Of a DNA stretch of 64,000 nucleotides, positions 1 through 64,000 are shown piece by piece. The stretch lies in contig CM075983.1 in the NCBI GenBank assembly GCA_038087875.1, positions 49,662,001 through 49,726,000 of the forward strand. The letters are read 5' to 3'. Made by a program: the position numbers and the translations under genes. The notes below the pieces were generated by a model that was not told where the DNA came from, did no database searches, and was given only the letters and a program-made list of their open reading frames with translations. Position 1 is the first letter of the stretch. Every line of letters begins with the position of its first letter. This stretch comes from Malacoraja senta (lineage: Eukaryota).

Positions 1-1769
1 ATTTCCCAAACTGTGTGTTTCCTTTGTTTTGCTGCTAGTCAAAACAAATAATACGATGAGGCCACAACAGAGCATCCTTTATAGAAGTCAGTAACTCTAA
101 ACTGCCATGATTTTGCTTAACCCAATGAATATTACCTCCCCAAAGGAGGTTGTACAGGGGCTTTTGCTTCTCATCTTGTCAGTGGATTATTGCGGTGACA
201 CAGCTGTTCTTCCAAAGCTTCTGTGAACTAGTTATTTTACATTTCCCAAATGGATTACAGACTCTTCTGACCCCCCCATTAATCAGGTTCATGAATTTTT
301 AAATTATTATGTTGTTGTCTAAATTATACCTTTGTTGCAGGCTACTTATATTATCCTTTCTGCTGAGGTACCTCACCCTGGTCTAATTTTCTGACTAGCA
401 AGTTATTTTGCTGACTGGGCCTTTTCTTTCCAATCTTATGTTTCTCTCTGCAGAATCTTTGCAAATGAAATCTTCTGTTCTAATATTTCATTGCCATAAT
501 GATTCAATACCGACTTCTTTCTTTTGTTAGCCCATATTGAACCAGATTATATATTCAGCTTTTACTATCTATCATCCAACAGGTCAATCATTCAAATCCA
601 TGACTCTCAAAGAATGCCCATTGTGTACTCTTTAAGCCCCCAAAGTTATATCCTCTGTTAACATTATCCATTCGTTTCAAATCCACAACTGGAGACACCA
701 AGTTCCCATTCACTACTATGTTGCTTCATTCTGGCCCTTCCCTCTACATCACTTAACTTGCCTTCATTTTTCTGAGTATGTAACACACACTTGCTGTAAC
801 CAAATTTCTAACCTAACCTTCTAATAAGTCCCACATTTAACTCTTCTTTTAATCCATGCTTCAAATTTCTTATTGAATGGACTGCTATCAAATTCCATCT
901 GCAATTTTGTTGGCACATCACTATCTACACCTAAATCATAGTACCTACCCGCAAGGGGAAAGCTGGCTATATTTGACGCATTCTCATTCCAGGTTATACT
1001 GTATCTCACCATTTAAGTAAGTCCACAATAGCCACTGAATTATCATTTTTTAAAGGCATCTCATTTGAACTGCAGTCTACAATCTGGGTCTGCCAGCTGA
1101 TGACTCTATAGTGCTTCGAAAATTCATTGGATCTCTGAAGGTGAGGCTATGCATCCTGAAGTATAAATTGAGTTTCTCTTCACCACTCACAACAACATGC
1201 CTTAATCTGAGCAACTCCATCTCCATGATCTCCAATATAATAATTACTATAATTGACCACTACTTCTCCCAATCGCCCAACAGATTACTTACTTCCTCCC
1301 ATAATTATGTTGGTGATCCCTCCTGCATTGTTTGCTCCACCTTGACAGAGAGGATTTGCAGTATTTCTGATGCATATCCTGACCTACAAGTTTCACAATA
1401 TCAAGATGCATAATTATAGCTTCAAAATGTGCCCATTGCTTTCCTCATATGTCCTTGTAGTGTCCACATGATTTTATAGCAGAACTTGCACATTGCAATA
1501 GTATCTTCATCAAAACCATATCACATTGATGAGTGGCATCTCCATGCTATTGGCTATTCTACATACTTCTTCAATGCTAATTCTGCAATATTAAATAGTT
1601 TTGTCTAAATTCTATCATCAGCCAGTCTACACAAAAAGTCACCTGTAGCACTCAATCTAACACTGCAAATTATATTCATTTGTCAGTGTATTTAATTTGG
1701 ACATAAAAAAACACATTTAACTAAAATAAAAGATGCAAAAGTGGTATATTCTAGTCCTCTCAAAATGAA

Positions 1770-2080
1770 TGTTCACATTGCATTTGCCTTCCCTACCACC
1801 GACACAATCTGCAACTTTTGGGGATCCTGCACCAGCACTCCCAAGTCCATTTGCACCTCAGATTTCTGAAAGCTCTCCCCATTTAGAAAATTATCTTTGC
1901 CTTTATTTCTTCTAACAAAGTGCATGCCTATGTCGTACATTTAGCTATGCTATATTTCCTTTGTCACTTCTTTGCCCACTTTCCCAACATGTCCAAGTCC
2001 TTCTGAAGACCCTGTTTTCTCAACACTACTTGCCCCTCCACCCATCTTGATATCATCCTCAAACTTGGCCACACAGCCAT
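1770..2080 (-). mobile_element. CR1-like LINE fragment (RT region), approximate ends
   Basis: Reverse complement gives a degenerate KFADDTK-like stretch (gccaagtttgaggatgatatcaag) and the typical downstream ggacttgggagtgctggtgca...gaaggcaaatgcaatg. Confidence 0.65.
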
Positions 2081-4933
2081 CAAAAGCAAAAATTCTATGA
2101 ATTTAATCATTAGTCAAAATAACAAATGCACCCAGACCAGGTGAGAAATGTTTTAAATTACAGATGGAATGGAGAGGGACTGTTTTCATTTTTGGGGGGT
2201 ATTTTAAGGCTGCACATAAGGCTATTATTTAAAGCCTTGCCCAAGATGTTTTGGAGAAGGTGATGAACAGCAATGATTTATAACTTTTGTGGACCTTCTG
2301 ATGAAGGCACTCAACACAATGCTTTTGAGAGAGTTTCAGGATTTAGCCAAACAACAAAATAAATAATAATACATTTCCAATTGAGGATGCGGTTGTGCCA
2401 TTGACCAAATGGAAAGATTCCTGCTAAAGTCAAACTGAGACCTGCCTTCTATGTTGCTGTTATATCATCATCTTGAAAATAAAATAAAGATTGATTTACA
2501 ATATTGAATATAAAACAACAATCCAGAAAATTAATACTGAATAATTACTCAAGGCTGAAAAAGGACTTCTAATGAAAAAATCCTATTTAATACTTTCACA
2601 TTAAAAATAGTAAATTGCGAAAACTGAGAACTGTTATGGAGCTCCCAGATTAAAAATCCAAACTTAAATGAGAAGCAAAAGTGGGCTGCCCTTTTAGATA
2701 TTTCAACAGACTTCCGGAAACATTCAAACAAATCTTGCAAACGCCAGTGAACACAGGCTGAAAGGTGTCAAAAATTTCCAGGAGAGGTAACAATTTCTTG
2801 AAGTAAGTAGTACGCAAAATTCATGTGCTTTTAAGAGAATTTCACAATGTGATTTTATAAGTGCTGTTCCATCGGAAATACACCCAGACATGAGTGTCTG
2901 AATGCTTATAATGCATGACCATTCAGCAATGGAACACAAGAACAAGCTGCAATTGAATAAAATCTTTGAGGCTTCGCTCAACAAATCTTTTGAACATAAT
3001 CTAGCTACACAATGCACATGCCATTCACCATCATGTATGGACCAAAAATGCCAAATTCACGACTGGCATCTTTCCACAATTCATGAGTCTATTAATGGAG
3101 CAAAATGAAATGAAAATTGTTCCCACAAGCTTGGTACAATCTTTTTTGTTATAACTTCTCACAAAATCGCACTCAGTAAAGAAAATAAGCAATTAATGCT
3201 TCTTCACAACACCATTGTCTAAATGAATCTTCTCTAGGCAGCGATACAATCTGTTCTCTTGCCAGCAAGAACAATCAGTTGACCTTGTGTAAACCAGTAC
3301 ATTAAAATAATCTCCTTGCACTTGAAAGTATTCCTATTAACATCGAATTGAACTGTATTAGAATTTAAAATAATTTTGCACATTTCCTGCTAGAGTGCAG
3401 CCGAGACACAAGTGGGTGGACAGAGGTCCAGAGATCGAGTCCCAGACTTCATGATTTTCTAGTTCTTTTGCACTGTGCAATAATGACATTTAAAGTGAAA
3501 GTCAAAAACTAAAGGTCTGAGCTACACTGGATACAGCCAGACACATTGGCATGTTGCCCCTTGTTCTGGCCCACCCACATTTATCGTGCCTGGATACAGA
3601 GTCTGAACAAGCTGGTATTCCAGCCCCTGAGAGCTTCTGAGAAATTACAATGTAGCCTCCGAGCTGAATAGGCCACAGATTGAATTCCCCTGAAGCTGCA
3701 CCTCTGGCATACTATAATGGTCTTTAATAGGCAAGAAGGGAGACAAGTGTCTCTTCGTAAATCTGGGAGGCTATATTTGTTAAAAAATTAGATATTTTAA
3801 ATATATAAAACTTGTTTTAAGGAAATAAAAGCAATAAAACAATTTTTAAATATATGAGAATAATAACAATGAAAACATTAAAATTATGTAAATAAAACAA
3901 ATAATTATTCAAACTTGTTTATCTTTTACAACTAATCTACATGGTCAATGCACTTTTCTACTAGATCCAGCTGCAATAGGACCGGAGGAGCTGATTTATC
4001 AGTGGAATGAGGGATATTTCTACAATGATTCGTCACAACTACGGACTCCATGTGGAGTGGAGAGCAGTAGGGTTGAATCTTTTTTACCTGGACCTAGCGA
4101 AACCCCAGAAGCACTCTTTGAAAACATTAATCATAGACAGTTCAAATCAGTCTTATTGCTTATTATATAAATACTGGATTGAATTTCTACAAGAGAGCTC
4201 TGATCTCCTGATAGTGCAAAGAAATATATTTAAAAATACTTTTGCTTATTTTAGCAAAGAAATGCAGATGCTGGAAATCCAAAACCAAAAAAGAAAATGT
4301 AGGCAGCACGCAGCAGTTAAAATAGCATCAGCACGGTGAAAAAAGAGTGAATGTTTCAGCATAAGATTCTTTATCAGAATTGGAAAAATGAAAAACCAGT
4401 ATTTTGAATTGCAGAAGGACAATTAATTTAGTCTAAAGTTTTCTGCTTTCACCTGAATACGGCCTTCAAAGAACAGATGTGGTGGCAGTGCCGAAAAAGT
4501 AACTTTGTGTTTTCTTATAGATTGTCTGGACTTTTTGTCACTATTATGATGATTAATCTTGAGATCCCCAAAATAAATCCACCCGATTGAATTCATGCAC
4601 ATCTATTTCACCAGTCTTGATATGTTTGCCTCTTTTGTTTTGTCTCAAAATCAATATACATGCACAGCACAGCTAGTCAGCCAAATGCTACGATACAAGC
4701 TTTTAAGCTTATTTTTGGCAAGGCATTCAATTGACCAAACAGATTGTTCTGCTCCATCTTGACCCTGGACTGTAAATTCCAACACAAAAATCAATCCTAC
4801 TGAAATGCATCTCATCATATAAGCAAAACAAAATGCTCATGACTGATTATTCACAATTAGTTTAGGTGTCAACTGCACGACAACACCTACATGTAACTTA
4901 ATAGTATCCAGCTATTATTATAGTGGACATATA

Positions 4934-6462
4934 CAGTGCCCTCCATAATGTTTGGGACAAAGACCCATCATTTATTTATTTGCCTCTATACTCCACAATT
5001 TGAGATTTGTAATAGAAAGAATCACATGTGGTTAAAGTGCACATTGTCAGATTTTATTAAAGGCCATTTTTATTCATTTGGCACCATAATGTTTGGGACA
5101 CAGCAATGTCATGTAAATGAAAGTAGTCATGTTTAGTATTTTGTTGCATATCCTTTACATGCAATGGCTGCTTGAAGTCTGTGATTCATGGACATCACCA
5201 GTTGCTGGGTGTCTTCTCTGGTGATGCTCTGCCAGGCCTGTATTGCAGCCATCTTTAGCTTATGCTTGTTTTGGGGGCTAGTCCCCTTCAGTTTTCTCTT
5301 CAGCATATAAAAGCCATGCTCAATTAGGTTCAGATTGACTTGCCCATGCAAGAATTTACCATTTTTTGGCTTTGAAAAACTCCTATGTTGCTTTAGCAGT
5401 ATGCTTGGGACCTTGTCTTTCTGTAGAATGAACCGCCGGCCAATGAGTTTTGAAGCATTTGTTCTTCAGAATTCATTATGCTGCTACTACCAGTAGTTGT
5501 ATCATTAATGACGATAAGTGAGCCAGTATCTTCAGCAGCCGTACATGCCTAGGCCATAACACCCCCACCCACCATGTTTCACAGATGAGGTGGTATGCTT
5601 TCGATCTTGGGCAGTTTCTTCTCTCCTCCATACTTTGCTCTTGCCATCACTCTGATATGTTAATCTTCGTCTCATCTGTCCACAAGACCTTTTTTTCCAG
5701 AACTGTGGTTGCTCTTTTACGTACTTCTTGGCAAACTGTAACCTGGCTATCCTATTTTTTAGGCTAATCAGTGGTTTGCATCTTGCAGTGTAGCCTCTGT
5801 ATTTCTGTTCATGAAGTCTTCTGCGGACAGTGGTCATTGACAAATCCACACCTGACTCCTGAAGCGTGTTTCTGCTCTGTCGGACACGTGTTTGGGGATT
5901 TTTCTTTATTATAGAGAGAATTCTTCTGCCATCAGCTGTGGATGTCTTCCTTGGCCTGCCAGTCCCTTTGCGATTAATAAGCTCACCAGTGCTCTCTTTC
6001 TTCTTAATGATGTTCCAAACAGTTAATTTTGATAAGCCTAAGGTTTGGCTGATGTCTCTAACAGTTTTATTCTTGTTTCTCAGTCTGATAATGGCTTCTT
6101 TGACTTTCATTGGCACAACTTTGGTCCTCATGTTGATAAACAACAATAAAAGTTTCCAAAGGTGATGGAAAGACTGGAGGAAAGACTAGGTACTGAGAGC
6201 TCTCTTATACCTGCATTAAGGAGGCAATTAAACACACCTGAGCAAACATTATGGTGCCTTGAAATGGGGAGACTATGTATAAACACCATTGTAATTTCTA
6301 CATGGTGAAACCAAAATATATTAAAATGTCCCTTATTAAAATCTGACAATGTGTGCTTTAACCACATGTGATTTTTTTTACTATTACAAATCTCAAATTG
6401 TGTAGTACAGAGGCAAATAAATAAATGAAGGGTCTTTGTCCCAAACATTATGGATGGCACTG
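4934..6462 (-). mobile_element. Tc1-family DNA transposon (IR/DR type), defective transposase
   Basis: TA|CAGTGCCCTCCATAATGTTTGGGACAAAGACC...GGTCTTTGTCCCAAACATTATGGATGGCACTG|TA, with long TIRs carrying an internal repeat of cataatgtttgggaca. ORF 5532-6146 encodes the paired-like HTH and GRPRK motifs; the catalytic part is frameshifted. Confidence 0.95.
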
Positions 6463-7339
6463 TATGTACCTTCTATTTTGCTGTAAGTTTTAAATGTTTG
6501 CTTCCTCCATAAGTTAACATTTTAAGCACAGAACAATTACCTTTATGTTCATAATTTTTTCCACTAAGTATGTGGCATACTTTTCTTACATGTAGCTGAA
6601 GTCTAATAAGGAACCAAACAATTGTTTTTGTTGAGATCAGAGGCTCAATAGTTAGAGGAGATCGTTATAGATGCAAACACTATCTTCCCTTTCCTAGGTT
6701 CTACCATGCACAAGTACTCCCCTAAATTCTACACTTATCTATCATCAGTATCCTTCTTAGCTATTAGTGCTCTCCAGCCTCAAATTTATAAACTTAAGAT
6801 CACTCTACTGCTATTAATTTTCAAAAGTTTTTTTTTTAAAGTGAGGCTCATTCAACAATAATATAGCAGCTACTGTTGCAACCCAAATGCAACTCCATCC
6901 CTTTACCCTTTGATTCCATTTGTAAATGAAAATGAATTAGCGAAGAGTAAGCATACAGGAGAGAGATATAGAACACTTGATTGAGAGTGGCTCATCATCA
7001 ACAAAATCAAGGAACTAATCGTTTACTTCAGAATGGGGAAGTAGGGAGACCACATGCCAGTTTTCATTTGAAGGTAGAAATAAGGAGCTGCAGATGTTGG
7101 TTGGTTTACAAAAAAAAGACAAAGTGTTGGAGTAACTCAGCGGGTCAGGCAGCATCTCTGGAGACATCGATAGGTGATATTTCGGTTGGGGCACTTCTTC
7201 AGAATGATTGTAACAAAAGGGAAGAAAGCTGGAAGAGGACAAAGTCTGGCGGGTAATAGGTTGATATAGGTGAAGGGCAGGGAGGATTTGATAGGCAGGT
7301 GTTTGGATAAAGGCCAGAGATTAAAATAAATAAGACAGT

Positions 7340-8150
7340 ATCCTGTCTAGTTCCCATGTTCATAGATTATTTCACTATTAAGAAATGTATCTACTTCCTG
7401 AGTATCACTATCTTCTTGGTAGAGAATTCTACAAGTTGACCACCCTCAGGGTGAAAACATTCCTCTTATCTTGATTTTATATAGCATACTTAAGGGTATG
7501 GCACCTTAAGGGTATATCTTAAGGGTATGGCACCTAATTCTCATCTTTTCAACTATTGGGAACATTCTCCATCTACCCGCACTCTTTAGTGCTGTTAGAA
7601 TTTTATGGTTTGTTTGGGATCCTACCTCATTGTGGTAAACTCCAATGAACATAGGCCTTGTTCATCTAATCTATTTTTGTACATCCATCCTGCTGCCTTA
7701 GGAATCAGTTTTATAAACCTTCACAGCATGCCCTCCATGACAAAAACATTCTTCCTCAGATAAGGAGATCAAAATGGCACACAAAATAGAATCTCAGCAG
7801 CAGCAAGTTTTGTAGCAGCCAACATACCATTTGCCATCCTAAGTCGCACTTTCAACCACTGGTGTTCAAGGACATCCAAGTCATGTTGTACCTTCCATTC
7901 CATTTACTCAGTCAATCACCATTTGGATTATAATTAGCCTTTCTGAATTTAGAACCATCGTGGATAACACCATATTTTTTCACATTAAACTGCATTCAAT
8001 ACATCTGACCAACTTATTCTTCTTTGTATCTGCCTCAAAGTTCACTTTCCAGCACACTCCAACCCTCCTCAGCCTGACAAGCTTTAAGTCATCTGCAAAA
8101 CTGGAAATGTTATATTTAGTTCTCACATCTAAATTGGCTTCCAGTCTCAA
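7340..8150 (-). mobile_element. Old CR1-like LINE fragment, approximate ends
   Basis: ORF 7980-8183 contains ISSFADDLKL (RT motif); the rest resembles a degenerate CR1 ORF2 3' region. Confidence 0.65.
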
Positions 8151-9203
8151 TCCAGGACTAATACGCATACCATTGACAAGCACATCAGTGCTGTGCTAAC
8201 AAAATACTGTGTTGTTGAAAATTGTCATTTTTTAATTATCCCAAGCTCACATTTATCTGCTTAGGAGTACGATAAAATATCTAATTGGTATTTTTCCTTA
8301 CTGAATTAAAACATCTTTCTTTCACAAACACAAGCGAGGTAGATTAACTAGTCATGAATGAAACATGCCAATCAACAAACTTTCTATTGTACTGGGAATG
8401 CACTGTCAGCGAGTTTCTGACAACATTTCAAAAAAGTTTAGATGTGTAGTTAAATCACCTAGGCTACCAGCCATGAGCTTGTAGACAGGGTTAATAAGGA
8501 CAGGATTAATAATGATAGATGTGGTGGGCCAAATGGCTTGCTTCATTCTGCATGACTCTTGACTATTTGCAAACAGGTTCCCATTTTTTGTCCCATATCA
8601 AAGACTGTATTCAAAATAACAATATTGACTTTCCCTTTGTTGTGAAGAGATAAGGCAATTTATAAATTTAAGCTCTTTATGAATCAATTGGACAGGCAAG
8701 GGTTACATAGGGCACCAGCACTAAAGTCCTTGAATGAAGAAAGAAAAAATGATTTAATTTTGTATGGGAAAACTGCAATCTATAGTCCATACCATGGAGA
8801 GTTAGAAGTTGAATGGAATGTGCAAGTTAAAGTCTTAAGCTAAATAAACAATAGAACCAGGAAATGGTGACATATTTGTGCGACAAGCTACATGTGTAAA
8901 TCAGATAGGAACAGAAATATTACTAGCAATGTATAGTACTGTTTCTTCAAATACTATCATAACTAATTTGTTGGGGATTGGATACCCAAGTAAATACCAG
9001 CTAGATGTAAGTAAATTGACAATTTTTACCCAGTGTACTGCAACCTGCTACAAGTGTTCTGAAAGAAAACAGTTTTGATCCGCTCCAAACTCCTGGAATG
9101 AGTAATTTAACAATGTGACATGTTACTAAACATTTGTTTTTTTTCCTCATATTTCTATAGGCGTAGCATGAAAACACAAGGCTTAAACGAGTCACAGTCT
9201 TAC

Positions 9204-9500
9204 CTGGTAAGACCTTTGCCCATTTGACAACACGCACAAGTTGCCTTTCCCCAAGTTCATTGAGACTTGTCAACAAACTGGCTGATGTATCAGGTTGTGT
9301 ATTGTCATACCCTGCATATACCATATCAGGCTCAATGGACTGCAGCACAGCTAGGAAAAGGGGCTGACATTGAAATTTCTGCATTCTTGGTATACCAATC
9401 CTTGGTACGATCACGAGGCTGGTGTCCTGTTGCTTTTGTGTAACCGAAGAGTCTGTTTCCTCTGCAGTTTGGAATGGTCTTGTATTCTTTAGTTTTCGAC
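9204..9500 (-). CDS. AR: Androgen receptor coding exon: hinge plus LBD helices 1-3 (orthologue of human exon 4), 297 bp, phase 1-1
   Basis: Minus strand reads tattttcaag|GTCGAAAAC...GTCTTACCAG|gtaagac. Translation is (G)[98 protein letters not shown](G), compared with human [58 protein letters not shown]. Splices in frame to the exon at 49593-49709. Confidence 0.97.
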
Positions 9501-10289
9501 CTTGAAAATAAAATTATGAAATGATCAGCTTGAGTTACAGAGGGAAAAGGTGTCGATTCATGAAAAGTAAAAACCTTGAAATGCAAAATAGTATCAGAAA
9601 ATGATCAAACTGCTAAAGTTATGTCACCAAATCAATAATGGTCAAACCAATTCAATTAATACTTAATAGTCAACTGCATATTGAATGGTCAACTTTTAAG
9701 GAGAGACTTCATTTTCTGTAAATTTTCGAATGGGTTTACCTCACCTGTTTCATTAATTTGCCAATACTCACTTTCTATACCAATAAGTGCAATGTGACAT
9801 AGTTAGATTCTCCATGTGCTTTGTGCTATTCTCCTGCCAACTTCTGTTCAGAACATTTATTCAGCAAAATTAAAAAAAAATGCAGTAAACAAAATCGAGC
9901 TACATCTTGTCCCTGAAAACTTAGTCAATCTTTCTGGTCACAACATTGTATTTCACTTGCAACAAATTTCCCACTGGAATGGAACTAAATTTCAGAGCCA
10001 ATGATAGGCCGTTCAACTTAAAGCACCTACAATTTGAGATTACCAAACCTTAGCTGCATGCTTACATCACTTGCGTTTGCAGGTTCCAAGCCCCTAGCAA
10101 CTGAAGGATATAAAAAGCATACATTTTACACTCAATATCTGGAAGACCAAGGTCTTAAATCCGTATTGCCCCACACTGTCCTCCGACAAGTGGTTTATAG
10201 CGAGACTCTGTAAAACATAAACCTCTTCCCATTTCTTGGCATTTGCCTCTTGATGAAAGTGGATAGCAATGTGGAGATTCGTCATAGCC

Positions 10290-11375
10290 TTTGGCCAACT
10301 CCAGAAATGGGTACTTACAGATCAAGATCTCATGGAACAGACTTACTATCTGGCAGCAGTGACCCCTGCCTTCCTATGTGATTCTGAGAGCTGAATTATC
10401 TACATTGTACACTGAAAGCAATAGAGAAATATCACTAATGCTGTCTCTGCAAAATCCCTGAAATTCACTGAAAAGATAACAAAGCAATGTCAGTGTCTTC
10501 GCCCTGGCCAACATTCCCAGTACCAAGTCCCTAGTTACACTCAATCAGCTACATTGACCAGGCCATATCATTTGCATGCTCAACACCAGACTCCCAGAAT
10601 AGACATTCTATTCCAATCTACATCAAGGGTTTGAAATGAAGTAGCTGCAGAGATGGTAGAACCATGGTTCAAATTTGTCATATCTTACTGAGTTACAGTA
10701 GAGTTACAGCTGATTGGAAAGCTTAACATCTATTGTTAGTAAGGTGTTTGAGTGTATAATTCAGGATGAAATGACGTGTCATTTAGAGAGGCTTGTTGCA
10801 ATCAAACCGTCAACATGGTTTTATGAGGGTGAAACTGCTTCAATTCCTAGAGAACCAATAGAATGCAACATGGGAACTGATAGAATTCAAGCAGAATCAA
10901 TAGAATGCAACCTAAAGATGCGGTTTATTTGGATTTCCAAAAGATATTTGTTAAGTATATGAAAGGGTGGTGCACAATAGCACGTGGGATTGCGAGAAGT
11001 ATATTCTGGCACAGATTCCAGAGTTGGAATAAATAGGCCTTTTGAAGTGGTTTATTTCTGCTTCTATTTTCTTGAGATTACCAGATGGACAGGGAAAAAT
11101 TCAAAGATGTGCTCAAATTCTCCTTGAAAAAAAAAAGAACATCGCCACTGACTCCTGGGACGTTCTGGCCCATGATTGTCGAAGGAGTACCTGGGATGGG
11201 AATGGGATCTCAAGGCCATTCATCAGGAGAACAGAGCCTCTTTGTAGTTGCCAGAAAAAGCAAAACACCCTCCCACTTGCCTGTCTCATCAGACACCATA
11301 TTCCCCATTTATGGAAGTCAGTGGTTCCCACATTGGATTTAATAGTGACCTCGGAACACACAAATGCACTTTAGA
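10290..11375 (+). mobile_element. Degenerate RTE-clade LINE 3' region, interrupted by a CR1-like fragment (~10629-11070)
   Basis: Broken frames give RTE ORF2 C-terminal motifs (RCLRKIL-like, ANIPS, RLP..IF-like), resuming after 11070 as RLPDGQ..KFKDVLK.SLKK..I.TDSW..LAHD. The insert contains SLTSIVSKVFECII (CR1 RT). Confidence 0.7.
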
Positions 11376-11694
11376 ACTAAGTTCAATGCAATAAGCAGAA
11401 AAGTGAGAGGTGACAGCGACGATGATCTCTAAGGACAGAGAAGTCTAGGCATATGAGTTGGTTGCCTCCCCCAAGTACTTTTGCGCTCTTAGTTTGAAGG
11501 GGTATAAAGGGGTGGGTAGTTCATTGGGGTGTGCCGAATGTCTTTAGTTTGTTCTATTTCCGCGAGGCTGTATTGGGCTCGAGTGAATGGTTTCGAGGAT
11601 CAATATACAATAAAATAGAGTAGAAAATCCAGTGTTCGTATTCGGTGTTTGACTGAACCAGACTAGGGGGTGAGATTAGATCCGGAATTAAGAT

Positions 11695-11712
11695 TGGGGG
11701 CTCGTCCGTGAT
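11695..11712 (+). promoter_or_regulatory. Retroviral primer-binding site for tRNA-Pro
   Basis: TGGGGGCTCGTCCGTGAT is a 17/18 match to the tRNA-Pro PBS TGGGGGCTCGTCCGGGAT and lies just after the LTR end. Confidence 0.9.
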
Positions 11713-13044
11713 CTCAAAGGATTGCCAACGCGAGTCTGCGATCGAAGGAACGCGGGAGGAGAAATCGGGCCCCCGGTGTGAGTAGTTTTTGCTACATCGG
11801 TTTTCCCTGCTCCGCTAGTCCGGTGAGAAATCAGTCATTTGCTGACGTGCGTGGATTTCTGACGAGATCAATCGAGGTTAGTAGTCTGGCGAACACTGAG
11901 GGCGAGGGTTTGAGTCTCTGGAAGGTTAGAGTCCCCGCCTAGGTGGGTTTGAGTCCCAGGGGGTGAGGGTGGGTTTAACAAGGTTCGTCCCTATTGGGTT
12001 CGAGTCCCCACCCAAGGAAGTCAACAGCTGTTGCAGTGTCAGGACCATTGAGTTGGTTCCTGAGGGATTAGAGTTCAAGTCCCTGGGGTACGAAGCCCCA
12101 CTCAGTGTTGGGGTATCAAGTGGCGAGGTACCTATAAAGGCAAGACTGAGTTAGTGCAGTACTAAGCGAGGTAAGTACTGAATCGGCACTGAGGTGCGAT
12201 TGGAAAGACGACACTTTAAAGATCGGCACCGCGAGCCAGCACGAGGCGGTAGGTGCTGAGGACCAGTATTTAGCGGGTAGGAGAGTTTGAGGCCTAGGGG
12301 AGTTTGAGGCCCCGCCTGTGCGGGTTTGAGTCCCAAACAGTACTGGGTATTATCAGTGTTATGGTAAAATTGGCTGGAATACTTTAAAAATTAACGCTGA
12401 ATTGATAGGACACGTCTGTGATAATTCTAGGACTGTGATCCAAATTCTTTGAACTAAATTTTACAAATTCGAGGTGTTCATATTGAATGCTTTTGGTTAT
12501 TCTTACTATAGTTGTTTGTTTCTGATCTTGTAATATAACAACTTGCTTAGAAATGTGTAATTTACTGTGCTGCCGTAATCGTAATTTAAATCGTATGCTT
12601 ATATATTATATTCTGGTTTGTTCCTGCATTATAATTGTTAGTTGCATAATTTTTTGTTTAAGCGTGATTTTGCTTTTGTGTTATAATATATATCTTTGTT
12701 AAATTTCGAGTGATTAAGTTCATAAGTTTGTGTAGATTCGATTGAGTTTGCATAGTTTCGATATCGTTGTGTTGTTTAAGTTCGGGAGATTTCGTTATTG
12801 CATTATAATTTATTGACCGCTTTAATTTACCGCTTTAAGAGCTTATGTGAAGCTTGTGCGAAGAACTGTGTATGAATGGCTAGGGTACCCGCTTGAAAGG
12901 AGATAGAATTGTGTGAAGTACTTGTTAAGAGTGTTGAATATTTGCTATTAAATTGTGAGTAGTGTGAAATATTTGCTAGGAGTGTTAAATATTTGTTATT
13001 GTATTGTAAGGTAGCTTGACCTTTTGTGAGATTGTTAGATAAAA

Positions 13045-13206
13045 ATGGGAAATCATCTGGATACTGCGACTGACCCTGAGAGCCCCTTGCAGATCCTTTG
13101 TAGTAAATTTCCAAAGGAGGTGGAACGATTGAAGCATTTTTCCGGAACTTTGAATAGAAAGTTAGGAAACTTATTTGCCAACAACATAATCCTGGGAAAG
13201 AAGTAA
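13045..13206 (+). pseudogene. Truncated retroviral gag N-terminus (53 aa)
   Basis: MGNHLDTATDPESPLQILCSKFPKEVERLKHFSGTLNRKLGNLFANNIILGKK*. Met-Gly (myristoylation-type) start plus SPL motif, placed after the PBS and leader as expected for gag. Confidence 0.6.
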
Positions 13207-14895
13207 ATTGTGAGAATGGGAAAACATTGGGCTCGAGTGAGTGGTTCCGAGGATCGGCCCCGCGGTATTGTATACAATAAAATGGAGTTGCAATTCCAGT
13301 GTTCGTATTCGGTGTTTGACTGAACCAGACTAGGGGGGTGAGATTAAATCCAGAATTAACAGTTTACTGAGAATGAAAGTCACCACAAAATGATTGGGAT
13401 ATGAATTTCTCAATAGCCCAAAGAAAGACGCCCAAAATTCCTCTACTGGTTAAACATATTTTCAATGAGAATTGTGTGTTTTTATTTGAAATGGTTGTGT
13501 GAATGAATTTGTAGCCTGCTTATTTTTATGCTATCAAGAATCTCTGATGACAATTCTTCCAACGTGTACCAGCAATATTTAGAATAGATTGATTTCCTTC
13601 TTAGACTTCATGAGTGTGCTGGTCATGACTCTTTTCAGGACAATAGCCAAATAATTCAAAACCATCAATCTAGAATTTCTGACTCATCAAGAAGTTATGC
13701 CCTCAGAAGTCTTTTACAGCCAATAAATAAATTTCTACCTGTGATATCATTATGTATTCTATAACTCTTAATGTGTAAGTCATTATAAACCACCAGTCTA
13801 GATTTCAACATTTACATTTATTGGGACAGGTGGTAGAGAAGAGCTGTCATTTATTTCTGCCTTGATCAATTTTTCTGGGGTATTTAGGCAATCAGTTCAG
13901 ATTCCTATTGAATTGCAACTGCCCATATGGAAGTTTTCCAACATCCTTGAAAAAGATTAAGGAGTAAGGTATTTTTACAGTCCATAGTGGATTATCCTTC
14001 CTGCTTTTTAATTCTTGAAAATTCTACCTGGAAGCAGTACACAAGGGCTAACATGAAGGAAGAGATCTCTTTTAAGACATATGATTTTTATTCAAGGCAT
14101 TAGTACTATCGAGGCCACCAGCTTCCCTTGACCAGTGGTCCCAGAAAATGGCGTCTTGGAGCAGGTGTAAAATATAGAGGCATTAATCATCACATTTTTA
14201 AATCTACAAACTATGGACACTTTTTTACTGGAGATAATTACTCACATTGCTTTCCTTCCAATTGCGGCTGGCTCATTCTTGCGCTCCTAAGAGCCTTTTG
14301 AGCAAAGATCATAGAGCGGAGCAAGTACCCACAGCGAAAAAGCCGAAGTACGTCATGGGTAATTTTTCACGCCATCTTGATATGCTGCCGCGCGATTACC
14401 GTCATGTCGTCCACATCTACAGCTCACTGACTGAATGATACAGACGTCCTGACTGACATCACACCTTTCCAATCAATTATTTTAGGATGCCTTTCTAGAG
14501 AACATGCTACTTTTTGCTTCGCCCATTTTCAAAATATAGAATTTTGGATTTGGCATTTGATTGGTACAAGGAGACTATAAAGCCCTGCAGTCTGCAGTGC
14601 TTGTTGCTGTGGCGTGGCGGGGACTTTAAATCTTCGACCGCCGGCCTACACCAACTTGAAGCCACGGTCTCTGGTGGGGAGCCACCGATTCAGGACTTAC
14701 CTTGTCTGAACATCTGGACGCCCGCAGCGGCGACTGCAGAGGGTTGTGGTCCCGACCACGGGGGAAAATGGAGGACTGGCCAAATTTTGTGCCTTCCACT
14801 ACGGTGATGAATGCTGTGGTGGATGTATGTGTTAAATTTTTATTGTGTATTGTATGTTCTTTTTTTTATTGTACCACGGCTGGCTCTGAATTTCC

Positions 14896-15887
14896 NNNNN
14901 NNNNNNNNNNNNNNNNNNNNNNNNNNNNNNNNNNNNNNNNNNNNNNNNNNNNNNNNNNNNNNNNNNNNNNNNNNNNNNNNNNNNNNNNNNNNNNNNNNNN
15001 NNNNNNNNNNNNNNNNNNNNNNNNNNNNNNNNNNNNNNNNNNNNNNNNNNNNNNNNNNNNNNNNNNNNNNNNNNNNNNNNNNNNNNNNNNNNNNNNNNNN
15101 NNNNNNNNNNNNNNNNNNNNNNNNNNNNNNNNNNNNNNNNNNNNNNNNNNNNNNNNNNNNNNNNNNNNNNNNNNNNNNNNNNNNNNNNNNNNNNNNNNNN
15201 NNNNNNNNNNNNNNNNNNNNNNNNNNNNNNNNNNNNNNNNNNNNNNNNNNNNNNNNNNNNNNNNNNNNNNNNNNNNNNNNNNNNNNNNNNNNNNNNNNNN
15301 NNNNNNNNNNNNNNNNNNNNNNNNNNNNNNNNNNNNNNNNNNNNNNNNNNNNNNNNNNNNNNNNNNNNNNNNNNNNNNNNNNNNNNNNNNNNNNNNNNNN
15401 NNNNNNNNNNNNNNNNNNNNNNNNNNNNNNNNNNNNNNNNNNNNNNNNNNNNNNNNNNNNNNNNNNNNNNNNNNNNNNNNNNNNNNNNNNNNNNNNNNNN
15501 NNNNNNNNNNNNNNNNNNNNNNNNNNNNNNNNNNNNNNNNNNNNNNNNNNNNNNNNNNNNNNNNNNNNNNNNNNNNNNNNNNNNNNNNNNNNNNNNNNNN
15601 NNNNNNNNNNNNNNNNNNNNNNNNNNNNNNNNNNNNNNNNNNNNNNNNNNNNNNNNNNNNNNNNNNNNNNNNNNNNNNNNNNNNNNNNNNNNNNNNNNNN
15701 NNNNNNNNNNNNNNNNNNNNNNNNNNNNNNNNNNNNNNNNNNNNNNNNNNNNNNNNNNNNNNNNNNNNNNNNNNNNNNNNNNNNNNNNNNNNNNNNNNNN
15801 NNNNNNNNNNNNNNNNNNNNNNNNNNNNNNNNNNNNNNNNNNNNNNNNNNNNNNNNNNNNNNNNNNNNNNNNNNNNNNNNNNNNNNN
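14896..15887. other. Assembly gap (992 N)
   Basis: Run of N. Confidence 1.
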
Positions 15888-17023
15888 GTAGGCATAATTC
15901 TCCGTGCCTTTCATCCGCAGCACTTGAGACACGCGAAGGTATGTGCAGCCCACGTGTCGTCAGCGCTGCTTCAAGCCGTCAATGACAAGCGGGGCTGAAG
16001 GCAGCTGAAATTCTGTCTTTGCTGTACTGCGCATGCGCAGCGCTAGTTTCTTGGCGGGTTTTTCAAATATGGATTGCCATTATCTGAAGTGTATCTTAGG
16101 AAACAAAGAGAGAAGAATGGAGTTTGTGTACCAATAATGTGGTAAGTACATTTCTTGGTGCTATATGTTATTAAATACTGTATTTCCCGGGGTGGGGGAG
16201 TTCCTTTCACAGCGTTTGGGGAAAAGTTGCGGGGAGGGCAGGAGCGTTGTGAAGGCGGGGATCGGGATCATGCCACTTGCGACGCTCCTTGCACGGAGCC
16301 ACCGCATTGAGGGTGGGAGAACTAGCTCGGGTGACTGTGAGCTGCCGCCACCTCAGAGCCTTCTGCCGGCCCCCGCTCACCTCTGGCAGCTCTCCGTCTA
16401 AAAACCTCTTTCCTGCCACTCGCCGGCCTCACTCATGTCAGCCGCTTCCCGCAAATCCTTAAATTCCGACAGCACGATTGAGGTTACTCGGCTGTGGGAA
16501 TTTAAGGATGAGCGGGCCGGCAGAAGGCGCTGAAGTGGCGGCCAGTTCTGCTGTCATGTACCGGCGGCCGCTCGCAGCTACCCGAGCTGCTTCTATCCCC
16601 GGCTACAATGCAGTGGCGCCGCAGCAGTGGTGAGTGAGTGAGTTACTGGCATTATCCCCGACCCCCTCCTTCTCAACACTCCTGCCCTCCCCGCAACTTT
16701 ACCCCTGGCGCAGACTCTCCACACGCTGTGAAAGGAACTCTCCACCCCCCCCCTCCCAATTGGTCCCTTGAACAAGTGTTGTCATTCAATAAGATGACAA
16801 CTGATTCAACTTTTCCCTGTGCTCCCGTTTTTCCCACCATCCCTCCACCTGCCATCACCCTTCACCCCCCACCCATCAGTAATTCAGAATAAAGGAGACT
16901 TGGAAGCCTTGGGCAAATTGAATTGTTACTGTCTTTATTTTTATTTTTTATTTTTATGGAGAACAATCTGCGCATGCGCGGTTTAAGTTTTATTTTTTAA
17001 GTCGACTGACTGCCTACCTTGAG

Positions 17024-17160
17024 NNNNNNNNNNNNNNNNNNNNNNNNNNNNNNNNNNNNNNNNNNNNNNNNNNNNNNNNNNNNNNNNNNNNNNNNNNNNN
17101 NNNNNNNNNNNNNNNNNNNNNNNNNNNNNNNNNNNNNNNNNNNNNNNNNNNNNNNNNNNN
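17024..17160. other. Assembly gap (137 N)
   Basis: Run of N. Confidence 1.
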
Positions 17161-17834
17161 CTGTAACATTTAACATTTCTACTTTTGGGTATGTTTGTGG
17201 CAATTATGGCTCATGGAATTTTCTCCCACAATACTAGTTATATTCGTAACAACATATTTAAATACAAGTGAAATTTGCGATCTTTCCGATCCCCTTAAAA
17301 AATGTCTGAAGAAGGGACCCGACCCTAAACGTCGCCTAACCATTCCCTCCATAGATACGACACAAAATGCTGGAGTACCTCAGCGGGACAGACAGCATCT
17401 CTGGACAGAAGGAATGGGTGACGTTTTGGGTCGAGATCCTTCTTCGGACCCTCCACAGATCCAGCCTGACCTGCTGAGTTATCCGACACTTTATGTTTTG
17501 CTGTTAAAATAAATTTGTGGTCCGCTGAAGAAACTATACGATAGACCACTCTGGAAGTGCAAGTTTTGCAAGTGTATGAAGTATAGTACACTTCATACAG
17601 TAGTATTTTCATACTGTGTGTTTTCAATAGCTACTGTTTCCAACTCCGAACTGATGTCACATCAGTGATTGAAAACCAGGACTTAAATATGTGCATCTTA
17701 CATATTGTAAAAGAGAAACAATGCTTTGCCAGTTTTATTCTCAGTAAAGATCATAGAGCAGAGTTCTCAGAGCGCAGCGCCACACCGAAGAACAAAATAA
17801 TTTTGTTCAAATGTTGCCGTTTGACATCAATTTA

Positions 17835-19382
17835 CAGTGCATTCAGAAAGTATTCAGACCCCTTCAATTTTTATACATTTTGTCACGTTACACCCTTTTT
17901 CTAAAACGGATTAAATTCATTTTTTATCATCAATCTACACACAATACCCCATAATGAAAAAGCAAAAACAGGTGTTTAGAAATGTTTGCTTAGTAATTAA
18001 AAAGACATAACATTTACGTAAGTATTCAGACCTTTTACTCAGTACTTTGTTGAGACACCTTTGGCAGCGATTACAGCCACAAGTCTTCTTGGGTAAAGCG
18101 CTACAAGCTTGGCACACCTGTATTTGGGTAATTTCTCCCATTCTTCTCTGCAGATCCTCTCAAGCTCTGTCAGTTTGGATGGGGAGCATCGATGCACAGC
18201 TATTTACAGGTCCCTCCGAAGATGTTCGATCGGGTTCAAGTCCGAGCTCTGGCTGGGCCACTCAGGGACATTCACAGACTTGTCATGAAGCCACTCCTGC
18301 GTTGACGGCTGTGTGCTTAGGGTCATTGTCCTGTTTGAAGGTGAACCTCTGCCCCAGTCTGAGGTCCAGAATGCTCTGGAGCAGGTTTTCATCAAGGATC
18401 TCCCTGTACTTTGCTCCAATCATATTTCCCTCGATCCTGACTAGTCTCCCAGTTCCTGCCACTGAAAAACATCCCCACAGCATGATGCTGCCACCACCTT
18501 GCTTCACCACAGTATGGTATTGGCCAGGTGATGAGCGGTGCCTGGTTTCCTCCAGACGTGATGCTTGGCATTCAGGCCAAAGAGTTCAATCTTGGTTTAA
18601 TCAGACCAGAGAATCTTGTTTCTCATGCCTTTTGGCAAACTCCAAGCGGGCTGTCATGTGCCTTTTACCGAGGAGTGGCTTCCGTCTGGCCACTCTACCA
18701 TAAAGGTCTGATTGGTGGAGTGCTGCAGATATAGTTGTCCTTCTGGAATGTTCTCTTATCTCCACAGAGGAACTCTGGTGCTCTGTCAGAGTGACCAACG
18801 GGTTCTTGGTCACCTCCCTGACTAAGGCCCTTTTCCCCCGATTGCTCAGTTTGGCCGGGAGGCCAACTCTATGAAGAGTCCTGGTGGTTCCAAAGTTCTT
18901 CCATTTAAGAATGATGGAGGCCACTGTGCTCTTCGGGACCTGCAATGCTGCAGAAATTGTTTTATACCCTTCCCCAAATCTGTGTCTCGTCACAATCCTG
19001 TCTCGGAGGTCTACGGACAATTCCTTCGCCTTCTTAAACCTTATATAGACAGGTGGGTGCCTTTCCAAATCATGTCCAATCAATTGAATTTACCACTGGT
19101 GGACTCCAATCAAGTTGTTGAAACATCTCATGGATAATCAATGGAAACAGGATGAACCTAAGCTCAATTTTGAGTGTCATAGCAAAGGGTCTGTAAATGT
19201 GATATTTCAGTTATTTCTTTTTAATTACTTTGTGAAAATTTCTAAACACCGTTTTCACTTCTTCATTCAGGGGTATTGTGTGTAGATTGATGATAAAAAA
19301 ATTGAATTTAATCCATTTTAAAATATGGCTGTAACAAAATGTAGAAAAAGTGAAGGGGTCTGAATACTTTCTGAATGCACTG
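17835..19382 (-). mobile_element. Tc1-family transposon (second family), defective, with internal deletions
   Basis: TA|CAGTGCATTCAGAAAGTATTCAGACCCCTT...GGGGTCTGAATACTTTCTGAATGCACTG|TA. Fragments [41 protein letters not shown] and [14 protein letters not shown] are DD34E transposase motifs. Confidence 0.95.
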
Positions 19383-19928
19383 TATGTACATACTCATCCA
19401 GAGAAGACGACACGGGTACAATATTTCTTAGTGTTATTGGAAAATATGAGGCTAACTTCTCGTTATGATTCAGGAAGAAACATGTGCAGTCTACAACAAC
19501 CTAATTATAGGTTGCTAATATTAATTAGAAGCGAGTGGCAAATGTAAATGGTAATGTATATGTAGTACATAGGAATGGAAATAGAATTCATAAGCTCTGT
19601 TCACGGTCCTATATATTTTTAATCCAACCTAAGAACAAATAAAGGAGTAAAAAGAACTATCAAGTTGTTGTAAGAGATGTCTCAAAATAATCAATAATTA
19701 TATTTGTATTCACCTAGTCACAATAGGTTATTAGATTTCACAGTTTACAGCTGAATTGGTTTAGGCATTTCTAGTCATTGTATGGATAGGATTATGGTAA
19801 TTTCTGATATGGTAATAAGGAGGGGGAATTTTTGTTGTCTCTTAAGATGCTTTTTCTAATCTCCTGGTGACTAATTTCATGCTTCATTGCAAGTTTGCAT
19901 GCCCATTTCAAATTCTACAGGGCTATTA

Positions 19929-20903
19929 CCGTATTCCCGGCAATGAAGACGCACCTGCGTTGAAGACGCACCCCCATTTTGAGTTGGTAAATTTTGAAAA
20001 AAGGCTGAAGGGACATAGAATTTCTCACGCTCAAAAAAATAAAAAATAAAAATAAAGAATGTGAGAATTCAATTTGCCCAAGGCTTCCACATCTCCTCCA
20101 TTCTGAATGACTGAATGGGTGGGGTGTGGAAGGTGACAGCAGGTGGAGAGATGGTTGGAAAAACGGGAGCGCTAAGGAACTAGGAAATTCAAACATAAGG
20201 ATCAGTAGTGCCAAAACGGGAGTGGCCGCCGGGACCGGACAGCATCCCCGGGCTGACAGAAGGCACTGAGGTGGCAGCCAGTTCCCCTGTCCGGTCCTGG
20301 CGGCCGCTCGCAGCCACCCGAGCTACTTCCCTCCCCGGCAGCAGTCGGAATTTAAGAATTTGCGGGAAGCAGCTGACATGAGCGAGGCCGGCGAGCGGCA
20401 GGAGAGAGGTGTTCAGACGGAGAGCACTGCCAGAGGTGAGTGGGCCGGCAGAAGTCTCTGAGGTGGCGGCCAGTTCCGCTGTCCAGTCCCGGCACCCGTT
20501 CGCAGCCATCTGACATACTTCCCCCCCCCACAATTCGGTGGCTCCGTGCCCGGAGTGCCGCAGCAGCGGTGAGCGAGTGAGTTGCTGGCATGATCCCCGA
20601 CCCCCTCCTCCTCAACGCTCCTACCCATGCTGACCCGGGCCAGACTCCCCACATGCTGTGAAAGGAACTGTCACCCCCCAGCCGCTACCCACTTTACAGC
20701 CGCTTCCCATCAGCTGCCAGCAATGAGGGATAGACTTGGCTATCCCTCAGTAAAGCAACATCGTTCTTGATGTTGCTGTACTGAGGGATAGCCAAGTCTA
20801 TCTTTCTTGGCTAACAACATAACCTTCGGCCTCCAAGAAGCTGGTAAATTTTCGTGACTTATTTTTGGGTAAAAAATAACGTCTTCATTGCTGGGAAATA
20901 AGG
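19929..20903. mobile_element. Non-autonomous pogo/mariner-type MITE
   Basis: TA|CCGTATTCCCGGCAATGAAGACG...CGTCTTCATTGCTGGGAAATAAGG|TA terminal inverted repeats with TA duplication; no coding capacity. Confidence 0.8.
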
Positions 20904-21477
20904 TAAGTTATATATAGTTTTATTTAGAGATACAGCATAGAAACAGGCCCACTGAGTCCATGTCAACCATCAATCAACCGTTCACTCTAGTTCCAGGTTT
21001 TCCCACTTTCTCAATCACTCCCTACACATCAGATGCATTTTTTTTAAACAGTCCGTACAAAGCCATATATCTTTGGAATATTTTGGATCAGAAAATTACA
21101 AGCATTAATAGACTATAAATGATTATCAAGCATTTTAATGTCCCTTTGAAAAAAATTGGTTCAGAAGATTTACATATCAATAAAAATATTCTCCAATGCC
21201 GTGCTAAAACTGAAGGAAACTGAATAGATTCATAGCAAAGATAGACACAAATAGCTGGAGTAACTCAGCGGATCAGAGCGTCCCTGCAGAAAAGGATGTG
21301 GTGACGTTTCAGGTTGAGACCTTCTCTCCAGCGATGCAGTCTGTCCAGCTGAGTTACTCCAGATTTTTGTGTCTATCTTCAATTTAAACCAGCATCTGCA
21401 GTTCCTACCTACACATAGATTCATAGCAACTTGTTTCAGCAACTTTTTCAGCACTTTAATGTTTGGCATATAGTTTG

Positions 21478-21640
21478 GGCGGCACGGATGTGCAACGGTA
21501 GATCTGCTGCCTTACAGCACCAGAGACCTGGTTCGATCCTGACTAGGTTTGCTGTCTGTACGGAGTTTGTACGTTCTCCATGTGACCGCGTGGGTTTTCA
21601 CCAGTAGCCTCTGTTTCATCCCATATTCCAAAGACGTGCA
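21478..21640 (+). mobile_element. tRNA-derived V-SINE (HE1-like) head and V domain
   Basis: gggcggcacgg...ggttcgatcc (A/B boxes) followed by V-domain ggagtttgtacgttctcc..gtgaccgcgtgggtttt...tccaaagacgtgca. A further fragment lies at ~48955-49135. Confidence 0.8.
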
Positions 21641-21674
21641 GAGTCCAGCACACTGGTGCAATTATAAATAAAAC

Positions 21675-22050
21675 GCATCAACGCCTCTACTTCCTGAGAA
21701 GCTTACGTAGATTCGGTATGTCAGAGAGGATTCTCTTGAACTTCTGCAGGTGTACAGTTGAGAGCATATTGACTGGTTGCATCATGGCCTGGTTCGGCAA
21801 CTTGAACGCCCAGGAGCGGAAAAGACTGCAAAAAGTTGTGAACACTGCCCAGTCCATCACTGGTTCTGACTTACCCACTATCGAAAGGATCTATCGAAGT
21901 TGCTGCATCAAAAAGGCAGCCAGTATCATCAGAGACCCACACCATCCTGGCCACACACTCATTTCACCCCTGCCATCGGGAAGAAGGTACAGGAGCCTGA
22001 AAACTTTAACATCCAGGTTCAGGAACAGCTTCTTCCCTAGGCTATTAAGG
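21675..22050 (+). mobile_element. Rex1/Babar-type LINE 3' fragment
   Basis: ORF 21718-22062: VESILTGCIMAWFGN...RLQKVVNTAQSITG...DPHHPGH.L..LPSGRRYRS...RFRNSFFP, the characteristic Rex1/Babar C-terminus. Confidence 0.85.
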
Positions 22051-22059
22051 CTATTAAGG

Positions 22060-23670
22060 TAGCGAGGCTTAAAAAATCTTAAAAACCGCGCGTGCGCAGA
22101 TCAATCTCCTTTCCTGCCGTTCAGCGCCGCGTGGATTGGTCTTTTCTCCTGTCACTCCACGGGACGGTCCGCCTCTTCCTGTGCCATCGCGTCTTTACTG
22201 GAGCTGAGGATGGGCGGCGAAGGTTTCCATCGTGTCTTTACTGGAGCTGAGGATGGCCGGCAGAGGTTTCCAACAGGACACAATTTTCGGAGGGACCAGA
22301 AGCCCGGCCCGGTAAATGTTGCCAAATGGAAAGCGGAGAATCTGATCCCGATGGAGGAGAACATCCAGCGACCAGCGCCCGCTGTGTCACCATCGCACCT
22401 TCAGCTCCAGCCCCTTCCCCTCTGGTCCCCCTCGCTGGCTCCTGCCCCCCTCCCCCGTGATATCCTCCTCTCCCCCACAACCCGTCTTTTTACCGAGCTC
22501 TCTCCCCCCGCCCTCCCACCCCCCTCGCCCCTACAACCCCCGTCTTTCCTCTGAGCTCTCTCCCCCACCCCCGCCCCCCAACCCCCTCCCTCCACAACCG
22601 CCCACACCCAACGTCCCCCTCCCCGGCTGCAGGACGCTCCCCCCACCGGCACCCGACAGCCCCCGCCTGAAGCAGTCCTCCTGCTGCAGAATGCAACAAG
22701 AGACTCAACAAGAAAGAATGGACTGAATAAATCTCATCTTTAACATTTAAATTATTGTTATATTTTAAGATATTCACATTTTAAGCTTTAATAAATCCCT
22801 TTTCCACTTGCCGTGCCCGTCAGCTGCGCCTGCGCAGTAATACCTGTGTGTTCTACGTCACAATGGGAACCCAATGGGCGGGAATAGCTGCGCCGCCAGA
22901 GAGCCGCGAAGAGTGGATGGGGGTTGAGGGGGGGTGGAGTGAGTGCAGGACGGTCCCCCCCACCGGCCTCCGACAGCCCCCCGCCTGAAGCCGTCCCCCT
23001 CCCCCGGCTGCAGGATGCTCTTCGCCCCACCCAAAGCCCCGCCTGAAACCGTGCCCCTCCCCCTGCTGTAGGCGCTCCCCCACCGGCCCCCGACAGCCAC
23101 CGACTGAAGCCGTCCCCCTTCCCCGGCTGCAGAACACAACAAGAGACGCAACAAGAAAGAATGGACTGAATAAATTTAATCTTTCACGTTTAAATTGTTG
23201 TTATATTTTAAGTTATTCACATGTTAAGCTTTAATAAATCCCTTTTCTACTTGCCATGCCCGTCAGCTTTGCCTGCGCAGTAATACCTGCGTGCTCTACA
23301 TCACAATGAAAACCCAATGGGTGGGAATGGCTGCGCCGCCTGAGATCCGCTAAGAATGGATGGGGGGGGGGGGGGGGGGGTTGAGGGGGATGGAGTGAGT
23401 GCGTGGGGGGGGGGGGGTGGCAAGAGGAGGAGGGGGGGTGAGGGGAGGAGGGGGGGTGAGGGGAGGAGGGCGGATCAGGGGCGTCACAACGGGAACCCGT
23501 CAGCCGCGCCTGCAGTTAGGGGCTATGGGTGAGTGGTGGAATATTGCATTGGGGGAATGGGTTGCGTTGGGGGAACGAGTGAGTGGTGGAATATTGCGTT
23601 GGGGAATGTGTTGCGTTGGGGGTCCAGGCCTCCTGTGTGGCTGGGACCCAACGGGTCCCACTTAGTCTAG
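22060..23670 (+). mobile_element. Non-autonomous Helitron-like element (5' end missing) with an internal ~400-bp tandem repeat
   Basis: Ends in hairpin GGGACCCaacGGGTCCC, then acttagtCTAG|T (Helitron 3' signature). Its 5' part is the reverse complement of 44260-44640. 22610-22940 is repeated at 23110-23400. Confidence 0.7.
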
Positions 23671-23693
23671 TATGACAATAAAACACTCTTGGC

Positions 23694-24306
23694 CAAAGAT
23701 CATAGAGCGTAATATATGTATGTGTGTGTGTGTGTGTGTATATATCTATATATATATATCTATATACATATTTATATGTATATTTATAAATATAATTGCC
23801 TTTATGGTTTATGTACATCTTCTGAGAAATAAGATAAATGGAGAAATAGAGCGTTGCTTTAATTCAATGTTGCTTCTGATCCATGAAAAGGAACTTTGAG
23901 ATCTATTTATCTTTATCTTGCCTCTCACACACAGGCACACACACAATCATATATATTATATATATAAATATATATATATGTTAAATTTATGCATAGTGTG
24001 TGTTAACGCAATACAAGGGAAACTGCACAAAGGAGGGGGCTAGGGAGGAAGGAAGGGAGGGAAATGGGCAGAAACAGATAGATTAAGCAGGGGGAAAACA
24101 TTTGAAAAGAAAATTAACTAAAATATGTGAATTGATAGATGAGCTACATCACACACATACTGTTCCCCTAAAACACTGATTACACTGTGAGAGGCATAAC
24201 GGAAGTTGGGTTGAGCATTCCAAGATGGCGGCCGTTAGGCCCGTTACGTACTACACCTCAGTGCATTGGATTACGTGGAGTATCTTGCTCCGCTCTATGA
24301 TCTTTG
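23694..24306. mobile_element. TIR-bounded MITE-like element containing (TG)n/(TA)n microsatellite; superfamily unassigned
   Basis: CAAAGATCATAGAGCG...CGCTCTATGATCTTTG 16-bp inverted ends. The same terminus recurs at ~14303, ~17746 and (duplicated) ~29751. Confidence 0.65.
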
Positions 24307-25720
24307 CTTTTGAGTGGATTTAATCTTTTGGAATCTCTTGTATTATTATTTATTGATTCCAACATTTTTAATTGTTTATATATTTTTATTGTTTCATTTC
24401 AGTGATATCCACAAAGTAAGATTTTTTGTTATAAAACAAAGGGAGAAATTGAAAGGTATTAGAGACATGGGTCTTCTTGTAACCAGATCTTACCATACAT
24501 GTAGGAAAAGCAATTAAGAAGACAAACAATATGCTGGCCTTACTGCAAGGAAGTTTGAGTGCAGGATAAAAGTTGTTGTACTGATGTTTAATCGATAATG
24601 TTTAATATTTTATGTGTCATTCCTGTCACTGTATGTCATGTTGTCACTTGCGGGCGGAGCACCAAGACAAATTCCTTGTATTGAATACTTGGTCAATAAA
24701 CTTATTCATTCAAACTTATTAATTCATTCATTATACAAGGCCTTAGTGAGGCTGGATATATAATATTGTGTTCGAATCTGGTCCTCTGGCATGTGAACTT
24801 GAAATTAATGATGGGCTCCAGTGAAAGTTGTTCACATTGATTATTGCAGATTAATGGCCCTGTCTCACGGTGCGAGTCCACGAGTGATCCCGAGTGAAAG
24901 AAAAAATCAAACTCGTGGTTGTCTACGAGATTCCAAGTTTATGTTCACGAGTTTAAACGAGTTCCCACGTGTATGTCTAAGTTTGCCGTTTACTTCTCAT
25001 TTCTGCGATGTACCAAGTTCCTCTCCTGAGTTACCAAGTTTTTCTCCCGAGTTACTCATCACATGGTAAAAATGATGTCATGCAGTTTTTCTTTACACTA
25101 TAAAAAGACCCAGCCTGAAGAACGATCTCGACCCGAAACATCACCTATTTCTTTTCTCCAGAGATGCTGCCTGACCAGCTGTGTTAGTCCATCATTTTGT
25201 GTCTATCTTTGGTTTAAACTAGTATCTGCAATTCCTTCCTTCAAACTTTTAGAGCAGTTTGTTTCAAGAAACAATCCTTCCAAAATTGCATTCAAAAGTC
25301 CATTTGAACTACATTTGTTCAAGGTCTGACATTAATCATTGAAAGGCATAGGCTGTTTTGTGTCGGGAGGAACTGCAGATGCTGGTTTACACCGAAGATA
25401 GCCACAAAATGCTGGAGTAACTCAGCGGGACATGCAGCATTTCTGGAGTGAAGGACAACCAATATGTATATTTATAAATATAATTGCCTTTATGGTTTAT
25501 GTCCGGTTCAGCGCTGGCCTATAGGTGAGCCAGTCGAGTCCCATCTTCAGACTGAAAAAACGTTTCGACCCTTCTCTCCAGAGATGCTGCCGGCTTGGCT
25601 GAGTTACTCCAGCTTTTTGTGTCTTGTAAGATTGTTTTATTCCCTTATTTTACTTCGGAGTCACGTGAGTGACTACGTGAAGAAGAGCCCGTCCAGCCGC
25701 ACACGCGTCATATCGTCAGA
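23766..25720 (+). repeat. Left copy of a 1,955-bp direct duplication flanking the Hero element
   Basis: Matches 29211-31165 at a constant offset of 5,445. I saw three substitutions (25140/30585, 25518/30963, 25548/30993) and no net indel. Confidence 0.97.
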
Positions 25721-28700
25721 ATCAAATACACAGGACAAGATGTTAAGAAGTCCCTTGTGCCAATAGGTGGGGAGCATTTCACGACATTCGTTGATTGTTG
25801 AGAGTGGTAGACGCTCAACATCGGGGGGGGGGGTAACCTTCAGGACAGTTGGGCACAGGACACATCATCAGTAGTGTACCCTTGCATCACTGGGTGTTTC
25901 GGCCTTTTAACACTATACCCTCAGCGCATGTCCCGTGTCAAACCGTCCCAAAGATTCACCCCGACATACTTGGGGCCCAGCATGGGTCTTTCCGCTTGAG
26001 CCAAATCCACCGGCTGCTTCTTTCAGCCGCCTCTGAGAGTGATCTTATGGTCTTCCGCAGAGCCTGACCGTGGATTCCAAGCTCCTTCAGCAGTCTGATG
26101 GTAGATGACGCAACAAATCCTCTGCATCCCACTTCAACTGGATAGACTTTGGTGTTCCAGCCACGCTGCGTTGCCTCTGCTGCAAGCTCTGCGTAGCGCA
26201 GCTTCTTACGCTCATAGGCCTCCTCAACAGAGTTCTCCCATGGAACTGTGAGCTCTATGATGTAAGCAGTCTTCTGTGAAGGGGACCAGAACACCAAGTC
26301 TGGCCTGAGGGTGGTGGAAGCAATTTCAGGTGGAAAAATTAGTTGTCGGCCGATGTCCGCCAGCATCCTCCAGTCACGGGCCCTGCATTGGCTTCCTTCT
26401 TCTGATCTGGTGGAAGGAAGTTTAGAAGTTTTCTGTCCTTCTCGGACAAAGGTTATTACCCTTAGGGGAGGGTTGCTTGCTCTCGGAGGCAAGGAGTTGG
26501 TCGCACACCGCCTGTTCTCAAGGGCTGATGCCAGGCTTTTTAGTACCTGATTATGCTGCCACGTGTATCTCCCTTGCGTGAGGCTGGTCTTGCAGCCTAC
26601 CATGATGTGTTTGAGGGTCGCTGGAGTTGGGCAGATGGCACAGGTTGGATCCTCGCCGTACCACTGATGGAGGTTCTTTGGTGATGGAAGCACGTCATAT
26701 GTCGCTCTGATGATGAAGCTGATCTTGCTTGCTTCCATTTCCCATAGTTCTTTCCAGCTGATCTTCCTCCGCTCCACACCTTCCCACTGCATCCATTGCC
26801 CCTGCTTGGCAAGAGAGACCGCCTTTGCACTTCTTGCGGCCTCCTCCTGTCGCCGCACCTCCTCAACCACCAACGTCCTCCGCTCTGATGTTGTGGCCTT
26901 TCGCCAAGTTGGTTTACTTGTCGTAAGGCCAAAGCCTCCTCTTCCCTGCTGGACTTGCCCCACTATGTCTTTGTGCCTCAGGGCTGATGAAGCTTGCTGT
27001 ACTGCATCAGATGGTGTCCACTTCCGGCCAGTTGCTAGGGGCGGCGCAACAGCACTGATGATCTTGTCTCTAGAGTCCCTCAGTGTCATCTGGAGTCTTA
27101 CTTTAGAACACTTATATTCCTCTGTTAGACTAGTGAGAGGTAGTTCCAGGACCCCTTTGCCATAGAGGCCGATGTTAGTTAGACATCGTGGGACACCGAG
27201 CCATTTCTTCACGTATGAAGTTATGGTTCGCTCCATCTTCTCCACAGTTGTTATTGGGGCTTCATAAACGGTCAGTGGCCACATTGTCCGAGGAACGAGT
27301 CCAAACTGTAGGCACCAGAGCTTCAGTTTCCCAGGCAGTAGGGTCTGATTGATGTTCTCCAGTCCATTGACAATTTCTTGCCTTAGTTGTTGCACCTGCT
27401 CTTTGTCCTTGAGACTTGCGTTATACCATCTTCCCAGGCTTTTAACTGGCTGCTCAGACACTGTTGGTATTGGGTCGTCACCAATACAGAACCTTGTGTC
27501 TCTAAGCACCCCCTTGACTATGGAGATGCTTCGAGATTTACTTGGTTTGATTTTCATTCGGGCCCACTTGATGTTCTCCTGCAGCTTTCCAAGTAGCCGC
27601 TTGGTGCATGCTGCAGTAGTGGTTAGTGTTGTCATGTCATCCATGTATGCCCTGATGGGTGGCAGACGGAGCCCAGCCCTGGTTCGTTCACCGCCCACCA
27701 CCCATTTTGAGGCCCTGATGATGACTTCCATGGCCATTGTAAAGGCCAAGGGTGAGACTGTGCAGCCTGCCATGATGCCTACTTCCAAGCGCTGCCATGT
27801 TGTACTGAAGTCAGCTGTTGTGAAGCACAGCTGCAGGTCTTGGTAATATTTCTTGACCAGTGTGGTGATGAGCTCTGGTACATGGAAAAAGGCAAAAGAT
27901 TCCCAAAGGAGTTCATGGGGAACTGAACCAAATGCATTGGCCAGATCGAGGAAGATCACATGTAGGTCTCTCTTGTCCTTCTTAGCTGCTTGGATCTGGT
28001 GCCAGATCATGCTTGTATGCTCCAAGCAACCCGAAAATCCTGGAATTCCTGCTTTCTGTACAGATGTATCAATGTACTTGTTTGTTACCAGATAGGTGGA
28101 CAGCCTTTGTGATACAATGCTAAAAAAGATTTTTCCCTCGACGTTGTGGAGACATATTGGCCGGAATTGGCTGATGTCTGACGAATCCTTTTCTTTAGGT
28201 ATTAGCACGCCGCCGGCCCTTCGCCAAGCCTTAGGTATTGTTTGCTTCTTCCACACCACCCTCATGAGCTTCCATAGAAAGCGTAACACATCTGGTGCGT
28301 TCTTATAGAGCTTGTATGGTACTCCGTTTGGCCCCGGAGCTGAAGCTGCTCTTGCTCGCCGGACCGTGTTCTCCACCTCTTTCCATCTCGGAGGGCTGGT
28401 GTCCATGTTGAATTCAGGTGGTTGAATAGGCGGGATGTCATGTGGGATGACCAACTGCTCATGCCTTTTCGTGTCTTTGTGGGCCTTTTCCAGGTGTTCC
28501 TCCAATTCCTGTTTTGATGTTTTCAAAGTTCCACTTTTTTCCTTTGCGAAGAGGTCTTTGATGAACTTGAAAGGGTCTTTATAGAACCGTGTTCTTGTGT
28601 GTTCTTTCTTCTTGCGAAGTTTCCTCAAGTTCTCTGCTTTTCGCAAGGTTGCCAATCGGTTCTTGATGTCCTCTTGGAGTAGCATGAGACCTTCTCTCTC

Positions 28701-29210
28701 TGCGTCAGTTGCTTTTTTCCATTGCTTTTTCAACTGTCTCCTCTCTCTGATTAGCCTCTCGATCTCCTGCTGCCTCCTGGACTTGATTGGTGTTGGTAAT
28801 TTCTTTCCACCTCTCCCTTTACTCACCCCAAACCGTTCTTCTCCATAGCTGTAGATTGTGTTGCCCATCCTTTCAAGCTTTTCCACTGCTGTGCCCGTTT
28901 GTTGCTCCAAGATATGTATAAGGTCACTGTTGACCGTCTCCCACTCTTTCTTTTCAACAGCCTTGGGCCATTTCACTCCAGGTTTGTGCCCTTTGATCTT
29001 TCCCTCCAATGGAGGTCTTTGTAGTTGTTGCGTGGGCTCCTCCACCGGCATTTCTGTGCTTGTATCACCCTCTTCAGTGACATGGGTGCTGATGCTCTGC
29101 GAACTTTGGTTTGTGTCCCGTCGCTGTGCTTCACTCGACTGATTTGACTGGTTGCTTCGTAAGAAGTACTGGTCAATGCGAGGCCCATGTTTCTGCTCTC
29201 TCAAGCAGAA
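25721..29210 (-). mobile_element. Hero-clade (R2 superfamily) non-LTR retrotransposon, 5'-truncated, 3,490 bp
   Basis: Boundaries are defined by the flanking duplication. Single RT-RLE ORF plus ~235-nt 3' UTR, no poly(A) tail. Confidence 0.9.
25956..29204 (-). CDS. Reverse transcriptase - CCHC zinc knuckle - PD-(D/E)xK restriction-like endonuclease polyprotein (1082 aa open frame, N-terminus missing; the frame is called from a TTG)
   Basis: RT motifs SAPGPNG, FRPI, QKAG, FLDLANAFGSVPH, GIMAGCTVSPLAF, AYMDD, KSLG; knuckle CAIC..TLKHIMVGC; endonuclease RPDLV...IIELTVPWE...ERKKLRY..VEVGCRG. The GIMAGC/YMDD/ELTVPWE pattern is typical of Hero elements. Confidence 0.95.
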   Translation of the reverse strand: MREQKHGPRIDQYFLRSNQSNQSSEAQRRDTNQSSQSISTHVTEEGDTSTEMPVEEPTQQLQRPPLEGKIKGHKPGVKWPKAVEKKEWETVNSDLIHILEQQTGTAVEKLERMGNTIYSYGEERFGVSKGRGGKKLPTPIKSRRQQEIERLIRERRQLKKQWKKATDAEREGLMLLQEDIKNRLATLRKAENLRKLRKKKEHTRTRFYKDPFKFIKDLFAKEKSGTLKTSKQELEEHLEKAHKDTKRHEQLVIPHDIPPIQPPEFNMDTSPPRWKEVENTVRRARAASAPGPNGVPYKLYKNAPDVLRFLWKLMRVVWKKQTIPKAWRRAGGVLIPKEKDSSDISQFRPICLHNVEGKIFFSIVSQRLSTYLVTNKYIDTSVQKAGIPGFSGCLEHTSMIWHQIQAAKKDKRDLHVIFLDLANAFGSVPHELLWESFAFFHVPELITTLVKKYYQDLQLCFTTADFSTTWQRLEVGIMAGCTVSPLAFTMAMEVIIRASKWVVGGERTRAGLRLPPIRAYMDDMTTLTTTAACTKRLLGKLQENIKWARMKIKPSKSRSISIVKGVLRDTRFCIGDDPIPTVSEQPVKSLGRWYNASLKDKEQVQQLRQEIVNGLENINQTLLPGKLKLWCLQFGLVPRTMWPLTVYEAPITTVEKMERTITSYVKKWLGVPRCLTNIGLYGKGVLELPLTSLTEEYKCSKVRLQMTLRDSRDKIISAVAPPLATGRKWTPSDAVQQASSALRHKDIVGQVQQGRGGFGLTTSKPTWRKATTSERRTLVVEEVRRQEEAARSAKAVSLAKQGQWMQWEGVERRKISWKELWEMEASKISFIIRATYDVLPSPKNLHQWYGEDPTCAICPTPATLKHIMVGCKTSLTQGRYTWQHNQVLKSLASALENRRCATNSLPPRASNPPLRVITFVREGQKTSKLPSTRSEEGSQCRARDWRMLADIGRQLIFPPEIASTTLRPDLVFWSPSQKTAYIIELTVPWENSVEEAYERKKLRYAELAAEATQRGWNTKVYPVEVGCRGFVASSTIRLLKELGIHGQALRKTIRSLSEAAERSSRWIWLKRKDPCWAPSMSG

Positions 29211-31165
29211 ACATATTTATATGTATATTTATAAATATAATTGCCTTTATGGTTTATGTACATCTTCTGAGAAATAAGATAAATGGAGAAATAGAGCGTT
29301 GCTTTAATTCAATGTTGCTTCTGATCCATGAAAAGGAACTTTGAGATCTATTTATCTTTATCTTGCCTCTCACACACAGGCACACACACAATCATATATA
29401 TTATATATATAAATATATATATATGTTAAATTTATGCATAGTGTGTGTTAACGCAATACAAGGGAAACTGCACAAAGGAGGGGGCTAGGGAGGAAGGAAG
29501 GGAGGGAAATGGGCAGAAACAGATAGATTAAGCAGGGGGAAAACATTTGAAAAGAAAATTAACTAAAATATGTGAATTGATAGATGAGCTACATCACACA
29601 CATACTGTTCCCCTAAAACACTGATTACACTGTGAGAGGCATAACGGAAGTTGGGTTGAGCATTCCAAGATGGCGGCCGTTAGGCCCGTTACGTACTACA
29701 CCTCAGTGCATTGGATTACGTGGAGTATCTTGCTCCGCTCTATGATCTTTGCTTTTGAGTGGATTTAATCTTTTGGAATCTCTTGTATTATTATTTATTG
29801 ATTCCAACATTTTTAATTGTTTATATATTTTTATTGTTTCATTTCAGTGATATCCACAAAGTAAGATTTTTTGTTATAAAACAAAGGGAGAAATTGAAAG
29901 GTATTAGAGACATGGGTCTTCTTGTAACCAGATCTTACCATACATGTAGGAAAAGCAATTAAGAAGACAAACAATATGCTGGCCTTACTGCAAGGAAGTT
30001 TGAGTGCAGGATAAAAGTTGTTGTACTGATGTTTAATCGATAATGTTTAATATTTTATGTGTCATTCCTGTCACTGTATGTCATGTTGTCACTTGCGGGC
30101 GGAGCACCAAGACAAATTCCTTGTATTGAATACTTGGTCAATAAACTTATTCATTCAAACTTATTAATTCATTCATTATACAAGGCCTTAGTGAGGCTGG
30201 ATATATAATATTGTGTTCGAATCTGGTCCTCTGGCATGTGAACTTGAAATTAATGATGGGCTCCAGTGAAAGTTGTTCACATTGATTATTGCAGATTAAT
30301 GGCCCTGTCTCACGGTGCGAGTCCACGAGTGATCCCGAGTGAAAGAAAAAATCAAACTCGTGGTTGTCTACGAGATTCCAAGTTTATGTTCACGAGTTTA
30401 AACGAGTTCCCACGTGTATGTCTAAGTTTGCCGTTTACTTCTCATTTCTGCGATGTACCAAGTTCCTCTCCTGAGTTACCAAGTTTTTCTCCCGAGTTAC
30501 TCATCACATGGTAAAAATGATGTCATGCAGTTTTTCTTTACACTATAAAAAGACCCAGCCTGAAGAACGATCTCGACCCGAAACGTCACCTATTTCTTTT
30601 CTCCAGAGATGCTGCCTGACCAGCTGTGTTAGTCCATCATTTTGTGTCTATCTTTGGTTTAAACTAGTATCTGCAATTCCTTCCTTCAAACTTTTAGAGC
30701 AGTTTGTTTCAAGAAACAATCCTTCCAAAATTGCATTCAAAAGTCCATTTGAACTACATTTGTTCAAGGTCTGACATTAATCATTGAAAGGCATAGGCTG
30801 TTTTGTGTCGGGAGGAACTGCAGATGCTGGTTTACACCGAAGATAGCCACAAAATGCTGGAGTAACTCAGCGGGACATGCAGCATTTCTGGAGTGAAGGA
30901 CAACCAATATGTATATTTATAAATATAATTGCCTTTATGGTTTATGTCCGGTTCAGCGCTGGTCTATAGGTGAGCCAGTCGAGTCCCATCTTGAGACTGA
31001 AAAAACGTTTCGACCCTTCTCTCCAGAGATGCTGCCGGCTTGGCTGAGTTACTCCAGCTTTTTGTGTCTTGTAAGATTGTTTTATTCCCTTATTTTACTT
31101 CGGAGTCACGTGAGTGACTACGTGAAGAAGAGCCCGTCCAGCCGCACACGCGTCATATCGTCAGA
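29211..31165 (+). repeat. Right copy of the 1,955-bp direct duplication
   Basis: As above; this copy continues into the uninterrupted DIRS element. Confidence 0.97.
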
Positions 31166-31529
31166 TGCTTAGCGTAGTGCCGATGTGTTTGGAGTGAGCA
31201 GAGCTCCTCCAAACCGGTAAGAAAAAAGCCTGAAGGTAAATCTTTACTTATGTTTTTCAGGTCGATTTCTTCAGAGGACTTGTAGTTGGGAAAACACAAG
31301 TCAGAATGAAGAAAGGATTTAGAGGTGTACCGCAGGTAACGCAAGAGGTCTGCGAGTAGCGAGCGCCCTTTTTAATTTTTAAAAAACGGTTTCAAATATT
31401 TACCGTTGTAGCGCTATTAGAGTGCATGAGAAATAGGCCGTGTGGCCAGTAGACTGAAAGTCAGACCAGAGGATCCCGATTCAGGCAGATAGTTAGCTAT
31501 ATTTAGAACCGCGTTGCGAGGCAGCGCAG

Positions 31530-32030
31530 TGAATGCCTGGGGAATGTCCAGGCTTAGCGTTGGCCCATAGGAGAGCCAGCGTATGAAGTGCCTGGGGAAG
31601 GTCCAGCTTAGCGTTGTCTCTACAGGAGCCAACGCAGGGAGTACCTGGTGGAGGTCCAGGTTTAGCGTTGGTCTATAGGAGAGCCAGTGCATGGAGTGCT
31701 TTAGAAGGTCCGGCTCAGCCTTGGCCTAAGGGAGAGCCAGCGTAGGGAGTACTTGGGAAAGTCCGGTTCAGCGCTGGCCTACAGGTGAGCCAGTGTGAGC
31801 AATGCCTGGTTAAAAGCATTTTTTATGCGTTGGTCTACAGGAGAGCCAGTGCCAACTATGTCTGGAGAGAACAGTTTAAGCGTTGGCCTACAGGTGAGCC
31901 AGCGCCAGCAGCACCTGAAAGAGGGTTGCCTATGCATGGGCCTACAGGAGAGCCCGCACGGCGAGCACCTGGAAAAGTGTTTACTGTGCGTAGGCCTATG
32001 GGAGAGCCAGCGCTAGATACACCTGAAACA
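31530..32030 (+). repeat. Degenerate ~60-bp tandem repeat in the 5' part of the DIRS element
   Basis: Recurrent ggtccagcttagcgttggcctataggagagccagcg-like unit, about 8 copies. Confidence 0.8.
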
Positions 32031-33737
32031 GGATGTCAATTCGCCCCTCCATGAGGATTATTTCATACATAGATTCAGTAAACAAATCATATGAGGACTC
32101 GAGCCCAATAACAGAGCCCAAAGGACCAGAATTGACACAATATATCAAAGTTGTGGTTCCAAAAATATCAGGGGAACCATTGGGAGATAAATTAACTATG
32201 TCAATAAAATACTTACTCTCCCAACAGCTCCAAGGTTCTAACCATGTATGTGCTGTCTACAAATATGAAACCCACAGTATTGAGCATTATAAGCAGTCTC
32301 AGCGGGGATAGGGTGTTGAAATTACTGGTCAGGCATTACGGCTTTTTGACCAAAGGTTGGATGGAGAGCATGTGTATATATCACAACAAGGTTGAATTAG
32401 CACTCATGTGTAGTGCGCACTTTGAAATAAACTGTATTTATAAAAGTGCTATAAGACCTGTTATATACCCTAAGTTTGTGGGCTCTGTACACCATCTAAT
32501 ATTTAAATTGCCTAATAATCTGTTTTAGAAAGAATCTAGCCAAAAAAGGAATGATCCTGTGTGATTGGCAGATCAAATTAAAGGCAGTTTTCCCAACCAA
32601 TATGTGGTGACTGGGGATAGTGAAGGATCAAATTGGTCTTTCCCATATGTGCGTTGTAGGCGCAGTCCTCCTGAGGTATGTGGAGGCTACAATATTCCAC
32701 TAAGATCAGGGGATAACAATTGCCATAGGCAAACCCTGAGGTAGGAGGTCTGGTTCTGTAAGAAACATATTAAATGTTTTACATTTACAAGTTGGAAAAG
32801 ATTACAATTCTTGCTAAAAGAATAGTAATTTGATATATTTATACTGTACAGTATTGTGGGGTTTAGAATTTAATTCTACCCATATTTGGTTTCTCCTACT
32901 ACGGTATTTGAAACACAGTTATTGATTATTTGGGTTCCATTATTAAATGAGAACACATGATTGTGATTCTGCCCAAGGATTAAGGCTGCATTTAATTGGA
33001 AGTTATATTAAGCTCATTACAGAGCACCAATCCTCAATTAGGCAAGAAGCAAGCCTGCTTTGCAAACTATTGCTTATTTCCAGCTGTAGAATTTAGACTG
33101 CTGAATTATCAGCATTTACAGTAAGCATGGATAGAGGAATGGAGAATACAATTTAGGGCAATTTTGCCAGGCCATGTATTTGCCAGTTGCAGTTATTACT
33201 GGAATATTATAATGAATCATGAGTATCTCAAATGCCTCCAGAGAGATTCTGGTTGAACACCTTCCATTATGCTACACACTAATTGTAGTGCTCTAAGTTC
33301 AGGTCATACTTATAAGTATTTCCAGCTGTGGAGGTACATGGAATGTGGAGAAAGTACCTTTGATCCAATAACAAGGGATCATTAATGAGAGTTTTAGGAA
33401 CATTTTATGGCCTAAAGCTTATTGCTCTAATATGCAAAGTTTGCATGTTTAGGTATAGATTGACAAAACTACGGAATAGAACGTATGTTAATCATTCGAG
33501 TGGTATGAGTCAGAATCTTGTAAAGTCTGGCTAACGTGATCTGGACCTGGTGTTTAACAGAAATATTTGGTTGGCAATCTATCTACGAGGTAGATTCAAT
33601 ATAGTTGCAGATTCAAGGTCATGTAATTCAATGATAATACAGAATGGATGTTGGATCGTGACAAATTTAATAATATTGTTGCACGATTGATGACTTGTTT
33701 GCAATCCAGACTTAACCACCAATTACCTAAATATGTG

Positions 33738-34534
33738 TTAAAGAAGGAACTGCAGATGCTGGAAAATCGAAGGTACACAAAAATGCTGGAGAAACTCAGC
33801 GGGTGCAGCAGCATCTATGGAGCGAAGGAAATAGGTAACGTTTCGGGCCGAAACCCTTCTTCAGACTGATAGGGGGTGGGGAGAAGAAAGGAAAAAAGGA
33901 AAAAGGCGGAGGAGGAGCCCGAGGGCTGGGGGGGGGGGGGGGGGAGGAGACAACCAGATGGCTGATGAAGGGAGGGGACAGCAAGGGCTAGCAGAATTGG
34001 GAGAATTCAATGTTCAAGCCCCCAGGATGTAGACTGCCCAAGCGGAATATGAGGTGCATTTCCTCCAATTTACGGTGTTGCTCGCTGTGGCCATGGAGGA
34101 GACCCAGGACAGAGAGGTCAGATACGGAATGGGAGGGGGAGTTGAAGTGCTGAGCCACCGGGAGTTCAGGTTGGTTATTGCGGACCGACCGGAGGTGTTC
34201 GGCGAAACGATCGCCAAGCCTCCGCTTGGTCTCACCGATGTAGATCAGCTGGCATCCAGAGCAGCGAATGCATCTACATCCTGGGGGCTTGAACATTGAA
34301 TTCTCCCAATTCTGCTAGCCCTTGCTGTCCCCTCCCCTTCATCAGCCATCTAGTTGTCTCCTCCCCCCCCCCCCCCCAGCCCTCGGGCTCCTCCTCCGCC
34401 TTTTTCCTTTTTTCCTTTCTTCTCCCCACCCCCTATCAGTCTGAAGAAGGGTTTCGGCCCGAAACGTTACCTATTTCCTTCGCTCCATAGATGCTGCTGC
34501 ACCCGCTGAGTTTCTCCAGCATTTTTGTGTACCT
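33738..34534 (-). mobile_element. Penelope-like element 3' fragment (GIY-YIG endonuclease plus pseudo-LTR) with an inverted partial copy, inserted in the DIRS element
   Basis: ORF 33988-34296: CIRCSGCQLIYIGETKRRLGDRFAEH...HFNSPSH...EEMHLIFRLGSLHPGGLN. Arms 33771-34033 and 34273-34534 are inverted copies. tacctaaatat flanks both sides (33724-33734, 34530-34540). Confidence 0.9.
34441..34470 (+). ncRNA. Minimal hammerhead-ribozyme motif in a Penelope-like pseudo-LTR (mirror copy on minus strand at 33837-33864)
   Basis: CUGAAGA-A-GGGU-UUCG-GCCC-GAAAC-GUU: hammerhead core, UUCG-capped stem II and loopless palindromic stem III (ACGU). Stem I is weak. Confidence 0.6.
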
Positions 34535-35974
34535 AAATATCTGTCATGGAAACCTGATCCTGGGGCAGTAGCGGTGGATGTTTCTCGCTGCATTGGGGTA
34601 GAATGTTTGTATACATCTTCTCCATTTTGTCTCATTTAGTCAGTATATACAGAAGATCAAACAGGACTCCGCTTCGGGAATATTGGTGGTACCAGATTGG
34701 ATCTACAAAACCATGGTACCCTCAGGTGTTAAAAATGATCACAAAGCCTCTTATGATTTCCCAAACAGAATTAATCTGTTTGTGGACCCTATAACTGATG
34801 ATTCACATCCTTTACATAATCGTATTGGTTTGTTGATTTGCAGATTCTAAGGAGTGCTATATATCGGAAGAGGACTATCAGATTGTACTGTGGATATTAT
34901 CGCAACCTGGAGGGATATTACCCAGAAGTAGTACATTTCTTACATAAGGAAATGGGATATGTTTTGCTTAAAGCAGAATATTACATATCACACTATAGAC
35001 ATCTCAGTAGGGTTAGAGTTTCTGTAAACTCTTTATTTTATTAGCAGTTAAGCTATAGTGCTATGAATACTGCAAGGAGTGCCTTTACTGCATATCTATG
35101 GAGGAATCAGAATCAAATCTTATAGGGTTACACCCTTTGGTCTGCAGATTTATGAAAGGATTTTTCAATTCTTAGCCTCCTAGACACAGGTATACAAAAA
35201 TCGGGAATGTAAGAGATGTGTTATGTTTTTTCGTTAATGGACTCCTATTACAGTGCTGTCCTTGGCTTAAATTACCATTAAGGTAGTCAAGCTCAGGGCA
35301 CTGGTTTAGCACAGAGAGTGCAAACATTGCAGAAACTATGAATAGACATGCTGGAAAGACCAACAGATACTATTGTGTTCTATGTCTATGATTTGCTTAA
35401 ACAGAGTAGACCTGGAATCACAGGATGTAAGTTGGGGTTTTCAGCATATCCTACGGATCCACGTCTATGTGTGGTATCACATTTACAATGTTAGATTGAA
35501 GCCACCAGAACCTTAAAGAGGTGCAGTATCAGTATTTTATTAGCCATAAATAACTGCATAAGAAAGTGTCGGTTCAGACTATTTAAAAATGGCTGAAGCA
35601 GGTGTTGCTTGATGCAGGTATTGATACTGACAAATTTAAATCTCATTTCACCAGGGCACCATCAATATTGACGGCCAAGGAATTGGATGTTCCAATAGAA
35701 CATATCCTCGCGGCCGCAGGCATAAGTGAAAGAATTTCACAAGTATTACCATAAGGAGATTATAATACCTGTGGTTATTTGGTGGTGCTATTTTGGATTT
35801 AGTATTAAATATTCCTCTTGTGATAAAGGGGTTACTATTATGGTGATAAATTAACCATAACTGGTTGCATCCATGTTGTGGTTATGCATTGTTGATTGCT
35901 TTACTTATTTAGAGTCAATCAATGCAGTGAGACGCCTGGATTTGAATCTACGGCGTGAAATCAGAGCTTTTTAA

Positions 35975-36087
35975 TCTTCACGTAGTCACTCACGTGACTC
36001 CGAAGTAAAATAGTAAGATTAAACGAGAACTTACCAGTTTGAAGTTTGATCTTTATTTTATGAGGAGTTACAATGAGGGATTACGTG
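35975..36087 (+). other. DIRS internal complementary region (ICR)
   Basis: The first 38 nt are the exact reverse complement of 31091-31128. The remainder is the reverse complement of 36231-36303 with one substitution and a 2-nt indel. Confidence 0.92.
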
Positions 36088-37579
36088 CCCACCGCTCCCA
36101 CCCTCATAAAAGATCGAGCTGGTAGTTCTAGTCTTTATATATCTTACTATCATACTTCAGTAATTGTTGTCTGTGATTTCACTCCGCTGCTTTGAAGATT
36201 GACGCGTATGCGGCTGGACGGGCTCTTCTTCACGTAATCCCTCATCGTAACTCCTCATAAAATAAAGATCAAACTTCAAACTGGTAAGCTCGTTTAATCT
36301 TACTAATTTATCTCTCATCAAAACGTTGGTAAACCTCTAACAAAAAGATTAGGTAAATTGAACATTAACGTTATTTTTTCCCTCGACAGCAAGGTCCATA
36401 GACCAGAGGGATAGCAGTGTGTGTCTCTCTACTCACCCAGTATGTCCGTCAGAGCAGCCGTCCCACCGTCGCGACTTAAACTGTATAAAAAGCAACGGCT
36501 CAAAACATTGCTGATTGGGCAGATCTGCCCAGAAACCACCCCTTTCACCACACCCCAGCCCTGGGAAACAAAGTTTTCAGAGCCCTACAGTCACCCCAGC
36601 CCGCCCGCGAACCTCTGAATGAAAGACAAAGCTCAAACTCTGCACCGAGGTCAGGATCGAACCCGGGTCTCTGGTGCTGCCAGGATGATTAAAAAATATC
36701 AATTAAAAGAATTGAAAGCAAAAGCTACTGATGATAAATTTTTATCAGTTAATAAACCGCAAAAGCAACTTGAGAATGTTTAATTGATAAAAGATTTCCT
36801 GTCTGAATTGGTTTAAATCTGGTATTTTTACGCATCTTTGGTATGTGCATAATGAGGTATGGAAGGGACAGCTCTGACCTTTAGTCGCTCTTGTTATGCA
36901 CTCAACATGCACGACTATTTGGTTGTTTTTTAATCTTTATCCTGAGATAGGAGAAATAAACAAAAAGATCGCGATTGACATGCTGTGAGTCGTCATTTAT
37001 CCATGCAGAAATTCTCACGCGGTTAATATAATTGTTAGCGGACGCTTTTTAAATCCTTCTTCCCCATTTCGTCACAATAACCATTTTAATTTTGCGCATT
37101 GTTATTCTTGTTACCCTGGATAAAAGATATTTATCCCATAAATAAGAACCAATAATAGTGAGGCGCTTGCTTCAGATTCTGCTGTTCCTCTGATTCTCTC
37201 TCCTGTCCTCCTCTCTCTCTCCCTTCTCCCCCTCCCTCTCCCCATGGGCAATCACTACCAAAGTGTCTGCCCACACAGTCAGTACACCTATCATACACTT
37301 GTCTCCCGTACTAAGTCACCCCAACTCCCTCCACTCCCCTCCCCTCCTCCCCCTACCACCTTTCCCTCCCAACTCCAGTCCCGACCCCCTGGGAAACTGA
37401 AGGGAGCGACAATCAACTGGCACGGATACAAATGTCATACACAAGAAAGGGCAGATGCTGGTTGACAAAAAGTGAACACAGTGCTGGAGTAACACAAAGA
37501 CGCAGCAGAATTTTGGAAACGTCATCCCGTCACCCATTCCTTCTCTCCAGAGATGCTACCTGTCCCGCTGAGTTAAAGA

Positions 37580-37886
37580 GTGCCCACGGTAGACTCACGA
37601 GTCACTGAGGTAAACTCACGGGCTACTACGTTCTTACAACGAGTTTAAAAGTTTAAAATTTTTACTACAAGAGTAAATTTGACTCGTGGAAATCTTTGTT
37701 GAAATCATGTTGATAGATTTATACAAGTTAACAAGTTTCCCGAGTACCTGCCGTTAGCGTTACGAGTCGCTAAGTTACGTCCACGAGTTCCGACGTTCCC
37801 GCCTACGTTAATTCTACGTGATTACGAGTTTGATTTGTTGTAAACTCGGGATCACTCGTGGGTGGACTCGCACCGTGAGACAGGGG
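37580..37886 (-). mobile_element. Harbinger-like MITE fragment (related ends at ~24856-25070 and ~30301-30515)
   Basis: Terminus ggccctgtctcacggtgcgagtcca.. preceded by taa(t), and its reverse complement here; internal acgagt repeats. Confidence 0.5.
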
Positions 37887-39086
37887 TTTTAGGGAAAGGG
37901 ATGGGGGAGAATGTAGTAGACATTCTGAAGAAGGGTTTCGGCCCGAAACGTTGCCTATTTCCTTCGCTCCATAGATGCTGCTGCACCCGCTGAGTTTCTC
38001 CAGCATTTTTGTGTACCGGGGAGAATGTAGTGCTGGAAATAGAATCCGATGGTCTTTTGAGTTAAAGGTGTAATGTCTAAGGCAGTCCAGATTCAATTTT
38101 CAAAAGCCCTAAAGCCCGCATGCTTAACTTCACTTATGCAGCTCATTTCTAATATTTCACCTCAAACCGTGCTCTGTATTCCAGTATCTTTGCTATTATT
38201 ACAAGAGGACTTGGGTATAAGAGTGATATTGTACTAAAATTACATGTTCTTAATAAGACCACTGTTGCAAGGTAAATATTAGTGTTATGTAAATGCTAGT
38301 GCCATCTTGAAACATTTGTACTCATCATCAATGTGTAAATGCCATTGCTCTCTTGAGGTCAAGAGTACAAGCTGGGGAGTGTGCCTGTGCCTCGTGACTG
38401 ATGACAAGTGACCTTCTAGTAGTTTCTGTTGGTTGTTGGAAATAATAAACTCTTCTTACAAGATGTTGGATGTATATTCATTGTGCTAGTCACAACATGA
38501 TCATACAGCAGACATTACAAATAATGAGGGCTAATGGTTAGTAAATGGGGATGTGGATTGTGCTAATGTGGTGACAGGAGGCCGTGGACGGAGTCTAACA
38601 GGAATTTCATTGATTATGCATGCACCTATCATTGTAACATAAATTTGGATCTATTGTTAATGAATTTAGACGTGGATAATCATCTCATTCTGTTTGTGGC
38701 TTCATTGAGTCTGAGTTTCATTCTGTAGTTAAGACCTGGTTTCATTGTTAATCAAGTCTGTGCAATCTTGTCATCTGAGAATATTTAAAAAGTCACATTT
38801 GACAAATCAGCTTTGACTGATCTCCTGGCGCGCACCAGTTTCAATAAATTGCCCGTTACTTCAAACACCAACTCCGCGTAGCCGTTCCATTTTGCTCCTA
38901 TAATAGGCGTGCTCGCAAGGATGCATAGCCTTCCTTTATTGCTCCTACAACCACACCTGAAGACGTGTGCACAATTCTGGTCTCTATTGCTAACAAAAGT
39001 TTATGCTTGCCAAATATGCAATGGAGATTTACCGTATTGGTTCCTGGGATGGCAGCTTTATTAGATGATAGGAGACTTTAATAAGT

Positions 39087-39958
39087 GAGCTCGGTATTCC
39101 GAAAAACGCAAGGAATCATGGGATTTATCAAAGGTCACTCGCTATAAAGGGAAAGCGAACGAAGCGCTGACTGTATAAACTGTGTATAAATTCTTATCTT
39201 TATTCATGATTTATGTGTAAAAATATATTTAATCTGAGGAACGAGGGTGCCAGGTAGCGGGAGAGCGGGGTGTAACAGCGAGATGGAGGGAGCAGATGCG
39301 AGTGGGAGGGGGGGGGGGGGGGGGAGACTGGACCGGAGCAGCAGCCCCCGGGCCCACAGCTAGCACGGAGAAGCGCCAACCCCCGCTCAACTCCACCTGC
39401 CCCGCCGGGCCAACTGACTGTCCTGGACCGAAGGGACAGCGGCCCACAGCCAGCGCGCAGTAGAAGCGCCAACACCAGCCCAACATCGCTCCAACTCCTG
39501 AGGAACCCACTCCCTGACGGGCCAGGGCCCGCCAGCCCCACCCCCCGCCCCACCCAGTGGCCCCCGACCAATCCCTCCCCCGGCGCCGGCTGCAAGCCCA
39601 GGGCGGCCACCACTCCAGGCCTGCTGGCCAACCCGGCTGGAGCCAGCGCCTGCCCCCCCGCGCCGACTGCACGTCCGTGGCCACCACCGCTCCAGGTCTG
39701 CGCCCCGGCTGCTGGTCAACACGGCAGGACAAGCAGAGCCGAACTGGAGCCAGTGCCTCCTCCCCTCGCTGGCTGCAAGCCCAGGGCCACCCCGGACATG
39801 GACGGGACACCTGGGAGGGGACAGCCCAGCAGCAACCCCTCAGCGCTGGAGACCCGATCCCGACCCCGACCATGGACGAAATGCAGCACCACAGCTGCCG
39901 AGAATGTTTATAGCGAGTGACCTATGACCTGGGCATGCATAGTCGGAATACCGAACTC
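39087..39958. mobile_element. GC-rich TIR element nested in a plus-strand CR1 3' fragment (~38940-40270)
   Basis: GAGCTCGGTATTCCGA...TCGGAATACCGAACTC ends, subterminal inverted aggtcactcgctataaa/tttatagcgagtgacct, and gt on both flanks. Confidence 0.7.
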
Positions 39959-41389
39959 GTTTATTCTCTAGAACCTTGAAGGTGAAACGTACAAATTCTT
40001 AGAGGGCTTGATATGGAGCGTGCTTCCCCCTGCTGAGTCTAAAACAATGAGTCACAACAACAAAATAAGGGGCAGAACTTTATTTATGCAGAGCATGGAG
40101 AATCTCTGGACTGCTCTATTCAGTACTGCGGAGGCGTAATCACTGATTGAATTCAAAATAGATTCACAAGATTTCGGGATACTAAAGGAAACATGGGATA
40201 TAGGGAAAGGACAAGAAATTGCTGTAAGATCAGCCATGATCTTGTTGTATGGTGATTCGAGAGGATTGAGAATCCAAATAATCTGTTCCAATGTGAAGAG
40301 TTTTTATTTACGTAGATTTTACATTCATGGTCACATAAGCAGTTCCATAAATTATTTACACAATACATCCAGATATGTGAGTCAAAGGTGACTGAAGGTT
40401 CTTCAATTTCCATATAAATATGAGTAAAAATATAATTTAAACAAAATAAAAATAAATAGCAATATCACAAAGAAAGCTGCAATATTTATCTGAGATCACT
40501 TGAACAACTTCTCATATCTTACTTATGTTCTTAAGTACTTCAGGGTGCACAGAAATCCTTGCATCATAGGTGAAACTTCAAAACTATACCTAAAGGTATT
40601 TCCATTCATAATATCATTTAACATATTTTCATACATTTTCAACCAGGAGAATGGGGGGGAAGGGAGTGGAGGAAAAAAGGAATACTGTTTGCCAAAAAAC
40701 GTGCTTGCAATAAATCAGCATGTCTGTGGGCTTGGGTGCATTTCCAACCCACCAACTATTCTTGCAGGTTTAACCTAACCCCTCAATCTCACATAACAAA
40801 ACCCACCGAGGTTGAGATTCCTCCACTGACTTTTTACTCATCTTTCAGTTTCACAATCTATTTTGTCAGCTCTGTTCAAGTTTCTCCTGTGATTAAAAGT
40901 GTTCATCGCTGCTGTCACACCTCTACTCCTATTTCCTCCTGACATTTCAAAACCCCACACAATCCAAAAATAAACTTGAAACGTAACAGGGCTGCATGAT
41001 AAAATCAGATGTTGTGTGAAATTGTTGCAATATTTTGTTAATCTATAATTCACACTGCAGCTAAATTAGCAAACTCTGCAGTTTACGTGCTAATGCAAAC
41101 ATATTAAAGGTTCAATATACCAGCTGCATCCTGAATCCACCTGGACATGGAGGATAATACGCCCAGTGCGTGGTATACTAATCTGCAGGGGTAGAAGGGT
41201 TGAGTCTCTTGAAGAGTTTTAAGGTAATGGGTCCCTGTCACACGGGAGGCTTGGTCCCCCAACGCAACCCGTTCCCCCAATGCAATATTCCACCATTCAC
41301 CCGTTCTCCCAACGCAATATTCCACCACTCACCCATGGCCCCCAACTGCGCAGTGGCAGCTATTTCCACCAAGATGGAAATACTGACCC

Positions 41390-41882
41390 TATTTCCACAA
41401 AGATGGGCGTACCAGCAGCAGAGCACTTACCACCAGGTGCTGATGAACACTGGCTGAACTGGAGACATCTCAACCGACTGCGAACCGGGTTCAGGCGGTC
41501 AAGGGTGGCAATGCACAAATGGGGCTACATCAAGGATACAACAACCTGTGACTGTGGCACACAGACCCAGACTTAGACTCCTTTATTGTCATTCAGACCT
41601 TTCGGTCTGAACGAAATTTCGTTGCCTGCAGTCATACATATAATAAATAACAAAACACACAATAAACACAAATTAACATCCACCACAGTGAGTTCACCAG
41701 GCACCTCCTCACTGTGATGGAGGCAAAAGTCTTAAAGTCTTAAAGACAATGCAAAACCTACTGCAATACCCATTGCTGGATAATCCATGTACTACTGCAG
41801 ACCTTGCACTTAACACTCCAATAGTGCAACGATGTGTACAGCAGTGGCGAGCCACTATATAGCATACGGACACGAAAGAAGG
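41390..41882 (+). mobile_element. Vingi/ingi-like non-LTR 3' fragment, interrupted by a short insert (~41573-41745)
   Basis: WRHLNRLRTG...MHKWGY....CDCG..QT(M) zinc-knuckle tail and a gacacgaaagaag 3' end. Confidence 0.6.
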
Positions 41883-42336
41883 GGCGGCTCATTTCCCCTT
41901 ATCCCCAGCACTCCCTCCCCTTCCTCTTCAGCCTCCCAATTGCACTTGTTGCCAGGACTTTAAAAAATAATCCAATTGCACTTCCCCTGCCTCCCCCAGC
42001 ACTCCCTCCCCCTCCTCTTCAGGCTCTCTGTTTCTAAACATTAAACATTTGCTGGCAGGACTGTGTTCTGTGATTGCAACATTGTTGCAGGGAGGGCCAG
42101 CAAGGATTTGGATCCCATTGTGACGTCATAGCTGTAACTGCCAGTGTGCAGATGGAAGAACGTTTTCTCAATGTGGGGTTTAGTAAAGTTAAAAATGTGA
42201 ACAACTTGTAAAAAGATAACATCAATCTGAACGAAACTTGATAAAAACACACCACAGGACAATTGTGAGTAAGGTGGCCTGAAAATTGTATCGCTTTCCT
42301 GTACCGTTTTGGCGAAATTTCAGTTTAAATAATATA

Positions 42337-44794
42337 CTAGATAGACTAAGTGGGACCCATTGGGTCCCAGTCACACGGGAGGCCTGGTCTCCCAACGCAA
42401 CACATTCCTCAATATTCCACCACTAACCCGTTCCCCCAATGCAACCCGTTCCCCAACGCAATATTCCACCACTCACCAATAGCCCCTAACTGTGCAAGCA
42501 CGGCTCATTACTCCTCATCCTCCAGCACTCCTTCCCTCTCCTCTTCATGTGTGTTAGGGGTGGAGGGGCAGAGTGAGGGGGGTATGTGGCAAGGGGGTGT
42601 GAGGTGGGAGGGGTGTGTCTGTGGGCAGGGGAGTGTAGGAGGGGTGTGGGGGGGAGGGGTGAGTGGGGGTGGGGGGTGGTGTGGGGAGGGGGGTTGTGGG
42701 GGGAGGGCTTGTTGGGGGGAGGGAGGTGATGGCCGCCATACACACCCCCTCCACTGCCACCCCAAACCCCCCTTGCCACACACCCCCTCCACTCCCACAC
42801 ATGAAGGGGAGAGGGAGGGAGTGCTGGAGGATGAGGGGAAATGAGCCGTGCTTGCACAGTTAGGGGCTATTGGTGAGTGGTGGAATATTGCGTTGGGGGA
42901 ACAGGTTGCGTTGGGGGAATGGGTTAGTGGTGGAATATTGCATTGGCGAATTAGGGATGCGTGGGTGGGAGGTTGTGGGGGCTGGGTGGAGAGGAGGGAG
43001 TGTGGGGGGGGAGTGTGGGGGAAGGGGTTGTGGGCGGGGAGGGGTGTGTGGGTTTTGTGGGGAGGGGTGTGTGGACAGGGGGAGGGGTTGCGGGGATGGG
43101 TGGGCGGGGGGGATTGTGGGGGGAGGGCTTGTGGGGCAGGGGGTGTGGGCGAGTGGGGAAGGGTGTGTGGGGGCAAGGGGGGTAGTGGAGGGGAAGGGTG
43201 TGGGGGCATGTTGTGGGAGGCCAGCGAGCGTTGTGGAGGCGGAGAGGGGGGGAGGACTGGAGGGTTTGTGGGGGGAATGGTGTGTAGCTGGAGGGGTATT
43301 GTGGGGGCAAGGTGGGGGTTGTGGGTGGGAGGGGTGTGGGGCAGGGGAGGGGTGTGGGCAGGGGAGCGTGTGGGCAGGGAGGGTGTGGGGAGGGGGGTTG
43401 TGGGCGGGGAGGGATTGTGGGGAGGATGGGTGTTTGGGGGAGGGGTTGTGGGGAGAGGGATGTGTGGGCGGGGGGTAGGATGTGTGGGTGTTGTGGCGGC
43501 AAGGGAGGGGTTGTGGGGGAAGGGGTGTTGGGAAGGGTGTGTGGGCAGGGGAGGGGTGTGTTGGTGGGGGAGGTTGTGGGGGCAAGGGGGGGTAGTGGGG
43601 GGGAAGGGTGTGTTGTGGGGGGGGGATCGCGCGTTGTGGAGCCGGAGAGCAGCGTGTGTGGGCGGAGGGGGGAGTGTGGGAGAGAGGGGGTGTGGGCTGG
43701 AGGGGTTGTGGGGGGGGTGAGTGAGTAGGGGAGCGTTATGGGGGCAAGGGGGGGGGTTGTGGGGGAGACGGGTGTGGGGGAGGGGAGTGTGGGCGGGGGG
43801 TGGGTTGTGTGGAGGTTGGGTGTGTGGGCAGGGGGAGGCGTGTGTGGGCAGGGGGGAGAGGTGTGTGGGCAGTGGTGAGTGGGCGGGTGAGTGAAGGCGG
43901 GGTGAGGGGTTATGGAGGGAGGGGTGAGTGGGCAGGGGGAGGGGTTATGGGTAGGATGGGTGTGTGGGCTGGGGCTAGAAGTGTGTGGGTGTGGGGGGGT
44001 TGTGGCGGCAAGGGTGTGTTGTGGGGGCGTGGGATGTGTGGGGGGGATTGTGTCGCTGGGGAGGGTTGTGTGGAGGAGTGTGGGGGGAGTGGTGTGCGGG
44101 CGGGGTGTGGGGGCGTGGTAGCGGGAGAGGGTTGTGGAGGTGGGGAGAGGGTTGTGGAAGCGATCGGGGGGTTTGGAGTCGATCGGCGGGTGTGGAGGCG
44201 TGGGAGGGGGGTGTGGAGGCGGAGTGGAGGGTGTGCGGAGAAAAGACGGGGTTCTGGGGGAGTATCACGGGGGAGCGGGGCAGGAGCCAGCTAAGGGGAC
44301 CAGAGGGGAAGGGGCTGGAGGACTCACAGCGGGCGATGTGGGATCACAGCGGGCGCTGGGCGCTGGACGTTCTCTTCCGCCGGGATCAGAATCTCCGTTT
44401 TCCATTTGGCGACATCACCGACTCCGTGCCGGGTTGGGCTGGTTCCGGTCCCTCCGAAAATTGTGTCTGATTGGAGACCTCCGGCGGCCATCCAGAGCCT
44501 CCCTCAGCTCCAGTAAACATGCGATGACGCAGGAAGGGGTGGACTGCCCGCGGGGGTGACAGGAGAAACGACCTATCCACGCGGCTCCGACTGGCAGGAG
44601 AGTAGATCAATCTGCGCACGCGCGATTTTTAAACCTCGCTAACTTTTAAATTAGACCACCGATCGGAACAAAACTTGGTGCAATCGCAGTAGAGAATGGT
44701 GAGTAAGCTGGCATAAAATCGTAGCGCTATCGCGTACCGGTTTTTGCGCAAATAGAAGGAAGATAACAAGATCAAAGTTTTAGTTAATTATAGA
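42337..44794 (-). mobile_element. Non-autonomous Helitron-like element carrying a ~1.3-kb G-rich tract; part of a head-to-tail cluster (~41225-46200)
   Basis: Minus-strand 5' end A|TCTATAATTAACTAAAACTT. 3' end has hairpin GGGACCCaatGGGTCCC then acttagtctatCTAG|T. The same modules repeat at 41225-42330, 44800-45545 and 45545-46200. Confidence 0.7.
42950..44260 (+). repeat. G-rich low-complexity minisatellite (gggtgtgtgggcagggga-like), G-quadruplex-prone
   Basis: Dense G3-G8 runs over 1.3 kb. Confidence 0.9.
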
Positions 44795-46419
44795 TATAGC
44801 AGACCAAGTGGGACCCGTTGGACCCCGTTCCCCGAACGCAATATTCCACCACTTACCCGTTCCCCGAACGCAACCCGTTTCCACCACTTACCCGTTACCC
44901 CAGCGTAACCCGTTCCACCAACGCAATATTCCACCACTCACCCATCGCCCCCAACTGCGCAGGCATGGCTCATTTCCCCTCATCCCCCAGCACTCTTCAC
45001 CCTGTCTTCTTTCTCCCTCCCTTCCCTCCCTCCCTCTCCTTTCCCCTAACCTGTCACTCCCTCCCTCCATAACCCCTCTCCCCTCCCTACCCCCCATAAC
45101 CCCTCTCCCCTCCCTACCCCCCTACTCTCCCTCTACCTGCTTAAACATGAAACAACTATCCTCTCCTGTTCCCATCCCCTACACCCTACCTCTCCTTACA
45201 ACACTGTAACAAGTCTGTCATTGCACTGGAAGTCCTCTCTTTGTTAACATTGTAACAGTGGAGCACTGCTGCCGGCAGTTCATGTAAATGAGATCCCATT
45301 GTGACGTCATAGCTGTAACTGCCAGTGCAGACGTGAAGAACATTTTCTCAAAGTGGGATATTGTTAAGTTAAAAATGTGAATTAAAATATAACATCAATC
45401 TGAATGAAACTTGATACACCAGACCACAGAACAATTGTGAGTAAGGTGGTAAAAAATTATATCGCTATCGTGTACCGTGTTGGCGTAGTTCCTGGATCAC
45501 ATGGGCAGACACACATGCATAGAAACAAACAAGATGAGTTTTAGTAACCCGTTGGGTCCCATTTTCACACGGGAGGCCTGGTCCCCCAACGCAATATTCC
45601 ACCTCTGCACTAATTCCAATATTCCACCACTCACGCATAGCCCCCAACTGCGTAGGCGCAGCCTACGGGTTCCTTTTGTGACGCCCCTGATACCTCTGCC
45701 CCCCTCACCCCCCACTCCGCCCTTGCCCTTCTACTCCCCCCATGCACTCACTCCATCCCCCCCCCCCTCTTAGCGGCTCTTTGGCGGCGCAGCCATTCCC
45801 ACCCATTGGGTTCCCATTGTGATGTAGAACACACAGGTATTACTGCGCAGGTGTAACTGACGGGCACGGCATGTGGAAAAGGGATTTATTAAAACTTAAA
45901 ATATGAATAACTCTTAAAATATAACAACAATTTAAACGTTAAAGAGGTTTATTCAGTCCATTCTTTCTTGTTGCGTTCTGCAGCCGGGGGAGGGGGGCGG
46001 CTTCAGGCGGGAGCCTGTGGGGGGAGCGTCCTGCAGCCTGGGGAGGGGCACGGCTTCAGGCGCAGTTGTCGGGGGCCGGCGGGGGAGGGGGGCGCGTCCT
46101 GCAGCCGGGGGAGGGGGACGGCTTCAGGCAGTCGCCAGTGGGGGAGGGGCTTTCTGGAGGGCTAGCATGGGTGTTGTGGGCCGAAGGGACTGGTTTCCAG
46201 AGGGCTAGTATGGACATAATAATAATATGATATTTATATAGCGCTTTTCAATCAGATCACTGAAACCAAAGTGCTTTACAGAGAATTATCCATATAAATA
46301 AAAAATAAAAAAAGGTAGAATAAAAAAGACACAACACACTATTAGAGATTCAACATGAACATCCCCCATTGTGGGTCGAATGGATTCTTGTGGACACAGT
46401 TCACTCAGCCACGGCTTGT

Positions 46420-46985
46420 GGACTCACAGATAGAGTGGTAAGGCAACATATGATATGCTTGCCTTCATCGGTTCGGGCATAAATTATGAGCTTTTTGTTG
46501 CAACTTTATTAAAACTTTAGGCAGGCCCTATTTGGAGCATTAATTGCAGGAAAGATGTAGGGGGTTGGAAAGGGTGCTTCCTGAATTAGAGAGTATAAGC
46601 TGCAAGGAGAGGTTGAACAAAATTTGATTTTTTTTTTCTTTAGTGTCAGAGGATGTGGGGAGACCTGATAGAGGTTTTTTAAATGATGAGCAGCATAGAT
46701 AGGGTAGACAGCCAGAAACTATTTTTCCACAGTGGAACTGTCAAATATGGGAGGGGATACCTTTATGGTCAGAGGGGGAGAATTTTATTCCACACAGAGA
46801 ATGCCATGGATGGTGGTGGAAGCAGATTCATTAGTGACATTAATGAGGTTTTTAGATAGGCTCGTAAATAAGCAGGAAATGGACGGATAAGGATCACATG
46901 TAGGCAGATATTAGTTTAGTTTGGTATCATGTTCGGCAGATATTATGGGCCAAAGGGCCTGTTCCTGTGCTGTACTGTTCTATGA
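46420..46985 (+). mobile_element. CR1-like LINE 3' end
   Basis: Typical 3' ORF2/UTR ending gggccaaagggcctgttcctgtgctgtactgttctatg. A similar 3' end lies at ~49950-50240. Confidence 0.75.
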
Positions 46986-47032
46986 AACAGCCCAGCTATA
47001 AATGTTTGTAAATATATGTCCTACTCCCTGTC

Positions 47033-47034
47033 TG

Positions 47035-47083
<49 letters not shown>

Positions 47084-48950
47084 GACTAAAACTCTCATCT
47101 TGAATGTTTCTATGCCTGCGTGCATGTCTGTCTGCGTATGTGATCCCGGAACTATGCCACACGATAGCGCTAACATTTTTGCACCACCTTACTCACAATT
47201 ATCCTGTGGTGGTTTGTGTCAAGTTTTGTTCAGATTGTTGTTATATTTTACAAGTTATTCACATTTTCAACTTTACAAAACCGCACTTTGAGAAAAATCA
47301 CGACGTTGCAGTGGCAGTTACAGCTATGACATCACAATGGGATCTCATTTACATAAACTTGTACATCATTTATATTTTACGTTATTAAAATTTTAAGCTT
47401 TACAAAATCCCACTTTGAGAAGGTGGACAAAAATGATGGAGAAACTCAGCGGGTGAGGCAGCATCTATGGAGTGAAGGAAATAGGCAATGTTTTGGGTCG
47501 AAACCCTTCTTCAGACTGATGTGAGGGTGGGGGGGGGAGGAAGAAAGGAAGAGGTGGAGCCAGAGGGCTGAGGGAGAGCTGAGAAGGGGAGGAGAAAGTA
47601 AGGACTACCTGAAATTAGAGAAGTCAATGTTCATACCACTGGGGTGCAAACTGTCCAAGCGAAATATGAGGTGCTGCTCCTCCAATTTACAGTGGTCCTC
47701 ACTCTGGCCATGGAGGCGGCCCAGGACAGAAAGGTCGGATTTGGACTAGGAGTCCAAATCCGACCTTTCCGAGCTGAGCCACCGGAAGATCAGGTTGGTT
47801 ATTGCGAACCGAGTGGAGGTGTTCGGCGAAGCGATCGCCAAGCCTCTGCTTGGTCTCACCGATGTAGATCAGCTGACATCTAGAGCAGCGGATGCAATAG
47901 ATGAGGTTGGAGGAGGTGCAGGTGAACCTCTGCCGCACCTGGAAAGACTGCTTGGGTCCTTGAATGGAGTCAAGGGGGGAGCTAAAGCGACAAGTGTAGC
48001 ATTTCTTGCGGTTGCAAGGGAAAGGGGGTGGTTCGGGTGGGAAGGGACGGATTGACCAGGGAGTTACGGAGAGAGCGGTCTCTGCGGAAAGCAGACAAGG
48101 GAGATGGGAAGGTGTGGCAAGTGGTAGGATCACCTTGGAGGTGGCAAAAATGTCCTCCCACTTTGAGAAGGATTTCTTCATTTTTGCACTGGCAGCTAGC
48201 AGCTATGACGTCACAATGGGATTGTAGCCCTACTGGCTACAATGTTGCTATCCCAGGTCCTTGGCAGCAAATGTCCTTCAGGAGAAGAATCTGCCAGCCT
48301 AACCCAGCACATATGTGATTGCAAAGCCTTTTAATTGCTCTCTGAATTGAAAGTTTAATGATTAGATTTGGATAACAATAGATGGCCTTGTCGCTGGCAC
48401 CTACATCACATTAAAGAATCAAAAAATGTTAGTGCAACTGCATTTTTTAAAAAGTTTAAAATGAGGGAGGGTGAAAAAATGAGCCAACCTGCAGAGTTGG
48501 GGTTGATTGATTGTCTCCAGGGAGCGCCACCCCCCCCCCCACGTGGGGCCGATTGATTGGCTTCGGGGAGCGCCGACTGAGGATAGGGGAAAGGAGAGGG
48601 AGGTTGAGGTGAGGGAGGGAGTGGGGGAGGGGAGGAGGAGAAATGGTATTTAAACTGTGTTTAGTGGGGGAGTGGGATAGGTGAGAAGTGAGTGAGCAGG
48701 GAAGATGGAGAGGAGGGGGGTAGGGAGGGGAGAGGGGCTATGGAGGGAGGGAACAACTGAGGGTAGGGGAAAGGAGAGGGAGAGTGAGGTGAGGGAGAGA
48801 GTGGGAGAGAAGAGGAAAGGGGAAAGAAGAGGGAGGGTGAAGGAGGGGAGGGAGTGCTGGGTGATGAGGGGAAATGAGCCGCGCTTGCGCAGTTGGGGGC
48901 TATGGGTGAGTGGTGGAATATTGCGTTGGAATAAGTTGCGTTGGGGGAAT
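47033..48950 (+). mobile_element. Non-autonomous Helitron-like element starting in (TCTA)n, interrupted by a Penelope-like fragment
   Basis: (tcta)n followed by tgactaaaactctcatcttg 5' module; shared internal module (acagctatgacatcacaatgggatc) and 3' module gggtgagtggtggaatattgcgttgg. Confidence 0.6.
47424..48155 (-). mobile_element. Penelope-like element 3' fragment (Cys linker plus GIY-YIG; Neptune-like)
   Basis: ORF 47699-48181: FPCNRKKCYTC...FTCTSSNLIYCIRCSRCQLIYIGETKQRLGDRFAEH. A 16-bp direct repeat tcccactttgagaagg flanks it (47408-47423, 48156-48171). Confidence 0.9.
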
Positions 48951-49592
48951 AGATGCTGTCTGTGTGGAGTTTGTATGTTCTCCCTATGGCTGTGTAGGTT
49001 TCCTCCCACATTCCAAACACATGCAGGTTTGTAGGATAATTGGCTTCTGTAAATTGCTCCTAGCTTGTAGGATAACATAGAAATAGTGTATGGGTGATCG
49101 GTGGGCTGAAGGGCCTGTTTCCAAACTGTATCTCTAAAAAAATAAATTCCACTACTCTTGCATTCAAAAACTTTTAATAAAAATGAGCATATAATTTGCC
49201 TATCTAACTACTTTCTGCATGTTATTTATTGGTCAAATTTTTGTATGCATGTCCACAACACCAATATTTATGATAATTATTGAGGGGCACTGCATTTGCC
49301 CCTCTATGCTGGATAAGTAGCAAATGTTAACCTCGCCAGACAAAAAGATTAGAACTTGGTTGTTCAGAAACCTGATTAACTTTGACAGCTAGGCTTCTGG
49401 TGCTATATCCCTCCAGAAATGGATAGCTAGAGCAATGGCAGATGGAATTTAATCCTGATAAGTGAGAGATGAAGGATTTTGAATTGACACTTTATGTCCA
49501 AAATTATGTGAGAAATAGGAGAAGCGTCTTCACTTTAATTATAATTTCTTAACAATCTCAAGCTTTTTATTTAAAACTATGAATCTTCTTAC

Positions 49593-49709
49593 CTCCAAGC
49601 GTCATTCCTGCTGCAAAGCACTTTCTCAGGCGACATGATGGACAGTTTTTTCTCCGTACTTTATCAATAGTGCAATCATTCCTGCTGGCACACAGAAACT
49701 TGTGTTTTC
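49593..49709 (-). CDS. AR: Androgen receptor coding exon: second zinc finger of the DNA-binding domain (orthologue of human exon 3), 117 bp, phase 1-1
   Basis: Minus strand reads ttctctcctag|GAAAACAC...ATGACGCTTGGAG|gtaag. Translation is (G)[38 protein letters not shown], matching human [41 protein letters not shown]. The AR-type D-box (CASRNDC) and 117-bp length are conserved. Not in the supplied ORF track. Confidence 0.97.
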
Positions 49710-50657
49710 CTAGGAGAGAAATAATTACATGGAGAAGTTTAAATGGAAGTTTGAATGAAAGTCAACAACTCTGGGAACAAGTGATAAAAATACATTAAGA
49801 TACAACTGGGCAGGAAAATTTGTTGTCAGTGGAAAACAAAGCAATTATGCTGGAAATTCACCACATACCTGTATGTCAAGAGTCAAGCAGTTAATGATTC
49901 CGGCTGAAGTCCTGCTGCTAGGTTATCAACCTGAAACATTAACTTTTCCCCTCTCAGTTTAAGAATAAGGGGTTTAAGAATTTAGAACGCAGATAAGGAA
50001 AAACTTTTTCACACAAAGAGTTGTGAGTGTGGAATTCTCTGCCTCAGAAGGTGGTGAAGGCCGGTTCTCTGGATGCTTTCAAGAGAGAGTTAGATGGAGC
50101 TCTTAAAGATAGCGTAATCAGGGGATATGGGGAGAAGGCAGGATCTGAGTACTGATTGTGGATCATCAACCATGATCACAGTGAATGGCGGTGCTGGCTC
50201 GAAAGGCCGAATGGCCTACTCCTGCACCTATTGTCTATTATCTGAGCTGGATTGCTGCACAATTGATGTTAATATCCGAAAAGAATCTTTGAGTACCCGT
50301 ATAAGGATTTACTGTGAGGGAAGTGGCACAGGTCAATTCGGCAACAGCCTTTGACCTCTGGCATTGGTGTCAGCTGAAGTGGAATGTTGGTGGCTGTGAA
50401 CAGTCCGTGAGGTCATCTCCCATGGTCTCGGAAAAGTCCGCAAGTTTCATGGTCAGTTGGGAAGTGGGACATGGCGATCTCAGAGCAGGGCTCTGGAATG
50501 TAACGGCTCTTTATCTGCTGCCCCAGAACAGGATCTTATTTACAATTGTTTCACTCTTTTATTTGTGTGTGATTGTACTCATGTGTAGTATAATTTGATT
50601 GGATAGCAAGCTTTTCAGTGTAACTCAGTACGCATGAGAATAATAACTAAACTAAAG

Positions 50658-53306
50658 CAGGGCTCGAAATTAGCGGTTGCATGGGTGCCAATGGCCACCC
50701 AAAGTGCCGCCAGGCAACTTAGATGCCGAGTCATTTTGCCCGGCTTGGCACTGCAGATACTGGTTTATACTGAAGTAGATACAAAAAACTGGAGTAACTC
50801 AGGGGTCACGCAACATCTCTGGAGAAAAGGAATGTGACGTTTCGTGTCGGCGGCAACAACGGCTGTAGTGCAGGGCAAAGATACTAGGTGCGGGGTGACG
50901 GAGGGTCGCAGCGAATGACGGGCCCCGCACAGCGGCAACGACAGCGGCTCCACCTCCTCCTCCCGCACCTCGCCCGCCCTGATAGCGGCCGCTGCTTGCC
51001 ACTCTGCCAACGGCGATAACCGATTTCAAAACAAACCCTCCCGCACGCGAGGCCTCCTTCTGCCGTCTGAAGCACCTGCACCGCTCGGCCCCGTACCTTC
51101 CTGTTGGCTGGACAGGGACGGCCAAGGCAGCGGGGCGATGATGCCGGTGTTGTCCGAGGAGCGCTGACCTTCCTTCCTCCCCACCTCCCCCCCTCTCTCT
51201 CTCTCTTGTACGCCCCCCTCCACCCCCCTTATCCTGAGACCCCTCCTCTCCATCCCGCACTGATCCCCATTGCCGCCTTTATTCAGTCCTCACTGACATC
51301 TCCTGTGCTCCCCTCCCCCCATCTATTCATCCTGCACTGATCACCCTATCCACCTCGCATTGATTCTCCTGCCACTCCCCATCCATCCAACACTGGTCCC
51401 CCAATTCATCCTGTACTGACCCCCCTTCCCATCCATCCTGCACTGCTCCCCACATCCATCCTGTACTGAACCCCCAATTCATCCCGTACTGCCCCCCTCC
51501 ATTTATCCTGCACCGATCCCCCCATCCATCATGTAGTGATCTCCCCATTCATCTTTTACTGATCCCCCATTCATCCTGTACTGATCCCCCATCCATCCTG
51601 TAGCGATCCTCCCATTCATTCTGCACAGACCCTCCGATCCACACTGTACTGACCCCCCCATTCATCCTGCGCTGATCCCCCCCATTCATCCTGCGGTGAC
51701 CCCCGCCATCCATCCTATACTGATCCCCCCATTCAAGAAGAATGGGGGGATCAGTCTGAAGGGTCTCGACCCGAAACGTTGCCTCATAGATGCTGCCTCA
51801 CCCGCTGAGTTTCTCCAGCATTTTTGTCTATCCCCATTCATCCTGTACTGATCCACCCATTCGTCCTGTACTGATCCCCCCCATCCATCCTGCAGATCCC
51901 CCCCGTCCTAATCCCCCCATTCAACCCCACTGACATCCCCCGCGCTCTCCCCTCACAATTTTACCTACTCCAACCAACACGCACTAATTCCCCTGCCTCA
52001 ATCCATCCATTCCGCACCGATTGCCTTCTCACCCCCCCTCCCCCCCTGCCATCTATCCACCCCGCACTGATTCACACCCCCCCCCCCCTTGACCCTATTG
52101 TGCTGGAAATGTCTTCAGAGCGAACATTGACTATGTTTGATAACGGAATGCAATCAAATGTGTTTATATTCCCAATGTTATTATTTGTTTTACTCCATAA
52201 AGATGGATTAATTAAATTGTGAACACGTGAAACAAATTGTGAACACGTGAAACCGCAGTGTTCGATTGTCACTGCTACCGTTGACACGTTAATACAGAAT
52301 TCATTTTAATGGCAAATCAATGCTCTTAATATGGAGTATCAGTACTCCATTTATTTAATGAGCAATATTCACAACTATACGTTAGATTTATCCAGGTTTT
52401 ACTTCTACAGTCGGTCATATACATCACAAATTTGGTCAGGAAATATTTCAGTTGAAATTTTAACGTTAATTCTAAAGTGGGAATGATGGAAACAGCGTTT
52501 ATCAATAATTTTTAAAAAATCTGGTGCGTACAAACTGGGTATCTTCATTGCTGTTCACACACATACATCTAATCTGAATGTCCGGTAATGTGGCGTTTTG
52601 ACACCTTTAAACATATTACCGAAAGAACATTTGCTGCAGTTATGTCCTTTGGCCATCTCTTGTCAGTTAGTGTAATGTTTAACCTGTCAGATGGGTATAG
52701 TCGGTTTTAACAGCTATTATCATAAAATGTCTTTAGAAATTTCCTTGCAACCTGTATATTTTGTTATGGATAAATTATGTGGGAAGCGAGTGTTTCTGTA
52801 CCAATAGCAATAACGGCCCATGCTATGGTCATGTCATGATAATTTTCGGTCCTTCACAGAAAACATGCTTGCATCAATTTGTAGTGTGCAGGGTTAAGCA
52901 TATATGTTACCATGGTCCAGGATTTATTGACACAGGTTGATCATACGCTGAATAATCCAACCACATTTTTGTTTGGAAGTGGAAAGAACTAATAGAAATT
53001 GCATTAATTGCAATGTGTAAAAAGAGTTGAGATACTGTATTATAATTTTGCTGCATGTCATTGTGGTATATATCATGTCTTGATTGATGAATATGTTTAG
53101 TTTGTGACTTTATTTGAAGCATAAATAATATGTGAATGCTTCATTGAGCATAATTGCCACTGGTAACTACGCACTTCGTCCGAGCACATTATCGCACGCG
53201 TCATGCAAGCCGTCTTAAATGACCACTAAACTGTCATTTGGCAACCTAAAAAGCTGCCTAGGTTGCCCGGCTGGCAACAAGGAAAAAAAGTTAAGTGAGA
53301 GCCCTT
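50658..53306. mobile_element. hAT-like non-autonomous DNA element
   Basis: CAGGGCTC...GAGCCCT(T) ends and subterminal ggttgcc/ggcaac motifs at both ends. No clean 8-bp TSD seen. Confidence 0.55.
51320..51920 (+). repeat. ~22-bp minisatellite (ccccattcatcctgtactgatc)
   Basis: More than 20 degenerate copies, interrupted by a Penelope-like pseudo-LTR at ~51735-51830. Confidence 0.9.
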
Positions 53307-54959
53307 TAAAGGAAATTCAGAATGTCAAATCAGGACATTTCAATGGCATACATATTAATGAGTGATTTTTTTGTTTATTCATTCGGGGAATGTGGACACC
53401 TATCATTTTCATTAGTAATCAACCACGATGGTGAGAATGCAAACATGTAGGCCAGGTAAGACCAGAAATGATGACCGATTTCTTTCCCTGGTGGATATAG
53501 TGAGCTAAATGTGGCTGAACAACAATCTGACAATGTTATGGCTACTCTTAGAGAGACTAATCTTTCCTACCACCATTCTTGTTTAACTTAATTACTTGAA
53601 TTTAAATTCCCAGGCTGCCAGAGTGAGGTTCAAATTCATGAGTCTGAAGCTCTTGCTGTAAGTCCAGTAACTTAACCACTGCTTCTGTAGCAGGAACTGC
53701 ACAAATGCATCACACCTGGGGTGTAAATAATAAATTGATTGTAGCAAAATTTGTAGAAAAGATTGTAGCAGAATGTAACATTTCAAAACATATTTATTTT
53801 AAAATTATTTTCTAATTCAAGTTGACATACAATTCAAAACCCAAACGACAAGATTATACTTTCCCACATTTCTTGAAGAGAATATAAATGCTGACAATGC
53901 ATTAATATTTAGATTACTAATAGTGTAAAGAGTGCATCTGATGGATTATTTATAATTCATCGAAAAGTCTGATTGAAGTTCCAGCCAGTTTTGTGTTCCA
54001 AAAGTAATTCTAAGAAAATAAATATTAAACCATGCAATGTATTGCTCTGAATTCAGCAAAAATGAAAAATGGATTGCTCTGAATTCAGTAAGTCACCAAC
54101 AAAAATAAATATTCCTATCATGAACAAATATTTTTATTTGTAATACTTAATCAGGAGCATATTTTTCTTTGCTTTATCAAGATTTTCTAAACTTGTCTAT
54201 AAGAGAGGCACAGTTCTTTATGAACCTTCACACATCAGAAATAAGGTTCTACTTCTACTAAAGTGTGGTGGTGGAGGTGAGTATGAATGGAACTTATGAA
54301 TGACCTAAGTCAGGTTAAGGATCTTTTTTATTTTTTAAAGTCAGAATGAATAGCATAGATTACTCACTCAAAATTGCAAAACAAGATTGAACGGGTAGCT
54401 AAATTTATGTTTTGCCGAACACATGCTCTGTCCACCAAGGCCTGCTGGATCTCCTGGTTGCTAACCATTTTAACTCCCCTTCCCATTACCATACTGACCT
54501 GTCTGTCCTGGGCCTCCTCCATTGCAGAGTAAGGCCACGTGGAAACTGGAGGAACAACACCTCATATACCTCTAGGGTAGTTTACAACCCAATTGCATTG
54601 AATTGAATTCTCCAATTTTAGGTAACTACGTAACCCTCCCTATCTTGCTTCTTCCGTCATACACACTCCCTGCTCTCCTCCCCTGCCTCACCTGGATGTG
54701 CACCTATTTATACCGTCCCCTCCACATTCCTTCACAAAAAAAAGAGGGAGGAGAGGGATGTCATCTAAAAGCTGGAACATCTGAGCAGCTTTCTGCTTTT
54801 TAATAGCCAGTTCTGTTTTCTTTTAATCAACAATTTCAGGTTTAATGTGCTCTGAATATGCCCACCATTTGTTTTTATATTTTTCAGAGACTATAAATCT
54901 CTCAGAAAAAGTTATTCTGGTCATTAATTCTCTGGTATTCATCATCAAGCAATTGAGAC

Positions 54960-57950
54960 ATTGAGTCACACAATGTGGAAATAGGCCCTTCGGCCCAACT
55001 TGCCCACACTTGCCAACATCTCCTATCTACACTGGCCTACGTTTGGCCCATATCCCTCTAAACCTGTCCTATCCATGTACCTGTCTAATTACTTCTTAAA
55101 CGTTGCGATAGACCCTGCCCCAACTATCGCCGCTGGCATACACCCACCACCTTTTGCATGACAAAGTTACCCTCCTATAAATTCTCATAAAATGTTTACC
55201 CCTTCACCCTTTAGTTCTCTTTTCCCCCTCTCTGGGCAAGAGACACTGTGTGTCCACCCAATCTATTCCTCGTGATTTTGTACACCTCCATAAGATCACT
55301 CCTCATCCTCCTACGCTCCAAGGAATAGAGTCCTAACCTGCTTTCCCTACAGCTCAGGCACTCGAGTCCTGGCAACATCCTTGAATATCTTCTCTGCATC
55401 CTAACCAACTTGACAACATCTTTCCTATAACATGGTGCCCAGAACTGAACACAATACTCTAAATGCAGTCTCACTAACGTCTAATATAACTGCTACATGA
55501 CCTTCCAACTTCTATACTTAACACGCTGACTGAAGGCCAATCTGCAATACCACCCACTTTTGTATCATCTGCAAATTTGCTAATCTTGCCATGTATTCTC
55601 ATCCAAATTAATGATATAGATAACAAACAGTGATGGGCCAGCACTGAACCCTGAGGCACACAGCCAGCCTCCAGTCCGAGAAGCAACCTTCAACCATCAC
55701 GCTCTGCTTCCATCCATGAAAGCAATTTTCTATACATTCAGCTATTTCTCATTGGATCCAAAGCGATCTAACCTTCCAGAGCAACCTATCATGTGGAACC
55801 TTGTTGAATGCTTTGCTGAAATCCAAAATCCATATATACAATGCCCTCCATAATGTTTGGGACAAAGACCCATCATTTATTTATTTGCTTCTGTGTGAGA
55901 ATTGTAATAGAAAATTTCACATGTGGTTAAAATGCATATTGTCAGATTTTAATAAAGGTTATTTTTATACATTTTGGTTTCACTGTGTAGAAATTACAGC
56001 AGTGTTTATACATAGTCCCCCCGCATTTCAGGGCACCACAATGTTTGGAACACAGCAATGTCATGTAAATGAAAGTAGTCATGTTTAGTATTTGGTTGCA
56101 TATCCTTTGCATACAATGACTGCTTGAAGTTTGTGATTCATGAACATCACCAGTTGCTGGGTTTCTTCTCTGGTGATGCTCTGCCAGACTTGTATTGCAG
56201 TCATCTTTACCTTATGCTTGTTTTGGGGGCTAGTTCCCTTCAGTTTTCTCTTCAACATATAAAAAGGCATGCGCATTTGGGTTCAGATCGGGGTGATTGA
56301 CTTGCCACTCAAGAATTGACAATTTTTAGCTTTGAAAATTTCTTTGTTGCTTTAGCAGTATGTTTGGGATTATTGTCTTGCTGTAGAATGAACCACCGGC
56401 CAATGAGTTTTGAACTTGAACTTGAGCAGATAGGATGTGTCTATACACTTCAGAATTCATTATGCTACTACCATCAGCAGTTGTATCATCAATGAAGATA
56501 AGTGAGCCAGTACCTTCAGCAGCCATACATGCCCAGGCCATAACACCCCCACCCACCGTGTTTCACAGATGAGGTGGTATGCTTTGGATCTTGGGTAGTT
56601 CCCTTCTCTCCTCCATATTTTGGTCTTGCCATCACTCTGATATAAGTTAATCTTCGTCTCATCTGTCCACAAGACCTTTTTCCAGAACTGTGGTTGCTCT
56701 TTTAAGTACTTTCTTGGCAAACTGTAACCTGGCTATTCCTATTTTTGCAGATAACCAGTGGTTTGCATCTTGTAGTGTAGCCTCTGTATTTCTGTTCATG
56801 AAGTCTTCTGCGGACAGTGGTCATTGACAAATCCACACCTGACTCCTGAAGAGTGTTTCTGATCTGTCGGACAGGTGTTTGGGGATTTTTCTTTATTATA
56901 GAGAGAATTCTTCTGACATCAGCTGTGGAGCTGTGGCCTGCCAGTCCCTTTGCGATTAGTACGCTCAACAGGGCTCTCTTTTTTCTTAATGATGTTCAAA
57001 AACAGTTGATTTTGGTAAGCCTAATGTTTTGGCTGATGTCTCTAACAGTTTTATTCTTGTTTCTCAGTCACATAATGGCTTATTTGACTTTCATTGGCAC
57101 AACTTTGGTCCTCATGTTGATAAACAGCAACAAAAGTTTCCAAAGATGGAAAGACTGGAGGAAAGATTAGTGCTGAGAGCTCTCTTATACCTGCATTAAG
57201 GAGGCAATTAAACACACCTGAGCAATTACAAAGGTAGACAAAAATGCTGGAGAAACTCAGCGGTGAAGCAGCATCGATGGAGCAAATGAATTAAACACAT
57301 CTGAGCAATTACAAACGCCTGTGAAGCCACGTATCCTAAACATTATGGTGCCCTGAAATATGGGGGTGGGGGGGGACTATGTATAAACACTGCTGTAATT
57401 TCTAAATGGTGAAACCAAAATGTATAAAAATGGCCTTTAATAAAATCTGACAATGTGCATTTGCACTTTAACCACATGCGATTTTTTCTTTTACAGATCT
57501 CAAATTGTGGAGTACAGAGGCAAATAAATAAATGATGGGTCTTTGTCCCAAACATTATAGAGGGCATTCTACATCTACAGATCTGCCCTCATCAAACTTT
57601 TTGGTCACTTAAAAAAAACCAACACGTGAGAAACGACCTCCCACGTACAAAACCATGCTGACTATCCCTAATCAGCCATTGTCCATCTAAATGCATGTAT
57701 ATCCTATCTCTCCAGTAACTTTCCAATTACAGATGTTAAGTTTACAGGCCTATAGTTTCCAGCCCTTTCCCTGCAGCTCTTCTTGAGTAGAGGCACATTT
57801 GCCACCCTCCAGTCCTCCAGCACTTTGCCTGTATTTAATGACGACTCGTAAATTTCAGGCAGGGCTTTTGCAATTTTCTCTCTAGTTTTCCACAGTGCCC
57901 TTGCATATATCTGAACCTGCCCAAGATATTTGTCTACCTTTGTACATTTG
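54960..57950 (-). mobile_element. CR1-like LINE (3' part), interrupted by a Tc1 copy
   Basis: ORF fragments EDWRVANV..NYRPVNLTSVIGKLLE, VPQGSVL..SKFADDTKVGG, and HLEYCVQFWAP.YRKD. Confidence 0.9.
55839..57569 (-). mobile_element. Tc1-family transposon, same family and orientation as 4934-6462, defective
   Basis: TA|CAATGCCCTCCATAATGTTTGGGACAAAGACC...CCCAAACATTATAGAGGGCATTC|TA; fragments KKVLWTDETKINL and GGGVMAWACMAA. A short pseudo-LTR insert at ~57233-57288 is flanked by a ~27-bp repeat. Confidence 0.93.
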
Positions 57951-58869
57951 CTCATTCCTCACCAGCGAGACCAAGTTGATTTTGGAACATTCGCATTTAC
58001 TCAAATAATGCTTATATATTTCTATTCTACTGCTGTTTGATTATGATGGAAAAACATTAGAAATCAAATTGCAAAGCAAAATAATTCAGTCTTTGTGTGT
58101 GATTGTTAATAAAGATCAGCAATAATAAATATTTGCTTACGAATCAAGGAAAAAAAATCAGAATTTCTATAAAGTTGATAACAACTTTGGAACAATACCA
58201 TTTCAACACCACTGAATGGAAATAGCTTCAGCCTGATCTTTAAAATGAATTTTAATTTTTTGTGTACAGTTTAATGTAAAAATGTGATTGTGTGAAAACT
58301 TTTATTTATACGTACTATGAGTATAATTAAAATGTTATAGATCTGTGAGTCACTGTTGTAAAATAGGACAGTTATGTCATATATAACAATTGTCTAACTG
58401 TCAAAGTTTTCTGAATAGTTATAAGTTCAAGATGATTAACCAGAAGCATCTGCATCTAAAAACAGAAAAGCTGGAAACATTCAACAGGTCAGGCAGCATT
58501 TGTGGAAAGAGAGTGTCGATGGTGTCTTCCACATTGAACGCCACCACCAAATGGTCTTCAACCTAAAATGTCAAGTCAACTTTTTCATAGATGTTGCCTT
58601 TTCAATGTTTCCAGCTTGGTTCTACTTCAGATTCCCAGCATATGGAAGTGGTTCTGCCTTTGCGAACTGACATGCATTTCCAGTTTTATTGCAGATCTCC
58701 AGAATCCCTATTTTTTATTATATTTTTGCAAAATATGATGATCTTCTGTACTATCAATCAGGCATTTTAAAATTTATTCTAAAATAACTTTATTTAGCAT
58801 TAAATTTCGATGTAGGCATCATATTTATGTTGTATGGTGGAAATTCAAAAATCTTTTTGCAGTGTTGAA

Positions 58870-59910
58870 TTAAGTAGGTATGTTACAATACTTACCTTCA
58901 GCGGCGCTACAATTCTGCCACTGGCCGTGTGTGCGATTTTGGCGCCTTTGAGGGAGGGGGCGGGGTTAAAACGCGGGTTTCTCCTACCTTGTCCTGTATT
59001 ATATTTCGTTGGAGTGCAAGCTTTTGCTGAAGAATCGTTCCGACGGGCGTTCTGTGTATTTTGTTTTAAAAATCCCCCGATAAGTTCAGCGCTGGAGTTA
59101 TTTAAAAAATCAGCTTCTAAAGCCGTCAACGGGGACGGATTTCACGCACGGGACAGGTAAACGAAAGCCGTTATTTTATGTATAAAAGTGCTCCTTAAGA
59201 TGCCTTTAATTCACATTTTAAGTTGCGAAACGGTGATTTTTCCCCCCGAACGAACCGGCAGTATTTATCATGCCGATACGGGTTTAAATTCACCGCAAAT
59301 GCAACGTTCCAATCGATCGCGTTCCAGAAAAACCCACTCGCAAGATGATTTAAATGGCCATTAATTTACAGGCCATAAACATTCAATTCCTTCCATTTGG
59401 CCTGTAAATCCATGACAATGAGATTTCAAAATTATGTTATATTGTGAATTCTTGTGTGAATGTTATTTGGACACTTAGGCTTTTTAAAAATGTTAATCTA
59501 TTCTTAAGAAATTGATAGATGTTTAGATCTAGTAATTGAATTTTGTAATTAGCTACAATTGGGTAACTAACTAATTATATGCTTTAATTTCATGTCGTCT
59601 AAGTAAGATTGTTTCATATTTGTTTCAGAATGCTTCAATCTATAATAACTGAAAATTTCTTTCAGTTCTCTTAATTTTTAAGAAAGTTATGGGCTTTTGA
59701 CTCCTCGATCACAGCTTTTGTGTTAAGTCAATGAAAAAGCAATAGGGAACAAGATGCTAATTTCCGAGTATGGAAATGGCCATAACTTTTTTAATACTGA
59801 AGATATGAAAGTGAATTAGGTGTCAAATTAAACTTCTTTTTATGCTTTATCTGATGGGATAAATTACAGACTTGATTTTTAAAATCTCAACATTTTGTAA
59901 CATTGCTAAA
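58870..59910. mobile_element. Probable non-autonomous DNA element, family unassigned
   Basis: Abrupt CpG-rich start with weak inverted ends (aggtatgttacaa / ttgtaacattgct). Confidence 0.35.
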
Positions 59911-61429
59911 GGATGTTAAAAACCACACAGTAGTATTTGACGATTATATAATTCTCCTGATATTTTCTCTCAAGTAACACTATTACAAAAAAAAAACAGG
60001 ACATTACTTCAGGATCATTTTAGAAAGAAGTTCAAAGAATGGGTACCAAATTTGGCCATACAATTCTGGAAATTGAATTGGGCAAATCTGTAATGTGTAT
60101 AACTAAAATTTGTAATATATTGTAATGTTATAATGCATGAAAAATGGGCAAGTTTGTAATATATTAGCTTACATACTAGAGAACCATGATGGGAAAAGTG
60201 GTCAAGATAATGAAGTAACCTAAAGGTCATGTTCGGAGAGGCGATAAATAGATTTAGGAAGTGCTTAAATCGCAAGTCCTTGCTTTCTTCCTCCTTCCCC
60301 TCCCCTTCCCAGCTCTCACAGCCTACTGTCTCCGCCTCTTCCTTTCTTTTTCCCGCCCCCCCCCCGACATCAGTCTGAAGAAGGGTCTCGACCCAAAACG
60401 TCGCCTATTCCTTTGCTCCATAGATGCTGCCTCACCAGCTGAGTTTCTCCAGCTTTTTTGTCTACCATTTATTTTTCCAGCATCTGCAGTTCTTTCTTAA
60501 ACAAATCGCAAGGCATAGTCAGCTGGAGTGAAGATAAACATAAGATGTTAGAACCCAGGCAGAGGGCTATATAACTGATAAGATAAGAATTGCTTTATGA
60601 CATCCATTTGCAGAACAAATGACAGAATGCTTTTCTGATCAACAAGGAGAGGCCCTAGCAGTCAGTTAGCTAGAGGTAATTCCAGCAGTAATAAAACAAA
60701 GATGAAATACTACATGGAAATGGTGATTATTGGTGAATTATTTCATAAATGTAAAATTTGCGTATACCCATTGTGTTGCCAACCATTAAATCACTACATC
60801 TTGTGAGTCAGCGAAGCACTTCGGGTCCTCTCAGAGTGGTTCCCAGTTTATACTGTTAAGGCTATGAATAAACTAACTTGTTCAAGAAACTCAACAATGC
60901 TCTACGATATTTTTTTGTGTGCTGTCGTGATCTGAGCCATAATTAAGAGAGTGATTGAGCCCCACGTAAAATCCAGATTTAGGGTCCAGGTCAAACATAC
61001 AATTCCCTCAAAATAGGCGTTCATTATTGGTGAAATATGTTTACTTACTCAAATTCGGTACATTATATTTTCTGTGCTTTGTGCACACAGCATTAAATTA
61101 AATCCTTCTCTGTTCAAACTGTTTCAGTTTCCAACTGTGTTTGCAATTTCTGTTACAAATGGCAACTTTTAGAGGTTACAGAGACAAGTTCTTACTCAAA
61201 ATATACTTTTGAGGTAGTTCTGTTATAATGTGATAGTTATGTTCCTAAGTAACCTAGTGTAATGGAAGAGCATTATAAAAATAAATGTGTCAACGGAGAA
61301 AAGGAGGCTAAGAGTTTCCGGCTCACAATAACAAACTTTTATTTATCCACAGAATATACAAAAATAAAGGTCTTTTTAACACCTACATTTATTTTTGTTA
61401 TTACAGGCTAAAAATACTAACGTCTGTAT

Positions 61430-62057
61430 GTTAGACAAAAATGCTGAAGAAACTCAGCGGGTGAGGCAGCATCTATGGAGCGAAAGAAATAGGTGGTGTT
61501 TCGGGTCGAGACCAATCTTCAGACTGATGTGTGTGTGGGGGGGGGGGGAGGGGCGAGAAGAAGGAAGAGGCGGAGACAGTGGGCTGTGGGAGAGCTGGGT
61601 AGGGGAGGGGAAAGTAGGGGAAAGCAGAGACAACCTAAAATTGGAGAAATCAATGTGTAAACTACCCAAGTGAAATATGAGGTGCTGCTCCTCCAATATA
61701 TGGTGGGCCTCACTCTAGCCATGGAGGAGGCCCAGGATAGAAAGGTCGGATTCGGAATGGGAGGGGGAGTTGAAGTGCTGGGCCACCGGGAGATCAGGTT
61801 GGTTATTGCTAACAGAGTGGAGGTGTTGGGCGAAGCGATCGCCAAGCCTACGCTTGATGTAGAGCAGCTGACACCTAGAGCAGCGAATGCAATAGATGAG
61901 GTTGGAGGAGGTGCAGGTGAACCTCTGCTGCACCTGGAACGACGGCTTGGGTCCTTGGATGGAGTCAAGGGGGGAGGTTAAGTGACAAGTGTAGCATTTC
62001 CTGCAGTTGCAAGGGAAAATGCCAGGAGAGGGGGTGGTTTGGGTGGGAAGGGACGAT
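61430..62057 (-). mobile_element. Penelope-like element 3' fragment (GIY-YIG); further fragments at ~54410-54630 and ~60275-60500
   Basis: QRFTCTSSNLIYCIRCSRCQLLYI.RRLGDRFAQH..HFNSPSH followed by the pseudo-LTR. Confidence 0.88.
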
Positions 62058-62069
62058 TTATGGGGAGAG

Positions 62070-63073
62070 AGAGAGTGAGTGAGGGAGTGAGTGAGTGAGT
62101 GTGTGTGTTTTCATGTGATTGTCATCTCCTCGAAAACCCGACGCGCTTACGGTGAGATTTTTACATATTCCGGTCGAGATTTACCTCGTGATCTTGAAAA
62201 TCCCCTCATCTGAAAATTTGATTCATTATTTCCTGAGATATTTTACTAAAATTATTCACCAATCTGACATCTTTTTAAAATCTAACGTGCTGAAGCGAGC
62301 TGGATGTCACAATGCCTTTGCTGCTCGCGGCAAGCTGCGCACTGTTTTCCAGGAGTGACGTCACCACCCTCCCCCCCCCCAAGGTTCTTCAAAAGACGCA
62401 GAAAGAACAAGCAAGCGGGCTCTGTTCTGCAGATCCCGACGGCTTTCGAAGGCGCTTCCAAGACTTTCCGAGTGTTTCAGAGGTTGACGAACGCTAGCCT
62501 CGGCACGGCTTTCCCGAGAACACCCGAGAGCTTTGGTCGACGCACTCTTACGCCTCGGCTCGGGTTTCCCGAAACTTTCCGACGCTTCAGAGGTCGACGC
62601 ACGCTGGCCTCGGCTTTCCCGAGAGCTGCCGAGAGCTTTTTACTCGAGTCGGGCCCTGTACTAGAGCTCTCTCTCTCTCTCTCCCCCTAGGCTCCCCCCC
62701 TCCTCCTCCTCTACCCCCCCTCCTCCTCCTCTCCCACCCCCTCTCTACCCCTCTCTCCTCTCCCTCTCTACCCCCCTCCCTCTCTACCACCCCCCTCCCT
62801 CTCTGCCACCCTCCCTCTCTATGGATTGAAGACAGAGGGTGAAGAGGAGAGTGCTGGGGGATGAGGAGAAATTAGCCGCACCTTGCGAGTGCGTTGTGAT
62901 GTCACTGGGTGCGCTGGAGTGCCCCTCCCTCCCGGAGTGTCCCGTCCTGCCTTGCGAGTGAATTGTGAGGTCACTCGGGGGGGAGGGGGGTCCCGAAATG
63001 GGTGAGTTTTTGGGCAGTTTTTAAAACATTAAACGATTAAAAAATACTAGACCTTGGGGTCTGCATGGTCTAG
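62070..63073 (+). mobile_element. Probable non-autonomous Helitron-like element
   Basis: Ends ...ggggtctgcatggtCTAG|T and shares the gagtgctgggggatgagg..aa.tagccg module with the other Helitron-like copies. Confidence 0.45.
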
Positions 63074-64000
63074 TATACCTTAAGATTCTATTTCACTCCA
63101 GTACATTATCTGCATAATGGTCGTATCGCCAGGACCATAATGCACTTATATCTTAAATATGCTCCTATTTCTTTTGCTGCCTTTGCAATTTTTTAAATTT
63201 ATACTGTTTACTTTTCTGATTGCTCTAATTTTTTTAAATTTCACAGGACATATATGTATTTGGCTATGATAGGATTTGTTTCCAACCTGATTGTTCCTTA
63301 AAGGTCAAATACTAAGACTCTCTATGGGTCTGGAGTCAAACATAGGCCAGACCACTGTGGCAGATTTCCTTCTCTGAAGAATATTACTGAAGCCGTTTGT
63401 ACCACAATCTCACAGCTATATGCTTGAGTATGTATTTATGTTTCTAGCTCAATAGCCCAGAACTCCAGATGCTTATCCAGTAATTTAACTGCATAACGCT
63501 CATTGATAAGCATACCTGACCTTTGCTGGAGTTATTTATAGCATATTTATCAATATTGTAATTCCTAATATTTCTCAACCTTCTCTTTCTTTTTAAAGAT
63601 CCTTAAGCTTGGAATACTTAGCTCCAAATCATGTTCAGGCTGTCGACATAACTCTAGAAAGCCTATAACATCAGACTCCTCCCCCCCCCCACTAAACTTA
63701 AGTATGAAGTCTATAATTTATTTCCTTCTGTTGAAGTTATTTGTGTCCGATCTCTAATCCAAGGCATAGACTTCAATCTGCCTATTTGTCCTGCTGATCC
63801 TTTTCTTGTTTGCTGACTTGGAGAATATTGTTTTTCTTCTTGCATAGGAAACACTGAAAGGATCTTACCTCATCTGTGCCCCTAAAACAGATTCTGCGGG
63901 TGTGTCGGGGTGGGAAATGTGCAAAGTATTTCATAGATCATTTGAATTGCAACCTAGAAGAATAATAATGTTGTGGAACTTGGTTCTGCCTCAAATATCT

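What the first reader, a model, noticed from the sequence alone, without database searches (positions are those of the whole stretch)
23766..31165. Young Hero (R2-superfamily) retrotransposon flanked by a 1,955-bp 'giant target-site duplication'
Seen: the layout is A(23766-25720) - Hero(25721-29210, minus) - A(29211-31165). Both element ends sit exactly at the duplication breakpoints, and the two A copies differ at only 3 positions that I could see. Established: TSDs from target-primed reverse transcription are usually a few to a few tens of bp. Inference: the plus strand was nicked at 25720 and primed cDNA synthesis. The truncated cDNA 3' end then annealed ~1.95 kb upstream in a TA-rich microsatellite and was extended back through the nick site. 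This would be retrotransposition-coupled kilobase tandem duplication, able to duplicate an exon or enhancer. A simple merge of filled and empty haplotypes would give A-Hero-B...A-B, not A-Hero-A-B.
Basis: partly seen in the sequence, partly recalled or inferred. Interest (0 to 1): 0.85.

Follow-up and report, generated by a model that had tools for sequence, protein, structure and literature searches.

The report
Jumping gene flanked by 2-kb duplication
A young, 5'-truncated R2-type (Hero-like) jumping gene sits between two almost identical 1,955-base copies of its target DNA, which looks like a real insertion that duplicated 2 kb of host DNA, an outcome already known for human L1 elements; I could not confirm it with sequencing reads.

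Summary
Window 23766-25720 (A1) and 29211-31165 (A2) align without gaps and differ by 3 substitutions. Between them lies one minus-strand non-LTR retrotransposon. It has an RT domain and a C-terminal CCHC plus restriction-like endonuclease (RLE) domain whose predicted fold best matches R2.

Three refinements:
- The element is 5'-truncated. It lacks about 100 N-terminal residues, including a zinc finger and the start codon.
- Homology to the family stops at 29207, so 29208-29210 (GAA) is filler.
- The 3' end is the family's true terminus and shares AGA with the target.

The seven bases after the element end (GAAACAT) are exactly what snap-back copying of the cDNA end would give. Their last four (ACAT) overlap A's first bases. 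This match has P about 5e-4 under random abutment.

My best reading (about 0.62) is a single event: target-primed reverse transcription at the A|B site, resolved 1.95 kb upstream, giving a tandem duplication ("giant TSD"). Assembly error (about 0.15) is not excluded.

Kilobase TSDs are already documented for L1, and a 126-bp TSD for the RLE element R9, so this is a new member of a known kind. No exon was found in A. Unchecked scan notes report similar LINE-flanking duplications elsewhere in this genome.

The parts
23707..23765 (.). (TG)n/(TA)n-rich low-complexity tract immediately left of A1. The upstream breakpoint lies at its right edge.
   Evidence: Sequence read. Weak sub-threshold Rfam hairpin-type hits (mir-297 47 bits against a gathering score of 90). 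Its DNA fold is no better than shuffles (z 0.14).
23766..25720 (+). A1, the first copy of the 1,955-bp duplicated target segment.
   Evidence: Ungapped match to 29211-31165 with 3 mismatches. It contains SINE/MITE-like repeats at about 25111-25266, 25357-25455 and 25570-25624. No Pfam domain was found in the ORFs tested.
25462..25534 (+). 73-nt templated patch inside A, also present in A2 at 30907-30979. 41 nt are identical to 23774-23814 and 34 nt are about 97% identical to minisatellite unit 31761-31794. It sits in the loop of an inverted-repeat MITE.
   Evidence: (D6, I5). It is present in both A copies, so it predates the duplication.
25718..25720 (.). AGA, a 3-nt microhomology shared by the target 3'-OH and the element's 3' tail (...TGATTCT in element sense).
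   Evidence: Homology to L001 runs to 25718. Flanks of other family copies in runs X17 and X25 diverge at 25716-25719. A2 also ends in AGA.
25721..25955 (-). 3' UTR of the element, running up to its canonical 3' terminus.
   Evidence: 71% nucleotide match to the 3' UTR of L001. No Rfam family at E<=0.1.
25956..29207 (-). Open reading frame of the RLE-type non-LTR retrotransposon. RT lies at about 27435-28202 and the CCHC plus RLE domain within 25959-26720. The frame is intact but 5'-truncated inside the N-terminal zinc finger.
   Evidence: ORF, RVT_1, R2 best in the PDB. (relatives have about 100 extra N-terminal residues). (invariant C27, C30, H38, C43, R139-P140-D141, E156, K172). (the C-terminal model best matches R2Tg and R2Bm, E 4.6e-8).
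29208..29210 (.). GAA, a 3-nt filler at the 5' junction. It comes neither from the element nor from the sequence left of A1.
   Evidence: L001 has CCC here and 23763-23765 is TAT.
29187..29214 (+). 11-bp inverted repeat (29187-29197 / 29204-29214) spanning the 5' junction. Snap-back of the cDNA end AGCA on TGCT would template GAAACAT.
   Evidence: 7/7 match, P about 4.8e-4 for random 7-mers of the window; first 3 nt alone P 0.12. The 4-bp stem alone is weak (-1.5 kcal/mol, not better than shuffles).
29211..31165 (+). A2, the second copy of the duplicated segment. Its first 4 nt (ACAT) are the microhomology with the snap-back product.
31160..31171 (.). Intact A|B junction (31165|31166), which shows the state of the target before insertion.
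   Evidence: A-right plus the start of B belongs to a multicopy sequence.

Best explanation
The structure is one real retrotransposition event that also made a 1,955-bp tandem duplication of the target, a 'giant target-site duplication'.

Shown:
- An RLE-type (R2-superfamily, Hero-like) element lies on the minus strand.
- Its complete 3' terminus is joined to the end of A with 3 nt of primer/template overlap.
- Its 5' end is truncated inside the N-terminal zinc finger.
- That 5' end is joined, through 3 filler bases and 4 bases of microhomology, to a point 1,955 bp upstream of the priming site, at the edge of a TA-rich tract.
- The A|B junction survives intact on the far side.

Inferred sequence of events:
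1. The plus strand was nicked, or was already open, after 25720, and its 3'-OH primed reverse transcription of the element RNA.
2. cDNA synthesis stopped early at 29207.
3. The cDNA 3' end folded back on a 4-nt self-complement and was extended by about 7 nt (GAAACAT).
4. Its ACAT end annealed to a single-stranded or broken minus-strand end 1.95 kb upstream.
5. Fill-in of both long overhangs duplicated A.

The sequence cannot say how the upstream end arose. It could have been a distant second-strand nick, a break at the TA-rich tract, a sister-chromatid or replication-fork intermediate, or break-induced replication. The inserted copy lacks its start codon and N-terminal DNA-binding finger, so it is not autonomous.
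For: - The duplication is exact and gap-free, with 3 substitutions.
- The 3' junction falls at the family's true 3' end. Homology to L001 ends at 25718, and flanks of other copies in runs X17 and X25 diverge at 25716-25719 with unrelated sequences. This points to RNA-templated TPRT and not to a DNA-level template switch.
- At the 5' junction, homology stops at 29207 and is followed by GAA+ACAT. That equals the snap-back prediction 7/7 (P about 5e-4).
- 5' truncation fits TPRT. So does the 3'-to-5' decline in family depth.
- The ages agree. The A copies differ at 0.15%. The element differs from the majority of the family's contigs in runs X15 and X16 at about 7 of 3,490 positions. Each A copy carries at least one derived change.
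- There is no gap within 6.6 kb and no other long near-identical direct repeat in the window.
- Published precedent exists. L1 TSDs above 100 bp occur in up to 10% of HeLa events and in most events in NER-deficient cells (PMC5223499). 1-10 kb tandem duplications with L1 at the junction are 'regarded as large TSDs' (bioRxiv 10.1101/2024.12.14.628481). An L1-bridged tandem duplication has been confirmed in a tumour (PMC7058536).
Against: - No read-level support was obtained.
- The 0.15% difference between A1 and A2 is also what two haplotypes would show.
- All 3 differences lie in the right-hand 30% of A.
- The snap-back stem is only 4 bp and is not thermodynamically notable.
- The TA-rich tract does not fold better than shuffles.
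- A 2-kb stagger has not, to my knowledge, been reported for an RLE-type element.
Confidence: 0.62

Rival explanations
1. Assembly artefact. The individual is heterozygous for an ordinary insertion (Y-A-Hero-B on one haplotype, Y-A-B on the other), and pieces of the filled and empty haplotypes were laid in series, making a false A-Hero-A-B.
For: - A1 and A2 differ at 0.15%, a typical heterozygosity.
- A2 starts in a low-complexity tract and the element is a very high-copy repeat; both are places where assemblies break.
- The assembly contains sized gaps (992 and 137 N).
- The junction could not be checked in reads.
- Unchecked scan notes list several other LINEs flanked by 0.1-2.5 kb duplications in this genome. 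These could reflect a systematic error.
Against: - There is no N run at or near either copy. The nearest ends 6.6 kb away.
- The artefact needs a contig to end exactly at the element's truncation point plus 3 filler bases, and then to abut A-left without any overlap.
- The 7 bases after the element end match a snap-back template, P about 5e-4 under random abutment.
- The other noted duplications go down to about 112-500 bp. That size range is not expected from haplotype merging (unchecked leads).
Confidence: 0.15
2. A real rearrangement, but not one TPRT event with a distant second break. One route is an ordinary insertion followed by a second rearrangement. Another is replication-based template switching (MMBIR/FoSTeS type) that copied a DNA copy of the element into a tandem-duplication junction.
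For: - The locus already carries a 73-nt templated patch copied from 1.7 kb upstream and 0.8 kb downstream. So template-switch repair has acted here before, with a breakpoint 8 bp from the edge of A.
- Filler and microhomology at the 5' junction are also hallmarks of such repair.
Against: - The insert starts exactly at the element's canonical 3' terminus. A switch into a DNA copy would start at an arbitrary point or carry flank sequence.
- Two-step routes need a precise restoration of the A|B junction.
- The 3'- and 5'-transduction routes I worked through by reasoning need the RNA end and the insertion site to coincide.
Confidence: 0.1
3. The element inserted, without TSD or deletion, exactly into the junction of an older A-A tandem duplication.
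For: The geometry allows it. The 5' filler and the 3' microhomology would look the same.
Against: - It requires the insertion to hit one particular phosphodiester bond.
- Flanks of other family copies are diverse, so there is no sign of specificity for this sequence.
- The divergence between the A copies (0.15%) is no older than the element's own divergence (about 0.2%).
Confidence: 0.03

Closest known systems
Large target-site duplications and small tandem duplications made by human LINE-1 (HeLa and NER-deficient cells, PMC5223499; experimental clones and cancers, bioRxiv 10.1101/2024.12.14.628481; PCAWG, PMC7058536)
   Same: - A LINE lies at the junction of a direct tandem duplication.
- The 3' junction is a TPRT junction.
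- The duplication is read as a TSD whose second break lies far from the first.
- Sizes of 0.1-10 kb are reported.
- Proposed causes include distal nicks, sister-chromatid bridging and break-induced replication.
   Different: - Those are APE-endonuclease L1 elements with poly(A) tails, in somatic or cultured human cells.
- This is an RLE-type element without poly(A), fixed or segregating in the germline of a non-mammal.
- This case has a snap-back-type filler at the 5' junction.
R9 rDNA-specific RLE retrotransposons of bdelloid rotifers, with an 'exceptionally long' TSD (Gladyshev & Arkhipova 2009, cited in PMC7650587; the 126-bp figure is from my memory)
   Same: An R2-superfamily element with a restriction-like endonuclease whose second-strand cut lies far from the first, giving an unusually long TSD.
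   Different: In R9 the long TSD is a fixed, site-specific property of every copy and is about 15 times shorter. Here it is a one-off 1,955-bp case in a family that is not site-specific.
R2 target-primed reverse transcription and template jumping (solved structures 9dou, 9nl3, 8gh6; the biochemistry of end-to-end template jumping and non-templated additions is recalled from the Eickbush and Christensen laboratories' work)
   Same: The protein has the same RT and the same C-terminal CCHC/RLE fold. The 3' end is primed on a nicked target. Extra bases and microhomology occur at the 5' junction.
   Different: - R2 is specific for 28S rDNA and its two cuts are a few bp apart.
- This element is only 15-19% identical to R2 in the C-terminal domain.
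- This family inserts at varied sites.
False duplications in genome assemblies (haplotype and gap-edge duplications; recalled from Ko et al. 2022, Genome Biology, not read here)
   Same: Two near-identical neighbouring copies that differ at about the level of heterozygosity.
   Different: Such artefacts usually sit next to gaps or contig ends. Here there is no gap, and the junction carries a templated filler.

Membership tests
RLE-type (R2-superfamily) non-LTR retrotransposon | Reverse transcriptase domain of the non-LTR type | tested here: met
   Pfam RVT_1 E 1.3e-22 at residues 337-592. The best solved relatives are R2 proteins, E 5e-25.
RLE-type (R2-superfamily) non-LTR retrotransposon | C-terminal CCHC zinc knuckle followed by a PD-(D/E)XK restriction-like endonuclease | tested here: met
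   C27, C30, H38, C43, R139-P140-D141, E156 and K172 are invariant in 30 homologues down to 42% identity. The AlphaFold model (pLDDT 77) best matches R2Tg and R2Bm over about 253 columns (E 4.6e-8, probability 1.0), followed by PD-(D/E)XK cap-snatching nucleases. Sequence alone did not find it in the PDB.
RLE-type (R2-superfamily) non-LTR retrotransposon | N-terminal zinc-finger DNA-binding region | tested here: not met
   It is absent from this copy because of 5' truncation. It is present in full-length relatives P0003, P0004, P0007 and P0008. This is a feature of the copy, not of the family.
Hero clade | RT phylogeny groups it with reference HERO elements (HERO-1_SP, HERO-1_BF, HEROTn) | not testable with these tools
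   No named HERO reference sequence was available. Relatives occur in teleosts, lamprey, lancelets and scallops. This fits the known range of Hero (sea urchin, lancelet, fish; PMC9004415) but is not a test.
Hero clade | Mostly not target-specific (PMC4640811) | tested here: inconclusive
   3' flanks of other copies in runs X17 and X25 differ from each other (consensus agreement 0.54-0.73). Only a few flanks were seen, and none came from the window's own genome.
TPRT insertion with target-site duplication | Complete element 3' end at one junction, variable 5' truncation at the other | tested here: met
TPRT insertion with target-site duplication | Direct repeat of target sequence abutting both ends, with an unbroken target on the far side | tested here: met
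   A1 and A2 abut the element, with a 3-nt filler at the 5' side. A2|B is continuous.
TPRT insertion with target-site duplication | The structure exists on single DNA molecules, and an empty allele has one A | tested here: inconclusive
The second masked 29203-29244, and its contigs are about 100 nt long. Exact-protein look-ups and a metagenome scan of the junction found nothing.
Assembly false duplication | Copies lie next to a gap or contig end | tested here: not met
   The only N runs are 14896-15887 and 17024-17160.
Assembly false duplication | Each copy has half the normal read depth, and the differences behave as alleles | not testable with these tools

The most novel reading that the evidence does not exclude
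Kilobase-scale TSDs may be a recurrent, host-level feature of this genome and not a one-off. Unchecked first-stage notes report a Hero with a TSD of about 112 bp. They also report L1 elements flanked by direct duplications of about 285 bp, 378 bp, 502 bp, 1.2 kb and 2.48 kb, one of which copies an immunoglobulin V-J gene. If these are real, two unrelated endonuclease types (APE and RLE) give the same long-tailed TSD distribution. That would point to the host's handling of the TPRT intermediate, for example weak flap or second-nick control like that seen in NER-deficient human cells. LINE insertion would then be a regular source of kilobase tandem duplications in this lineage.
Probability: 0.2. 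Interest if true: 0.75.

Novelty: new member of a known kind. Interest (0 to 1): 0.45.

Why it matters
If real, this is a germline, nucleotide-resolved example of a restriction-like-endonuclease LINE leaving a 2-kb tandem duplication, as L1 does. That would mean the outcome depends on how the host resolves the TPRT intermediate and not on the element's endonuclease. It would also show a route by which LINE activity creates kilobase tandem duplications, the raw material for exon or gene duplication. In this case the duplicated segment holds no recognisable coding sequence. The 5' junction records the order of events (truncation, snap-back filler, microhomology annealing), which is rarely this legible. 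Its value is limited because kilobase TSDs are already published for L1 and because the structure still needs read-level confirmation.

Tried and rejected
- **Read support.** The second (25680-29380) ran, but the tool skipped 29203-29244 as repeat, and all four runs were Logan contigs of about 100 nt. The junction could be neither confirmed nor denied.
- **Run search.** No run holds more than about half of the locus words. More than 10 coded organisms hold the element part only. Runs X17 and X25 share about 1% fixed differences from this copy. I read that as related species and not as horizontal transfer.
- **Exact-protein look-ups.** I looked up the element ORF and three small ORFs spanning the junctions. 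None is on record.
- **Metagenome scan.** An exact 40-nt junction pattern gave no match in metagenome contigs.
- **Structure-prone breakpoint.** The TA-rich tract and the 4-bp snap-back stem do not fold better than shuffles. I dropped 'cruciform hotspot' as evidence.
- **Rfam.** Only sub-threshold microsatellite-type miRNA hits appeared, and no ribozyme in the 3' UTR.
- **Transduction.** By reasoning, 3'- or 5'-transduction of A by a read-through transcript needs a source that already has the Hero|A-left junction, or needs the RNA end and the insertion site to coincide. Rejected.
- **Unequal exchange between the two 41-nt repeats inside A.** This would duplicate 1,688 bp without the element. 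Rejected.
- **Site specificity.** A-right/B is multicopy, but flanks of other element copies are diverse. Not supported.
- **Coding content of A.** No Pfam hit.
- **TSD of the relative in L001.** No clear TSD was found next to its ends.

Full report
**1. Observation**

A fixed offset of 5445 aligns window 23766-25720 (A1) with 29211-31165 (A2). The alignment has no gaps and 3 mismatches, and identity on both sides is random. A self-comparison of the whole window finds only one other long near-identical repeat, an unrelated palindrome at 33771-34534.

The three differences are:
- 25140 A/G. A2 keeps a CpG here.
- 25518 C/T. A1 keeps the base of the local source sequence at 31778.
- 25548 C/G.

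Each copy therefore carries at least one derived change. The window's only N runs are 14896-15887 and 17024-17160, so no gap touches the structure.

**2. The insert**

The segment 25721-29210 has one long open frame on the minus strand, from the 29210 boundary to a stop at 25956.

- It carries Pfam RVT_1 (E 1.3e-22). Its best solved relatives are R2 proteins, ahead of L1 ORF2p.
- The C-terminal 254 residues contain columns that are invariant in 30 homologues down to 42% identity: C27, C30, H38, C43, R139-P140-D141, E156, K172. This is the CCHC plus PD-(D/E)XK pattern.
- A model of that domain (pLDDT 77) best matches the R2Tg and R2Bm structures over about 253 columns (E 4.6e-8). PD-(D/E)XK cap-snatching nucleases come next.

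So this is a restriction-like-endonuclease LINE of the R2 superfamily. The closest proteins on record are 85% identical or less. They come from teleosts, lamprey, lancelets and scallops. This fits the published range of the Hero clade (PMC9004415; PMC4640811), but I had no named Hero reference, so the clade label is untested.

**3. Ends of the element**

*5' end.* Full-length relatives (1173-1182 aa) have about 100 more N-terminal residues, including a CxCGW...HQGKxxC finger. The window copy begins inside that motif. It is therefore 5'-truncated, lacks its start codon, and cannot be autonomous even though its frame is open.

*Extent of homology.* Nucleotide homology to a full-length relative (L001, an NCBI contig) runs from 29207 to 25969 and from 25923 to 25718.

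*3' end.* Both elements end in ...TGATTCT. In the window the last TCT (AGA on the plus strand, 25718-25720) is also the end of A, since A2 ends in AGA too. Contigs of other family copies in runs X17 and X25 leave the alignment at 25716-25719 with unrelated flanks. The 3' junction is thus the family's true terminus, primed on the target with 3 nt of overlap. That is what target-primed reverse transcription gives. It is not what a DNA-level template switch into a resident copy would give.

*5' junction.* The relative reads GGG before the TGC codon, while the window reads TTC. So 29208-29210 (GAA on the plus strand) is neither element sequence nor the sequence left of A1, which is TAT.

**4. The 5' junction in detail**

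The plus-strand cDNA would end ...TGCTCTCTCAAGCA at 29207. Its last 4 nt are complementary to TGCT at 29194-29197. Extension from that snap-back would add GAAACAT. The observed next seven bases are GAAACAT, and their last four (ACAT) are also the first four bases of A (23766-23769 in A1).

Among seven possible 3-nt snap-back sites in the last 150 nt, one gives the 7/7 match. Random 7-mers from the window do so with P about 4.8e-4. The 3-nt filler alone has P 0.12. The 4-bp stem is weak and not better than shuffles, so this is a polymerase-scale event and not a stable hairpin.

I read the junction as truncation, a short templated filler, then microhomology annealing. This confirms the earlier scan note s1-175083. 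Random abutment of two assembly pieces would not produce it.

**5. Mechanism**

The simplest history is one event:
1. The plus strand is open after 25720 and primes cDNA synthesis.
2. The cDNA stops at 29207 and acquires the filler.
3. It anneals by ACAT to a minus-strand end 1,955 bp upstream, at the right edge of a (TG)n/(TA)n tract.
4. Filling both long overhangs gives Y-A-element-A-B, with A|B intact, as observed.

The priming step and the order of events at the 5' junction are inferred from sequence. The source of the upstream end cannot be decided here. It could be a distant second nick, a break in the TA-rich tract, a sister-chromatid or fork intermediate, or break-induced replication.

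I found no structural propensity in the tract (z 0.14). The same spot has, however, been used before. A 73-nt patch inside A (25462-25534, present in both copies) consists of 41 nt identical to 23774-23814 (8 bp from the edge of A) and 34 nt from minisatellite unit 31761-31794. It is inserted in the loop of an inverted-repeat MITE. Template-switch repair therefore acted at this locus before the duplication.

**6. Age**

The A copies differ at 0.15%. The element differs from the majority of the family's contigs in the two best-matching runs (X15 and X16, organism F) at about 7 of 3,490 positions. Both figures indicate a young event and are mutually compatible. The 0.15% is also a normal heterozygosity, so it does not separate the real reading from the artefact reading.

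**7. Could it be an assembly error?**

I could not test this directly.
- The other skipped 29203-29244 as repeat and offered only contigs of about 100 nt.
- Exact-protein look-ups and a junction scan found nothing.

Arguments against an artefact:
- No gap lies nearby.
- An artefact needs a contig to end exactly at the element's truncation point plus filler.
- The two pieces share no overlap that could justify a join.
- The junction carries the templated-filler signature.

Arguments for an artefact:
- The divergence is haplotype-like.
- Both breakpoints lie in repeat or low-complexity sequence.
- The assembly has sized gaps.

I put an artefact at about 0.15.

**8. Other routes considered**

- 3' or 5' transduction of A needs a source that already has the junction to be explained, or needs the RNA end and the target site to coincide.
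- Insertion into the junction of an older A-A tandem needs a hit on a single bond (about 0.03).
- Two-step histories need a precise restoration of A|B.
- Template switching into a DNA copy is disfavoured by the exact 3' terminus.

Together the natural alternatives get about 0.13.

**9. Comparison with what is known**

- L1 TSDs above 100 bp occur in up to 10% of HeLa events and in 57-91% of events in NER-deficient cells. The authors of that study already note that such TSDs can duplicate exons (PMC5223499).
- PCAWG confirmed an L1-bridged tandem duplication and proposed invasion of a sister-chromatid break (PMC7058536).
- Among RLE elements, rotifer R9 makes an exceptionally long TSD (Gladyshev & Arkhipova 2009, cited in PMC7650587).

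The phenomenon is therefore known. What is new is the element type (an RLE, Hero-like LINE), the germline setting and the size relative to R9.

**10. Leads from the scan (unchecked)**

Notes on other pieces of the same genome report a Hero with a TSD of about 112 bp. They also report L1s flanked by duplications of 285 bp, 378 bp, 502 bp, 1.2 kb and 2.48 kb. I could not read those loci. If real, they suggest a host-level tendency. If artefacts, they suggest a systematic assembly problem. This is the most interesting open question, and the genome-wide survey listed under next steps would settle it.

**11. Verdict**

It is probably a real retrotransposition-coupled 2-kb tandem duplication (0.62), not verified physically and not a new mechanism.
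- No exon or protein domain was found in the duplicated segment.
- Interest is 0.45.
- Novelty: new member of a known kind.

Noticed in passing
window 33771-34534: Near-perfect palindrome. The arms are about 268 nt at 98-100% identity, with a spacer of about 235 nt and long G/C runs inside the arms. It could be a natural inverted duplication of a SINE-like repeat or a long-read hairpin artefact.
   Followed up: no
window 25462-25534 and 30907-30979: 73-nt templated patch in the loop of an inverted-repeat MITE. 41 nt are identical to 23774-23814 and 34 nt are about 97% identical to minisatellite unit 31761-31794. It is present in both A copies, so it is older than the duplication. One source boundary lies 8 bp from the duplication breakpoint.
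   Followed up: partly
window 31551-32031: Minisatellite of eight units of about 53 nt (60-80% identity) just downstream of the duplicated segment.
   Followed up: no
window 25645-25720 + 31166-31200; also 36193-36265 and 35975-36012 (minus strand): The sequence spanning the insertion site (A-right plus the start of B) is multicopy. There are partial copies elsewhere in the window and 7-11 variant contigs in runs X15 and X16. B starts with what looks like a short exon ending in a GTAAG donor. The nature of this repeat is unknown.
   Followed up: partly
L001 5744-5869 and 9827-9952; ENA contig of P0001: A full-length relative starts with a 126-nt copy of its own 3' tail (99% identical). Another relative's contig carries head-to-tail arrays of 1080-aa ORFs every 3,981 nt. 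Terminal repeats or tandem arrays therefore seem to be a family trait. Earlier scan notes place hammerhead-like motifs in this tail.
   Followed up: partly
window 25721-25955 (minus strand): The element's 3' UTR contains CUGAUGA and GAAAC on the element strand. Rfam finds no hammerhead or other family at E<=0.1.
   Followed up: partly
window 25721-29207: The element family is extremely abundant, with summed contig depth of 10^3-10^5. It is near-identical in more than 10 coded organisms. Two of these runs (X17 and X25, organisms G and C) share the same fixed differences from this copy, about 1%. Depth falls from the 3' to the 5' end, as expected for 5'-truncated LINE copies.
   Followed up: partly
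window 18601-19080 (minus strand): Fragment of a Tc1/mariner transposase (Sleeping Beauty-type HTH, E 9e-26).
   Followed up: no

What the first reader, a model, noticed from the sequence alone, without database searches (positions are those of the whole stretch)
25462..25534. 73-nt patchwork copied from two distant local sites, one at the duplication breakpoint
Seen: between two inverted Penelope-like pseudo-LTR pieces (~25367-25455 and ~25571-25625), 25462-25502 is an exact 41-nt copy of 23774-23814. 25501-25534 is a 33/34 copy of DIRS-internal 31761-31794. The two pieces join through a 2-nt gt overlap. The patch is in both A copies (30907-30979). In the pre-duplication locus the donors lay ~1.7 kb upstream and ~0.8 kb downstream. 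Donor 1 starts only 8 nt from the later duplication breakpoint (23766). Inference: a templated insertion (polymerase-theta-like or RT template jumping) that postdates DIRS and predates Hero, with the same TA-rich site serving twice as a strand-invasion landing site.
Basis: partly seen in the sequence, partly recalled or inferred. Interest (0 to 1): 0.7.

Follow-up and report, generated by a model that had tools for sequence, protein, structure and literature searches.

The report
Two-piece locally copied DNA repair patch
A 73-base filler stitched from two nearby sequences sits in the loop of a hairpin-forming repeat; it looks like an ordinary scar of error-prone break repair, and one source lies in the same easily melted TA-rich spot that a later 2-kb duplication also used.

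Summary
25462-25502 equals 23774-23814 (41/41). 25501-25534 matches 31761-31794 (33/34). The pieces overlap by "gt". The patch recurs at 30907-30979 (72/73) in the second copy of a 1,955-bp duplication.

The anatomy needs one correction. The patch lies inside one copy of a ~130-nt Penelope-associated repeat, not between two pieces. It replaces about 19 family positions, and that copy resumes collinearly at 25535-25555. An inverted partial copy follows, so the patch sits in the loop of a ~55-bp stem.

Context shows the copying direction. Donor 1 continues a TA-rich tract. Donor 2 is one unit of a ~54-nt tandem array inside a decayed DIRS1-like element.

Best reading (0.6): serial microhomology-primed template switching while a break was repaired. 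It came before the duplication and probably after the DIRS insertion. Copy lengths and kilobase donor distances are atypical for classic polymerase-theta inserts.

Both the donor 1 start (23774) and the later duplication start (23766) fall in the least stable 50-mer within ~11 kb.

This is a new member of a known kind, of modest interest.

The parts
25456..25461 (+). 6 nt (caacca) of unassigned origin at the left junction; no microhomology with the flank of donor 1
25462..25502 (+). patch piece 1, an exact 41-nt copy of 23774-23814; contains the 16-nt perfect palindrome 25467-25482
25501..25534 (+). patch piece 2, a 33/34 copy of 31761-31794; shares 'gt' with piece 1 and, by the family alignment, 'gt' with the resumed repeat
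23774..23814 (+). donor 1, continuous with the TA-rich tract on its left and with unique sequence on its right
31761..31794 (+). donor 2, one unit of the ~54-nt tandem array 31518-32032; the other units match the patch at 27/34 or fewer positions
30907..30979 (+). second copy of the patch in duplicate A2, 72/73 (C>T at 30963)
29219..29259 (+). copy of donor 1 carried in duplicate A2
25362..25455 (+). left part of the interrupted ~130-nt Penelope-associated repeat copy; also the left arm of the hairpin
25535..25555 (+). collinear continuation of the same repeat copy after the patch; about 19 family positions are missing between the two parts
25557..25625 (-). inverted partial copy of the same repeat family, the right arm of the ~55-bp stem
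23747..23797 (.). TA-rich tract, the least stable 50-mer in about 11 kb; holds the duplication start (23766) and the donor 1 start (23774)
23766..25720 (+). duplicate A1, 1,955 bp
29211..31165 (+). duplicate A2, 3 differences from A1
25721..29210 (-). non-LTR retrotransposon between the duplicates, with a 1,082-aa ORF carrying RVT_1; the 'Hero' label was not tested
31166..36310 (+). body of a decayed DIRS1-like element, whose first 76 nt are 25645-25720 / 31090-31165; inverted termini, internal complementary region 35975-36087, and methyltransferase-like and tyrosine-recombinase-like remnants

Best explanation
The patch is a scar of error-prone repair in the germline. A break, or a stalled nascent strand, arose in the loop of a hairpin-forming inverted pair of Penelope-associated repeats. 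About 19 nt of the repeat were lost. A free 3' end then copied 34 nt from a tandem-array unit of the DIRS1-like element 0.8 kb away and 41 nt from the TA-rich tract 1.6 kb away on the other side. It switched template through a 2-nt 'gt' overlap. It rejoined the repeat through a second 'gt' on the right, and through 6 unassigned nucleotides without microhomology on the left. This pattern is serial microhomology-primed template switching, closer to MMBIR/FoSTeS or long-range synthesis-dependent end joining than to classic short polymerase-theta inserts. What is shown: the copies, their borders, the overlap, intact donors, the loss of family positions, the hairpin context, and presence in both duplicates. 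What is inferred: the break, the polymerase, the direction of synthesis, and the local DIRS copy as donor. The event predates the 1,955-bp duplication that came with the non-LTR element. If the donor is local, it postdates the DIRS insertion. The later duplication began 8 nt from the donor 1 start, in the most easily melted stretch of the neighbourhood. That tract therefore probably offered single-stranded template twice.
For: The copies are exact or near-exact with abrupt borders (E 3e-14 and 1e-8). Direction of copying: the 41-mer continues the TA-rich tract at 23774 but is foreign inside the repeat copy. The 34-mer is in register with the ~54-nt array and is also foreign in the repeat. The repeat copy is collinear across the patch with about 19 positions missing, which is a deletion-plus-insertion scar. 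There is a 2-nt overlap between the pieces, and the family consensus '...GGGT|CGAG' gives a 2-nt overlap on the right. Both donors are in direct orientation, on either side, within 1.7 kb. The arms flanking the patch fold into a ~55-bp stem, dG -54.3, z -8.8. A similar foldback at 21232-21415 has no filler. The window holds only about four other short repeats at 94% identity or more that are not TE families. The pairwise divergences order consistently: DIRS tips vs internal complementary region 4/120, patch vs donors 1/75, A1 vs A2 3/1955. The repeat copy is only about 80-85% like its relatives, so the patch is much younger than the repeat insertion. 23747-23797 is the least stable 50-mer (dG -41.6 vs -65.9 +/- 7.3). 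TA repeats are known DNA-unwinding and break-prone elements handled by microhomology-mediated end joining (MMEJ) (PMC13645644).
Against: DIRS elements are multi-copy in this genome (unchecked notes), so the 34-mer could come from another copy or from DIRS cDNA. Donor 1 lies inside a possible hAT-like MITE (23694-24306), which might be multi-copy. The left junction has no microhomology. An alternative ancestral layout would make 25535-25560 a third copied piece. The twofold use of the TA-rich site rests on two events and was noticed after the fact.
Confidence: 0.6

Rival explanations
1. This is a captured-fragment or cDNA patch with at least one non-local source. A break was filled with a piece of DIRS cDNA or of another DIRS copy, and perhaps with a piece of another copy of a MITE. 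This would resemble class 2 templated sequence insertions, possibly made by a retroelement reverse transcriptase jumping between RNAs or along a local read-through transcript.
For: The 34-mer differs from the local unit at one position, where other local units carry the patch's base. DIRS elements are multi-copy in this genome. The patch lies 111 nt from the DIRS end, so it could date from the time of DIRS integration; 4/120 and 1/75 are not distinguishable. Both donors have the same orientation, as expected for one transcript. Class 2 insertions show microdeletion, microhomology and untemplated bases, as seen here (PMC5110952).
Against: Piece 1 matches a site 1.6 kb away exactly, and that site looks native in its context. 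A donor within 0.8 kb for piece 2 would be an unlikely coincidence if the source were elsewhere. There is no poly(A) or target-site duplication at the patch borders.
Confidence: 0.22
2. The 73-mer is part of a pre-formed repeat subfamily. A Penelope-associated foldback that already carried the filler transposed here, so nothing was copied locally.
For: Foldback dimers of this family recur in the window with various joints. Genome-wide counts are not available.
Against: No other copy in the 64-kb window carries any part of the filler. No indexed run holds the patch words (weak evidence). This reading needs the coincidence that both filler sources lie next door and are native there.
Confidence: 0.08
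3. This is an assembly or consensus artefact, either a chimeric join inside a repeat-rich region or a false duplication.
For: Read support could not be examined. The region is dense in repeats.
Against: The patch appears in two assembled copies that differ at 3 positions, one of them inside the patch. All borders are clean and the flanking repeat is collinear.
Confidence: 0.04

Closest known systems
[quoted passage not shown]
   Same: A small deletion comes with an insert identical to nearby DNA. Donors are intact. Priming uses minimal homology with reiterated primer-template switching. The scars are inherited through the germline.
   Different: Published inserts average about 10 bp, with 85% primed within 10 bp of the break and only about 3% from distant sites. 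Here the pieces are 41 and 34 nt, from 1.6 and 0.8 kb away on opposite sides. Polymerase dependence cannot be tested.
MMBIR/FoSTeS templated insertions and complex breakpoints (PMC8421209, PMC5104497)
   Same: There are serial template switches at 2-nt microhomologies. Templates are nearby, pieces are tens of nucleotides long, and a structure-forming sequence is involved.
   Different: MMB-TIs as defined there are inverted copies from within 100 bp. Here both pieces are direct and kilobase-distant, and no copy-number change accompanied the patch.
Class 2 templated sequence insertion polymorphisms (PMC5110952)
   Same: A patch at a repaired break shows microdeletion, microhomology and a few unassigned bases, with no target-site duplication and no poly(A).
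   Different: Those patches come from distant, transcribed loci and appear to be RNA-derived. Here both candidate donors are local.
Patchwork filler DNA at plant and Drosophila break junctions (own knowledge; filler DNA at Drosophila CNV breakpoints is the subject of PMC4056370, listed but not read)
   Same: The fillers are composites of several short stretches copied from neighbouring sequence.
   Different: This comparison rests on recall and was not checked in detail here.

Membership tests
Templated insertion at a repaired break (generic) | The insert is identical or near-identical to another sequence that remains intact (copy, not cut-and-paste) | tested here: met
   41/41 and 33/34; both donors are still in place and native in their contexts
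Templated insertion at a repaired break (generic) | Loss of recipient sequence at the insertion point | tested here: met
   About 19 family positions are missing between 25455 and 25535 in the alignment with 11 other copies. This rests on the family pattern, not on an empty orthologous site.
Templated insertion at a repaired break (generic) | Microhomology at template switches | tested here: met
   2-nt 'gt' between the pieces; 2-nt 'gt' at the right junction, inferred from the family alignment; none at the left junction
Classic TMEJ (polymerase theta) insert | Template within a few to tens of bp of the break; insert of about 10 bp | tested here: not met
   Donors are 1,647 and 781 nt away; pieces are 41 and 34 nt, against the published distribution (PMC5068794)
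Classic TMEJ (polymerase theta) insert | Dependence on polymerase theta | not testable with these tools
   Needs genetics
MMB-TI (MMBIR templated insertion as defined in PMC8421209) | Inverted copy of a template within 100 bp | tested here: not met
   Both pieces are direct copies from kilobase distance
Dispersed repeat unit | The same 73-mer with the same junctions occurs in many unrelated loci | tested here: inconclusive
   It is in the two duplicate copies only within 64 kb. No indexed run holds its words. The one metagenome hit to 21 nt of piece 1 is a chance match in a bacterial gene. The genome itself could not be searched.
DIRS1-like retroelement (host of donor 2) | Inverted termini plus an internal region complementary to both outer tips; tyrosine recombinase; methyltransferase-like domain | tested here: met
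   25645-25718 vs rc 36193-36265, 86.7%. 25646-25683 = rc 35975-36012, 100%. 36231-36310 = rc 36006-36087, 95%. Recombinase-like piece scored 0.95 and Dam-like piece 0.91 in the atlas. Pfam found nothing in the short pieces.
Penelope-like element terminal repeat (flanking family) | A repeat associated with a GIY-YIG-bearing element; hammerhead ribozyme motif | tested here: inconclusive
   The same repeat flanks a GIY-YIG remnant at 33991-34314 (Pfam E 0.03; atlas 0.95). No hammerhead match in Rfam.

The most novel reading that the evidence does not exclude
The TA-rich, palindrome-bearing tract at 23747-23797 is a recurrent landing pad for free 3' ends. It first served a repair strand that copied 41 nt from it. 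It later served the cDNA end of a non-LTR retrotransposon, which primed there and re-copied 1,955 bp. If so, the 5'-end resolution of this retrotransposon and templated patching are the same microhomology-primed invasion reaction, and DNA-unwinding elements would predict where both occur across this genome. Other unchecked notes report several more templated copies in the same genome.
Probability: 0.2. Interest if true: 0.55.

Novelty: new member of a known kind. Interest (0 to 1): 0.3.

Why it matters
Fixed templated patches record which repair routes act in a germline where no genetics is available. This patch is unusually legible. It has two pieces, both donors preserved nearby, a datable order of events (DIRS, patch, duplication) and a structural reason for the break (a hairpin loop). 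Its link to the later 2-kb duplication through one TA-rich unwinding element gives a concrete, countable prediction for a genome-wide survey. On its own it is an ordinary mutation scar with no sign of function.

Tried and rejected

2. The look-up of sequencing runs on the patch listed no holder. For the 3-kb stretch, at most 0.39 of the words were held, by low-coverage contigs of several organisms, which is uninformative.

3. A metagenome scan for 21 nt of piece 1 gave one chance match in a bacterial gene.

4. The search of earlier findings by sequence was blank.

5. Rfam found no hammerhead ribozyme in the repeat copies. My recollection that the family holds such a core stays unsupported.

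6. Pfam found nothing in the short DIRS pieces.

7. No template was found in the window for the 6-nt 'caacca'.

8. I considered and rejected reading the 41-nt direct repeats as a target-site duplication around 23815-25461. That would split one collinear repeat copy by coincidence.

9. Chance was rejected on the E-values.

10. I built no patch-free ancestral sequence, because the stretch is retroelement-derived.

Full report
**Observation**

I re-read the four places and compared them base by base.
- 25462-25502 is identical to 23774-23814 (41/41).
- 25501-25534 matches 31761-31794 at 33/34. The mismatch is T at 25522 against C at 31782.
- In both cases identity stops abruptly on both sides.
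- The pieces share 'gt' at 25501-25502.
- 30907-30979 repeats the 73-mer at 72/73.

Within the window the two matches have BLAST E-values of 3e-14 and 1e-8. A scan for all short repeats at 94% identity or more found only a handful that are not TE-family matches. Such copies are therefore not background.

**Layout of the locus**
- 23766-25720 (A1) and 29211-31165 (A2) are 1952/1955 identical.
- Between them lies a minus-strand element with a 1,082-aa ORF that carries RVT_1.
- In the pre-duplication order, donor 1 lay 1,647 nt upstream of the patch and donor 2 lay 781 nt downstream.

**The host of donor 2**

Donor 2 is one unit of a ~54-nt tandem array at 31518-32032. The other units match the patch at 27/34 positions or fewer.

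The array lies inside a DIRS1-like element.
- The tip 25646-25683 is the exact reverse complement of 35975-36012.
- The other tip, 36231-36310, is 95% complementary to 36006-36087.
- The termini are inverted repeats of each other at 86.7%.
- Broken frames include a Dam-methyltransferase-like piece and a tyrosine-recombinase-like piece.
- Pfam saw nothing in the short pieces.

The element runs from 25645 to 25720 and then from 31166 to 36310, so the duplication includes its first 76 nt.

Aligning the flanks with eleven other copies of the ~130-nt repeat family gives a different picture from 'two inverted pieces with a spacer'.
- 25362-25455 covers the family from its start to '...GAAGG'.
- 25535-25555 ('CGAGTCCCATCTTCAGACTGA') continues the same copy, in the same orientation and in the right order.
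- About 19 family positions are missing in between. They are replaced by six unassigned bases plus the 73-mer.
- The inverted partial copy is 25557-25625.

Folded as single-stranded DNA, the arms 25395-25453 and 25570-25628 make a ~55-bp stem with the patch in the loop (dG -54.3 kcal/mol, z -8.8).

A similar foldback at 21232-21415 has no filler. That copy also allows a second ancestral layout, in which 25535-25560 would be a third copied piece. I regard this as less likely because of the collinearity, but it is not excluded.

The family flanks a GIY-YIG remnant at 33991-34314. Rfam found no hammerhead in any copy.

**Direction and mechanism**

- The 41-mer continues a TA-rich tract.
- The 34-mer is in register with its array.
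- Both are foreign inside the repeat copy.

So copying went from the donors to the patch, and both donors remain intact.

The junctions are as follows.
- Between the pieces there is a 2-nt overlap.
- On the right there is a 2-nt 'gt' overlap, inferred from the family's '...GGGT|CGAG'.
- On the left there is no microhomology, only six bases with no identifiable template.

This is the signature of serial microhomology-primed template switching during repair. The missing homology on the left fits slightly better with synthesis primed from the right end (donor 2 first, then donor 1) and a final end-joining step on the left. That direction is an inference.

The published records compare as follows.
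- Polymerase-theta inserts in C. elegans average about 10 bp. About 85% are primed within 10 bp of the break and about 3% come from distant sites (PMC5068794, PMC4490562).
- MMBIR-type insertions, as defined in PMC8421209, are inverted copies from within 100 bp.
- Class 2 templated sequence insertions come from distant, apparently RNA-derived sources (PMC5110952).
- Complex breakpoints with successive switches are also described at the aberrant end of long-tract gene conversion (PMC5104497).

The patch here, with 41 and 34 nt in direct orientation from 1.6 and 0.8 kb away, shares the logic of all of these but fits none of the narrow definitions. I file it under the generic kind, not as a polymerase-theta product.

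**Order of events**
- The patch is in both duplicates, so it predates the duplication.
- The pairwise divergences order as DIRS tips vs internal complementary region 4/120, patch vs donors 1/75, and A1 vs A2 3/1955. This agrees with DIRS first, then patch, then duplication, but the first two figures are not statistically separable.
- The repeat copy is only about 80-85% like its relatives, so the patch did not arise when that repeat inserted.
- 'Postdates DIRS' holds only if the local copy is the donor. Unchecked notes report other DIRS copies in this genome.

**The TA-rich site**

In the roughly 11-kb pre-duplication neighbourhood, 23747-23797 is the most AT-rich and least stable 50-mer (dG -41.6 against a mean of -65.9 +/- 7.3). 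It holds a 16-nt perfect palindrome.

Both the start of the later duplication (23766) and the start of donor 1 (23774) fall inside it. TA repeats are known unwinding and cruciform-forming elements whose breaks are handled by microhomology-mediated joining (PMC13645644).

So there is a physical reason for double use. The inference still rests on two events and was noticed after the fact.

**What could not be done**
- No indexed run holds the patch words.
- A metagenome scan gave one chance hit.

Donor 1 may lie inside a hAT-like MITE, which adds to that uncertainty.

**Verdict**

The feature is real and correctly measured. It is best read as a two-piece, locally templated repair patch in a hairpin loop (0.6). 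The main rival is a non-local or cDNA source for at least one piece (0.22).

It is a new member of a known kind and of modest interest. The most useful lead is the shared TA-rich landing site. The scan has other unchecked notes of templated copies in the same genome.

Noticed in passing
window 23694-24306: Perfect 16-nt inverted termini (CAAAGATCATAGAGCG at 23694-23709 on the + strand and 24291-24306 on the - strand), starting with a hAT-like CAAAG. The flanking 8-mers match 5/8. Related ends occur at 14303 and 17745, where subterminal similarity extends about 90 nt. This may be a hAT-type MITE that contains the TA-rich tract, donor 1 and the duplication start. If it is multi-copy, donor 1 may not be unique.
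   Followed up: partly
window 25140/30585, 25518/30963, 25548/30993: Two of the three A1/A2 differences lie 30 nt apart, in or next to the patch within the hairpin loop. Both are the derived state in A2, judged against donor 2 and the repeat family. The third is a CpG transition in A1. Clustering by chance has p of about 0.09. It might reflect error-prone copying through the hairpin, or nothing.
   Followed up: partly
window 21232-21415: A foldback dimer of the same Penelope-associated repeat, with the two arms abutting and no filler. It is a natural comparator for the interrupted copy at 25362-25625.
   Followed up: partly
window 33771-34534: A young inverted pair (268 nt, 98%) around a GIY-YIG endonuclease remnant (33991-34314, minus strand), nested inside the decayed DIRS1-like element. 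It is a palindromic Penelope-like 3' fragment.
   Followed up: partly
window 31518-32032: A ~54-nt tandem array of about 9 units at 70-77% identity, in the 5' part of the DIRS1-like element. Whether it belongs to the family or expanded locally is unknown.
   Followed up: no
window 60366-60400 and other repeat copies: The repeat family contains CTGAAGA, then a short palindromic stem, then GAAAC. From memory this resembles the minimal hammerhead cores of Penelope-like elements, and the patch removes the GAAAC part in its copy. Rfam gave no hammerhead match at E up to 10.
   Followed up: partly
window 25464-25766: A 100-aa ATG ORF starts inside the patch and runs through the repeat arm and the DIRS tip into the non-LTR element. 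It is most likely spurious.
   Followed up: no
They and their A1 twin were kept out of all later searches.
   Followed up: no
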